From Felis catus (lineage: Eukaryota): a stretch of 64,000 nt of DNA. The translations under genes and the position numbers were made by a program. Location of the stretch: NCBI RefSeq assembly GCF_018350175.1, contig NC_058379.1:27714001-27778000 (forward strand), written 5' to 3'. Below, one piece after another: positions 1-64,000 of this stretch. Position 1 is the stretch's first letter; every line of letters starts with the position of its first letter. The notes beneath the pieces are model-generated. The model saw only the letters and a list, made by a program, of their open reading frames with translations. It had not been told where the DNA came from and made no database searches.

Positions 1-2148
1 GTGAAGATCTATTTCCCTGGCCAGGGAGGGCAGGTCAGCAACCTCATGGAGGCTCACTGGGAGAGTAGGCAAGAGGGGCCTAGGGCCACATTGATAGGAC
101 CTCACTGTCACTGCCAGCCCAGACGGGGAAGGACCTGGCACGGGGATGGGACAGACCTCAGTACTGCTGGGTCGCCCATCTCCCTCTTATGTATTCCTGA
201 TGCCACACAGCCGCCAGCCCCACACTGCCTGGGGGCTAATGGGCATCACACACTGACTGTGCCAGCCACTCACCCCACACCGACCAGCATCCTCTCCTCC
301 AGCGTTTGCACCAAGGCTTGCTCCCTTCCCTTCCTCCTGTCCCACCTGTCCTCCTACATCTGCTGCCCTCTCATCCATCCCCAGCCCAAGGCTCCATGCC
401 CCCTGCAGCCACAACCAGCAGCTCCCATGGACCAGCGGAGTCTATGATTGTGGTCCCCACAGCCAGGTTACCCAGGAGCACACTCTCATCTGGAAAGTTT
501 CCAAGCATACACATTCTACAAGAGCCCCATATCTGGTCAGCTATATGCTTCCAGATCTTTCTCAGCAAAGTATGGGTGTGCATTGTGGGGTTACCCTGAC
601 GTCCTGTCTTCCTGCTGACTGGCCGTGCAGACCTGTCCTCACCGAGGGGCAATAACCCCCAGCCTGCTAGCTGCTGCACAGCTTTCCCAGGGGACATGTG
701 CCTTCACTCTACCTCTTGGCTCTGCCCGGTGTTTCGGTCCCATCAAGTTTCTACCCCCTGCAGAACGCCACAGGGGAGCCGTGTGCACATGCTCTGCAAA
801 TGGGTTGAAGAGGGTACAGAGACCCAGGAGGCAGAATGGCCAGTGAGAGGATGATGCTCTTAGGTGAGCCCAACTCCCTCCAAATATCCGGCACAGGTAC
901 CATCTGCTGTGCAAGGGGAGTGTCCTGACCAGCACCACAACCTGCCATGGCAGCCCTCCTCAGGGTGGCAGGAAACACCCTCACCATGGTTTCACTGGCA
1001 AATCCCAGGGGTTGTGCATCTTACAGCCACCTGCACGCCTTTGTCCACAAATCACCAATTTGGGTACAGGATCCTGGGCTTTTATTGCACAATCTGTAGT
1101 GAGGTACACGTGGTGTGGGCAGGCTCACAACCTGTCTGCTCCAGGAGCTGCAAATATTTTCTCCCTGTACTGCCCTGCCTCATAGCCTTGCCTGTGGCAC
1201 TGCCTATCGGAAACAGTGTGTTACTTTACCACAAGTTTTCCCACTCCTACTACAGAGCAGCAACCCTCCCTGTCCCCAAGTTAGAGCCCGTTTCCCTGGG
1301 CTTCCTTGTATGGTTGTATTTTGGCTTAGTTCTCAGGTCAGCCTGTGGTCTGCTCTGGTGGGTGCTGTGCGGTACGGACCCCCTTGCCTCCCAGCTACTG
1401 GGCGTCCATCCGGTCCATGCTGGGCTTCCTACCTCAGCCATATCCAGACACCCAGTCCCAGGTCTCTGCAGGGCCCTGTCATTCATGAGGCCTCTCAGCT
1501 TTGGCACATGCTCTGGTATCTGTCTGGAGGACAAGTCTCCCTCTTGGCTAGTCACTGAATTTTCTAAAACTCTAACAAATTGTGCTGGGCCATGCCCCAC
1601 CCCTGCTTACCACACCTGGCACTGTGCGTGTGCCAGTGTCCAGGAAGTGACACAAGCGAGCCCCATGGCAGACAGCACACTGCTCAGCACTTGTACAGAA
1701 ACCAGAAATAAGCAAGACTCATCCATTAGGACAGAAGTCAGGGCAGGGCCACCTGGTCTGGGGGACAAGAGGGGACACAGGGGACATTGGGGTACTGGCA
1801 TAGCTTCTTGACATGGATGCTAATGGTATGGCTGGGCCCACTGTACAACCCATGAAAGTGCTCATTTAAAGCATATGCACTCTTACAGGCAGGCTGGCGT
1901 GGGGAGGAATTCCGGAAAGGCTGAAGAACAGGCTGTTTGTTTATGAGAGACTGGGCAAGAGTGGACCCGGCCCTGGCTCAAACCCTTCAAAGCAGGACCC
2001 ATTGCAGCTGAGCTGCTGTGAGTTCCGCATGACACACAACCCACCTGAGCAGAGAGCAAAGCCACACCTGACAACCGGGGTGCCAGAGGAGGGGAGCCTA
2101 AGCCCTCCGTGGGATCACTTTCCTTTGTCAATTAAAAAGGCCAACAGG

Positions 2149-2373
2149 GGGGCGCCTGGGTGGCTCAGTCGGTTGGGCGGCCGACTTCGGCTCAGGTCAT
2201 GATCTCACAGTCCGTGAGTTCGAGCTCCGCGTCGGGCTCTGTGCTGATAGCTCGGAGCCTGGAGCCTGTTTCGGATTCTGTGTCTCCCTCTCTCTCTGAC
2301 CCACCCCCGTTCATGCTCTGTCTCTCTCTGTCTCAAAAATAAATAAACGTTAAAAAAAAAATTAAAAAAAAAA
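2149..2373 (+). mobile_element. Full-length young felid Can-SINE (SINEC_Fc-like)
   Basis: GGGGCGCCTGGGTGGCTCAGTCGGTT head, (CT)n, A-tail; perfect 15-bp TSD AAAAAGGCCAACAGG (2134-2148 / 2374-2388); CpGs intact. Confidence 0.95.
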
Positions 2374-5179
2374 AAAAAGGCCAACAGGCCTCTGGACGAC
2401 ATGCTAGGCCAGAATGCAGCAAAGGATGACAGGAATGCACATGAATGAATGGGAAGGTATTCTGGCCTCAACAGAGCCGAGGGGGCCTAGACACTCGGAA
2501 AACTGAGGCTTCCGATTCACATCACATCAGTCTCCTACCAGGCTGGCTGCACACGTTAAGGCTTTGCACAGAGGTTACCTGGACCCAAGAATCTGCAGCC
2601 CCATTTCACTCTGCCAAGCACTTTACACGTTTTGGGATAATTTTTAAGGCTAGACAGCCTGACTGTTTTTCTTTAGAGCATGCAGAGGACAGGGGCCCTC
2701 CGGCTTCACACGGCAGGGCTGAGGAGCCAGACACCTCATCCTCGCCCCATGCGGCCCAGGCTATCACTGTGGCAGCCCCCAGGGCCAGAGCTGGAAAGCA
2801 TCCACTGCTCTTTTCGCATGATGCGTAATGTCTTCCCAGCAGCTGCCAGCAGAGGAGGTAAACACACATGGGAACACAGTGTTGCTGTTCTGGGGGCCTT
2901 GGCTGAGAAAGCCCTGACGTCTGTAAATATTCTGAGCAGCGGCCCACTGCAACATGCCCCCCCTCCCCCCCCTCCCCGCCACCAGCACGCCAGCCCAGCT
3001 CAGCTCAGCAACTGAGACTCTACAATTTATGCTTTGTCGTTCTGGTTGAGTGACATTTCACCGTGACAAATTTTCCACAAGGATACTCTCTCCTAAGATC
3101 TCCACAATGCTTAGGGAGCACTAATTCAACCCCATACCAAGTGTCACTGTCCCTGCATTTCAAAGGAGTGACACACATGAGGGGAACAATGAATATTACA
3201 GAAAGCCCTGGACACAGGACAGCCCCTGTACCTTAACCCTTCCTGGCTTCCCCACAAGCCAGGGGCCAGCCCAGCCTCACAGTGGCCCCACTGCCCCCAT
3301 GCTTAATAAAGGACAAAGGAGTATTCCCACTAACCCCTCAAAAGATCAAAAGAGGGTGAAAGCAAGCACTTAAAATTAGTGTGGTCCTGAAATCTTTCAC
3401 ACATGTACCCTGAGTGTCAGTAGCCATCAAGAGATGGTGGACGGCTCTTTTTACTTTTAAGTGTATATATATCATTTTTGCAAATCTAAAAAAGAAAAGT
3501 TGAGAGAGATTAAAAAAAAAAAAAAAAAAAGGCTGCACTGATAACCTGGAAAGGCAACTCAGTGTCCTGAGGCAACCTTGTTTTCATGGAACCCATCACC
3601 CAACCCCCATGGTCTGGACCAACAGATTCCATGGTGCTGCCCTCACGAACAGACATGTCACCAAAGGATGGACTCAGTTCTCACACATCTGGTGTGTCAA
3701 CGACAAGTGTGGCACCACTTCTAAAAGCCCTTCCAGCCTCTCTGCCATAGGCCATTTAACTCCAGACATACTCTGGAGGCCCCTCACTTCTCCACAGAAA
3801 TCCTCAGAATTAGCAGGCTGAGAAATAGCCTCCATGGGCAGGCACCAAGGATGCCTTCAGAGAGCTCGCCCTCTGGTGCAGAAACCAGACACAAGAACGA
3901 GACCCCAAGACACTGCACAATTACATCCACAGTGAAACATAACTAAAAGCCCACAAAATGAGGTCACAAAAGAAGCATAGAGCAGTAACACAGCTCAGGG
4001 ACTGGGCAGCCAGGGCAGAGCTGATGGCCAGTTTCCTTCATTCAGGGAAGGCTGTTGTCACCACATATCCAAGCAGGCAGTGGCAGCAACCCAGTCAGAG
4101 TGGCCTGCAGTCTGTGGACACACCAGTATCACGAAGCCACAGGAATGGGGCTAATGATCAAAGGCCAGATAAGGGGGGGGGGGCACCAGGGTAGCCCACC
4201 CACCACAAGGGAGCACTATGATCCTGGAGAGGAGGGGACAGAGGCTCTACTGTGTCCTCCTGCCTCCAGGCCACCAGACAGGTCACCCAAAGCAGGTAGG
4301 ATCCTGAGACAGTGGCCCAGGTGGAACAGAGGCACTGGAACCTGGCCCTGGCTCTGCATGACCTTGGAAACACCATCTGCCCCTCAGCCTGAGTTTTCTT
4401 CGCTGTGGACAGCATCCAATCAATGAAGATTTGCCCAAAAAAGTTGCCCAGAGGATTAACAAGCAAGTTTGAGAAAGCATTCCAAAGTGCTACCAGCTGT
4501 AGGCACCCCTTATAGCTGTCATGACATCACATCTGCCTGTGTCATGACATCACATCTGCCTCACGGAAGAAAGCTCTGAGCCTAAACAGCAGCAGCAAAA
4601 CAGCAGTCAGCAGGTCAGGAGCAGGACGCCAGGCCAGGCCTGAGCCCAGCATGTGATATCCCTGCTGGAGGAAAAGGGCTGAGGCTCAGGGATTGGTCCA
4701 AGGGCAGAAGACTCTGTCTAAAGCTGTGGCCCAGGGGTAGGCCATGAAGCACCTGACACGCTGCAGTCAGGGAAGGGGGTCTGAAAGCCCAGCACCAGGG
4801 CTAGCCCCTGCCCTGGGTGCAGCCCTGCCCAGCCCCACCCCCGAAGCCCTGGGAGATGGTCTGACCAACTCCTCCACCCCAGAAAAGGCGTGTCCAAGCG
4901 CAGGGATGACCCAGCACTTGCTGCCTACTCAGACATACATCAGCTGTCACCTGGCTGCCCCGCAGCAGGCCACATGGAGGTGGCACCGTGACTCAGGGCT
5001 TCAGAGCTGTCTGAGGGCGTAGCCCACCCACCCTGCAGCGACCACGCAGCTCCCAGCCCAGCCAGTCTCTGCTTCCCTGCGGCGAGACCAGCCCTGCCTT
5101 GCCAGTGGACCCGGCTTCCCGTTCTGGCGGGGATCACTAGAAACGCCTTCCAGTAACGCATGGGGCGCTTCCTCCGGCT

Positions 5180-5750
5180 CGGTTTAGTCTCTCAGGACCC
5201 GGCGTTGGATTTCCATTCCACGCCTCGGGAAGGGGAAACAGGCAGGGCGGGGAGGTGAGGCCCCGCCCCTCTCCTCCCTACCGGCGCCCCCGGAGCCCCG
5301 CGCCCCCGATCCCGGGCCGGCCCTGCAAGGGAGCGGAGTCCGCAGGCCCGGGCCGCCAGCCACGCACTCACCGCCTCCGCCGCCACAGACTTCCGGGTGC
5401 CGCGCCCGCGCGCCGCCGCCGCCGCTGCCCAGGCCCCGCCCCCCCGCCCTCTGAGCGCCCGCCATTGGGCTGCGCCGTTAGGGGCGGGGCGACATACCGC
5501 GAGCCGGACCACCGTTGGCTGCGCGCGCTGTCGTTCGGGGTCTGCAGCCCTCCCGGCGCCCCGCCCCCAGGTCTGCGCCAAGCCTCCGGGCTGAGTGGGC
5601 GTGTGGTGGCCTCCGGGCCTCCGCGGCTTTCCCAGCCTTCCGGGCGCCCCAGCTTGGAGGACGCCCTCAGGAGGTCGCGCCACTTGCAGCGGCCCGAGAG
5701 CATGCCTTCGAGGGCCCATTAGGGACGCGGCCTGAGCTCCAGGGGCTGTA
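5180..5750 (-). promoter_or_regulatory. TANGO2: CpG-island promoter (TANGO2 main promoter by synteny)
   Basis: Very high CpG/GC density, several GGGGCGGGG GC boxes, a CCAAT box on the - strand (ATTGG at ~5464) and an ETS motif CCGGAAGT on the - strand at ~5389-5396. The gene name is inferred from the conserved TANGO2-ARVCF-COMT order; no TANGO2 coding sequence is in the window. Confidence 0.7.
5372..5420 (-). other. TANGO2: Putative non-coding exon 1 of TANGO2 (5' end approximate); intron 1 runs off the left edge
   Basis: The - strand reads ...CCCGGAAGTCTGTGGCGGCGGAGGCG|GTGAGT, with a consensus donor at 5371-5366 inside the CpG island. Confidence 0.6.
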
Positions 5751-6288
5751 GGTCACCTACCTACCTGGCGGCCTTCGCTGGAAGCTATAGGAGGATGCCC
5801 ACTTCCGGATCCACCCCTCAGGCGGGTTCGTGGCTCTGGACCTGGCCACCCCTCCCTTTTCTTTATGGCCCTCAGTTTTGTCCAGCCTCTGCCACTCTGG
5901 CCTTTGGCCTCCCTCCCTACTGCAATCCCTTCCACACTCAGGACAAACCCTGGACCAGGCTCTCCAGACCCACCCAGCCACTGTGGTATCTGAGCCCACC
6001 CGGAGGCCGATCTACAGGTCCAGGCCCCAGGATGAAGAGTTGGCCCACCCTGAGCTGTAATGGGTGAGCAAGTGAGCAAGAGGTGGGAAGGGGCACTGAC
6101 TGGGGGCCCTCCCAACAGGACAGAGGCATTCACTGGACTCTCTGCCTTCTTTGACCTCTGGGCTGTGTCTGGAGCCTGAGTGCGGGGCGGGGGGAGTGGA
6201 GAGTGAGAGGCCCAGGGACCAGGGCCTACTCCAAAGTGGGCGCTCAGCAAACTATGACAAGGATGACAGTTACATTAAGGATAATAAT

Positions 6289-6615
6289 GGACACCTGGCT
6301 GGCTCAGTCAGTGGAGCATGCAACACTTGACCTCGGGATTGTACCTTTGAGCCCCATGATGGGTGTAAAGATTACTAAATAAAATCTTTCGGGCACCTGG
6401 GTGGCTCAGTCAGTTGAGCGTCAGACTCTTGATTTTGGCTCAGGTCATGACCTCACAGTTTCATGAGTTCGAGCTCAGCCTAGGGCTCTGCACTGACAGA
6501 GCCGAGCCTGCTTGGGATTCTCACTCTCTCTCTGCCCCTGCCCCACTCATGCTGTCTCTGTTTCTCTCAAAATAAGCAAACTTTAAAAAAATAAAGTAAA
6601 ATCTTTTTTTAAAAA
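6289..6615 (+). mobile_element. Short tRNA-derived SINE with a second Can-SINE (6391-6596) nested in its tail
   Basis: Two SINE heads; outer TSD AAGGATAATAA (6277/6616); inner TSD TAAAATCTTT (6380/6597). Confidence 0.85.
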
Positions 6616-9299
6616 AAGGATAATAACAATGTGCTACACCAGGGTCTCAATCCACAGCTGTCATTCCCCCTTTTTTACAGATGTAAACACTGAAGATCGG
6701 TGCAGTTACCTCACTTAAGGTAAAAAAAAAAAAAAAAAAAAAAAAGATGGCAAGTGTCATTGGCTGGATTAGCTTCCCAGTCCTGTGTGAAGACCTACTG
6801 TACTGATCTTGACTCAGAGCACTGATGCCCTGTGGAAAACTGGGGTTTAGAGAAGGAAAGGGCCTGGCTGGTGATCAGCAAAAGCAAGAATTGAACCCAA
6901 ACCTGTCTGACACACCGAAAGGCCCATTCCAGCCCAACTCTCTGGCCATCTTTTCTGTGTTCCTCCTGGAACCCAACAGAAGCCCTTTACAGCCCTTTAC
7001 TGAGGACTCCAGACGTCCAAAGACTCATGGCCAGCAGGCAGCAAACCCAGCGTGATGCATGGTCCTCCTTCCCACCATCCAGCAGGAGAATCCTTCTGGC
7101 TGGTGCCAGTGATTTCCCTCAAGGCAGCCAGACCTCGCAGCCCACCCAAGAGATGGTAGTGTTAGACAAGCAAGACTTGGGGCTTAGGCACGTGTGACCA
7201 TGCCCGGGGAGACAGGGCAGCAGCTGCAGACCGGTCTTTCCTAAACACTGGACCACATACCTCAGAGGAGTGGGACACAGAATGGTCCCTTCCCATTGCC
7301 AGAAAAAGGGGATGTGGTCATGCATGGGTTGTACAGAGGTTCAAATCCTGGTCTGCCACGGAAGCATATGGCTCTGGGCCAGCCCCACCTCCAGCTACAC
7401 TCTCCCCATCTAGATGGAGCTATGGCAGGCACTGTGATATTCTTTGTCACCACTGACTCCAGTCTGGACAACATTTGGTGCCAGGGAGCAGATAAGACCA
7501 GATAAGATGGGTTGGGGTTGGAAGCTGAACCCTGGGGTCTCAGGACTGGAAAGAGTTCACTGCCACCCCACCTCAGGTGACACACATCCTTAGATGGGGA
7601 GCTCACTACCTTGTTTGATCACCCTTTCAGTCTCTGAACATTTGTCACTGTTGAGAAGTTCTTCCTGACCTCCAGCTGAAACCTTTTTCCTTCTATAGCT
7701 TTCCTCACATGTCCCAGGGATGTCCCTAAGCAGATGCCCACCAGCTGGGTGGAAGGGTTGGGAGAGAGGGAGGAGACTGGGTTACTGGTCCCTGTGGCAG
7801 TGGTCAAGCACTTGGGGCTATCTATCCTGCTTTTGGACTGTTACTGACCCCTACTTCCAGCCTGGGTCATGGTGGGCCCACTGCCAGAGAGTAGCCTTGA
7901 GTCCTCTTGGCACTGACACTGTCTACTCTGCTCCCCTGTATATGGCTGGTAATCCAGCTTGGGGTACAGAATCCTGCCTGGAGTGGGAGGCAGGGAGGCA
8001 GTCCTCACTTAGGCCAGTTTTGGAGCAGAATTCTCCCCTTTGCTCTCTCAAAGGCCTGTCCAGCCCCTCCTGCCACCATCAGCAAGTGTGTGGGAAAGGG
8101 ATGGTGCTGGACTACAAGCTCACTATGAGAATAGAGCTCCAGGAGGACCAGGGTCCAATGCCCCTGGGGAGATTTGTAGGACAGCTGGACTAATGAAATC
8201 CACTCCTAATGGAAGGAAGAGAACCCCCAAGCCCACAAAGCAGCTGGGTCAGAATGTCATCAGTGGTGCAGCTCCATAAGATAAGAGCTACCTTGCTCTT
8301 AGGGCCCCCTGTGTTCCAGAGAAGGACACTTCATTCTACCTGCTCAGAGCCACAAGTAACATCAGTATGCTAGAGTGTCAAATGTCTCTCACCTCAAGCG
8401 TCAACTTTAATTGATTGGTTGTGGCTGCTGGGCTCTAAAAGGCTGTTAGGGTGGATTTACTGTGTGTGCCAGGTACCACAGGAGGGACCCAATGTTGGTA
8501 CCAGTGGTGAGTTCTGGCCCTACATCACTTCACTTTCTTTCTTCTGATCAAGCAACTATTGGGTGAACACTCTGGCTTCCTGATGTGGGTGGATAAGACA
8601 TACATGTCTGGTCTCCCCATTAGCACTGTCATGGGCCTGTGACTCCCTGGGTGTCCACTTCCCTGGGTGGACGTGGGGAATATGGTGGGCTGAAAATCTG
8701 GTGATTTCCAGGTGTGACCAGGGCTGGAAAGGCTTAGAACTAAGCATGCACCAGAGTCACTGGCCAAGGGGCCATATCATGAACTCCCTGAAATAATCCC
8801 AATGGGCAGCAACCCCATTGGTTCCTCCTCACACCATAAAGTTAAGAGGAGCTGGCCAAGGATGATGGTCCCATTTGTTGTTATATGTGTGCCTCGTGTC
8901 ACTGCAGGGAACAGGTGGCTGCTCTCTATCTGGCAGAAAAAAATGCACCTTGTGCTAAACTCTACTCAGGTGGCTGTACCCCACAGTGTTCCTCCAAGAC
9001 CCCAAGTAGGGTGGAGAAAATGGGACACCAGGAAGTGTTTGGGGGGGGGGGTATAACTCCTCCCCACCCCCAGGGCCTGAGCTGTGATTGATGGAGGAGG
9101 TTAGGGAGGGCACTCCTGTGGCAGTCCTGCAGGGTGGGCTGAGTCAAAGTGTCCGTAGATTCAGACCTGGTGGAGAAAAACCTCTGGTTCACCGAAAGGC
9201 CCTTTCTGCCTCAGAAACACGGCTTCCATCCTGCCTCGCTGAGCCAAGTTCAGACCCGTATCTCTGCTCTGAGAACCCATAGGCCCTAGAGTGTGACGG

Positions 9300-9375
9300 A
9301 CTAGATTTGAGCCAGGTGACCTAAAGCAAGTGAGAACCTTTCTGAGCTTCAATTTCCCATCTGTAAAATGGGAAG
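9300..9375 (+). mobile_element. MIR fragment
   Basis: GTGACC..AGCAAGT...CTTTCTGAGCTTCAATTTCCCATCTGTAAAATGGG matches the MIR core. Similar fragments occur at ~6660, ~14010, ~40515, ~48420-48570 and ~55020. Confidence 0.7.
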
Positions 9376-9389
9376 TCAGTGGAACTCTC

Positions 9390-10720
9390 TCGCGCGCGGC
9401 TTGCGTAAAGAATACCATCAGATATTGAGAGGAGGGCGCGGCGCGCTGCTCCCGGCGAACAGCAGGGGCCGGAGAAAGGACCCTAGCGAACTAGGGACGG
9501 TTCCGGCGAGACTGGAAACCGAGAAAGGAGCACAGGGTCTGCCAATCCCCGCTCGGGGCGGACGGCACGGGGACATCCTGGAAGGCGGCCGAGAGTGGGC
9601 GGCCCCGAGGATCCGGCGGCCGCCGCAGCGGTCCCGGCAGGTGCCCGGGCCTCGGCCCCTCCACGAAGGGGCCGGTCGTGGCCGGGACGGACACCCCGGG
9701 AGCCCAATGGCAAGCCGGCGTCTCCCAGCGCCCGTCCAATTGACGCCGGTTGCCGGGCCGCGCTGGGTCTCCCGACCAATCGGAAAATTCGCGTTCGGAG
9801 GGGGCGGGGCGGAGGGTCGCGTCGCTGGCCAGACCCGCTTTGCGCACGGGCCGCGCGAGGGGTGGGAAGGGCTGGCCCTGGGGCTGCACGCTGGGCCCAG
9901 GAGGGGTCCGCCCCTGCACCCGTCCAAGTTGAGCCCCCGCGGACCGCTAACCGCGCCTCGCCCTGGGGACGCCGCGCCCCGTGCGGCGAGAGACCTGGGG
10001 ACGCCCGTCTGGGGGCGGGGGCCACGCTGCGGGGCCGCCCACGCCGCGCTCCAGGTAGGCTCGGGCCGGGGGGGCGGGGTCCGGAGGTCGGGGCCCGGAT
10101 TGGGACGAGGCCAGAGGTCCGGGACGGGTTCGCAACTGCGGTCTAGCAGAGGCTGGGTCGAGATGGGGTCCTGAACCGGGAATCGACGTCTGGCCGGGTG
10201 TAGCTGCCGGGGTAGAAGCCGGGCCCCGCCCCACCTGCACCTTGCCGGCGCTGCGGTGCGCGAGACCCTGAACTACGGGGGCGGGTCCCTTTGTGCGCGG
10301 TCTCGGGGCCCTGCCGACTGGGCCAGGGCATCCCGCACCGCGCGTCCCCGTGGAGACTCGGCCGGAACCCGCAGCCTTTACTGCCCTGCGCGACGCCGGG
10401 TGCCTTGCGGCTGGGGTCCCGTAGCCACGGAAACTTTCCAGCGGTCAGAGGGACGGCGGGGCCGGAGGAACTTTCCCGGGGCGGCGCGCCACCGGAACGC
10501 GCGAGGGCACGGCGGGGCCAAGGGGATGTCCCCGCTCCTGGTGCTCCCGCCGCCTAGAGGACGAGGGAGGGGATGCCACCCGGGGTTCCTGCCTGGTGCC
10601 CTGAACGGGGGCCGCCCCGACCGGGGATCCCCAGTTCCTGACACCCCTGAGTCCCCTCTGTGGGATACCGGGCCCGTGGCAGAGGTGCGTCCTTCCCACT
10701 TGGGGTGGTACTCAGGCTAG
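9390..10720 (+). promoter_or_regulatory. ARVCF: CpG-island promoter of ARVCF (possibly bidirectional)
   Basis: CpG-dense; three CCAAT boxes at 9704, 9736 and 9776, followed by the GC box GGGGCGGGGC at 9801-9810; no TATA box seen. Confidence 0.8.
9830..10054 (+). other. ARVCF: ARVCF non-coding exon 1 (TSS approximate)
   Basis: ATG-free GC-rich segment downstream of the CCAAT/GC boxes, ending at the donor CCAG|GTAGGC (10054/10055). Confidence 0.65.
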
Positions 10721-11370
10721 GTTTGCCGAGGTGTTCCCCCAGGGAAGGCAGCCTGATATCCCGAGCCTTACCATTTTAATCTTTAATTAAACGTTGGGTA
10801 CTTACAACGTGTCACCGTTTCTAACCTATGCGTAGCGTTATCACTGAAAACATTGCTCAGGGACTTTGTTTTCACTTTAGACCCAATCATGTTTAGAAAC
10901 ATGGAAAAGTATCACCCCAACAGGGTTTCATCCTTTGGGCTAGGCTCTTCATGTAACCTCAGGTGATCACCCGCCTCTCACACCCCTTCCTGCTGTCACC
11001 TGCATCACTGTGCAGGGCACACACCAAGTCAGGATTTGTAAGCCCAGGGGCTTGGGCAACTAACTAAGGCTTAGAGGGCAATCTCCTCCCATGAAGACAT
11101 GCAGCAAAGGTAGACTGACAGCCTCCATCCCCTCCCTCTGCCCCGACCACTAGAGATGTGGGCCACCACCAGAGGTCTGCTGGTCCAGAGCAAGTCCTGC
11201 CTGTCCTGTGCTCACTGTATCTCTGGACTTGGGACAGTTCTGGACACAGGAGACAGTCAGAGCCTCTAGGCAGTATACTGGGCCCATGGTCAGTAGTTCC
11301 TGAGCAGGTGATCCAGTCCTTGAGTCTTGCCATAGCAAGTGGGGCTGTGAATCAAGAATGCATGCTTTCT

Positions 11371-11588
11371 GGGGCACCTGGGTGGCTCAGTCAGCTAGGC
11401 GTCAGACTTTGGCTCAGGTCATGGTCTCATTGCTCATGGGTTCGAGCCCTGCGTCGGGCTCTCTGCTGACAGCTCAGAGCCTGGAGCATGCTTCAGATTC
11501 TGTGTCTCCCCTTCTCTCTGCCCCTCCCATGCCCATGCTCTGTCTCTCTCTGTCTCCCAATAATGAATAAATGTTAAAAAAAAAAAAA
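11371..11588 (+). mobile_element. Can-SINE
   Basis: SINE head and tail; 16-bp TSD AAGAATGCATGCTTTC (11354/11589). Confidence 0.93.
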
Positions 11589-14500
11589 AAGAATGCATGC
11601 TTTCCCCCAGCCTTGCCCTGTCCCACCCACAGTGCCATGTCTGTCCCCTGCTCCCTCAAGTCTATGGTCCATTAGCACCCAGCACGGGGTTGGGCACAGA
11701 GCACTCACTATGCTCAGGTGTCTGGTGCTGGCCTAGGAAGGTCACAGCCAAGCCAGCCCTGCCCTGATCTTCTTTATAGTCTTTTCTACAGACGCAAATA
11801 CTTGCTGACCAAGACCTTCCCAGATGAACTGGGCCAGTCCTCAGTCCTGCTAAGTTAGCCCCCCACCATGCCATATTGGGGTTGCATGGCACCCCCCCCC
11901 CAGAGGTGGCCCCTCAGGTCTCTTCCCAGTTCCAGGGGTCTCTGCATCTCTGAGGCTCTGTAAAGGCAGGACTGTACTTCCATCCCTATTTATGCTGCAT
12001 AAGGATTCAAGATAGATATACTGCACTCTCTTCTCCCCAGGGGCCAGGCCTGAGGGGCATGAGCAGTAGGATCCTGCACCTTCCAGAGGAGCCAAGAGTT
12101 ACACACAGCTGGGAAGCAAGGACACTAGGCATGCTAGAGCTCTAGCCAGCCCCTAGCATCTGCCCTGTGACCTGGCCTAGCCTCAGCAGTGGGAGGGAGT
12201 GGGGGTCAAGCTTGTCTTGGAGGCAAGCCCTGAGGACTGCCAGGGGGGCCAAAAGGGGTTCTGGGAACTTCTCAGTGGCGGCTCAAGTCAGGGGAAGGCA
12301 TCTGTTTTATTGACATCAGCCTCCATCAAGACCATGATGCTGTTTTTGGGCTGCTCAGCAGAAGACCCAGAATCAGGGAATAAACAGAGGGAACATGGGG
12401 TCAGGGATCCCATATTGGGCTTTCCTGACTGGGACAGCTGCACATCTCAGCTTATTTCACAGGTCAGGCCCTGAGCTGATGGACACCTATTTCATTCATC
12501 CACATCTTTCCCTCCTCCTTTCCCCTACTGTGTGTCAGGCACAGGCCCTTCCCACTGCTTCAGTGGATCCTGAAGAGCCAACAGCCTCTAGCAAAGCCAC
12601 AACTAGCTGAATACGGCCACCAGAGGGCACCAGGGACCACCATGGCAGGCAAGACTGGCTCCACCCAGCCTCCCTCTGTGCTGGGACCCCTCCCTGAGGC
12701 ACCTGGTAGGGCCAGAGCTCTGCTTTCTCCAGTCTGCCTGTCCAGGATACAAGCTGGAGAGGAGCAAGGATCCCTGAGGTGAGGCCCCTCAGTAACCACC
12801 AGAGCCCCCCATCACCTTTGGTGCAGGCAAGAGGAGATGCAGGGACTGAATGGGGCTTGGGCAAGGACAACGAAAGGCCCTGAGTGAGGCCTTCTTCAGG
12901 CCTGTGCCCCAAGGGCCTCCTTAGCTGACCCTGCCACCACCCAGGTGAGGATTCTGAGCCAGCCAGTCAGGATGAGGCTGCACTTCTTCTGTTCATTTGT
13001 GAAAGAAGGTGCAACAGAAGTGGGTGCCTTTTCACATTGTATCCAAAGTGGCCAGGGGCCTGGAAGAGCACATTGGGATTTCTTATGGTGGAGGAGGGCA
13101 TGAGGCTTGAGTGCAGAGCAGGTTCCTAGGCAGACCTGCCTGACCCCCCACGCGGGTTCCTCAGCACCTGCCACAGCCCTGAGTTGCCTGCCCCACCCAC
13201 CCAGCCTGGGCCCTGTCTCTCCTCTGGATTCCATTTGTGCTCATGGAGCTGCCTCATGCTACGGACACACGACAAGTCCATGGCTTTGCAGGACTGGCTG
13301 CTTGGCAGCCCCTTGTGTCCTGGGCTCTTGCCCCCACCTGAGATGCAGCAGACCTTCCCAAGACTGGGGGCAGACTGGACAGATTTCTGGGGCACCCAGT
13401 GTGAGGAGGCCCATGGCAAAAGGAGGCCCAGGTTACTATAGGCAGATGGAACTGCTCCATTTCTCAGGACCCTCCCCATTTGAGGATGGAGCCCGATAAG
13501 GGGCAGGTTTGGTGGCCCCCTCAGCCCCCAGGCTCCCTTATTCAGGTGTCCTTGGCCAGATGAGTGACCCCAAAGCCTGCAAGTCAGCCCTGAGAGGGCT
13601 CAAGAAAGGATTCTCAAGACAGGTACCCCCTGCGCTCTCATCACAAATCCCATCACTGATTCTATTTTCATATGTCACATATGTCCACTCCCTCAGGGCT
13701 CTGCCCTGCCCCCACCTATGTAGTGTCCTGTGACAGGGGCACCCCAGGGACCTGGGGCCTTCCAAAGCTGCCACCACTCTACATCCTCCAGACCCTCCCA
13801 TTCCCCCTACCCTCCTGCAGGAAACCTTTAGTGCCCTCTCCCCAACAGCAGCCCTGCAAATGCCCTCCCCTACCCCCCACTGGTGTCTAATACTGGCTCT
13901 CCTCTGTATTTATGGAGCTCTGAGCCTGGCCAGAGCCCCACAGGAGGGAACATGCTCTTCTTGTAGCCAAATATCCCCCGCTGATGTGGGGGTGCAGGGA
14001 GTAGGAAGACCTGAGTTCAAATCCTGGACCGAGTTTCCCCATCTGTAAAATGGGGTGTTGGGCCAATCCAGGGCACTTGGCAACAGTAAGATGAGGCATA
14101 AAAATTAAAAAAAAAAAAAAAGAGTAAGATGAGGCACTTGGCAGCACCTCGTGAAGCTTTGCACAAGGCCAGCACTGAACAAGAGGCCAGGCCGGCAGTT
14201 ATCAGGACTAGGGAAGGCATGTGGTGCTCTGTGGGACAAAACCTATATAAACATTTAAACCAAAAGCAGAAGTGTCCCAGAAATGTCACACTCCAAGCAA
14301 AGCTGCTCCCTGAGCCTCGGACCTCAGGGTAGGAACAGTAGCTCCTCTGCTGCAGGCAGGGCGGATGCAGCAGGGGGGCAGGCTCCCTCCCAGATTGCCC
14401 TTCCAGGCACACACAAGAGTGAGTGTGCACAGATACAGGCGTACGTGCAAACATGCCTGGCTCCCTGGCTCAGGCCACCGTTCTTCCTGCCTCTGAACCG

Positions 14501-14742
14501 ATGCATCCTGTTCCTCCATTGATCCCACTGTGACTCAGAACCCCTCCTCATGATGAAGGGGCTACTGTGAGGCAGGGACACCCACTCGCAGGGCCCCCAA
14601 ATAGGCCATGTCCACAAGAGGAAATTAGAGGCTCGGAACAATCTGGAAAACACTGTAGAGCCCAGGGGAGAGAGCTTCTATCACCCCTGACCCCCCCAGG
14701 GATGACTTTCTCAGACCTCCGCTCCTCTCTGTGCCACCCTGG

Positions 14743-14873
14743 TTTTGGTTTTTGGTTTTTGTTTTAAAGATTTGGGTTTTGTTTTAAAACCCTACAATCA
14801 GCGTAGGGCTCAAACTTAGCAACCCCAAGATTCAGAGTTGCATGCTCTACCAACTGAGCCAGCCAGGTGCCCC
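14743..14873 (-). mobile_element. Short carnivore tRNA-SINE
   Basis: ...CAACTGAGCCAGCCAGGTGCCCC end, T-rich tail, flanked by the direct repeat CCACCCTG. Confidence 0.8.
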
Positions 14874-15199
14874 TCCACCCTGTTTTTTCATTTTTATAAC
14901 ACACTCTCTGGCATCGTCCCCAGGCCTAGATAAAATGACAGGGAATGTGTCTCCTGAGTCATGAGCTGAGACAGGAAGCCCACGGGGCTACAGCTCCTGC
15001 ATGTGAGGTACTCCTAGCTATAGCTCTGGCCCCTGGGTCCTGGGATCTTGAAGTTAGGCTGCCTTTCTCACAGGGACATGAGTTCTGGGCTGGCCCCAAG
15101 GAGCATCAGGAGAGGCAGGTGGCCTGCTACACAGGGCAGGAGTGGGGTCCAGGTGGGGAGAGCAGGACTAGGCGGGTGTTGGGTTCGACTCGGTAGGGC

Positions 15200-16780
15200 C
15201 AGTGAGATCCTGGTGCAGAAGTTCTCCTTGCTGTGCTGTTTATCACAACAAGACACACCCAGCTTTCTGGAATGGGGAAGACGTTATTATCATTCTAGAG
15301 CTGAACAATCAGTGTTGAAGGAGCTAGTCAACAGCATTAGAAATATTTACAAGGGACCGTGGTAGCGGTAATCCAGGTGAGTGGGGATAAGAGAATGTGC
15401 ATGAACGTGTGGGTACACATCAGGAGCGCCACAGGATGACCTCGGGGTCAGGGATGACAGTGCCCCCACCAGGGGTCTGGCTTCATCTAGAAGGGACTTA
15501 GCCCAACAGGTTGGCTTCACAAGGTATCCTCTGGTTTTCCTGCAGGATCTGGAGACATCAGGATGGATGTTGGGACATGCTAATCTCCCCTCCAGATAGG
15601 TAAGCAACCAAGGCTTGGCCTGGGGACATCCCCCTCTTCGCATAGGACAGCAGAGTGTCCTAGTGGGCCTGGCAGGTGTGGTTGACTGAGGGATGGACTA
15701 TGACCCAGGGTGGTGTATTCTTCTGGTCAGCCTCACTTGGGTGGGCACAGCCCCAACGCTAGACAGGGGTGGGCATGGGGGCCTCCCAGTGCTTGGACTC
15801 ATGGATGGCCTGAGTGTGGTCAGCAGCCACCAGGTTGATATTTGGCTTGAGGGGTGAGCCTGCAGTGGGGTGGACCAACCAGGACATTGGCTGGATCTGA
15901 TCCTCACTTACCTTGACTTGGATGCCTGCTATAGCCATGTCTGGTATCAGCATAGCCCAACAGGCTTGGCTCTTAGCTCAGGTGGTCCCTGCTGCCCAGG
16001 GGAGACTAGAGCTACCAGCTGGGGACAGGCCATCACATGCTGGCCCGTGTCCTTGGATGTTACCTGTGTTTGTGGGTTCATCTGGTAGTCACTCCTCCAG
16101 CAAGACTAGGGTATGGTGCTTGGGAAGTATGGCAGAGTTGGGAGGCTGTGTGGTCCCTGTGTCCCCCAGGTCCTTCTGAATGGTGGGAAGGTATGTCCTG
16201 TTTGAACCCTGGTCTTTCAGGGTTTGCTGTGGTGGCTGTATTTACAGAGATGCCTCATAAAAATGCCTCTGGTCACTCTTGTTCCACCAGTATGGGTGCC
16301 CAGTCCCCAGCCTGGGCATCTGCTCCTGCCCCACTGGGTGATGTCTCCATGGGAGGCTTGGTCAACCCAGTCCTGTGAATTCTCAGTGGTACTGTGTATC
16401 CAGCGGGGACAGCCTGGCCCAGCCAGTGACATACTCAAGTGGTGGGGAGAAGGCAGAGGCGACAAACTTGGGAGACCCCAGGCCTCTAGACACCTCAGTG
16501 TTCTATGCCAAGGGCTATAGAACAGGGAGGGACAGGGCCTGGCTCCTTCTTCCTTGTTCCACGTGACCGTGGGTGTGGGAAGCTGCCATTTGGTGGTGTA
16601 CCACCTGGGCAGATCAAGGTCAGGCCAGGCATCTCAGTCGTGGGCTGTTGGGCCACATGGGGACCTCTGGATTGGGATGAAGAGGCCCAGGCTGCATCCT
16701 GGGCTCAGAACCTGGCATTGCTTTGTGGCATGAGTGACATGGTTTCTAGGGGCAAGGTTGGCAGGGGGCTGGCCCCTGCC
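15200..16780 (-). mobile_element. Probable highly decayed ERV (ERVL-like) pol/integrase remnant
   Basis: Colinear weak motifs on the - strand: WYT..GS-like (~16590), EQ/SGH-like (~16275), STWWL (vs ATWWQVD; ~15825) and HVHAH..DYRYH (~15360-15415). Similarity judged by eye only. Confidence 0.4.
15546..15599 (+). other. ARVCF: ARVCF non-coding exon 2 (54 nt, 5'UTR)
   Basis: Acceptor ctctggttttcctgcAG| and strong donor AG|GTAAGC. The 54-nt size and position ~5.5 kb after exon 1 agree with my recollection of human ARVCF exon 2. Confidence 0.7.
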
Positions 16781-19700
16781 CCCCTTAACTCCTGGTAGGC
16801 CACCAGGCCTCAGGTCTGCAGACCAGCCAAACACCAAATGATAGCTCTGGTCACAGGGTCTCCCTTATCCTGCCTGCTGCTTTTGCCCGCTTTCCTAGCA
16901 CTGCTTGCTTGTTTTCTGTCCCTGTGTATCCCTGCCACCTCCTCCTGGTCTTCTCCCAGTTTTTCTCTTGTCTTCTCTGTGCTTCTCTCTGCCTTTTCCT
17001 CTCTTTTGTTTCTGTCCTGCTCTTCTCGAATGTGGTGATTGATTATTCTTATCTGCCATAGTAATTGATTAGTCATGTCTGCCATGGGCACTGGAGGGAT
17101 AGTAGTGGCGTTCGTGCCATCTCTGCTCTGGGCTGAAACCGTTTCACAAACTGGGAAGCAGAACCTGGGCCCTGGCTAGGGGCTCCCTGTTCTGTAGGCC
17201 CTGGGGTGCAGCCCTGCCCACATCAAAAGGGAGATAGGGATGGGGAGGCCTTGGGACTAAATTGAGACAGCAATCGATGGCAAGCACCCATGTATCTCCC
17301 ATACTCGCCTTCAGCCATTCAGCACCCCTGTGCTGAGCTCTATATCAGACACTGGGTTTTGTGACCACATCAGGCACAGACATGCCCCTGGGAAGCCCCC
17401 AGCCTGGCTGAGGAGGCAGCTACAGAGAAAGTGACCACCTGTAGAATTGCCAGGTAGTGAAGAGAGTAGCAGGGCTCCCCGAGAAGGGGGAGCCAGAAGG
17501 CAGTAAGGGAGTGATGCTGATACCTGGGGTACATGGGTGCCCTCCATTGCAGCCATGCCAGCACCAATACCACCTCTGGGAAACCACCCCCAGCCTGGCC
17601 TTGCCCCTCAGTGACCTTGTCATTGGCCTCCACGCAGCTGTGCTGAGCATGGCTATGCTCCTGTGACCACCTGCCCCATGCTGGGGTTTTTTGGCGTTTT
17701 GATGTGTATCTCAGCCATTGATAGGAGTCTTTATTATTAAAGTATGAATTCATCCCTCATCTGTTGGCCTACTGCACATTCTTTCTCCATCTTTCAATTT
17801 TTGATTAGGACAGTTTTTCATCTTCAGAGATCTTTCATATTTTGTGGTGAAATCCATTGAATGTTTTCCCTTTTCAGTTATCCCATTGTCCTTCCTGAGC
17901 ACCTAATGAGGTAAATACACCCTTATCTTACCCTGAGGTAGTTTAACATCTTACACTCAAGATTTCATTCATCTAGAATTTATTTTGATAGAAATAGAAA
18001 GTGAGGATTTAACTTTGTTTTTCACTTGTATCTGAACCATTTCTTGGCTAACATTTTTTTGTCACTGGAAATTGGAAGCATCGTGTAATGTGTTCAGGTT
18101 TACGGTGTCTGTGGTAAGCTCCCAGCCCTTAGCCGACACCCACTGCCTAGTTAAAGATTAAGATCAGGCCAGAGCTTCCCCTCAATCAGTCTTCGTCCTC
18201 AAAAGTCATGGTTATTCTGCACGTTTACCCTACATGTGTGTGTTGGAACCACTCTGTCAGGTCCCTCTCCCTGTGACTTCTGTGGGAGTCACCTTAGCCT
18301 GGCACTCTTTGGAGACAGTCGGCCCTCCCTGTGTGTATCTGTGGCATGTCCTACGCTGGTCTCCCCATGGCTCGGAGCCTTTGCAAGAGAGCCTGTCCCT
18401 CCTCTGAGCACTCTTGTTTACTGAGAAGAGGTTCCCGCCCTCGTAGAGCCTTTGCTGGGCCCTTGTTGGTGTGGCTGGAGAGCCTGGTGCAGACCGGCTG
18501 CTGTCTCTCCTTTGTGACTCTCAGCCAGGCATCTGAGGGCCTTTGTGATTAGACTCATGGGTCATATCCAGGTGGGCAAATCCCCAGGGGAGCCCCAGAC
18601 CCCTTCCCACTCCAACAACCCATTCTTCTCAGGCAGGGCAGAAGGAAGAACATTCTATGTGGTGGGACTTGGGTTCATACCCTGGCTCTGCTCACCCTAT
18701 TGGCCTTGTGAAGAACTTGGCACAGCTGGTGGTCTGCTGCAGTTATGGCATGAGCGCTGCGCCAGCTTCTGGCTGTGCCATCCCTCGTACAGGGTGATTC
18801 ACGGCTGGTGGTATGGTCAGTGTGGCAGGGCCAGCCTACTGAGGCCTACATCGCCCAGGCCACCAGGCAAGATGGTGCTGTGCTGGCTCTCCTGGCCAGT
18901 CTCTGCAAGCCCACAGTAGCATTTACCCTGGCCCTGCATTTACCCAGCCCCCCAACCCCCAGCTTATCTCACTCATAGGAAGACTGCCCACTATCAGGTG
19001 GGGAGATAGAAGTACCCCACCCCCATGGCACATCTTGCCAGGTTGATGTTAGCAGTTGATGAGTTTGGTATTTTGAATATGCCTTTAGTTAAACTTTTTC
19101 TTTTCAAAATATTTTCACTCTCTGTGAAATCCTAATTAGGCCATTCATTCGTCTGAATGTACTTGCTGCTCTCTGCATTTTGCAAGATAATGAGGCTGCA
19201 GAGATGCTGCCATCCCATGCTCCCAGGGCCTTCAATTTCTGCCTTGGAGGGAGATGCTGGCACTCCCATGGGCCATTGCTGCCCATGGGATCTGAGCCAC
19301 AGTGCCTAGGGGTGGGGGGCACCAAGTATATAGATGGGGAAAGTGAGGCCTGGGCCACTGAGGAGTCTGGGATGGTGTAGATAAAGGGGTCTCAGCCCCA
19401 GCAAGGCCCACCCTTCACAAAACAGCATCTTTCTTCACCTCCCACACCCCAGGCCCAAGATCAAGGCCAAGGGAGGTGCCTCCTGGATCCTGCTGGCCCA
19501 GGCTCCCTTGGGTGTGCCTGAAGGGCTGGGAGAGGCCACAAGACTGAACCACAGAAGCCAAATGACTATGGCACCAAAGTTCCCCATTTTGCTCCCTGCC
19601 CCCTCAATGGGCACAGACTATCAGCCTCACCTGCCATCTGTCCAAGGTTAGTGGCAGGCTCATTGTCACCCAGGGTGGCAGGTGATCTGTCCAGAGTCCC

Positions 19701-21208
19701 AGGGTGGGCAGGCCATGGCTAGGACCACAACTGAGGCAGGGACTTGTGTGGGACCAAAACCATCTTCTCTTTTAGGCCTCCCAGCAAGGGGGTGGGGGAT
19801 TATGATGGGGAAACTGAGGCTCAGCAAGCAGAGCTGGGCTTTGCTCCCAGGCCTGCTCCAGGCAAGCGCATCCTCCCCTTTCCAGTCTTCTTGGTGACAG
19901 TTCTCTGGCATTTGCCTATCTGTAGGGAGCTATTGGTTATAATGAGACTATCTCAGTATTTGTATTTGAAGAAATAATTCCAGACGTTTATTTGCCAAAC
20001 CTTTGAAACAAGGGCATTGGTTAATTTTTAATTAAGCCTTTCTGCTTGCAGGCTCTTGTCTTTATGGGGCCAATACATCCAGAGTTGTAGTGTTGCCAGG
20101 GGTGGGGGTGGGCGATTCCCCAGGGGCATGGTACAGGGAAGGCGGCCATCTGTAACAGGCAGAAGCCTCGTGCCCTGTGGGAAGCCTGGGCCTAGCATGC
20201 AGGCAGGCACGTCCCCCTTGCTCATGGAGCCCCTTCCATGACTCCAGCTGTCCTGCTCTGCTTGCTTAGAGCAACCCCCACAGTCGATGAGCAGGAGGAG
20301 TGAACCTCAGACAAGACCCCTGGTCTGAGAACAGCTGCCTTGGGTGGGAGGAGGGGGCTGGGTGAGAGTGGAGGAGTGTCAGCTATCCCTTCCTTGAAGC
20401 TGGTTGGGAGGCAGGGAAAGCTTTTGAGCTGGGCCTGGTTTTCTTATTGACTCCTTCAGCAAATATTTGTCTGGTTTCTCCCTCACATGAGATCCCCCTG
20501 TTGCCTTCAGGATAAAAGCCATACCTGGTCCCTGTGACAGCAGCAGCCCTGCTTCTTGCCACACCCACCTCCAGACTCAGCAGGGTCTGCCTGAGTGAAG
20601 GTCTATGTAGACTCACTCTCTGCATCATTCTAGATGTAGAGATGCCCTCAGCAAGGCAGCATTCTCTTGAGCCTTCAAGGGCCTGAGGCAGTCCTTCTCC
20701 TGACATTTCTCCAGTTTCTTGCAAAAATTGGCCTCAGCATAGAGCACATGCTGTGATTCCTCAGTACAGCCCCTGCATGGAGCCACAGTACTCTGTTGGT
20801 GTGGATACTGTTTTCCAGCCGCTCATCCTTGCTTCCTTCTTGCAACAGAAACCTGCTGCTTGCCAGGTGCCATGGTGGCTGCCAGTCTGCTCTGGCCTGT
20901 AATCCAGCAGAGGCCAAGGTGGTCTGTGTCCCCACTGCCCACCCCCTCACCTTTGGTACCATTTGTGGCAGCAGGGGAAGGTTTAGATTTATTGTGTCTG
21001 TTTTGTGTGTGCACGGGCCTAAGAGCTGGTGACAGAACTTTACAGTGTGATCCTAGGCTTACAGGTTAATTTTCTGTATCTTCTTTAGGTCCTGTTCTCT
21101 CTGAACTCTATACATTAGAGATTTCTGTTTCTGGCATGTAAAAGGTGGTCAGAGTTGCATTGGTCTTTTCAATGGGAATCTTGGTTTGAGGACTTTATTC
21201 ATATTCCT

Positions 21209-21427
21209 TCTTTTTAAATTTTTAAAAAATTTTTTCAACTTTTTATTTGAGAGAGAGAGAAAGAGAGAGCAAGTGGGGGACAGGGGCAGAGGGAGAGAGA
21301 GAATCTTAAGTAGACTCCACACCCAGCGCAGAGCCCTATGCTGGGCTAGATCCTATGACTGTGAGATCATGACCTAAGCTGAAATCAAGAGTCAGATGTT
21401 TAACCAACTGAGCCACCCAGGCGCCCC
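21209..21427 (-). mobile_element. Can-SINE
   Basis: T-tail, (GA)n, CTGAGCCACCCAGGCGCCCC. Confidence 0.9.
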
Positions 21428-22414
21428 TTCATTCTTTTTTTTTTTTTTTAAACCACATTTGAGTATTCTTTATTTTGGAATCAGTTATGTTGTTGATTCT
21501 CTCTGTTAGAAATTGTCTGGGTATTATACCTGGGGGAGCTTTAGAAATAGGCAGAGAGAAAACTTAGGAAACTTGCTGCAAAGGATGTTTTAGTGTTTCT
21601 TCATTATGCTCTGGTGTACTCGTATTCATAGTCATTCTTTATTGTATTCTAATTAAAGTATTTAAAACTATGAATTTACCTCTGAGTATAGCTTTGGCTA
21701 TTTTTTTCCCAGCTTTGTCAAGATATAATTGGCATATAATATTGTGTAATTTAAGGCATACAGTGTGATGATTTGGTACACATGTGTATTGCAAAATGGT
21801 AAACATTTTGTGGTAAACATAATAAAGTTAGTTGACACATCCTTCATCCCATATAATTACCATTGTTTTGTTGTTATGGTGAGAGCATTAACCAATGACT
21901 TCTCTCATAGCAACTTCTAAGTATACGATACAGTGTTGTTAACTATAGTCACCATGCTGTACATTAGATCCCTGGAACTTACTCATCTTATAACTGAAAG
22001 TGTATAACCTTTGACCTGCATTTCCCCATTTCCTCTACCCCTCAACCCCTGACCACCATCATTCTATAATCCATACATTTTTATGTATAATGTCTGAATA
22101 AGTTTTTCATTGTTTCTAAATAGTCAACTCTATGTATGCTTGAATTTTTATCTTTTATCTATTTATTTAAAAGAATGTTTTGCATATTCTAAGTTATTAC
22201 ACAAGATGGCTCTTTTTAAATGTTTATTTGATAAAATACACACAAAATTGACCATTGTAACTATTCTTAGATGTATTGTTCAGTATCAGTAGGTATATTC
22301 ACATTGTTGTGCAACCAATCTCCAGAACTTTTTTATCTTGCAAAATTCACACTCTGTTTCCATTAATGAACATTGGTGGACCCATTACCTCCTCCCCCTA
22401 GTCCCTGGAACCAC

Positions 22415-24063
22415 NNNNNNNNNNNNNNNNNNNNNNNNNNNNNNNNNNNNNNNNNNNNNNNNNNNNNNNNNNNNNNNNNNNNNNNNNNNNNNNNNNNNNN
22501 NNNNNNNNNNNNNNNNNNNNNNNNNNNNNNNNNNNNNNNNNNNNNNNNNNNNNNNNNNNNNNNNNNNNNNNNNNNNNNNNNNACATTCCATTGATAATAA
22601 TGGTCCATGATCCATTAGTCTGTGTCACATTTTGTTTTTCTATTCATCTATTGGTAGGCNNNNNNNNNNNNNNNNNNNNNNNNNNNNNNNNNNNNNNNNN
22701 NNNNNNNNNNNNNNNNNNNNNNNNNNNNNNNNNNNNNNNNNNNNNNNNNNNNNNNNNNNNNNNNNNNNNNNNNNNNNNNNNNNNNNNNNNNNNNNNNNNN
22801 NNNNNNNNNNNNNNNNNNNNNNNNNNNNNNNNNNATAGTGGCTATGCCATTTTACATCCCACTAACTGTGCAAGAGCTCCAATTTCTCCACATCCTTACC
22901 AAAACTTGTTATTTTGTGTTTTTGAGAGTAGCCATCTATGAGTGTAAGGTGACATTTCACTGTGCTTTTGATTTGCATTTCTCTAACATTAGTAAGATTG
23001 GGCATCTTTTCATATACTTCTTNNNNNNNNNNNNNNNNNNNNNNNNNNNNNNNNNNNNNNNNNNNNNNNNNNNNNNNNNNNNNNNNNNNNNNNNNNNNNN
23101 NNNNNNNNNNNNNNNNNNNNNNNNNNNNNNNNNNNNNNNNNNNNNNNNNNNNNNNNNNNNNNNNNNNNNNNNNNNNNNNNNNNNNNNNNNNNNNNNNNNN
23201 NNNNNNNNNNNNNNNNNNNNNNNNNNNNNNNNNNNNNNNNNNNNNNNNNNNNNNNNNNNNNNNNNNNNNNNNNNNNNNNNNNNNNNNNNNNNNNNNNNNN
23301 NNNNNNNNNNNNNNNNNNNNNNNNNNNNNNNNNNNNNNNNNNNNNNNNNNNNNNNNNNNNNNNNNNNNNNNNNNNNNNNNNNNNNNNNNNNNNNNNNNNN
23401 NNNNNNNNNNNNNNNNNNNNNNNNNNNNNNNNNNNNNNNNNNNNNNNNNNNNNNNNNNNNNNNNNNNNNNNNNNNNNNNNNNNCTGCATCCTTGTAAAAA
23501 TCAGTTGACCATATATATGTGAGGATTTATTTCTTTTCTATTCTACTGGTCTTTGTCTGCCTTCATGCTATGACCACACAGTTTGGTTACTATAGCTTTG
23601 TAATAAATTTTGAAATCAGAAAGTGTGAGACCTCCAACTTTGTTCTTTTTTATGACTATTTTGGCTGTTCATGGCCCTTTGAGATTCCATATGGCTTCTA
23701 GGATGGAGTTTTCTATTTCTGTAAAAAATGCCATTGGGATTTTGATAGGGACAGAATTAAATCTGTAGATTACTTTGGGTGATATTGACATCTTAACAAT
23801 ACCAAGTCATCCATTGCAGAAGCATGAGATATCTTTCCATTTATGTATGTCATCTTTAATTTCTTTCAGGAAGGTTATATACTTTGCAGTGTACAAGTCC
23901 TTCTTCACCTTTGTTAAGTTTATCCCTATGTAGTTTGTTCTTCTTGATGTTATTGTAACTAAAATCATTTTCTGAATTTCCTTTTTAAATTGCTCGTTGT
24001 TAGTGATTTCTGTTTTTTTATTTTGTACCCTATAACTTCACTGAACTTGTTTATCAGTTCTGA

Positions 24064-24098
<35 letters not shown>

Positions 24099-24774
24099 TG
24101 TATAATCTTGAGGATTTTCTACATGAATGATGTTATCTATAAACAGATTATTTCAATTCTTCCTTTCCAATTTCTTTTTCCTGCCTACTGATCTAAGATT
24201 TTTTTCCTCTTTTTTTAAAATTTAATTCATTTTTTAAATTAAAAAAGTTAGTTAGCATACAGTGCAACAATGATTTCAGGAGTAGATTCCTTAATGCCCC
24301 TTATCCATTTAGCCCATCCCCCCTCCCACAACCCCTCCAGTAACCCTCTATTTGTTCTCCATATTTAAGAGTCTCTTATGTTTTTGTCCCCCTCCCTGTT
24401 TTTATTTTTGCTTCTCTTCCCTTAAGTTCATCTGTTTTGTATCTTAAAGCCCTCTTATGAGTGAAGTCATATGATATGTGTCTTTCTCTGACTAATTTCG
24501 CTTAGCATAATACCCTCTAGTTCCATCCACGTAGTTGTGAATGGCAAGATTTCATTCGTTTTGATTGNNNNNNNNNNNNNNNNNNNNNNNNNNNNNNNNN
24601 NNNNNNNNNNNNNNNNNNNNNNNNNNNNNNNNNNNNNNNNNNNNNNNNNNNNNNNNNNNNNNNNNNNNNNNNNNNNNNNNNNNNNNNNNNNNNNNNNNNN
24701 NNNNNNNNNNNNNNNNNNNNNNNNNNNNNNNNNNNNNNNNNNNNNNNNNNNNNNNNNNNNNNNNNNNNNNNNNN
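22415..24774. other. Four assembly gaps: 22415-22582, 22660-22834, 23023-23483, 24568-24774
   Basis: Runs of N, all within the L1 block. Confidence 0.99.
24064..24102. repeat. (GT)n microsatellite
   Basis: Read directly; one interruption. Confidence 0.95.
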
Positions 24775-25298
24775 ACTTTGGCTATTGTGATAGTGCTGCT
24801 ATAAACATTGGAGTGCATGTGCCCCCTCAAAACAGCATACCTGTATCCCTTGGATAAATACCTAGTAGTGCAATTGATGCGTCGTAGGGTAGTTCTTGAT
24901 CCAAGATATTTAATAGAAGACTTGGACAGAAATGACAAAAGCAGCATCCCTGCCTTCTTGATGTTAAGAGAAAAGCTTTAAGTCTTTCATTATTGAGTAT
25001 GATGTAAGCTGTGGTGACAATATGATGTGTAGCATACGTAGTATGATGTAACATTTTATGTATGGCCTTTATCATATGAAGGTAGTTTCTTTCTATTCCA
25101 AGTTTGTTTTGTGTTTATATCATAAAAGAGTGTTGAATTTTGTCTTTTATTCCCCAATGAAATGACCATTTCCCCCCATTATTTTGTTAATATACAGGGT
25201 ATTATGTTGATTGATTTTCATATGGTAAGCCATCCTTGCATTTAGGAATAAATCCTACTTGGTCATGATGTATAATCCTAATATACTTCTGAATTCAT

Positions 25299-25530
25299 GG
25301 GGTGCCAGGGCAATTAAGTCAGTTAAGCATCTGACTCTTGATTTCGTCTCAGGTCATAATGTCATGGTTCATGAGTTTGAGTCCCATGTTGGACTCTGTG
25401 CTGACAGCACAGATTTTGTTTGGGATTCTTTGTCTACCTTTCTCTCTGCCTCTCCCCAGTGTGTGCGTGCACACGTGCTTGCCCTCTCTCTCTCTCTTTC
25501 AAAAATATATATATAAACATTTAAAAATAT
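25299..25530 (+). mobile_element. Diverged Can-SINE within L1
   Basis: SINE body; near-perfect TSD ATATACT(T/G)CTGAATTCA (25281/25531). Confidence 0.88.
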
Positions 25531-25607
25531 ATATACTGCTGAATTCAGTATGTTGGTGTTTTGTTGAAGATTTTTGCATCAATATTCATAAGGGATATTG
25601 GTCCATA

Positions 25608-25786
25608 ATTTTTTTAATGTGTATTTTTGAGGGGGGGGAGGGGCAGAGAGAAAGGGGGGCAGAAGATCCACAGCAGGCTCTCTGCTGACAGCAGTGAGCC
25701 TGATGCAGGGCTCGAACTCATGAACTGTGAGATCATGACCTGAGCCAAAGTTGGATGCTCAACCGACTAAGCGACCCAGGTGCCCC
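25608..25786 (-). mobile_element. Can-SINE within L1
   Basis: SINE body; TSD GGTC(C/T)ATAATTTT. Confidence 0.88.
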
Positions 25787-26195
25787 GGTCTATAATTTTC
25801 TTTTATGGCTTGGTATCAGGGTAATAATTCCAGCCTTGTAGAATGGGTTAGTAACTGCTCCTTTCTTGTCAATTTTGGGGGACAGTTTGAATATTAATGT
25901 TAACTCCTCTTTGAATATTTGGTAGAATTCACCAGTGAAGCCATCTGGTCCTGGGCCTTTCTTTTTTGAGAGGATTTTGAATAGTGATTCAGTCTCCCTG
26001 CTAGTTACAGGTCTGCTCAGGTTTTGTTTCTTCATGGGTCAGTTTTGGTAGATTGTGTGTTTGTAGGAATTTGTTCATTTAAGTTATACAATTTGTTGGT
26101 GTGCAATTGTTCATAGTACTCTGTTATAATCTTTTTTATTTTAAAATATAAAAGAAAAGGCATATGGAACACAAGAGATGGGTGTTGTTGGGAAT

Positions 26196-26402
26196 TTTTT
26201 TTTTTTAATTTATTTTTGGGACAGAGAGAGACAGAGCATGAACGGGGGAGGGGTAGAGAGGGAGGGAGACACAGAGTCGGAAACAGGCTCCAGGCTCTGA
26301 GCCATCAGCCCAGAGCCTGACGCGGGGCTCGAACTCACGGACCACGAGATCGTGACCTGGCTGAAGTCGGACGCTTAACCGACTGCGCCACCCAGGCGCC
26401 CC
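26196..26402 (-). mobile_element. Young felid Can-SINE
   Basis: CpG-rich SINE body, flanked by the TSD GGGAATTTTTT. Confidence 0.92.
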
Positions 26403-26439
26403 GGGAATTTTTTTTTTACATTTTTCAAGTTTACTTTTT

Positions 26440-26662
26440 AAAATTTTTACTTAAAATTTTTTTTTAATGTTTATTTATTTTTGAGAGAGAGAGAGAGCAA
26501 GCAGGGGAGGGGCAGAGAGAGAGGGAGACACAGAATCCAAAGCAGGCTCCAGGCTCTGAGCTGTGAGCACAGAGCCTGATGCGGGGCTCGAACTCATGAA
26601 CCATGAGATCATGACCTGAGCCGAAGTCAGATGCTTAACCAGCCGAGCCACCCAGGCACCCC
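26440..26662 (-). mobile_element. Can-SINE
   Basis: SINE body; TSD TCAAGTTTA(C/T)TTTT. Confidence 0.92.
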
Positions 26663-26916
26663 TCAAGTTTATTTTTAAGCAACTGAATTTGTAAAATTAA
26701 AATAGCTAAAATGTTCCTTTGTTTTACTTCATTTTTTTTCAGTTTCACTGAGTGTAATTGATAAACTTCTAAGCTGTTTGAAATGTACATTGTAAGGATT
26801 GGATATACAAATATATTGTGAAAACGTTCCTACCTTCTAGTTAATGAACACATCCGTCGTATACTTAACTTTCATGTTTGTGTGTGTACAGGCATCTGTG
26901 TGTATCGTTTGGGTTT

Positions 26917-26947
<31 letters not shown>

Positions 26948-26996
26948 CGTCGTTTGGCTTGGCTGAACTTTGTGTTTCATGGATTCATATCTAGTG

Positions 26997-27025
<29 letters not shown>
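26917..27025. repeat. (TTG)n and (CT)n/poly-T microsatellites
   Basis: Read directly. Confidence 0.9.
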
Positions 27026-27027
<2 letters not shown>

Positions 27028-30000
27028 TACCTAATCTCTTATACTCATCAGTCCACAGATGCACAGATATCCTGAGACAGTAAAAATACTCCCCACAGGC
27101 AGCTAACAAAGGACTGCTAGGAACAGCTAGTCATCTTAAGGCACATGGCATATCAGGGCATTGCTGGAAAATACAGTTCAACCTCTCAGCAGCCCTTGTA
27201 CCCCAAGGGATGTTGCCTGGAGCTTCTGCCTATGGTAGGGTGACCCCCCCAATTGAAATAGCCTGGACTTCTCTAGGCAATCTGGTGAGCTCCCAGGGAG
27301 CCATGTTTGTTCCCTCCCAGGGAAAGATGGATCATGTGAATGGCAAATCATGACTCTGAAAATCCAGGAATTTCACTATGAAGTTTCCTTAAGGAATTTC
27401 AGAGCTAGGTTAACTTTTTTAAAGATCTTGATTTAAGGAGGCCAGGCATCTTGTTTAACAAAGCTGTCAGCTATTCCTGGTTGTAAAAGTGTCTGCAACA
27501 CAAGAGATGGTGAGTGGGCAAGACGATGTGCAGCTGACATCTGGGGATGGATGATGTCCAGCCCCGCCAGGATGTGGACAGCCTGGTGGAGAATGTGAAC
27601 CCAGACTTCAGTGCGCCTGGGTACTGGGAACGTTTGCACAGCCAGCAGATCAGGCGGGGTGGGCCTCCTTCCCATACTGCAGAGCCGATATCAAATGTTT
27701 AGGAGACTGGGGAAAACATCAGCCTACCAAGAGTGAATTGTAAAATGCCAGAAATAGGCATATCCACACTTTTCTTAGCTTGTTTTCTGGACAGAAAGCC
27801 CGCTTCTGGCAATGTTGTGGGGTGCCGATCCACTCTTCCTGCCTCAGGGAATTCCTGTTCTGTGGAAGTTTAGCCCCGGGATCCATTTTCTACATCTCCT
27901 GTCTTCCCTCTTTCATCAACTTTTTGTCATTTTCTGCTGCTTTGGAAGGACTGCCCCGAGTATGCTTTCTGCTACCTCACTCTGCGGATTTGCTGCCGTG
28001 TCCTGTCTGCTGTTGTTTGTTTAAAATCTCCATTGGGTCATCATTTCAGATTGCTCCTTTTCATTATGGTGTGTTCCCAATTCATCAGTTCAACACTCTC
28101 TTTGACCTTTTGAGGACATGTGTCAGCTATTCCCTAATACTTGTGCTAATAAATATGCTAAATGTAATATAGTGAAAAGCAACTCTTTTCAGGTCCTTCA
28201 AAGGCAGTAGGATTTGCCCCAGGGTGCTGGTGTGCTGTAGGCAGTTCTGTGCTGACTGGGTGCTTCTGTCCGGGGTCTGTGGCCCGGCCACCCTCACCTG
28301 CTACAGAGAGATGTCGGTGTGGACCGGAGACTGGGGCCATTTGCAGACTGTGGTGCCACAGACAGGCCTGGCTTCAGAGGTCTGAATGGGGCGCAGCAGC
28401 CTTGCAGTGTTCTGGACAGTAACGGGGTCTGTGTAGGATGCTGACCCTTAGCATGAGCCACAATGGCTAAAGAGTGCTAGTCCTACTTTCCCCTCCCCCA
28501 GTTAGGACCTGTCAGGACTTTCAGGCTACCCACCACCCATTTTCCGGTGGGGCAGGTGAGGCCCCACAGAGCAGCTATAGTGAGCTCAGCAGCCACCACA
28601 CAGCATAGGTGGGTGTAAATGTGCCTGTGGGTGTATCGTGCATCCTTGGTGGGGGGGGGGGTGTGTTCATGCTTCTGTGGGTGGCTGCTCACATGTGCCT
28701 GCAGGTGAGTTTTAGGAGGCCCCCAAACTGTCAGCTGCCTTCTGCAGTGTTCCCACCTCCTTTGGGCAGGGGTAGGACACACAGACAAGTCCAGCCCCTA
28801 GCAGGCTCTCTTGGTATGTGTGGGTGGGTAGGGGAGCCAGAGAGGACGTGCAGGGCCTGAAGTCTGTGCTGGGGCTGGTGGAGTGGAGCCCCCTGCCCTT
28901 TCCCACTGGGTCATTTGCATATAAAAGGCGGGAGTTTGCTGCTGGCTGGAGGTTGGTGGTGTCTGGACCTGTTGCCATGGGCACTCCCTAGCTTCAGGAG
29001 CAGCTGAGCTGGCTCCCAGCCTGGAGAGGGGGTTAGGAGCAGCAAGGCTGGTAGCCAGCTACGTTTCTGGGAGGGAAGGGATGTTCCTGGGGGCCCCAGG
29101 AGAGGCCTGAGCTGGCCATGGTCAAATGCTTGTTGACCCTGGGCAGAAACAGACTAGAGAGGACTTGGCCCTTTGATGCTGTGGGGCCAGGAGCAAGGCT
29201 GGAAGGGCCTGGAACCTCCCTCTGCAGGGCGTGCTCTACTCTTTCACCCACACTCACCTCTGAACCATCTAGAACCAGGTGGCCATGGCTGAAGCCATCC
29301 TCTCGGGTCTTCCTGGAGGGTCTTCCTGCCACCTTGGTGTTTGTTGGTCCTGTCCCAGGCACTGTACTGGAAAGGCCCGGCAGAGTCTCCCTGCTAGGGT
29401 CTCCAGTGTTCCTAATGAGGGAATAAATGAGGGACCAACTTTTGCACACATCTCACTCTTCCCCTGGAACCTCCTTTAGGAGGCTGAGGAGGATCCTGCT
29501 AAGCCCAGGCCCCAGCAACAAGGATAGTGAGAACCTGGGCTGGGCTTTATTGGGAGCCCCCCTCTCTATAGGCCCCACCACCCCCATCCCTCCCAGGGCT
29601 GTGGAGAAAACTGACCTGCTATTGCTAATGATTGTCCAGTGCAGGCACATTGGTGCCCGCAAGCAGCTAGCAGGAATGTGACGGGGAAACCAGACAGGGA
29701 GGGAGAGGTGGGGGTGGAGGGGGTGCTTATTGACTCAGTGGACACTGCCATGTCAGGGTTGGTCCCTTGGCAGCCTCTCTGGGACCCGTGTAGAGCTGCC
29801 CACAAAGGGATTGATCTCTCCTGGGGCCAGCTCTACCCCCAGCTGCTGCCCCAGGGCCATGATCCCCCACCCCAGTGGCTTAGTTAGCAAAGCTGCAGTG
29901 GGTCAGATTGAGGTTGCTTGGGGAGGGCTGCCGGGCAGGGTGCCCAGCATGCAGGGGCACTGCCAAGTGCCTGGTCAGCAGCCGTCAGGGTGGCAAGGAC

Positions 30001-33000
30001 CTACAGGCTGGGGTGGGGAGGGTTTCCACTGCTGGGAGCCTGGTAGGGTGAACCTCCCTCTCTGTGGGATGGGGCCCTGACAAGGCAGCCTCCTCACTGG
30101 AGTGTGGGCAGGAGTGCTCTGTGCTGGGTCCCTGTCACCAGGCCCACATTGCCCTCAAGGCCTCATTTCCCCTACCCTAGAGCAAACTATGTTATAGCCA
30201 GTTTCCCTCTTACACAAGTCTGTCCTGAGGTTGTTTCTGCAGCAGGCCTGCGCTAGGCCACAGAACTGGGCCAGTTGCATTCTCCCCGGGCCAGCAGGCA
30301 AAGATAGGCACCCCCTATAGGAGGGGAAGCCAGGTGAGAGAAGCGAGGGACCATGAGCTGGGATGCCATGCGCAGCCCCCTCAGCAGACCTGCTGCCAGA
30401 CTTGCTGTCATCTGACTTGTCTGCCCACCAAGCACTTCCCGTGCCCAGTCCCCATTGGGTCTTGAGCCTGGTTTCCCATCAGGCAGGAGTTTCCCCATAG
30501 CCACTTATCTAGGCAGAATGTGTTCCTTGTCAAAATGATGAGGAAGACATGGAAAATCCCCCAGACTCTAGCAGAGAGCTGTGGGGCTTATCCCAAGAAC
30601 CCTTCTGTGGGCAGCTGGGGCAGGTGGCACTGTGGTGGGGGGTTTCATTCCAGCTGCTAATCACCAGGCTCTCCCATACTAGCTTCCTTGGCTCTGCAAC
30701 GCAAGAGGGGGATAGCTGGGCTGAGGGGCCCTGCCTCACCACACCCCCCCCAAAGGCTTATTGGCCACAGGCTCCTGGGGGCTGCACCTCCACTGCCCCT
30801 CAAAGGGGCTTTGTGCCACCACAAAGAGGCTCTGTCCCTCACAGAGAAGCCTGGGTGTTGCCATGGTGATAGAGGGGGCCAGGAAGAAGGGGGTCCACCA
30901 TCTTGTGGGGGGGCGGGGAAGGGCGTTCCTGGTATACACAGGCTGGTAGCCAGTGTGGGTGACTGCTGTATCTGCTTCACTGTAGCCCTTGACCTGGCTG
31001 GACAGCTGCCCAGCTATACCTCGGTGGGGCTATCAGGATATTTCATGGGCCCCTTGGCCCCTCAGTAGGGACTGGGCTCCCAGGCTCTGGTGCCAATCGG
31101 ATCTGTCTGCATTTGGTCCCAGCCTAGCCATGAGCCTCAGCCCCCTCCTCAGGAATGCCTTGGTCTTTTGCACACCCCAGAGTGTGGTAGGGTGGCACTC
31201 TGAGCCTGAACCCTCATCACTGCCCCAGCGTGCTGCTCTGCTGTCCTTGAGATAGAGTGTGTGTTGGGGAGGGTGTGAGTATGAGTCTCTGCTGGAAGAG
31301 ATGGGGGAGCCACTCAAGTTCCCTTGGTGGCATTGGTGTTGGAAGCAGCTAACTAGCCAGCTTCCACACAGTAGGATACCCTGGCGCTTGACCATTCCAT
31401 TGGCCCCCGCCCAGTTTCCCCATTCATGACCAACGTGGAGTGGGTGGCTACTGGTGCAAGCAGAGAGGGCAGTGGGACTGCCAGTCCCCACCCTCTCCAT
31501 TTGGAGCCCCATGGCTCCCCAGCCCTGGGGACTTGGGCCCTTGGGGTGCTCCTGGACTGGCTGTAACAGAGACCCCAGAGGAGGTGGATCCTTGCTGCCC
31601 ATACCCACACTTGGAACCTGCAGGGCATCACCCTTGGGCTATGGCTGCAGCTGGAATCTGGGTCAGGTACAGGAGGGACAGCAAGGGGACTTCCCTGAAT
31701 GCCAGCCTGGGGCCTGGGGGAGAGCTATCCATCTCCATTCCATGAGTTCTGACAGGCACTTCCCAGGGAACCAAGGAGACTTGGGGTGTGCCATAGCTGG
31801 CACATGGAGCAAGTATCTGAGACCTGCCCCAGTGGGAATCTCAGGCCACCCCTTTAGGTGCCTCTCATGGTGGCCCCTTGTGCTCAGGCCTCCCACCGAG
31901 GAAAAGCAGCTGGGATATTCACCTGCCTCTCCCTGCACTAGCATCCAGGTGAGGCCTGCCTCTGCCATGTCCAGCCCACAGTCACCCAGTCACTCCTAGT
32001 CCCAGGCTCTCAGCTCCCAGACTTCAAGCTCTCTGGGCCCTTACAGGTATCCCTGCCTGATGTGTCCCTGAGCCTCCTGCATCAAGTACTGCCATAGCCC
32101 CCTTGTCCTTTTGACTACCTGCTCAGCATCCCCCTTGTCCTGGAGCTAAGCAGTGCTGCCTTGGACCTGGCCTGCACTTGGCCTAGGGTGCCCCATTGGC
32201 ACAGGGGAAGAGCCCTCCTTCCCCAGACTGTTCTCCCTGCACATGTGAGTTGTCCTCCATATGATCATCAGATGGGTGCTGCTGGGTGCCTGTGTGGATA
32301 GCCTGGGGGCAGGAGGTCACTAAGGGGCCATCTCTCCAACCCTCACCCCCACCATGGCATCTGGTCACTTGCAACAGGGGTACCTCCTCTGCTGGGGAAA
32401 TCTAATTTCCAGGCTAAATCCAATTATGGCTCTATCAGCTCCCTGAAAATCCCTCTGCTTCCCTTGGTCTGCAAGGGGTACTGCTCAGGCCCCTGGGGAG
32501 CTGAATTCCCAGGCTTCCTTGTTCACTTGCCGGCCTGCTAGGGCAGGTGGCTGCTTTTCCATCTCTTCCTTACCTTCAACTATAGCAGTAACTCGGGTCC
32601 TCACAGAGCACTGGCAACACTGGTGGGTACAGAACTTTGCCACCCAGAGTGCCCCAGCGACCTGAAAGGCCTTTCCTTCCAGTCTTTTCTCAGGGTGCGT
32701 GCACGCTTGATGGTGTCCACGTTCATTGCTCTGCATCTTATAACTCTGGCCACATCCCTTGTTTATAGCCTTTACTCACTTGGAGTTGAGGTTTTGGTTT
32801 TTCCTTATTGACTTGCAAGAGTACCTTATAGATGAAGGGTGTCACTTTACTGCTGGATGTTACAAAGACCTAATCCTAAGGTGTTGATTGTCTTTTGGGT
32901 GTCTTTATATTTTTTCTCCCACTTTCTGTTATGGAAGGTTGTAAATGCACAGAGATAGAGGGGCTAATGTGACATGTCCCCACGTGCCCCTCACCAGCTT

Positions 33001-34039
33001 CCACTGTGATGAAGTCAAGGTCTAGAAGCAAGTTATCATCTGTCTTTTGTCTGAAATGCTCACTGCATATGTTACTGTAAATGGTGTCAGCTTTAAAAAC
33101 CAAAACCAAAAAACCATAACCACAATACGTGGCCCTTTTTTTGGGGAAGGGGGGATGTACAGTAATGGTTCGTTTTCACAAAGTCAAGCTGGTTTGTCTT
33201 TCCTTGGCAATTTCTTCCACTGCTTTGAGGTTAAGAATAGCCTCCTCCTGCCCAGACAGCCCAGGCCCTACACTGACTTGGGAGCAACACTGTAGTCCTG
33301 GGTGGGACAGGCAGACATGGACTCCGCCCTGTGTGAACCCCACGGCCCAGGCTCCAGCTTTGGCTCAGTGCCCATCCTTGTGTGCTGGCCAGAAGCTATC
33401 CCCGCAGCTGTGGGTACCATCTGACCACAGTAGGGGTGACAGGGTAAAAATGGGCTCCCCATGAGGCCTGGCCAGCAGTGTTGGGAGCAAGTCTCCATGC
33501 TGGCAGTGTTGAGGGTAGGGGAAATGATGCCCTCCCAGGCAAAGGGGCTTTGACACTACCAGGCCTGGATTCTGCTTCTGCTTGCACCATTTCCTCCCTA
33601 TCTGGGAGGGGGGGGCAAGTGGGGCAGAATGAGGTTCAACCAGTGGCCAGTCCCCTCTCTCCCCTCTTGGGGGACAGCTGGCAGTGTGCCGACAGATGGC
33701 CGGCAAGGGGTCGGGACTGGCGCCCAGGCCTCCTGCCTGCCTCCCCCTGCCGTCCTGACCCTTAGGAAATTCCTCTAATTCCTCAACCCAGATTGGACTC
33801 AGGCCCCATAATTTGATTTTCTGGAGCAGGGTTTGGCTGGACTCCTTATGAGGAGGAATGTCTGGGTCAGCAGGAAGACATCAAATGTGGGTTTAGGTTT
33901 CCGGGGAATGATCAGCATCTCCCCGTAGTTCCTCTAATCGTGCCTTTGCTTTCCTGATGGAGCAAGTGCTAGCCACAGTCGTGTCCCAGAGTGTTCAGGG
34001 TCCAGGCTCCCTCTACCCAGTAGTGTTTCAGAGCCTTGT

Positions 34040-34320
34040 TCTTACCTACCTGCCTACCCATTCATCCACCCATCTGACTATCTACCCACCCACCCCTTGT
34101 ACCCATTCATCCACCATCTGACTGTCAACCCCCCGATGACCTTGTACCCATTCACCTGCCTATCTGACTGTCCAGCCATCTCTCCATCCACTGCCATCCT
34201 TTTACACAGCCACCCACTCACCCTCCTATCCACACATTTGTTCACTCATTCATGCATTTCTCCTTCCGTCCAGCCTCCTGTCCTTCCATCCCTCTATCCA
34301 CTCAGCAGTCCACCCACCTG
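34040..34320. repeat. Degenerate (CCAT/CCAC)n low-complexity tract
   Basis: Recurrent TACCCATTCATCCACC / CATCTGACT units. Confidence 0.75.
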
Positions 34321-34746
34321 TGGTCACTCCTGGAGTGTCCAGGTGAGGGCAGGCTTTCCCCAGGTTCACCACCTTCACTCCTGCCCGGGACAGGTGAGGT
34401 TGGCTCTGCACTGCATGCTCATTCCTGTCTTCTTGCTAAGTCAACTCCACAGGTGGTTGGGCATGCTGAGAAGCAGCCTCCACCAAAGACTGCCAAACCA
34501 GCGGTGGGGGTCTGGGTGGGGATTGTGAGGGGTTGACCTGATGGACAGTGTGGGACCCTTGCCAGGTGAATAGAAGCTGTGATGACACTGGCCAGAGAGG
34601 AGAGCAAGGGTAAGCTGAGACCCCACAAGTGTGGTGCTTCCCTGCCTGCCCTAGGCCCTCCCAGTCTGGTGCCCACCCCTCCCCAGGATTGGGCCCTGCC
34701 CTGACACCCCTCTGGGGAAAATGTCTTTAAAGTCTCATGGTCCATT

Positions 34747-34971
34747 GGGGCGCCTGGGTGGCTCAGTAAGTTTAGTGTCAGACTCGGTGTCAGCTCAGGT
34801 TATGATCTCATAGTTCATGGGTTTGAGCCCCGTGTCTGGCTCTGCACTGCCAGTGCAGAGCCTGATTGGGATTCTCTCTCTCTGCCTCTCCCCCTGTGCT
34901 CACTTGCTTGCTCGCTCTCTCCCTCTCTCTGTCTCTCAAAATGTAAGTATATAAACTAAAAAGTATATTTA
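34747..34971 (+). mobile_element. Can-SINE
   Basis: GGGGCGCCTGGGTGGCTCAG head, CT-rich stretch, A-rich tail. Confidence 0.9.
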
Positions 34972-34989
34972 AAAATCTCATAGTTGATC

Positions 34990-35198
34990 TTTTTTTTATT
35001 TCTTAACATTTATTTATTTTGGCAGGGGGCACAGCATGAGTGGGGGAGGGGCAGAGAGAGAGGAGAGAGAATCCTAGGCAGGCTCCATGCTGTCAGCACA
35101 AAGCTGATGTAGGACTCAAACTCATGAAACCATGAGATCATGACCTGAGCCAAGATCAAGAGTCAGATGCTTAACTGACTGAGCCACCCAGGTGCCCC
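34990..35198 (-). mobile_element. Can-SINE (tail-to-tail with the preceding copy)
   Basis: T-tail, GA-rich stretch, CTGAGCCACCCAGGTGCCCC. Confidence 0.9.
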
Positions 35199-37867
35199 AG
35201 TCTCATGGTCAATCTTAAAAATTCATGTACAATTTGCTTCCATGTCATCACATATTTATTGTTTTAATATAAAAATAGCATTTGAGTTACCATCCGAAAA
35301 GCTGCTCTCTGGGATGCTGGCCTGGCTCACCTGTACCTACACGTGTTCCTATGCACAGGCCATGCACCTCAGACCCAGGAAGGCCACCATGTCACAAAAG
35401 TAGGCTTAGGTCTTCCCTGCTTCCTGGATGTCCCCCGCCAGCACCATGCCTCTTGGATACCCCAGGGCTACACTTAAGGCAGGTGAGGAGGGGACTCCAT
35501 GCCCAGCATCCCTGCCCACAGGCAGACAGAGGGGTACACCCTCGGGCTGGGGTGGAGGGCATGGGCCCCAGAGCAGGGGCTCTGCTCTTTGTGGATGGCT
35601 GCAGGGCACTCTTCCTCCAAGCTGGCTGGCATTTCGGGGTGTCTCCTGGGAGGCACACAGTCATTTAGCTCCAGCTGAGAGAACTGGGCAATGGAAAGGT
35701 CAGTGTGGGTTTGGCCACCTTCTCACCATAGTCTTAGATTTCTGGGTCCTAGCTGGGTGGGTGGGGCAGTCAAAGTAAGTAGATCCCCCTTGCAGGGACT
35801 CCTTGGACCTCAGAGTTGGGATATGCTGGAGGGCCGGGGCAGGAAAGCTGGAGGCCAGTGCTGCCCCCTCAGCTGCTATCCCCAGGGTCTGTAGCCCTAG
35901 CCTGGTCCTGCTGGGAGCAGGAAAGGGGAGCCTGAGGTCAGTCAGGAACCCATGTCTTGGCATAAGGAGGAAGGGAAGTCACCTCCTAGATATGAGGCCC
36001 ATAGATTTCCTGATCATCACCTCCCAGAGCCTTGAGACCCATGCTGCAACCAAGGGCTTGAGTGACCTGGCTCCACCTCCTGTCCCACCTTGTGCTGCCT
36101 TCCAGGGAGGACGACCCCACCCATGCCCACCTGGGGCTACCAGGTTCAGTCTATCCATGCACAAGTCCTAGTGCCTACGTGACACTGCATGGGGCCGTGT
36201 GTGTCTGGGACCCGTGCCTAGGCAGCAGTGGATGTGCACAGAAGGCTGTGTGCCCACAGCCATGGACATACCATGCTTTTTGTCCTCCATTCCCTCTTGG
36301 CCAGAGGACCCAGTCTATAACTCACTCCCCTCATCCCCCCAAGCTCCTCCCCTGCCCCCTTGCCAGCTACTGCCTCTTCTAGCTGGCCATGCTGATTTCA
36401 CTGCCCCTCTGCTAGGTCACACTGGTGGTTTTATTTGCGTGACAGGTGTTGGAGAAATGAAGCTCAGCTTCTGGGACCTATGTTGATCTCTTGCCTTCAA
36501 TGGGCCTTGGTTTCCCCAGCTTCACAGTGGGTTGGACTCTATGATGTCTTTTCACCTCGAGGTACACCCGTGCCCCCCAACCCTGTCCCTTGCTCAGCTG
36601 GTACCAGTGATCAGGCCCAGCACTGACCCCCCCTCCTTTCTAGGATTCTGTTCTTAAAGCTGGCTCCACCTGGGCCAGTGAGCAGCAGAGCTGGCCCTCC
36701 AGGGGTGCTACCCACTGTGCCATGTCTCTAAGCTCAGGCCCTATGTTGTGCAGGGGCACAGGGGCTGGCAGAGTCAGCTTCAACTGGTTGGGGTGGGCCG
36801 GGCCAGGAGGAGGCCCCGAGCAGGACTGGGTACTGCACCACAGTGCCTAGTGGTATGGCTGCATGGCCTGCACCCTGCCTGCTGCCATGCCCCTGGGTCT
36901 GTGCTCCACATGCTTCCCCTGCTTCTTTTTGTTCATGAAAAACAAATATGCTGGGCAGCCAGGGAGCAAGCATCGAGGAAAGTGCTGGCTTGTTGTTGCA
37001 GCTGCCAAGTCCCTGCCACCCCCACCCACCATCCTGCGGCCCTCAGGAACAGCAGTGGGCAGGGCCCCAGGCAGGCCTGACCTTCCCCACAGACTGGGCC
37101 TCAGATGCCTGGGACCCTGCCCTCAACCTCCCTCCAGATCAGGCGTGAGACACATGGGCCACTTCTGGGTGCAGAATCTCAACCAGGCTAAACTTGAATT
37201 TTACTCTGCCATGTGGGTAAATGCCACTCTCGTTCCCAGCCAGTGTGGCTGTGAGTGGAGGCCCGACTGCTGGTGTGTAGACTAGTGTCATCTCCTCACC
37301 TGCCTCAGTATCTGACCCACCAGGAGGCCATGGAATGGCTTCTGTCTCCCTGCCCGCTGGTACAGCAGCTCTGCCACACCAGCTGTGTGGCTGTAGATGG
37401 GTTTCCCAATTTCTTTGGGCCACAGAGCATCTGCCTCAGTGAGGTGGGTCTGTGCTAGCCCCATGAGGTTGGGATGAACTGGAATGTGCTATGGACAGCA
37501 GAGGGCCTGGGAAGTCTGAGAGGTTGTCACACCAGCTCTTCCTACCCTTCCCTTCCCAGAGGACTCTGGGATACCCAGAACCTCAGGTTCTGCTGAACCT
37601 GGCAGGAAGCAGGGGCTCCCGGCTGAGAGCCCTACACTCTGCAGGGAGGGAGCCTGCTGCTTCTGGCCAGCCTCGGATTAACGGCTTTTAATTTAGAATT
37701 TAATCAATGCAGCTTCTCTCTGGAGAGCTGGATGCTCTGGTCTGGGAGTGAGTCCTATGATCTATGTGTGCAGTGGGAAGGGGGCCTATGATGGCCTCTC
37801 TAGGCCTCCACCCCAGCCCCACCTTGACCATGCTCTGCTTTGCCTGCAGCCTGCTGGCATCCTGGTC

Positions 37868-38077
37868 ATGGAGGACTGCAACGTGCACTCAGCTGCCAGC
37901 ATCCTGGCCTCAGTGAAGGAGCAGGAGGCCCGCTTTGAGAGACTGACGCGAGCTCTGGAGCAGGAGAGGCGCCATGTTGCCTTGCAGCTGGAGCGCGCCC
38001 AGCAGCCTGGTGTGGGCAGTGGTGGTGTGGGCAGTGGGCAGCCCCTGCCGATGGCTTGGCAACAGCTGGTCCTGCAG
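37868..38077 (+). CDS. ARVCF: ARVCF exon 3, first coding exon (exon begins 37850); N-terminal coiled coil MEDCNVHSAASILASVKEQEARFERLTRALEQERRHVALQLE...LVLQ
   Basis: Recognisable p120-family N-terminus; acceptor tgcctgcAG|; Kozak gtcATGG; donor CAG|GTAACA; 210 coding nt, phase 0. Confidence 0.97.
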
Positions 38078-41000
38078 GTAACACCCCAGTGAGTCAGGAA
38101 GGGTGAAAATGGCCAAGTTGGGAAACAATCAAGGGGCCTTGGTGGACCACAAGCCAGCATTGAATTGAATGATTTATTGCAAGACTTCCTGGGACTTCCG
38201 AGGAGGGGAGGAAAATGGGACCCCAAGGGGGGCTGGAAGTCTCACTTGGGTGTGTAGGACACCAAGTGATGAATGGGCAGGACACAGCCCAATCCTCAGA
38301 ATGGCACCCTCCACTCAAGTGAGTCCTCAGAGCCCAGGCAGCTGGGCAAGGTCTGTTCTGAGCAGCTCAGTGGTCACCCTGGTGACCCTGAGGGTTTTGC
38401 CAGTCCTGGAGTCTCCTTGCCATGGTATTCTCCTTCGTCACATGCATCAGTGAGTCAGCCCTAGGGCAAGGCTCGAGCAAGGCCCCAGGCTCTGACTGCA
38501 GCTCAGAGGGTGACCTAGAATGCTCAATTTCCCCACCAGCCATTGCCCTTAGACTGGGCTCAGGCCCCAACTCAGCCCCAAGATGCATGGAGCCTTGTCT
38601 GCTCTGAGGCCAGGCCCTGAGAACTTTAAAGTCAGGAGTCAGATGGCCAGGACTCTTCCTTCCACCACTGTATCCCAGTGCCTGATCTGCAGATGGGGCA
38701 GGAAGAGCACCGGCTTATGGAGTGGTAGGAGCAGAATGAGAAAATGTGGGATACCTGGAGTTTGGTGTGATTTTTCAGTTCATATTGTTACTTTTCAGTT
38801 CATATTATTGACTGAGGCACAAAGCAGGTGATAGGCAGGGCAGAGCTGTCCCTGGTGGCTCCCTGGGTAGGAGTCCACCCTACAGGACTTCTACTGTTGC
38901 CCCTTCTCACTACCTGTCCCAGAGGCCTGGGGTGTCATGGCCTACTGAGTCTTCAGGGTTTCTCAGAATGACCCTAGAGGATCCTGCCAGTAGTGTTCTC
39001 AGTTTCCCTGGCTCACTTCCATGAGCAGGCATAGCACCATTGCCTTCCAAAACCTGGCAGCCACACCTCCTCACGGTGTGTCCCCCAGTACATGCTCTGG
39101 TCACTGGGCCCCAGCTCCAGGGAACCAGATAGGCTGCTGGCAGCTTGGGGCAGCCTGGACCTCTGTGGCTGGACAGAAAGGTATTGGTCTCGATTGAGAC
39201 TGACCCATTTGGGCTAGCTTTGCCTAGCTAGGGCATGGAGGGCTCAGAAGCAACAGCCTGTGTCAGGTTGGGGGACCTGGCGAGTGATCTTAACCCCAAG
39301 AGCCTTGATGTACTCATTTGTCTGTGGGCAATCCACATACACAGCTCAGCGTGGCATACAGTCAGACATGTCTCCAGAGGGCCCAGACCCACCAGCAGCC
39401 CCCACCATTGGGGAGCTGTCTTTCCAAGCCCCTGGTGCTGAGGTGGGCCACAGAGCCAGTCCATAGGAAGCCAGGCCTGAGGCAGGATGGGGCTAGGTGT
39501 AAGAGCCACCCCCTCCACCCCCTGGATCTCAGGCACTCCAAAGGGTGAGGCCTGTACCCCCAGATGTGGTTGGGGAGCAGAGCAGCCCAGCTGGGGCACA
39601 CAGGGACAGTGGCAGTCAGTGACCTTGAGGCTATCCTTCAGGCGCCAGGCTCTCTATCTAGTCCTCCCAGGCCGGAAAGGTCTTTAGCCTCCAGCCCAGA
39701 GGGTTGATGCCCCCACAGAAAGATGTTCCCATAGCCTGGAGCTGCCCTGGCTTCCTTGGGGCTGTGAACTAAAGACCTCAGGCCACCACCCCTCCCGACC
39801 CCTCCCCACCCACTGCCCTCCCGGCCAGCCTTTGGTTTTCTGTCTCTTGGGAGGAGATGGTTTTCTCAGGGTGAGATCGGAGAGAGCATGTGTTCCCAGG
39901 GCTGTGGCTGGACTGGCAGGGCTGATGGGGACATTGGGGGAGGTGGGGCCATATCCGCTGGCTAGGCCTGGCAGCCTTGATGCCAAAACTGCTTCCCAGA
40001 TTTGTCTCAGCAAGAGATGCCCAGTGACCTACCTGCTGAGCCCAGGGCTTCCTGGAGCTGGTCTTCAGGGTCAAAGCTGGAATCTGTGAAGCTCAGGGCC
40101 AGTGGCAGGACAGGTAGCTGGGGCTCAGGGGTTGAGAGGCTAAGGGCTACTGCCATGCTCCCCAGATTGTGCCACTGTCATGGCCACCTGCCCTTAATCC
40201 TCCAGCAGGAAGAGCTCCACCCCACCAAACAGCTGGCTGGAGCAGGGCTGGCCCTCACCAGCCCTCACCAGCCCTTATTGGCCTCTCCTCATGGGAGAAC
40301 ACCTTTAGTAACCTTGCCAGCCCTGGGTTAGGCCAAGGTGGGTATGTGGCTGGGGCACTAGCAGCTGGTGAAATTTGGGAGAAGGCCGAAGCAGCTCAAA
40401 TGTAAGTTCCTCAGGGGAGTGGTCCAGTTCCTCCTGCTGCTGCTCCTATCCCAGGTGGCTCCATGTAAGGTTGCCATGGATGGAGGATACAGGGGCCAGT
40501 GGTCAGGGCAACTCATCCCTGTGCAGATGGGAAAACTGAGGCTCAGATCCACATGCAGTGGATAACCCAGAGTGCTTGAGTATGCTGGCTGCATGGCCTA
40601 TGTACATGACATGTCCAGGAAGAAGAGTGGCCCCTGGGGGACTGGCTGGGTTTTCTGAGTGGGGTCTAGGGAGAAGCGGGAGGGGGCAGGAAGCCCAGGC
40701 CCTGCCCTTCTCTCTTGCCAGACCCATGGACCTCCTTGGGCTTGCCCTTGCTGTTATTCATCTCAGAGCCTAGTGCCCTTATTCATGATATAAGAGTCAT
40801 TGGCTTGCCTTTGTAGGGTATGACCCAGGAGAGCCCCAGCCCAAACCAGCCTTCTGTGTCTGTGTTTCCATCCAGGACAGCCAGACTCCCCAGGGTGTGG
40901 CCGTACCTTCATGCTAGGCTGGAGTGCACCCTGGTTTGGAGAAGCTCTGATTAAACCAGACCCTCTGATACCACTCCCCACCCACCACTTCCCAGTGGAT

Positions 41001-41778
41001 CAAAGGCATGGAAGAGAGAGTGTCTGAAGCTAATTTGGCCTCAAGAGCTTTCACCCAGGGTCACCTAACAATTGAGCACCTCCCCACCCCCATTTGATCT
41101 GCTCTGACACCTATCAGAGAGTGGGGGGCCTCTGTATCTTGATGGGGAGAACCCAAGACAAGTAGATCAGTGCAGGTCCATTTGGCAGGCCCCAACTGAG
41201 CTCTGTGGGGGTCCGTCATGGGGTTTTGGGCAAGGGCCTGGACCAGATCTGGAAGTCCCGAGAGACCTTGTGGTGCTGACATCGTTGTAACAACTGTCTG
41301 ATCAGCCCTCATTTCACAGCAGGGGACAACTAGTCGAAGTTAGAGCAGCTTGTACTATTGAGGATGGCTGCATTGGCCCCTGCTCTGCCAGAATTGTTTC
41401 CCCAATTCTACACGGGGAGGGGCCCGTGAACTCTTATACTGGAGGCAAAATGAGTCCTGGGAAGCAGGACTTGGCCAAAGTCACTCGGCGGGAAAATGTC
41501 ACCCCAACGGTGGGGAGGAGAGGAACGAGGAGCCCAGACGCGCTGCCGCAGAGTTAGGGGCAACCCTGGCCCTGCCCTGGCTGCAGAGCCGAGCTCTGCG
41601 GGGGTAGGGGGCGGGACCTCGCCCCGCCCCACCGACCCCCGCCCCGCCCCGCCCCGCCTGGGCGCGGCCCCGCTCCATTGGCTGCTAGCCGTGACCGCCG
41701 CCAGATCCGCCCCCGCGGGGAGCGAGTCCGCCGAGCCCGAGCCCGAGCGGCCGAGGCGCCGGAGCCGATCCCGGTTCA

Positions 41779-41829
41779 GCTGCCGCCGCCGCTGCCGTCG
41801 CCGCTGCCGCCGCCGCCGCCGCCGCCGCC
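41779..41829 (+). repeat. Interrupted GCC trinucleotide repeat (17 triplets; pure (GCC)8 at 41806-41829)
   Basis: Read directly; lies in the 5' leader of the alternative first exon. Confidence 0.95.
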
Positions 41830-41872
41830 CTTAACGACCCGAGCCCCCCATCCCCCCGCCGAGCCCGGCCCG

Positions 41873-41893
41873 ATGCCGGCCGAACTCAGACAG
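41873..41893 (+). CDS. ARVCF: ARVCF alternative first exon, coding part MPAELRQ
   Basis: ATG CCG GCC GAA CTC AGA CAG|GTTGGA within the CpG island; the phase-0 donor is compatible with the phase-0 acceptor of exon 4. Confidence 0.75.
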
Positions 41894-42089
41894 GTTGGAG
41901 GGAACTCGGTCCCAGGCTTGGGGGCACAATCCCTGGGGCCCGGCGGCGGAGGGCGGGGCGCCGGCCTTCTCGGGAGGACCTGCTTTTGTTCCGTGGAGCT
42001 GCCGGCCGAAGGCGGCTATTGTCTGTGCCTCGGACCGGCGCCGCCGTTCGGCCCGGGGCGGGCGGGGCGGTGGAGTGAGCGCGATGCCC

Positions 42090-42091
<2 letters not shown>

Positions 42092-42137
<46 letters not shown>
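42092..42137. repeat. (GT)23 perfect microsatellite
   Basis: Read directly. Confidence 0.97.
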
Positions 42138-42139
<2 letters not shown>

Positions 42140-43191
42140 AAGGCGCGGGGTGGGGCCACGAGGTCTCTGGGGATCGGGTGCAAGGACCCCAGGCGGTGCG
42201 ACTCCGCGCCAAGAAGAAGGCAGGGATCGGGGTGGGTGCACCGTAAGGCAGCGCCCAGGACAGGTGCCTAGGTCTTGGGTGGTGGGTGAGAGACTTCCTG
42301 AGCAGCCGCTCCGTGCAGGAGGGATGCCGAGTCAAGAGAGAGCAGCCGGGCTAGGCCTCCTGCTCCCTGGGGAGCTTGGTGGGCCTCCCCTCCCCTTCAC
42401 ACTCCCAGCGCGGGCTCTGACTCTGGGGACCTGAGAAGGAGCTTCCGGAGCTTTAATGGAAGCCCTGTCGGCCTCGGCAGCGCACGTGAGGGGAGGAGTG
42501 GAGGAGGGCCCTGCCCACGTGCGGAGGCGGGAGGGGGTCTCTGAGGGAAACCCGGTCAGTCAGCCTCCCAGTACTGGGATGGAGCTGGAAGGAGGCGTGT
42601 GGGCTACCCGCACCTTGTACTCAGAGGGTTTGTGGTCCAGTAACAGGCAGGGAAACTGAGGCTGACTGGAGGAGCAACTGCCCCAGGCCCTTTGTGATTA
42701 GGGGGTAGATCACTCCTGCCTACCTTTGGCAGCTGGGTTTCTGCTTGCTGTGCATCTCTGGTATGGCCCCTAGGGTCTGGCCAGTGACTGTCCCAGAGAT
42801 GTAGGGGTCAGCTGGGGGGAGTTGGGGCCATTGTGTAGCTGTTGCATGTGGGCTGGGCTTGGAGAAACTGCGATGGGTGAAGCCAGCCCTGCTATCCCCT
42901 GCAACGCTGCAACCAGTGGTGTCTGCTGGGCACCAACTGCCCCCTGGCCTCTTGGCCACTCAGTGTAGACTGCAAGCCCTGGCAGGTGGACTGCTGCTGT
43001 GGAGGTGTGAGCTCCCCACCTGCCAGGGCTGGGCAGAGGCTGTGGGCATCAAGAGAGGACATCTGTGGTAGCCAAGGGCTCACTCTCTGGTGAGAGACCC
43101 AGCCTGGATTGTCTTGGACTCTATCCGTGATGACTGGGCTGGGGGTGGAGGGGGCAGGGGGACACTTTCATTCCTTTACTCTTCCCACTCG

Positions 43192-43235
43192 TTCATTCAT
43201 TCATTCATTCATTCATTCATTCATTCATTTATTCA
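43192..43235. repeat. (TTCA)n tetranucleotide repeat
   Basis: Read directly; typical of L2 tails. Confidence 0.9.
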
Positions 43236-46200
43236 GTACCAGCTGTCTTGCGCCCTCTGTGAGCCAGGACTGGGGATTGTGGGAACCAGGTATGGCATCC
43301 CACCTTAACGCATTCCCTGTGTGCAGGTGAAACCGTGGACAGGGTGGGGCACCTGCCCTGAGGTTTGTTTTTCATGATACATACCATGAGTTCTCATCTA
43401 TCAAGTGCAGTTGGTGAGCCTCTGCGACCCCAGTGCAGACTCCACCATTATAACTTGGCTTGTATCCCTGTTCCTTCTCTCTGCCATTCCCACATGTACC
43501 TCAGAGGTTGTTGTGGGCTTTTGCCCAGGTGGCTGCCCCTCTACACATTGTCCCACATTGTTTCCTACTCCCCACATTTCTTAGATCAGGCCACAAAGGT
43601 GGGACTGGCACTATCCCCCTTGTCCCATGGCCTTGATACCCTGGGTACTTCCCACTTCCAGATGAGGAAGCTGAGCTCCAGGTGTGTGACAGAGCCTAGG
43701 GCCCTCTTGCTATGCCCAGCTCCATGCCTCTGGGGACCCTCTCGAGAGCAGTGGTGACTTGTGGGTTTACCTTTCTGAGTACTGGCCACTCTGGCTCTGG
43801 GCTTGGAGTCTTGGGCCACGCCCCTCCCACAAGTTCAAGGGAGCCCATGGGAAACCCCAGGTCTGGACAGGAGCCCCACTCTGGGCCAGACCTGTGGGCC
43901 ATGGACGAGGTAGACCATGGATGGGAGTGCCAGGGGATAGTTTGGGCCCTGGAGGTAGGTAATGGGAGGCAGGTCAGTGGTCCCAGGAAGAGGGGCAAGA
44001 ATGAAGTTAGGGCTGGGGAAAGGTGACGAGACAGTCGACAGGATTTGGCAAGATTTGGGATATGGAGAAGGGCTAAGGATGGTGTGTCCAGGCTGGTGCC
44101 CGTGTCTGGGGTGCAGGGGGGAACCTCAGGTGCAGGGCCAGGGGTCCCTGGGGTATGCTGTAGGTGGACCTGCAGCCCTAGACCAGTGTCTTGAAGCCAG
44201 TTGAGGGGATGCATTCACCCTGGGCAACTGCCTCTATTGAGTGCTAACTGTGTGCTGGTCATCAGTCCATCCCATGTCACTACCCCAAAGACGTTATAGA
44301 GGCCTGAGCATCAGGTTGACCTTGGGCCTGTCCCTACTGTAGGCTTTTGGTTCCCCACTCTGCTGCCAGCTCTGAAACTCCCATAGTGAGTGGTTGAGTG
44401 GATGTCTAGGGAGTTGGACACAGAGATAGGAGGTAGGAGGAGGTGATGGGATGTGTTCATATGTGCAAGTCCCTCCGGAGGCAGTGGGCACTGTGCACTG
44501 GGGGCTGTTAGGGTTGATGTGCTTGGGTCTGTGCACTGGGCTGGGTGCTCATACATACGTATGTATATGTGCATACATCCCTGTTGGAGGAACCAGGTAC
44601 ATGCATGTGTATCTAGGTCCTTATCTGCATGTGTGCCCAGGAGTGTGTAACGGGGGCCAGGCCTTCCTGTGATCACAGGCTGACTCACGCTCCTGCCTGC
44701 CCGCCCGTCTGGGTGAAGTCATCACCCATTTTTAGCTCCCTGAGGTCATTTGCCAGTGGGGCTCTTGGGGCCTCAGGATCCCACTACCGGGCTGCCTGGG
44801 TTGGGTATTAGTAGGCGATGCTGCAGGGTTGCCAGACCTCATTGGTGGGGGGTGGGGGGGTGAACTTGGCTCTCCTAGACCTGCATCCCTTTGTCCCCCC
44901 ACTGCACTGTGTCAGACCCTCACCATAGACTAGAGTGAGAATAAACTGAGCCTCAGAGTAGCATTGAGGTCTGAGGTTTGCTTACTCCTCCTCCTCCCTC
45001 CTCACACTCAGCCCCTAACCAGGGAGTAGGAGGCTCTTCTCTGAGAGTGTTAATTATGCAAATGTATGCAAGTCTACTCAGGGCCCATGCCCTCCTGACA
45101 GTGCTCTGGTCCCCTTCTGTCAGTCTTGCTCTGAACTCCTCCCCTTCACTTGCAGCCACCAACGTGTGGTCCTAGACCCCTCCACACCTGGCTCCCAGAG
45201 CCTGGCAGAGAGAGCTCAGTGCCTGCCACACATTTGCTCCCATAGTTGCCAAATACAGGTGGGGTAGCCGAGGCCTCAGCAGTGACAGGCTGTCCCTGAA
45301 TCTGCTCCAGAACTTTTCCCAATGCCCTCAGAGAAGAGGCCAGGCCACCTTGCCTGGCAGCTCACCAGCATGTCCCTATTTAGGGTCTCAGTTTATTCTC
45401 TTTCCCAGGGAACATGTTCCTCCTTCCTGGCCAGGTCCCCAACGGTCATTCCACCTGCAACACTGAGTGGCAACCAAGGCTGTGGCCCACAAGGGGTGAG
45501 GTGTAGCTAAAAGGCCTTGCGAAGTTTGCCTTTTCTGTGGATACCTGAAATTCCCCAGGTTTGTGAAGTCCTGGTCAATCCTCTCCCTTCTGTCAGGCCT
45601 CAATTTTCCTTTTTATAAAATCACATATTGTTGTCCTCCGAGGTCCTGCTTCTGGGAGAAGAGGCTGCATTCTGTGATTTCTTCCTTCCTGTGTCACCAG
45701 AACCCAGGGGATACACCTGTTCTGACATGGTCCAGGCATCTCTCTGGACCCCTGAAGAGTTTTCAGGGGCCCAGAACCTCAACAACTATGTTCAGTTAAG
45801 CATTTTTTTTCAGGTCAGGACACTAACCTGAGGAGATTTCACACCCTGAGAACCTAGGGAGGCAGACCCTAGGGCAGCTGTGGACACTTAGCCTTACACA
45901 CTGCTCAGGCCCAGGGCCAGGAACAGAGTAGGGGTCTGGTGGCAGGCAGATATGAGTATGGCCTTCCCTGGGCCTCAGCTCCATTTCTGTGTAGGCCTCA
46001 GAGGCCTGGGGCCCAGACGGGGGACTGATCCTTCAAGGCACAGTATCTGAGCCACAGAACAGGTCCTGTCCTCCTGCTGACCTGGCCCTGGCTGCCCAGG
46101 AATGTGCCCCCACTTGCCTGCCCACTGCAGCTTGGGTTTCAGCCCCTACCCATCCTGGCCAGATGCTATCCTAGGACATTGGCGTGGTGTGGAGGACCCA

Positions 46201-47246
46201 TGTAGTCAGAGGCCCAGGGGTAGATAGACTTTGGCTCTCAGGCCCCTTTGCCAATCAGCACAGCAGGAGTCTGCTCAGCTCTGCTATGGACTGGCCTGTC
46301 CTCCTTGAGCCTCAGTTTCTCCACTGGCAAGTCGGGCCATAGGCATATGGGCCTTAAGAGGGCCTTGTCCAGAGCCATCTTGCCTGTAATTCTACCATGG
46401 TCAGCCCCTGCAGAGAGGAAGGCAAGGGGGGGCTGCAGGTTGAGAATGAGGTGGGTGACTGAGGTTGGAGAGACTTGGGGAGAGGTATGTGGGGAGGGGA
46501 CCAGGATTCCTGTCAGGGACCAACTAGGTACACCTGGCCTGAATTCACCATCTCTGGGCTCTGATAGAACACTCAGCATTTCGAGGGGGGGCACCAACCA
46601 TTGGGCCAAATGAGGTAGGGCCAGGCTGTGCCCACTCAACACCCCACGAGTGTCCAGGCCGGAAGGAGCAAGGGTATTTTGGGCATTCTGGGAACTGGGT
46701 ATTTCTGTCCTGCGAGGGCGTCTAGCTGGCCTTGGGAACAGTGGGAGCCTGGGCGTGGCCACGAGGAGTCAGTGAGCAGTGCTGAAACTGCTATCCCAAG
46801 GCCTCTGCACTGGAGGCTTCTGGGGTGGGTCAGGGAGGAGGCCCAGGATACTGGGAGGGCCCAGCCAGGGCTAGTGAGCCATGTCAGGAGAGCAACGTGC
46901 AGATCCCACCAACTTCCTTGCCCCACCAGGAACCTGTAGCAGCCAGGAACCTTGCAGCTCAGACAGGGCTGCCCAAGACTGCACTACTGGGGTCAGGGGC
47001 TTCATCTGCCAACTCAGCCCAAGGAGGCCCCAGCATTGGGGAAGGTCAGCCCCCAGGGCACCCATGGTATTCAGAGACAAGACTGGAGCTGCTGTCTTCA
47101 CTAGCTGTTTCTGAGACAGGCCTTGGGGTCCATGGGTTCCAGGGGTAGGATGAAGGCACTCCTGGCATCTAGGCCAGTACAAGCATCTGCACTCCAGGGC
47201 CGGGTGAACTGTGGCTCCTCACACTGACAGCCCCCGTCTTGCCCAG

Positions 47247-47405
47247 GAACAGAGCCCGGGCAGCCAGGCCTCGCTGGCCACAATGCCAGAGGCGCCCGAG
47301 GTGCTGGAGGAGACTGTGACGGTAGAGGAGGACCCTGGTACACCTACTTCTCACGTGTCCATTGTCACATCAGAAGATGGTACTACCCGGCGCACTGAGA
47401 CCAAG
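47247..47405 (+). CDS. ARVCF: ARVCF exon 4 (EQSPGSQASLATMPEAPEVLEETVTVEED...TETK)
   Basis: AG|...|GTATGG; 159 nt; phase 0-0. Confidence 0.97.
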
Positions 47406-47583
47406 GTATGGCGGGGCCCAGGCAATGGGCAAGTAGGCTGTGTAGCCATAGTTCCATTTATAGGGTGGCCTCCCAGGGGCCACCTATTGCTCAGGTGGAA
47501 GATCTAGGCCACCCTGGCCCTGCTGGGGCAGTGTCCAGGCCTCTCAGGCTGCCCAGCCCATTGGCCACCCACTTACCCACCAG

Positions 47584-48107
47584 GTCACCAAGACGGTCAA
47601 GACGGTGACCACGAGAACAGTGCGCCAAGTGCCTGTAGGCCCAGATGGCCTCCCCCTGCTGGACGGCGGCCCCCCGCTAGGCCCCTTCGCAGATGGCCCC
47701 CTGGACCGGCACTTCCTGCTACGTGGGGGTGGCCCAGCAGCCACGCTTTCCCGTGCCTACCTCAGCAGTGGGGGCAGCTTTACCGACGGCACTGAGCCCC
47801 GTGATGTCCCCAGCTACGGCAGTCTATCCCGTGGGCTGGGTGTGCGGCCCCCACGTGGCCCCCTTGGCCCAGGCCCTGTGGATGGTTGCTTCACACTGCC
47901 TGGCCGACGTGAGGCCTTCCCTGCAGGCCCTGAGCCTGTGCCGCCAGCCGGCCGCTCCCAGCCCGAGCGCTTTCAGGCGGAACCATATGGTTTGGAGGAT
48001 GACACACGCAGCCTGGCTGCCGATGACGAGGGTGGCCCGGAGCTGGAGCCTGACTATGGCACTGCCACTAGGAGGAGGCCTGAGTGTGGGCGTGGCTTTC
48101 GTACCAG
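47584..48107 (+). CDS. ARVCF: ARVCF exon 5 (VTKTVKTVTTRTVRQ...EPYGLEDD...RTR)
   Basis: AG|...AG|GTGAGC; 524 nt; phase 0-2; EPYGLEDD motif of the p120 family. Confidence 0.97.
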
Positions 48108-49130
48108 GTGAGCACCCTGTGTCCGGCCACTGACTGCCTCCAGGAAGTCTGCCTTCCACTCCCCCACCAGAGAATCCTCCACAGGAAGTATAGCTGCCAG
48201 GGCTAAGTTACACATGTTAGTTTGAATTGGACTGAGCTCTTTTCAAAGACAGCAATAGGGCAGCCTCTGGGATGGTGGAGTTGCAGTTGGTACCCTCCCT
48301 GTGGGTCTAGGACATTAGGGAGGTTAGTGACAGTGCCCAGTGCCTGCTAGCCCTGTTCTAGTCAGATAACCATGAAGACATGAGCACAAGAGGCTTAGCA
48401 CATTTCTCTGAGTTTGAGGCTCCAGCCTTTCCCTGGGCCTCAGTTTCCCCTACAAAAGCAGCCAGAACCTAAGCCACCCAGCTTTTCCCAGCACAGGCTC
48501 TGGTTCTGTCATCTCTGCCCTCAGTTCCTCTATCTGTAGAGTGGGAACGTGATCACAGCCTTCATATGGATTGTGCTGTGTGACCGCAGACAAGACACCT
48601 GACCCCCTCCTAGCCTTAATCTCTGCCCTAGGAAGTGGGTTTGATGATGACAACCCACAGAGACATCTTATGCTCTGGGGGACTGGTGGCCTGAATGCCC
48701 CTCATAGAGTCCCACCAGGATGGCTGTGTGCAGGGGAGGGTCACCTCCTACCTGCAGATCCTGGCAGATCCTGCATCGCAGAGATGGGCCTCATGGAAAG
48801 GCGGGACTCCCAGTCATGGACACAGATGTTTCATAGAAACGCATTTAGCTCAGAATTGGGGAACACTGCATGGTGATGAGAGTGAGTGAGCTCCCTGATG
48901 CAAGCCTTGGTAACCATTGGCTGGTGTTTGGCTCCATCATTGTCTGGGAGTCCGTTCTTGCTGGCCTAGGTCATGACTCTCAGCACCCACTCGGTGCTTG
49001 GGGTCAAATACCAAGGTTATTGGCCTATCCCTGCCCTTAATGGGTTCATGGTCCCCTGGAGAAAGTATAGTGATGCCACTCTGGAGCAGGCATCTTGTGA
49101 GATGTTCATGTGCCCTGCCTGCCTGCACAG

Positions 49131-49630
49131 GGCCTATGAGGATGTGGCAGATGATGGCGGTGAGCTGATGGAGGAGCGGCCCCCGTTTCCAGCTGCAACA
49201 GCACCCCTGGCCCAGCCAGAACGGGGCAGCCTGGGTAGCCTGGACCGGGTGGTACGGCGGTCGCCCTCAGTGGACAGCGCCCGTAAGGAGCCACGTTGGC
49301 GGGACCCTGAGCTGCCAGAGGTACTGGCCATGCTGCGGCACCCCGTGGATCCCGTGAAAGCCAACGCGGCTGCCTATCTGCAACACCTGTGCTTTGAGAA
49401 CGAGGGCATCAAGCGACGTGTGCGGCAGCTGCGGGGCCTGCCTCTGCTCGTCGCTCTGCTGGACCACCCAAGGGCAGAGGTGCGGCGGCGGGCCTGTGGG
49501 GCACTGCGAAACCTTTCCTATGGCCGAGATACAGACAACAAGGCTGCCATCCGCGACTGTGGCGGTGTGCCTGCCCTGGTGCGCCTACTGCGGGCTGCCC
49601 GGGACAATGAGGTTCGAGAGCTCGTCACAG
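49131..49630 (+). CDS. ARVCF: ARVCF exon 6 (start of the ARM repeats, [13 protein letters not shown]...[10 protein letters not shown]...ELVT)
   Basis: cacAG|...G|GTGAGT; 500 nt; phase 2-1; armadillo repeats. Confidence 0.98.
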
Positions 49631-50293
49631 GTGAGTGGTACCTGGCTTCCCCACATCCCTCAGAGAGGAGGAGAGCAAGGCTTGGCCAGAAAAAGACCCC
49701 CCCCCCCCACCACCCATTTAGTCAGGAGTCCCAGCTGCTGGGGGGTAGGCATCAGGCTCAGACTGAGTGGTCCCCAGTGTCTCTATCTCTGGACTTTGCT
49801 GCCCCTCAGGCAGGACCCCTCTCCACTTGCCCCCATGTCCCTGTACTCTCCAGGTCCATCGTCTTGGTCCCACCCTCCAGTGGGGCAGTGGTGAGTGATT
49901 GTGCCTCATGGGACCCAATTGGCCAGATAGGGTCACATGACCACTTTGGGTAGAGCCAATGGAGCAGTAGTCCCATCCACCCATGAGGTTGAGAAGGGAT
50001 GGAGGAAGAGAAAGTACCTGTGTGTCTAGCCACAGGCTCCTTGCCAGCCCTTCCTCTGTGTCCCAGCCCCTCTGGTGCTTCCTCCCAGCCAGTAGCTATT
50101 ATTGAGTGCCTGTGCACATCTTGCCTGGGCCAGGGTAGGCACCCAACACTCCTCATGGCTTTTGTCACTTCCTATCTTCTAGTCTGATGTAGGGCTGACG
50201 AAGGATGGGGCAGGTCCTGAGCAAGGTCACATGGGGAGGTAGGGAGGTCACTGCCTGTGTGGTCAGCACTGGCTGCTTGATGGCATCCTGCAG

Positions 50294-50477
50294 GTACACT
50301 CTGGAACTTGTCATCCTATGAGCCCCTGAAGATGGTCATCATTGATCACGGCCTGCAGACACTAACCCATGAGGTCATTGTGCCCCACTCGGGCTGGGAA
50401 CGTGAGCCCAACGAGGATTCCAAGCCAAGGGATGCTGAGTGGACAATAGTCTTCAAGAACACGTCAGGCTGCTTGAG
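50294..50477 (+). CDS. ARVCF: ARVCF exon 7 (GTLWNLSSYEPLK...NTSGCLR)
   Basis: 184 nt; phase 1-2; GT-AG. Confidence 0.97.
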
Positions 50478-51308
50478 GTGTGGGTGGGGGCTGGGCTTAG
50501 GCATTCCCTATGAGGTTACCCAGGGCTATTCCCGGTCAAGGAGGTGGGAGCCAGGCACCAGAGCCTACATGCAAAACTGGGAATAGCCATGTTCTCATGT
50601 CCTATAAAGTGTGGAAGAGAACTAGCCACCCAAGTCTTAGGAGCTTCACAGCCATACCACAGTTCCTGCCTGAGTCCTGAGAATGGGGCCTGATGAGGCT
50701 GTACTCATCCCCAAGGGCAGCCTCTGGACAAGGTCTGCTACGTTGTCATGTAGTACCCCATGGCCCCAGCCCTGCTCAGTTTTGATACACTCTCCTATCA
50801 CCGTGACAGCCAGGGTAGGGGGAGCCAGGACCCTCATCTTCAGGTGGCCTCAGAGGCCTCATTCTACCTCCTTGTAACCTCTGCCCTCACCCTCCCACCC
50901 TGGGATTCCCTGTGGAGTCCCCACAGGCAGCGCTGGCTCCCCACTGTCCTGCCTGTCCATCAGGATGTACCCCCGTGGCCCTATGGGGTCTTCACCTCAG
51001 GGTAAGGTGGAGCCCAGAACTGCCCCTGGGGTAGGGAAAGCCCATAATTGCCTGCAAATGGACTCACACCTCTGGAGCCACTTCTGCCCGTTTCCAATTC
51101 AGCCGGTCATCGAGAAGACGCTCTGCGCCATACAGATGCCAGGCTGGGGCTCCTTCCTGGGGTCTCAGTGGTCAGGGCACTGTCAGTAGCCCCAACAGGG
51201 TGGTGTCAGAGCCTGTTTTACAGATGAAGACAAGACCCCAAAGCCAGGTGAGGGCTGGGAATTTGCCATGGGAGCCAGGGGTCACAGGGCTTGCTCTTGG
51301 CCACCCAG

Positions 51309-51426
51309 GAACGTGAGTTCGGATGGTGCAGAGGCCCGGCGCCGCCTCCGGGAATGTGAAGGGCTGGTAGACGCCCTGCTGCACGCCTTGCAGTCAGCTG
51401 TGGGCAGGAAGGACACGGACAACAAG
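51309..51426 (+). CDS. ARVCF: ARVCF exon 8 ([24 protein letters not shown]...DNK)
   Basis: 118 nt; phase 2-0; GT-AG. Confidence 0.97.
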
Positions 51427-51858
51427 GTGGGTGGAGCCTGGCAGGGAGAGCTCTAGCAGGTCCCGGGCAGGGGCAGTCTCATAGCTTCCTACAAAGGGTT
51501 CTGGGAGATGGAGCAGGAACCGGACCCAGGGGGCCCTAAACTATCTGGGCAGTACAGGGGGAGTAGGCATACCGGTCTGGGGCAGCGCCCTGGGCATGGA
51601 CCATCTCATAGTGGCCACACTGAAGTGGACATTCCCGAAGCCCCGGATGAGGTCCTACACACAGTGTGTTTTCCACCTTTTTTCTTCCTCAGCCCTTCTC
51701 TGGGAGTTCTTACCCACATGGGCCCCCTAGCTTAGGCCTTCCCATCTTTGCATCCCTGGTTCCTTCTGTGCACACTGGCTGTGGCCAGTCTTCACCAGGA
51801 AGGTTAGCAGTCTCCGTGCCCACCTGGCCCTGCTCCATCAACTCTCCTCTCCCCACAG

Positions 51859-52030
51859 TCGGTGGAGAACTGTGTGTGTATCATGCGGAACCTGTCCTAC
51901 CATGTGCACAAGGAGGTGCCTGGGGCCGACAGGTACCAGGAGGCTGAGCCTGGGCCCCCAGGCGGTACTGCAGGCTCCCAGCGCCGGAAGCGGGATGACG
52001 CTGGCTGTTTCGGTGGCAAGAAGGCCAAAG
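51859..52030 (+). CDS. ARVCF: ARVCF exon 9 (SVENCVCIMRNLSY...CFGGKKAK)
   Basis: 172 nt; phase 0-1; GT-AG. Confidence 0.97.
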
Positions 52031-52738
52031 GTGTGTGGGAGGGACTGGGGTACCATTCTAGGACTCCCCATGCAACCCCAGGCTGAAAGTTCTTCCATAC
52101 CCATGGCAGGCACGGAAGCCAGAGACCACCTGGTCAGCTCCTGATGGGCAGGTGGGGAAGCCGGGAGCCTCGGAGGCTGGGCCCAGCCCCCTGGGTCATC
52201 CAGCTGACAGGCCGGCGTTCCCTCATCTGCACTGTGGGTCCCCCAGGGGAGGACAGGAGTGAACCTGTGTGGTGTCCCTGCTGCTGCCTAGACTCGGTCC
52301 CTCAGCTCTGAGAAGGGTTCTATGGGTTCATGTTTGGGAAGTACCAAAGACGATGCTGCCTCCTGGCATTCACAGAGCACCTGAAGACCCTGAGATGCCC
52401 TGAGGGCAGCACCCCACCCTGCCTTCACACCATCCTGACCAGCATTTGCTAGGTACAGGTTCCAGGATCTGCATTCCCTGGCACCTGCCAGGTGACATCT
52501 GTACACTGCCTTCACCCACTCCTCCCCATCATGTGGACCTGTTCTGATTCCAGGCCTCCCCTTTCTTATCCCATTTGCTGCCACTCAGCCCTCCAAAGTA
52601 ATCGCGGTAGGATTCCATGACCCATCTACTCAACCCAGGGTATTCAGTGGGAAGTTGAGGCCTCCTGGGAGGGTGTGGGGGGGGTTGCTGCCCACTCAGG
52701 CTCGTCTCCTCTCTCCTGTGCTTCCTCCGGCTGCCCAG

Positions 52739-52756
52739 AGGAGTGGTTCCATCAAG
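52739..52756 (+). CDS. ARVCF: ARVCF exon 10, 18-nt microexon (EEWFHQ)
   Basis: Long pyrimidine tract + cccAG|AGGAGTGGTTCCATCAAG|GTGAGT; symmetric phase 1-1. Confidence 0.93.
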
Positions 52757-53794
52757 GTGAGTCCCTGTTTGTCCTGCTGTCCAGGCCTGGTGGGTGCAGT
52801 GGGCACCAGGGAGGTGCCCCCTGCCCTATTGTTTAGGTAGTTATCTCCATGACAACTGCAGGGCAGTCCAGTCTCAGGGCCCTGCCCCATCCCCAGTCCC
52901 TTCTCCAAGCAGCCATTTCCATGACAACTGTGTAGGCATGACAATGGCAGGAATGTTAGCCCTGGACCTTTTGGGAGGCCAACAGGCTGTTCCTCTATAA
53001 CTTCAGACTCAGCTATGCCTGCAGGGCTGGAGCTGGAGCTGGAGCAGGAAGAGCCAAAGAGGGGGCAGGGCCTGGGTATATTCGTCCCCAGGGGTAACAG
53101 TGAACAAAGTCTGTCCCTGGGAATGAGGCAATATATGGCTTAGAGGGACGACAGAGAGGCCCCATGAGGCTGGGATCCCAGATCATCTGAACTCTGTTCT
53201 GCTGCTTTTCAGAGGAGAAGCAGCTCCCTCATCTGAGATGAGGGTGAGTGGGAGATAGCGAGCTCATTCATGGAGGTGTGCAGGCTGAGGCTGACAAGTG
53301 TTAGGTGGGGCTGCTGTAGGGGCTCAGCCTGTGGGCCAAGGTCTCTCTTAGCCAGCAGAGCCTGGGACCAGGTTCTGCCCCCGGGTGGGCATTTCCTTGT
53401 GGCTGGGACTCTTGGCCCCAGCTTTGCTTTACTGTTCAACCAGGCACATCCTGTCCTTGCCAATCCTCAGCTTTGTACCTACCTGCCACCCAGCCTGGGC
53501 TCCTAGCTCCTGGCAGCTGCAAGGCCTTTGGGTGGTCTGCAGTGCTGCTCCCAGCATCTGAAGGAGATGAGTTCTGGCTTCTGGGGGCAAGGCTGGGACA
53601 TCCACAGTCCCCACTGCCACCACTGCCCTTCTCCGGCCCTCCCTGCCTACCTAAACACAGAATAGTGTTCCATTGCCAAGGCCTCTTGGGGGTGCTCTTG
53701 GGTTTGCTTCAGGAAGGAAAGTGCTGTGTCCAGCCCTCCTGATGCACACCCATTCTCTGCAGAGTCTGCTTCACCTCCCCCTACTCTGTTCCAG

Positions 53795-53866
53795 GGAAGA
53801 AGGATGGTGAGATGGACCGGAACTTTGACACGCTAGACCTACCCAAGCGAACTGAGGCTGCCAAAG
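53795..53866 (+). CDS. ARVCF: ARVCF exon 11 (GKKDGEMDRNFDTLDLPKRTEAAK)
   Basis: 72 nt; phase 1-1; donor GTGAGT. Confidence 0.96.
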
Positions 53867-55241
53867 GTGAGTGGGTAGAGGCAGAGTTCAAGCACAGGCC
53901 TATCCAGGTAGTGAAGCTTTGTGCTACTAAACAGGCTTGAAGGGCCTTGGGGATCTGATGGAAAATAGGACCACAGGTATGAGGTTCCCCAGAGGACCAT
54001 CCAGTCCCTGGGCACCTGCTAAGGGTTCAGAATCAGGGTCAGTTCCGTGGGTCACTTCAGGCAGTGGGGGGAACAGGCACAGAGAGGCCAGGCGATTGCA
54101 AGGTCACACAGCATGTGAAAGACTGGAGGGGCTAGAGTGAGGCCTTCGGTGAAGGGCAGAGACCAGGTGGGCAGGACCTTCCAGTATCAGCTGAGGAGCT
54201 CACATTCACTCAGGGTGGTTTGGGAGTTGGGGTGTATAGTCATACCTAGTACAGAGGCTGATCACACAGGGGGCAGAGCAGTTTGTCTTTCTTATCCCCT
54301 GTCTGGAGCCCTTTGTGCTGGCACTGGGAATCCACCCTGAGTAAGAGAGATCTGCCCTAGTGAGTCCCAAGCCACAGCCCACCCTGCAAGCCCAGACACC
54401 CCCAAGCAGGGTGGAAGACCCCGGCCATGGGAGGTCTAGGGGAAAGCATCACAGGCAGTGGGACCAGCTCCTGCAAACACCCTGAGGGGTAACACGTTGC
54501 ATGGGGGACGTTCTTGGAGAATTTGGGGAACAGGAATCCCAGAGAGGCTGGAGTAGAGGGACCAGGGAGGCATGAGGAATGTGGAGGGGGTGATGAAATG
54601 TCAGGTGGGAGGACCCAGGAGAGGGAGTAATGTTTGGGTACAGGCCAGCTGAAAGGCTGCTCAGGCCCTCCTCTCTGAGTGCCTTGGGGCAACTCTGCTG
54701 CAGCCCGGAGTGGTTGAGCAGGTTGTAGACAGAGAAGGCAGGCCCTGTTGCTAGGGATGGCCACTGGACAGAGCTTTAGTTACATAGGAGGGAACAGGGC
54801 CCTGTTGCTAGGGAGGGTGGGTCTTGTTGCTAGGGCTCCTCCTCTTAGTTGTACAGCCTATCTACATGGGAGGGCTGGCTCTGTTATTAGGGAGTTTGAG
54901 TCCCGTTGCTAGGGGAGCCACCCTGGCTGCCACCTCCCTCCCTACCCCTGACCTCCTGGATGCTCTGGCTGCCAGGCAGGTCTAGTACCATTTCTTTTGC
55001 ACCAGGGGCAAAGGAACAGTGACCTCACTTAGACCCACTGCGTCTCACTGAGCTTCTGTTCTTCCATGAAATGGGAATGCCTTCTCCCTTGGGTGGCCCA
55101 TAAAGAGTGAATGCATTGATGTTAAATTTTCCCTCACTGCACCACACCCATCCCTGGCCCCAGCTGACTCTCACCCTGGGAGGAGAGGGGATAATGGGGG
55201 CAGGTGTGGGTGACTGTGGGTGGTGGGTGCTCTGTGCCCAG

Positions 55242-55369
55242 GCTTTGAGCTGCTGTATCAGCCCGAGGTGGTACGTCTCTACCTCTCCCTCCTCACGGAG
55301 AGCCGGAACTTTAACACCCTGGAGGCTGCCGCTGGCGCCCTGCAGAACCTCAGCGCTGGCAACTGGATG
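55242..55369 (+). CDS. ARVCF: ARVCF exon 12 (GFELLYQPEVVRLYLSLL...NLSAGNWM)
   Basis: 128 nt; phase 1-0. Confidence 0.97.
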
Positions 55370-55687
55370 GTGAGAGGCCAAGCCTGGTAGGGAGGGGACA
55401 GAGAAAATCTTAGGTATCCGGTTGGTGCCTGCCTCTGACTTTGTCCAGGTTGGGAGGGAGAGTAGGGGACACCGTGTCTCCCCAAGGTCCAGGAGGTTCA
55501 AGGTTCCGGGCGGTTTGGGGCACAAAGGATGCAAGCTGGAGGTAGAATTGAGTTGCTTGGGTAGGACTTTGTCATGCCAGGGAGGAGGGTCCAGCCAGAG
55601 GGAACAGCCAGGGTTCAGGTGGGAGAGTGCCCGGGCATGTAGGCATGCCTGAGTGTGCTGAGCACCCTACCTGCTCCACTGCCACAG

Positions 55688-55838
55688 TGGGCCACGTACA
55701 TCCGCGCCACGGTGCGCAAGGAGCGTGGGCTTCCGGTGCTCGTGGAGCTGCTGCAGTCCGAGACTGACAAGGTGGTGCGCGCTGTTGCCATTGCCCTGCG
55801 CAACCTCTCGCTGGACCAGCGCAACAAGGACCTCATTG
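55688..55838 (+). CDS. ARVCF: ARVCF exon 13 ([22 protein letters not shown]...NKDLI)
   Basis: 151 nt; phase 0-1. Confidence 0.97.
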
Positions 55839-56137
55839 GTGAGAACACTGGTGGGGCTGAGCCGGGATACAGAGCCCGGTGGTCTGCTCTGGGGTCCCAC
55901 GGGCAGGGGCAGAGGGACCGGCAGGGTGGGGAGGTCAAGGGCCCGGCCCTGCCCCTGTCATTCTGTCCCAGCCACTGGAGCTCATGTCTTCCTGAATGGT
56001 CTCAGAGCCTATCCCCTGTACACGGCAGGTGACGTTGCAGCTTCCTGGGGCTCTCCTGGTGGAGGCCCCGTCTGAATCCCCTTCCTTCCCTATGGGGTGA
56101 GCAGAGGCGTGTCCTAACACTTGCCCCTGTCCTTCAG

Positions 56138-56336
56138 GGAGCTATGCCATGGCGGAGCTGGTGCGGAACGTGCGCAATGCACAGGCTCCGGCGCGACCTG
56201 GTGCCCGCCTGGAGGAGGACACGGTGGTGGCTGTGCTCAACACCATCCACGAGATCGTGTCCGACAGCCTGGACAACGCACGCTCACTACTACAGGCCCG
56301 AGGCATTCCAGCGCTGGTGGCACTTGGCGCTACCAG
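56138..56336 (+). CDS. ARVCF: ARVCF exon 14 (GSYAMAELVRNV...ALVALGATS)
   Basis: 199 nt; phase 1-2. Confidence 0.96.
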
Positions 56337-56424
56337 GTGGTTGAGGGCCTGGCCTGGGGTGGGTGGGGTCCCAGTGGGAGGGGGGCGTGGCCGGTTGCTG
56401 ACCCCGCCCTGGACCTGGCTGCAG

Positions 56425-56536
56425 CCAATCAGTACGTGAGGCGAAGGCCGCATCCCACGTGCTACAGACTGTATGGAGCTACAAGGAGCTGCGTGGTGCC
56501 CTACAGAAAGATGGCTGGACCAAGGCGCGCTTCCAG
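56425..56536 (+). CDS. ARVCF: ARVCF exon 15 (QSVREAKAASHVLQTVWSYKELR...RFQ)
   Basis: 112 nt; phase 2-0; follows an 88-nt intron. Confidence 0.96.
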
Positions 56537-56654
56537 GTGCGGCCTGCCTGGCCTTTCTTAACCTCTTTCACTTCTCCAGGCCAGGTCCCCCACAGGAGTG
56601 CCCCTAACCCTGCACCCTATCCTGTCTGTTTTGTGTACCTTTTCTCATACACAG

Positions 56655-56745
56655 TCAGCCACTGCTACTGCCAAGGGACCCAAAGGAGCACCAAGTCCTG
56701 GAGGCTTTGACGACAGCACGCTGCCACTGGTGGACAGGAGCCTTG
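56655..56745 (+). CDS. ARVCF: ARVCF exon 16 (SATATAKGPKG...FDDSTLPLVDRSL)
   Basis: 91 nt; phase 0-1; DDSTLPL family motif. Confidence 0.96.
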
Positions 56746-57062
56746 GTGAGTACCGAGTGGGGGCATGGAAACCTATCCCTAAGGTATGAGATGCTCCTCT
56801 ACCCAGGGGCACTGATAGTGACAAGGCAGGTGAGGGCTAGGTGTGGAGGGAGCTTTCCTGGCTTGCAGCCTCCTACCACCTCTACACCCATGGTGTCCAC
56901 ATTGATGTTAAGCCGGGGTGGTGCTGTCAATGACAGAGGCCTGGCAGAATGGTGCAAAGAAGTTAGTGATGAAGAGTCCCTGAGGCCAGCTGTGCTGGGG
57001 GTCTGTCTGTTCTGGTATCCCCACTGCACTGTATCCCCAGCCACCTGGCTTGTGCCTTGCAG

Positions 57063-57116
57063 ATGGTGAGAAACCGGGCAGCCGGGACGTGATCCCCATG
57101 GAGGCACTTGGCCCAG
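57063..57116 (+). CDS. ARVCF: ARVCF exon 17 (DGEKPGSRDVIPMEALGP)
   Basis: 54 nt; phase 1-1; donor GTGAGT. Confidence 0.94.
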
Positions 57117-57514
57117 GTGAGTGCAGATAATGCAGGGCATCTTATTTTCTGGGGAGGAGGAGGGGAGAGGTGCTGAGATGGGCCAGGTGGTTTTGTCTTG
57201 TGTGTTTGGTGCTGGAGAGGTCTTCCAAGGAGGTGCTGGTTGGAAGAGATCTGGTTTAGCGGTGCTGGTGAGGGGGTGGACAGCCAGGGAGGGGTCAGTG
57301 CCTAGCTGGGGTCTGGCCTGCCAGCTGCGGGGGACTGGGTGGGGGCTGGTGTGTTCTGAGCCACCATCATGGGAGAGGTCGTGAGAAGACCTGACCTAGT
57401 CCTCCCGCACAGTGCTGGGGCAGGGTAGGTGGGCCCCCCTGCATCTGGGCTGAGAGGGAGATCTGCTCCTGTGGTGCCTGCCCCTCAGAGTTCCCCTCAT
57501 GTCCCCACCCCAAG

Positions 57515-57600
57515 ATGGATACTCTACTGTGGACCGGAGGGAGCGGAGGGCTCGAGGCAGTGACCCTGCGGGGGAGGCCTCTGAGAAGGAACCGTTGAAA
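57515..57600 (+). CDS. ARVCF: ARVCF exon 18 (DGYSTVDRRERR...SEKEPLK)
   Basis: 86 nt; phase 1-0; AAG acceptor; donor GTAAGT. Confidence 0.94.
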
Positions 57601-58200
57601 GTAAGTGGCTGTGGGCAGGTGCCTAGAGATGTGGCATAGCTAGGGCTTGCCTGCGAGGGGCGCCGGCGAGGTGCTGAGTTTAGGCTGCCCAGTCAGCCTG
57701 GGGTGGAGCTCATCTGAAAGGCAGTTGGGCTGGGAGATCAAGCCTGAGGACCGGCCCTCCCGCCTCAGGAACATTACCAGCAGAGTCAGTCTATGGGTAC
57801 AGGTGACTTGAAGCTCACATGCACTGGGAGAGAGGGGGCACGGGACAGGGACGCTGCCCAGAACAATGCACAGAGCCAGGGGAGTCTGAGCAAGTGTGTC
57901 TTCTTCATCTTTCTCTGCCTGTGTGTGTGAGTGGGCAGTGGGTGAGGGCCCACCATGGTCCTGCCTCCATGACAACACCTCCCAGTCCACTCTGTGACAA
58001 TCCCCTGGCTTTGGGCACAGGCCTGTGTGTGTCCATGTGTCACTCCACATCTATGTGAGCCACACTAGCTCAGCTTCCCCTTCCTGTGCACCCTGTCTCT
58101 GGCCTTACCCGCTGAGCGGCCCAGCCCCAACCTGTCAGCACTGACTAACATGCTGTATTCTGCCTCTAACGCCCTCCTGCCCACTGCCCGTCCGCTGCAG

Positions 58201-58305
58201 CCCGACCCCGGCAGGAAGGCTCCGCCTGGGCCCAGCAGGCCTGCGGTCAGGCTGGTGGACGCCGTGGGGGACGCTAAGCCTCAGCCCGTTGACTCCTGGG
58301 TCTAG
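58201..58305 (+). CDS. ARVCF: ARVCF exon 19 coding part (PDPGRK...PQPVDSWV*); exon ends 58317
   Basis: ctgcAG| acceptor; C-terminal PDZ ligand DSWV; TAG at 58303-58305; donor CTG|GTACGT 12 nt after the stop. The spliced CDS sums to 2883 nt = 960 aa + stop. Confidence 0.96.
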   Translation, partial: PDPGRKAPPGPSRPAVRLVDAVGDAKPQPVDSWV

Positions 58306-58768
58306 CTTGCATGCCTGGTACGTTCTCTCGTCTGGTTTTTCATTCAACTGTTTCCCGTCCTCTGGGCAGGGGCTTCTTGTTAATCTCTGCTGGCTGCATG
58401 TTCTTTCCCTTCGTGCTCCCTGGTGGGACCCTGACTTCAAACTCATCAGGCTTAAATGCCCATTTTATGGACAGGCTGAGGTCGGAGAGGGACATGCTTC
58501 CCTGGGTCTTCAGTCCCAGCCCAGGTCATCAAGGACCCAGAGGAGATAAGGCCAGAGAGCAGGGATGGTTCCCCCACATTTAAATGCCGTAAGCACAGTG
58601 CCCCCCCTGGACCAGCAAGTCAGATTGGCCCTGATGCCCAGACTCCTGGGGTCAGCCTGCACCACTCATAGCAGCCGCCTTTATCCACATTTTCATTGGC
58701 ATAGCCTGTGGAGGGGTCCACCTAGCCACCAGGCCACCCTGCTCAACCTTCCCCCTCTCCCTCCTTAG

Positions 58769-59580
58769 GGCTCGGGCCCAGCCATTTGTTCTTAGGGATC
58801 TGATCTTGGGAAGAAGGGAACTCCAGGGCCGGCCCTCACAGACCCTGCTGTGGAGCTTGGAGCCCCCTGGCGCCAGGGGTTGGCAGCGCCTCTCGCCTGG
58901 GAGCCAGGGCCGGACATTCTGGACACACCTCCCTTCCTGCCCCACCTCCTAACTCCTTAGGCTGAGTTAGCTGTTTACTGACATGGTGCTGTGTGTGAGT
59001 GAGAGAGAGAAGGCCAGTGGAGCTGCCAGGGTGGGGCCCAGGGAGGTGGCAGGACAAGGCACCGGGCTTTGTTTTGGGGCTGGTGATGGAAAAGAGTGTG
59101 CTCTTGTATGTGCAAGGCCCCAGAGGAGTCTAGCAGGGAGGGGGGCTCAGGGAAGGAGTTTAACTCTGGAAGATGGAGGGGATCCACTGGGCTCTGAGTC
59201 TCACCCTGCATGGCAGACAGAACACGGGCAGGGGCTGGCCGTGCAGAGAGGCTCTGGAGGCAGTGAGGTGGGTGTCAGGCTGTGCTTGCCCCCACCCTGC
59301 CCTCGGATATATGGAGCCCAGTGTGGCAGGAGCCTTCTCTGAGCTCCTGGCCCAGGCCATGGCTGCCAATCCTGTCTGCCGGAGCCCTGAGTCACACCTC
59401 TGGGACTGACCTTCGGCAGCAGCGGGGGACTGCTGCCTAGTGCCTGCTGTTTGTGACTTAAAAACAGAAGAAGAACACTGACAAAAAGCATTAAAAACAA
59501 AACCAAAATAAGACTGTATTGGTAAACACCTAAATTTTTGTAAGAAAATTTAAAAATTAAAAAAAGCAACAAAGGAACTT
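58769..59580 (+). other. ARVCF: ARVCF terminal exon 20 (3'UTR; encodes the alternative C-terminus GSGPAICS* at 58769-58795 if exon 19 is skipped)
   Basis: Strong pyrimidine tract + ccttAG|; ATTAAA hexamers near the end. Confidence 0.85.
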
Positions 59581-59610
59581 TCTATCTTCTATGGCTCACA
59601 TCTTTTGCTC
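59490..59610 (+). terminator. ARVCF: ARVCF polyadenylation region
   Basis: ATTAAA at 59490-59495 and 59556-59561, followed by a T/C-rich downstream element; the exact cleavage site cannot be determined. Confidence 0.6.
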
Positions 59611-60364
59611 CTCCCTGATTGTCAGGTGGGAAATGGGTAGAGGTGGTGTCCATAGGGGGCTCAGCTCCTAGGCCCCAGGAGTGTTTCCACACATGAACTC
59701 CCAGGCTCCTGTGATCCCCTTTCTACACAGAGGAGAGGGCTTGCTCCTGGGTGGTTAACTGGGACCTGGGTCCCAGGGTGGTGTCCTGGCCAGAGGTTCG
59801 TCTACATGCAGGTGGGCTCAGCCAGGATGGGGTGGGGGGGGTGGGGTGGGTAGGGGAATCCCTAAGGAGCCTCTGAGGGAGCCAGAGGGCCAGGGTTGGT
59901 TTAGGCAGCTGTGGATTTAGAGAGATGCAAACTAATTCTACTTCATTACTTGCTAGCTGGGCAATCTATAAATGCCAGAGTTGGTCTGAGCCCACTCTTC
60001 CATAAACAAGGCCAGGAAGGACTGGGCAAGTTGCTTCTACTCACTGCCACCCAGGGACCCCAAGGGGCCAGGTGCCAGAGACTACACCCTGCACTGTGGT
60101 GGGGCCCCATGTCTACCTTTCCCTAGTATCTGCTTGGTCAGAAATGGACACACAGGCTGACCAAGTGCCCTGTTCCAGTTTCCCAGGACAGTCTCCAGAT
60201 GGGGGCTCACCTCAGCCTACGAACATTCCCATGGGGATGCAACAGGTACCCTCAGCCTGGCCACATGAGCCCCCAGGCCAGCATTAGCATCTAGTGAAGG
60301 GGAACACTGGGTGTGGTGCCAGAGTTGATGGCACCACAGGAAAGGAGCAGGGCAGCAGTTAAAA

Positions 60365-61033
60365 AGAAGCACTGAGTTGATCTCTTTTATTTAAATATTT
60401 AGATTTTTAATTTCTCTTTTAGCATCTTTTAAATGTGATACTGACATATAGGATTATTAACACTGAGCTGATGTTAGTAAAGTTGTGTTTCATTCTTTAC
60501 AAGAAGGTGAAAGAATGCAGGAATCACAAGTGGATAGGAGTTGTTGGGCACAGTGCCATCACTGAGGCATTGCTGCCACCTGGTGATGGCAAACCTGAAG
60601 GACAGACTGAGTGCACAGCCCAACAGTTTCCAAATGTTCCCAACTCCCCCCCCCCCCCCACTTCCAATGTCTGCTGAATATGTCAGTGCCTGAGGACCTG
60701 TCGATGTAAGAAACCTAATTGATCGAAAATGCTGGTGGGAGTGAGTGACACCATCACAGGCACCACCTGTCCTGATTGGTATTTACAAACGTACTTTCCA
60801 GATGTATTGCAGTGATTTTGCATGGTAAGCTGGCTGCACTTAGGGTGGACCAGTGGTGACAGCCCAGAGTCGCCGTGCAGAGGGTCCAGTGTAGGCAGGC
60901 TTTGGCCTCACAAGCCTCAAGTGTGCTACATTGAGGACAGACCCCAGAACTGCAAAAGCAGGGTTGGCGGGAGTGCATCTGTTGTGCTTTTCATAACCAG
61001 GCTTGGCAAGGGAGCCTGGAGCAGGGTGGGTGG
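60365..61033 (-). other. COMT: COMT 3'UTR with polyA signal
   Basis: AATAAA on the - strand (tttatt at 60386-60391) in an AT-rich patch, with T-rich sequence downstream on the - strand. Confidence 0.75.
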
Positions 61034-61234
61034 TCAAGGCTGTGCTGGGCCATCCAGGCCCATGTAGACAGCCTTCTCGAGGCCATCCACTGCTGTCGAG
61101 TACTCCAGGTACGAGGTGAAGTGTGTGCACTCAAAGCGGCTGCTGTTGCGCACATATGCCAGGAATTCTGGTGTTCCTGGGCAGATAACGTTGTCGGCCA
61201 GCAACACTGTCCCCTTCCGTAGCAGGCCACACTC
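61034..61234 (-). CDS. COMT: COMT (catechol O-methyltransferase) last coding exon [29 protein letters not shown]...[18 protein letters not shown]
   Basis: Recognisable COMT C-terminus with the ADNV metal-binding motif; acceptor ctgcAG| in phase 0; 66 aa + TGA. Upstream exons lie beyond the window. Confidence 0.96.
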
Positions 61235-62939
61235 CTGCAGGGGACAGATAGTGGGAAGGGGTGAGGGTGACAGGTGCCCATCAAACCAACGACAAATGGG
61301 GAGGTTAGGTGCTCTTGGCCAGGTGGAGGCTCCACACACTGGCCTCTGTCTGGCCTGGAGTTAGCTCCTGGCATGAGGGTCTCCCCACTGCCTTCCATCT
61401 CCTCCCTGGCAGCAGCCACTCCAAGAAAGGGCTGTGCTGAGCACAAATCCTGCCTCCAGAATGTGGCTCTGTGAGGGCGAATCTTTTGCTCTTTGTTAGG
61501 TCCTGCATCCCCAGCCCCTAAAACAACATGGGGCATGCACAGTGGCTAATAATGCTAGCTGGATGAGTAAATGGAGGAGGCAGTGGAACCAGGATTCAGG
61601 CCACAGGACTGATTCAAGGCTAGTGGGGCCCTCAGTCACCCAGTGCCAGGAACACATGGTTCTTCCAGGTGAGATGCCTGGTGCCCAGTGCACGGGCTGC
61701 TGTGAACTGTCACTGGAGGTCCTAATGCCTGACGAGGGTGACCCTGGAGGGATGGGGGTGGAGGCAGGGCAGACATCCCCACCAAGAAGCCTGCCTCTTG
61801 GGGGTTTGCCCTGGACATCCCCAAACTCTGGCATTTGAACACCCTATCTCTACCAATGCCTGGGCCTGGGCTCTACAGAAGGAAGAAGCAGCAGCTGGAC
61901 CCAGCCAGGATGGTGAGCTGGGGGTGGGGCTGCCTAGAATATAGGAAACAATAGAAAAAAACTTTGAGAGGAAATGGTTGCCTGTGGAAGAGGGTCAGAC
62001 CAGGGCAATGGGTCATACCAGTTGCCTTGTCCTAGATTTAACTTTGGAAGCGTGGAGCTTCTTTTTCACACGATCATAAAATTAAAAAAAAAAAAAAAGC
62101 AATGCCAAACATCAGAAGCAAAATCAAAGTGACCCCAGGAGTGTCTCAAATTGCTAGCAGGACCACACACAATGGGCATCTCTAAGTGATTTAAAAACAT
62201 GGGGATTTAACTCTGTACACCTCCAGGGATGTGCCCTAGGACAGAGTCTTACAAGGGTCTCAGTTCTGGTGGTGACCACAGTCACTTTCAGCTTGTAGGC
62301 TGTGGGGGAAGCCAAGGGTCCTCTGGCCAGAGTGGAAAACACAGCTGTGAGGTCAGTGAGGCTAGGGACAATCCATGAGCCAGAATTTAAACAGAAAGTA
62401 CCACTGTGAGGCATGGAGCGTTTTCTCTTCTAAAAAGAAAACTCCCTAGCAATCCTGGCCAGAAAAACCTAAAACAGCTATCCGGGAGAAGGCACCCCGG
62501 CCCAGGCCCTAGAAGGGGAGCTGAGGTCTCCGGCGGGAAATGGACAAAGTGAGCCAGGAGTAGGGCTCTGAGCCTCATATGTGGGGTCGAGCTGCTCGGG
62601 AGCTGACTTCAGTAGGCACTGCTGGCCCCAGCCGGGACAAGTCATCAGACACTAAAAACCGAGCTGACCATGAAAGAAGGAATGAAAGGAAGAAGCTTTG
62701 GACGTGTTTGGAGGGTGCTGGGGCCTACCCATCCTTGAAGAAACTGGTCAGAAGGGAGAGAATGGCAGCACTTACCCCACCTTTCACCACACATCACGCC
62801 TCCTGATGGAGGACACAGACCCCCTGGAGAAGCCCACCCCGTCTGAGCAAACCTGTTGTGCTAACCCCTGCTGGGAGGAAACAGCCCTCAGAGGACCAGG
62901 TAGCCTGTACTTGAGGTGCTTTTAAACTCTGTGGTTCCT

Positions 62940-63235
62940 TTTCCACTGGGTGTGTGCCAGGCTTAGTGACTGTCTTGTAACAAAGAGAAGGAGGCAGAAG
63001 TGGCAGTGTATGCCTTCAGAGACGGTTATACAAGGCACGATGGCTCCCTTATTGTTCCTTCCGTCTCTGTCACCCATTCCTGGCTGTGGGGAAAGCCAGC
63101 CGCCATGTTGTGAGGACACTCAAGCTGCCCTGTGGAGAGCCCGTGTGACATGGCAGTGGGGCCTCCTCAGAGCAGCCAGCAGCCCCAGGCTGACCCAGCA
63201 TAAACCAAGGGCCCGCAGAGCCCAGCTGCAGGGCT
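62940..63235 (+). mobile_element. MaLR LTR fragment (MLT1-type)
   Basis: Characteristic GGGGAAAGCCAGCCGCCATGTTGTGAGGACACTCAAGC.GCCCTGTGGAGAG.CC segment. Confidence 0.75.
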
Positions 63236-63724
63236 TCGGAATGTGTGTTTAAAAAAGTATTCATTCCCAATTCATGACTTCTTTTCCTTTGAGATAATTA
63301 CCAGCTTTGAACAAGCAGCACTGAGAAAACTACTAGTTTCCTAGTTTCTAAATGGCAATATTTGCTACTTTTCTATAAATGCAGGCCCTTGTAATTATCA
63401 CATACACCAAAGCTGCTGAAATCCCTTCCCCAATCCCTGTGCAGGCCCAGCTGGGTTGGCTGCCTGGCCTCTGCCCTCCACACCAGATTTCCAGGTTCAC
63501 GCCCCTGGCCTGGAGCTGGGCCTCCACCAGGCAGCTGTGCTCCCCACAGCTGCCTGGTTCCTGGGCCTTGGGTCTTCTTGACATCCCTCCACTGACCACC
63601 TATCTCAGCCAATGCAGGTGACTGGTCCAACTTCTAGGCCATGGATCCCCTCCCCACTCTCAGCCCTTCCCTGAGGTTTCCAGGTCTCTGCACCACCCTC
63701 TCTATAGCCATCTCTCCCCACTAT

Positions 63725-63985
63725 CCCCAACAGGGATCTTTCCTGAGGATAGATCTAACCTTGTTCTCACCTGCTTAAAGCCCCTCATGTCCCCACTCTG
63801 TGTGGCATTCAAGGCCCTCCACACATGGCTCTGGCCCACATTCCCAGAACATCCTGTGCCCTCATAGACCCCAGGCCAGGGCTGGTTCCTTCCTGCTGCG
63901 TCCAGGCACCTGGCCCTCCATGCCTGCTCCAGAACCACTCACTGTGTGCAAGGTCCTGCCCAGCCTTCAGCCATGCATACCATGC
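63725..63985 (+). mobile_element. LINE-2 fragment
   Basis: GGGATCTTTC...AGATCT.ACC.TGT.CTC.CCTGCTTAAAGCCC...GGCATTCAAGGCCCTCCAC resembles the L2 3' region. Confidence 0.55.
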
Positions 63986-64000
63986 TCATGGTCTCTCTTC

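What the first reader, a model, noticed from the sequence alone, without database searches (positions are those of the whole stretch)
15546..15599. 54-nt 5'UTR exon of ARVCF loads three upstream AUGs, one per frame, including a uORF overlapping the main start
Seen: exon 1 as delimited has no ATG, but this exon has three. ATG 15563 gives MDVGTC*. ATG 15567 gives MLGHANLPSR*, whose TAG is the last 3 nt of the exon. ATG 15577, once spliced to exon 3 (37850), reads out of frame across the main ATG (37868) and stops at TGA 37914-37916. Established: overlapping uORFs repress initiation at the main AUG. Inference: including or skipping this exon acts as a translational switch for the coiled-coil-containing isoform. 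It may divert ribosomes to the in-frame good-Kozak GCCACAATG at 47283 in exon 4, analogous to the alternative-start isoforms of p120/CTNND1.
Basis: partly seen in the sequence, partly recalled or inferred. Interest (0 to 1): 0.7.

Follow-up and report, generated by a model that had tools for sequence, protein, structure and literature searches.

The report
Ordinary uORF brake exon in ARVCF
This short non-coding exon in the leader of a cat-family ARVCF gene holds three upstream start codons, one matching an overlapping reading frame already catalogued in human ARVCF; it likely lowers output of the long protein, a common arrangement, while the short protein likely comes mainly from a separate internal promoter.

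Summary
The three ATGs, their frames and stops are as described. The exon is very likely real: assembly-graph breaks in three runs from three studies fall exactly where its splice sites predict, and camel, armadillo and bat gene models read through it. The overlapping ORF from 15577 has the same 23+67-nt layout as human ARVCF uoORF c22norep10, catalogued by Ribo-seq but unreplicated. ATG 15567 and the exon-end TAG are absent in those three species. Three ATGs in 54 nt is unremarkable (27 of 492 intron windows), and 1,056 of 2,210 human internal leader exons carry translated upstream starts. Skipping appears only in two dolphin models; none was seen in this species. Likely role: a mostly standing brake on the long isoform, led by the strong first AUG, which runs over the other two.

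The parts
9820..10054 (+). ARVCF exon 1 in the far CpG-island promoter (start approximate; donor at 10054|10055)
   Evidence: GT donor; CpG o/e 0.89 for 9400-10700; CCAAT at 9704, 9736, 9776 and GC box at 9802; bat and dolphin models end this exon at the same codon
15515..15545 (+). Candidate branch point (A 15519), pyrimidine tract and acceptor AG of exon 2
   Evidence: Sequence (branch consensus recalled); acceptor among the top 5 of 1,939 AG sites in introns 1-2 under a crude 15-site matrix; contig break 15572/15543 in run X2
15546..15599 (+). 54-nt non-coding leader exon 2
   Evidence: Contig breaks at both predicted branch points; matched by armadillo, camel and bat model extensions, E 7e-5, 1e-3, 3e-7; human uoORF block of equal length
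15563..15583 (+). uORF1, 6 codons, strong start context; covers both later ATGs; stop 34 nt before the main ATG in mRNA
   Evidence: its T and G are fixed by an invariant Trp codon in 3 of 3 other species, the A cannot be read from protein
15567..15599 (+). uORF2, 10 codons, weak context, in the main frame, closed by the exon's last three bases; likely lineage-specific
   Evidence: Val for Met and Gln for stop in camel, armadillo, bat
15577..15599 (+). First 23 nt of the overlapping uORF (29 codons), moderate context
   Evidence: human c22norep10 has a 23-nt first block
15600..15605 (+). Donor GTAAGC of exon 2
   Evidence: Contigs of X5 and X13 both begin at 15570, the first 31-mer that holds base 15600
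37850..37916 (+). Last 67 nt of the overlapping uORF, across the main ATG, stop 37914-37916
   Evidence: human second block 67 nt
37850..38077 (+). Exon 3: 18 nt leader, main ATG 37868 (strong context), N-terminal head of the long isoform; internal ATG 37974 (out of frame) and 38051 (in frame)
   Evidence: coiled-coil head per PMC3013132 passages; no Pfam hit for this 70-aa piece
41700..41893 (+). Alternative first exon in an internal CpG island (start approximate); ATG 41873 encodes MPAELRQ, weak context, donor 41893|41894, in frame with exon 4
   Evidence: CpG o/e 0.84; 46 of 223 mammalian entries start this way, among them mouse RefSeq isoforms 4-7
47247..47405 (+). Exon 4 with in-frame ATG 47283 (moderate context)
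   Evidence: 5 of 223 entries start at the equivalent Met

Best explanation
This is the second, non-coding leader exon of ARVCF in a likely cat-family mammal, and its upstream start codons likely act as a mostly standing brake on the long, coiled-coil isoform made from the far promoter. Shown: the three frames; the nesting of ATG 15567 and 15577 inside uORF1; a human overlapping ORF of the same layout; an internal first exon that encodes a coiled-coil-less start. Strongly inferred: the exon is spliced in this species. Inferred, untested: most scanning ribosomes start at the strong ATG 15563, make 6 residues, thereby pass the two later ATGs, and part of them restart at the main ATG 34 nt on; the few that leak and take ATG 15577 run past the main ATG and are lost to the long isoform. 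The peptides are probably by-products. The short isoform likely comes mainly from the internal promoter (ATG 41873, weak, leaking to 47283), not from this exon. Skipping likely occurs at some level and would lift long-isoform output a few-fold.
For: Splicing: X2 contigs end at 15572 and begin at 15543, X5 and X13 contigs begin at 15570; these are the exact 31-mer branch points computed for exon 1-to-2 and exon 2-to-3 splicing; 3 of 6 independent internal ends, chance about 1e-6 to 6e-6. Age: read-through in camel, armadillo and bat models, 9-10 of 18 residues alike. Translation: human c22norep10, uoORF, 90 nt, blocks 23+67, 20 of 29 residues identical by eye. Contexts and distances. Toy model with assumed rates: uORF1 takes 0.71-0.94 of ribosomes, the overlapping ORF 0.03-0.15, main output with the exon 0.12-0.36 of that without. 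Class effect: removing such exons raised reporter output 1.4-5.5-fold in 4 of 6 genes (PMC12822670 passages). Internal promoter isoform. Peptide not constrained: PhyloCSF negative, 0 MS studies.
Against: No junction read was seen: the raw-read run X24 gave 0 reads on the stretch (2% of the run read), no joints or loose ends were listed, the tool marks X2 and X5 as guessed RNA and X13 as probably DNA, and 3 of 6 internal contig ends lie at unpredicted places. The human ORF is 'norep', called in one study (meaning per PMC13010147 passage), and ARVCF had no hit in the supplements of PMC4739776. uORF1 has no Ribo-seq record that I could see: it is below the 16-codon limit of that catalogue, and ARVCF appears only once in those supplements. 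Conservation of ATG 15563 is only compatible, not shown. In 2 of 6 tested genes exon removal did nothing. The model's rates are my assumptions.
Confidence: 0.62

Rival explanations
1. Regulated switch (first reader, widened): the exon is a tissue- or state-regulated cassette; inclusion shuts down the long isoform and sends reinitiating ribosomes to in-frame ATG 38051 or 47283, giving coiled-coil-less ARVCF.
For: Exon 1 joins exon 3 directly in pilot whale and bottlenose dolphin models (4 of 223 entries) and via exon 2 in a bat model. Toy model: truncated/long ratio 0.18-0.80 with the exon, 0.02-0.14 without. ARVCF long and short isoforms are known (PMC3013132 passages).
Against: No species was seen with both forms; the dolphin join could reflect exon loss. 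A search with the exon-1 frame found 4 proteins, none spliced. 47283 gets only 0.01-0.05 in the model, behind 37974 and 38051; 0 of 223 entries start at the 38051 equivalent. The internal promoter explains the short form more simply (46 of 223).
Confidence: 0.13
2. Tolerated noise: the exon is a real leader exon, but its ATGs arise from base composition, come and go, and change protein output little.
For: 56% of dinucleotide shuffles hold 3 or more ATGs and 70% an overlapping ORF; ATG 15567 and the TAG turn over; 42.5% of human leaders hold an upstream AUG, 15.0% an overlapping ORF (PMC11057154 passages); the human ORF is unreplicated and unconstrained.
Against: ATG 15577 is shared between a primate and a felid; the Trp and Ala codons that hold parts of ATG 15563 and 15577 are among only 6 of 18 invariant columns; a strong-context AUG 55 nt before the main start is hard to scan past (established scanning rule, recalled).
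Confidence: 0.22
3. Not an exon in this species: a chance AG...GT pair in the intron.
For: 39 other AG-GT pairs of 23,001 score as well under the crude matrix, one sharing this acceptor with a donor at 15675; no junction read was seen.
Against: Contig breaks at both predicted points; orthologous use in human, bat, camel and armadillo.
Confidence: 0.03

Closest known systems
Human ARVCF uoORF c22norep10 (GENCODE Ribo-seq ORF catalogue; row seen in supplements of PMC10032668 and PMC11419116)
   Same: Same gene, 29 codons, 23 nt in the small leader exon plus 67 nt in the first coding exon, 20 of 29 residues identical by eye.
   Different: It is labelled 'primatomorpha - young', a label that rests on weak peptide homology outside primates and on ORF structure traced only within primatomorphs; the intact frame here suggests the start is older. 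Whether human has uORF1 or uORF2 was not seen.
uORF-bearing internal 5'UTR exons (PMC12822670: CTCF, GRIN2B, KRIT1, TSC1)
   Same: Internal leader exon with upstream starts whose removal would raise main-ORF output.
   Different: No reporter or inclusion data for ARVCF; ARVCF is not named in that paper's main text (its supplements not searched).
p120/CTNND1 isoforms 1 and 3
   Same: Long isoform with, short isoform without, the N-terminal coiled coil; both known for ARVCF too.
   Different: In CTNND1 the starts are chosen by alternative splicing (PMC6331582 passage); here the short form has its own first exon and promoter. I saw no paper tying either gene's switch to a uORF.
CEBPA/CEBPB uORF-driven truncated isoforms and the ATF4 delayed-reinitiation leader (both recalled, not checked)
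   Same: Short uORF just ahead of the main AUG, an overlapping ORF, in-frame AUGs downstream.
   Different: In ATF4 the short uORF ends well before the overlapping ORF's AUG, so reinitiating ribosomes can take it; here that AUG lies inside uORF1 and cannot be reached by reinitiation from it. No stress data.

Membership tests
uORF-bearing internal 5'UTR exon | Internal exon wholly upstream of the main start, spliced into mRNA | tested here: met
   Indirect: contig breaks at both predicted branch points and orthologous joins; no junction read
uORF-bearing internal 5'UTR exon | Holds an upstream AUG with Ribo-seq evidence | tested here: inconclusive
   Human orthologue of ATG 15577 catalogued, unreplicated; no profiling for this species
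uORF-bearing internal 5'UTR exon | Removal raises main-ORF translation | not testable with these tools
   Only a toy model with assumed rates
Regulated cassette-exon translational switch | Both inclusion and skipping in one species, varying with tissue or state | tested here: inconclusive
   Skip join in 2 dolphin species, inclusion join in 1 bat and human; none with both; no skip evidence here
ATF4-type delayed-reinitiation leader | Short uORF ends upstream of the inhibitory overlapping ORF's AUG (definition recalled) | tested here: not met
   ATG 15577 lies inside uORF1 (15563-15583) and uORF2 (15567-15599)
C/EBP-type uORF isoform switch | Short uORF ending just before the main AUG, with in-frame AUGs downstream (definition recalled) | tested here: met
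   Stops 34 and 18 nt before 37868; in-frame ATG 38051 and 47283
C/EBP-type uORF isoform switch | Truncated isoform depends on the uORF | not testable with these tools
   A uORF-independent route exists (exon at 41873)
ARVCF (p120-catenin subfamily) | Orthology of the coding exons | tested here: met
   Exon 4 peptide 94-100% identical to named mammalian ARVCF proteins; a seal ARVCF maps in order over 37868-58302; Arm repeats in a felid homologue

The most novel reading that the evidence does not exclude
The exon is a placental-wide, alternatively spliced translational rheostat: a strong short uORF shields an overlapping uORF nested inside it, and under slow reinitiation (eIF2-alpha stress) or regulated inclusion it shifts ARVCF from the coiled-coil isoform to forms starting at Met62 or Met83, a second, translational route to the p120-type isoform switch; the human 'young' uoORF would then be an ancient regulatory start.
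Probability: 0.12. Interest if true: 0.55.

Novelty: new member of a known kind. Interest (0 to 1): 0.24.

Why it matters
The ARVCF head domain is the part that DIPA-family proteins are thought to bind (PMC4148249 passages), so anything that sets long-isoform dose could tune junction behaviour. This exon gives a ready test of that (one reporter series), and it is a case of a human Ribo-seq ORF labelled young whose start and layout are intact in a felid. Beyond that it is one of about a thousand such exons.

Tried and rejected
Direct junction reads: raw run X24 gave 0 reads on 15300-15900; no lay covering exons 1 and 2 together, or exon 3, was obtained, so the skip rate is open. Homologue search with the camel extension returned only itself, 1 of 2 candidates; search with the exon-1 frame returned 4 unspliced genomic frames among 1,118 candidates. 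Own-genome search with 351 nt round the exon gave one match, so no young repeat origin; old repeats are not excluded. Splice-site matrix alone cannot single the exon out (40 of 23,001 pairs; one of 15 training donors probably wrong). Folding of the spliced leader: -0.51 versus -0.53 kcal/mol per nt with and without the exon, no lead. 'One ATG per frame' as a design feature: rejected (36% of intron windows with 3 or more ATGs have it). The shared stop of the human and felid overlapping ORF as evidence: rejected, it is forced by the main frame. Gln for the exon-end stop in 3 of 3 species is biased: only stop-free species can give a read-through model. Paper searches: ARVCF + uORF 0 papers; ARVCF + p120 + isoforms + translation start 0; ARVCF + alternative promoter 4, none on this by listing; nothing on this exon by listing. 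No ARVCF row in supplements of PMC11057154 or PMC4739776. Supplement of the 2026 catalogue PMC13010147 was too large to read; it may hold uORF1 and a replication status. File 13 of PMC11419116 was not searched. Four look-ups for three other papers found nothing held and one id led to an unrelated paper. The primary ARVCF isoform papers (Mariner 2000, Kaufmann 2000) were seen only as references.

Full report
Observation. The 54 nt at 15546-15599 lie between a pyrimidine-rich acceptor and a GTAAGC donor. The gene is ARVCF: exon 4 is 94-100% identical to named mammalian ARVCF proteins (best 120 of 992 hits shown). The exon-3 peptide is 70 of 70 identical to cheetah and lynx, 69 of 70 to fishing cat, dog and seal, 67 of 70 to human, so the animal is likely a felid.

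Is the count special? Hardly. 27 of 492 non-overlapping 54-nt intron windows hold three or more ATGs; shuffles that keep dinucleotides give three or more in 56% and an overlapping ORF in 70%; shuffles of single bases give 5.8%; published human leader densities give 1.3-3.4%. In human, 42.5% of leaders have an upstream AUG and 15.0% an overlapping ORF (PMC11057154, abstract and passages), and 1,056 of 2,210 internal leader exons hold a Ribo-seq start (PMC12822670, passages).

Is it an exon here? Sequence alone does not decide: the pair ranks in the top 40 of 23,001 AG-GT pairs under a crude matrix. I laid 4 of 24 listed runs on 15300-15900. The raw-read run gave no read, and no joints or loose ends were listed. 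The contig ends are informative, however. With 31-letter words, splicing of exon 1 to this exon predicts an intronic contig ending at 15572 and a shared one starting at 15543; use of the donor predicts an intronic contig starting at 15570. Run X2 shows 15572 and 15543; runs X5 and X13 both start at 15570; three other internal ends (15391, 15541, 15725/15726) are unpredicted. Three of six on the predicted bases has a chance of about 1e-6 to 6e-6. Caveats: this is inference from graph geometry, X2 and X5 are guessed RNA, X13 is marked probably DNA. It also favours donor 15599 over the higher-scoring GT at 15675. It says nothing about skipping.

Other mammals. Among 223 mammalian entries (232 held, 9 marsupial, amphibian or unnamed non-placental rows dropped; entries are not species counts), N-terminally extended gene models record which exons were joined. 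Camel, armadillo and sac-winged bat models read through this exon in the main frame (tblastn to 15540-15596, E 1e-3, 7e-5, 3e-7), the bat one as exon 1-2-3. All three have Val where the window has the Met of ATG 15567 and Gln where it has the stop, so uORF2 is likely recent (the Gln is biased by how such models arise). The Gly-Trp pair that holds ATG 15563 is invariant and the His/Tyr-Ala pair that holds ATG 15577 is kept; one base of each ATG cannot be read from protein. Pilot whale and bottlenose dolphin models join exon 1 straight to exon 3: skipping or loss. No species showed both forms, and a search for a felid skip model found none. That such models rest on RNA-supported introns is recalled, not checked.

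Human. The supplement of PMC10032668 (row seen; passages) lists ARVCF uoORF c22norep10: 29 codons, blocks of 23 and 67 nt, matching 15577-15599 and 37850-37916; 20 of 29 residues agree by eye. It has no MS study, negative PhyloCSF, and the label 'primatomorpha - young'. 'norep' means not replicated across studies (PMC13010147 passage); PMC11419116 lists it in its undetected group (row seen). So the core of the finding is already catalogued, with modest support. That catalogue excludes ORFs under 16 codons, so it cannot speak for the two short ones.

An internal CpG island (41500-42300, o/e 0.84) holds a first exon whose ATG 41873 encodes MPAELRQ and joins exon 4 in frame; 46 of 223 entries start so, including mouse RefSeq isoforms, against 5 starting at the 47283 equivalent and 0 at the 38051 equivalent. 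This removes the coiled-coil exon by promoter choice; its weak context would let ribosomes leak to 47283 (inferred). On the long transcript, ATG 37974 and 38051 lie 57 and 134 nt after the overlapping ORF's stop, 47283 only at 197 nt. Long and short ARVCF isoforms are known and ascribed to alternative splicing and start use (PMC3013132 passages; for CTNND1 PMC6331582 passages).

Mechanism. ATG 15563 has the only strong context and its frame covers the other two ATGs, so it should take most ribosomes and shield the overlapping ORF; the main start then depends on reinitiation over 34 nt. This layout is not ATF4-like; it resembles the C/EBP leaders in geometry only (both recalled). The overlapping ORF ends 161 nt before the next junction, so decay of some transcripts is possible (inferred).

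Verdict. A real, old leader exon with an ordinary set of upstream ORFs, one of them already catalogued in human. Searches for ARVCF with uORF found no paper (also by listing), so its effect appears untested in the library held, which lacks most subscription papers. The scan had no note on this place or gene. Interest 0.24.

Noticed in passing
window 41700-41893 (+): Alternative first exon in an internal CpG island with a GCC repeat (41779-41829) in its leader and a (GT)23 run just downstream (42092-42138); encodes the MPAELRQ start of the short isoform.
   Followed up: yes
window 37670-37747 (+): Conserved AT-rich element about 100 nt before exon 3, ending in a GTGAGT donor-like site; two cetacean gene models use it as an exon (82% and 75% peptide match). 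If spliced to exon 3 it would bring two further out-of-frame overlapping ORFs (ATG 37707, 37732).
   Followed up: partly
window 33215-33268 and 37115-37189 (+): Two more intron-2 stretches matched by the extension of a fin whale gene model: conserved elements or further leader exons.
   Followed up: no
window 9707-10054 (+): The exon-1 frame is open from ATG 9707 and in frame with the main CDS if exon 2 is skipped; the ATG lies in a CCAAT box and is probably upstream of the start site. Exon 2's TAG closes this frame on inclusion.
   Followed up: partly
window 15542: A contig of run X5 ends at 15541, which could mark a variant at the -4 position of the acceptor or just low depth.
   Followed up: no
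window 38008-38037 (+): Perfect 15-nt tandem duplicate inside exon 3 coding sequence; this stretch is shorter in pangolin and ruminant proteins.
   Followed up: no
window 61034-61250 (-): Frame that looks like the last coding exon of COMT, tail to tail with ARVCF (recognised from memory; no Pfam hit for the piece).
   Followed up: partly
window 4000-6000: A further CpG-rich stretch upstream of the ARVCF promoter, perhaps belonging to the neighbouring gene; not identified.
   Followed up: no
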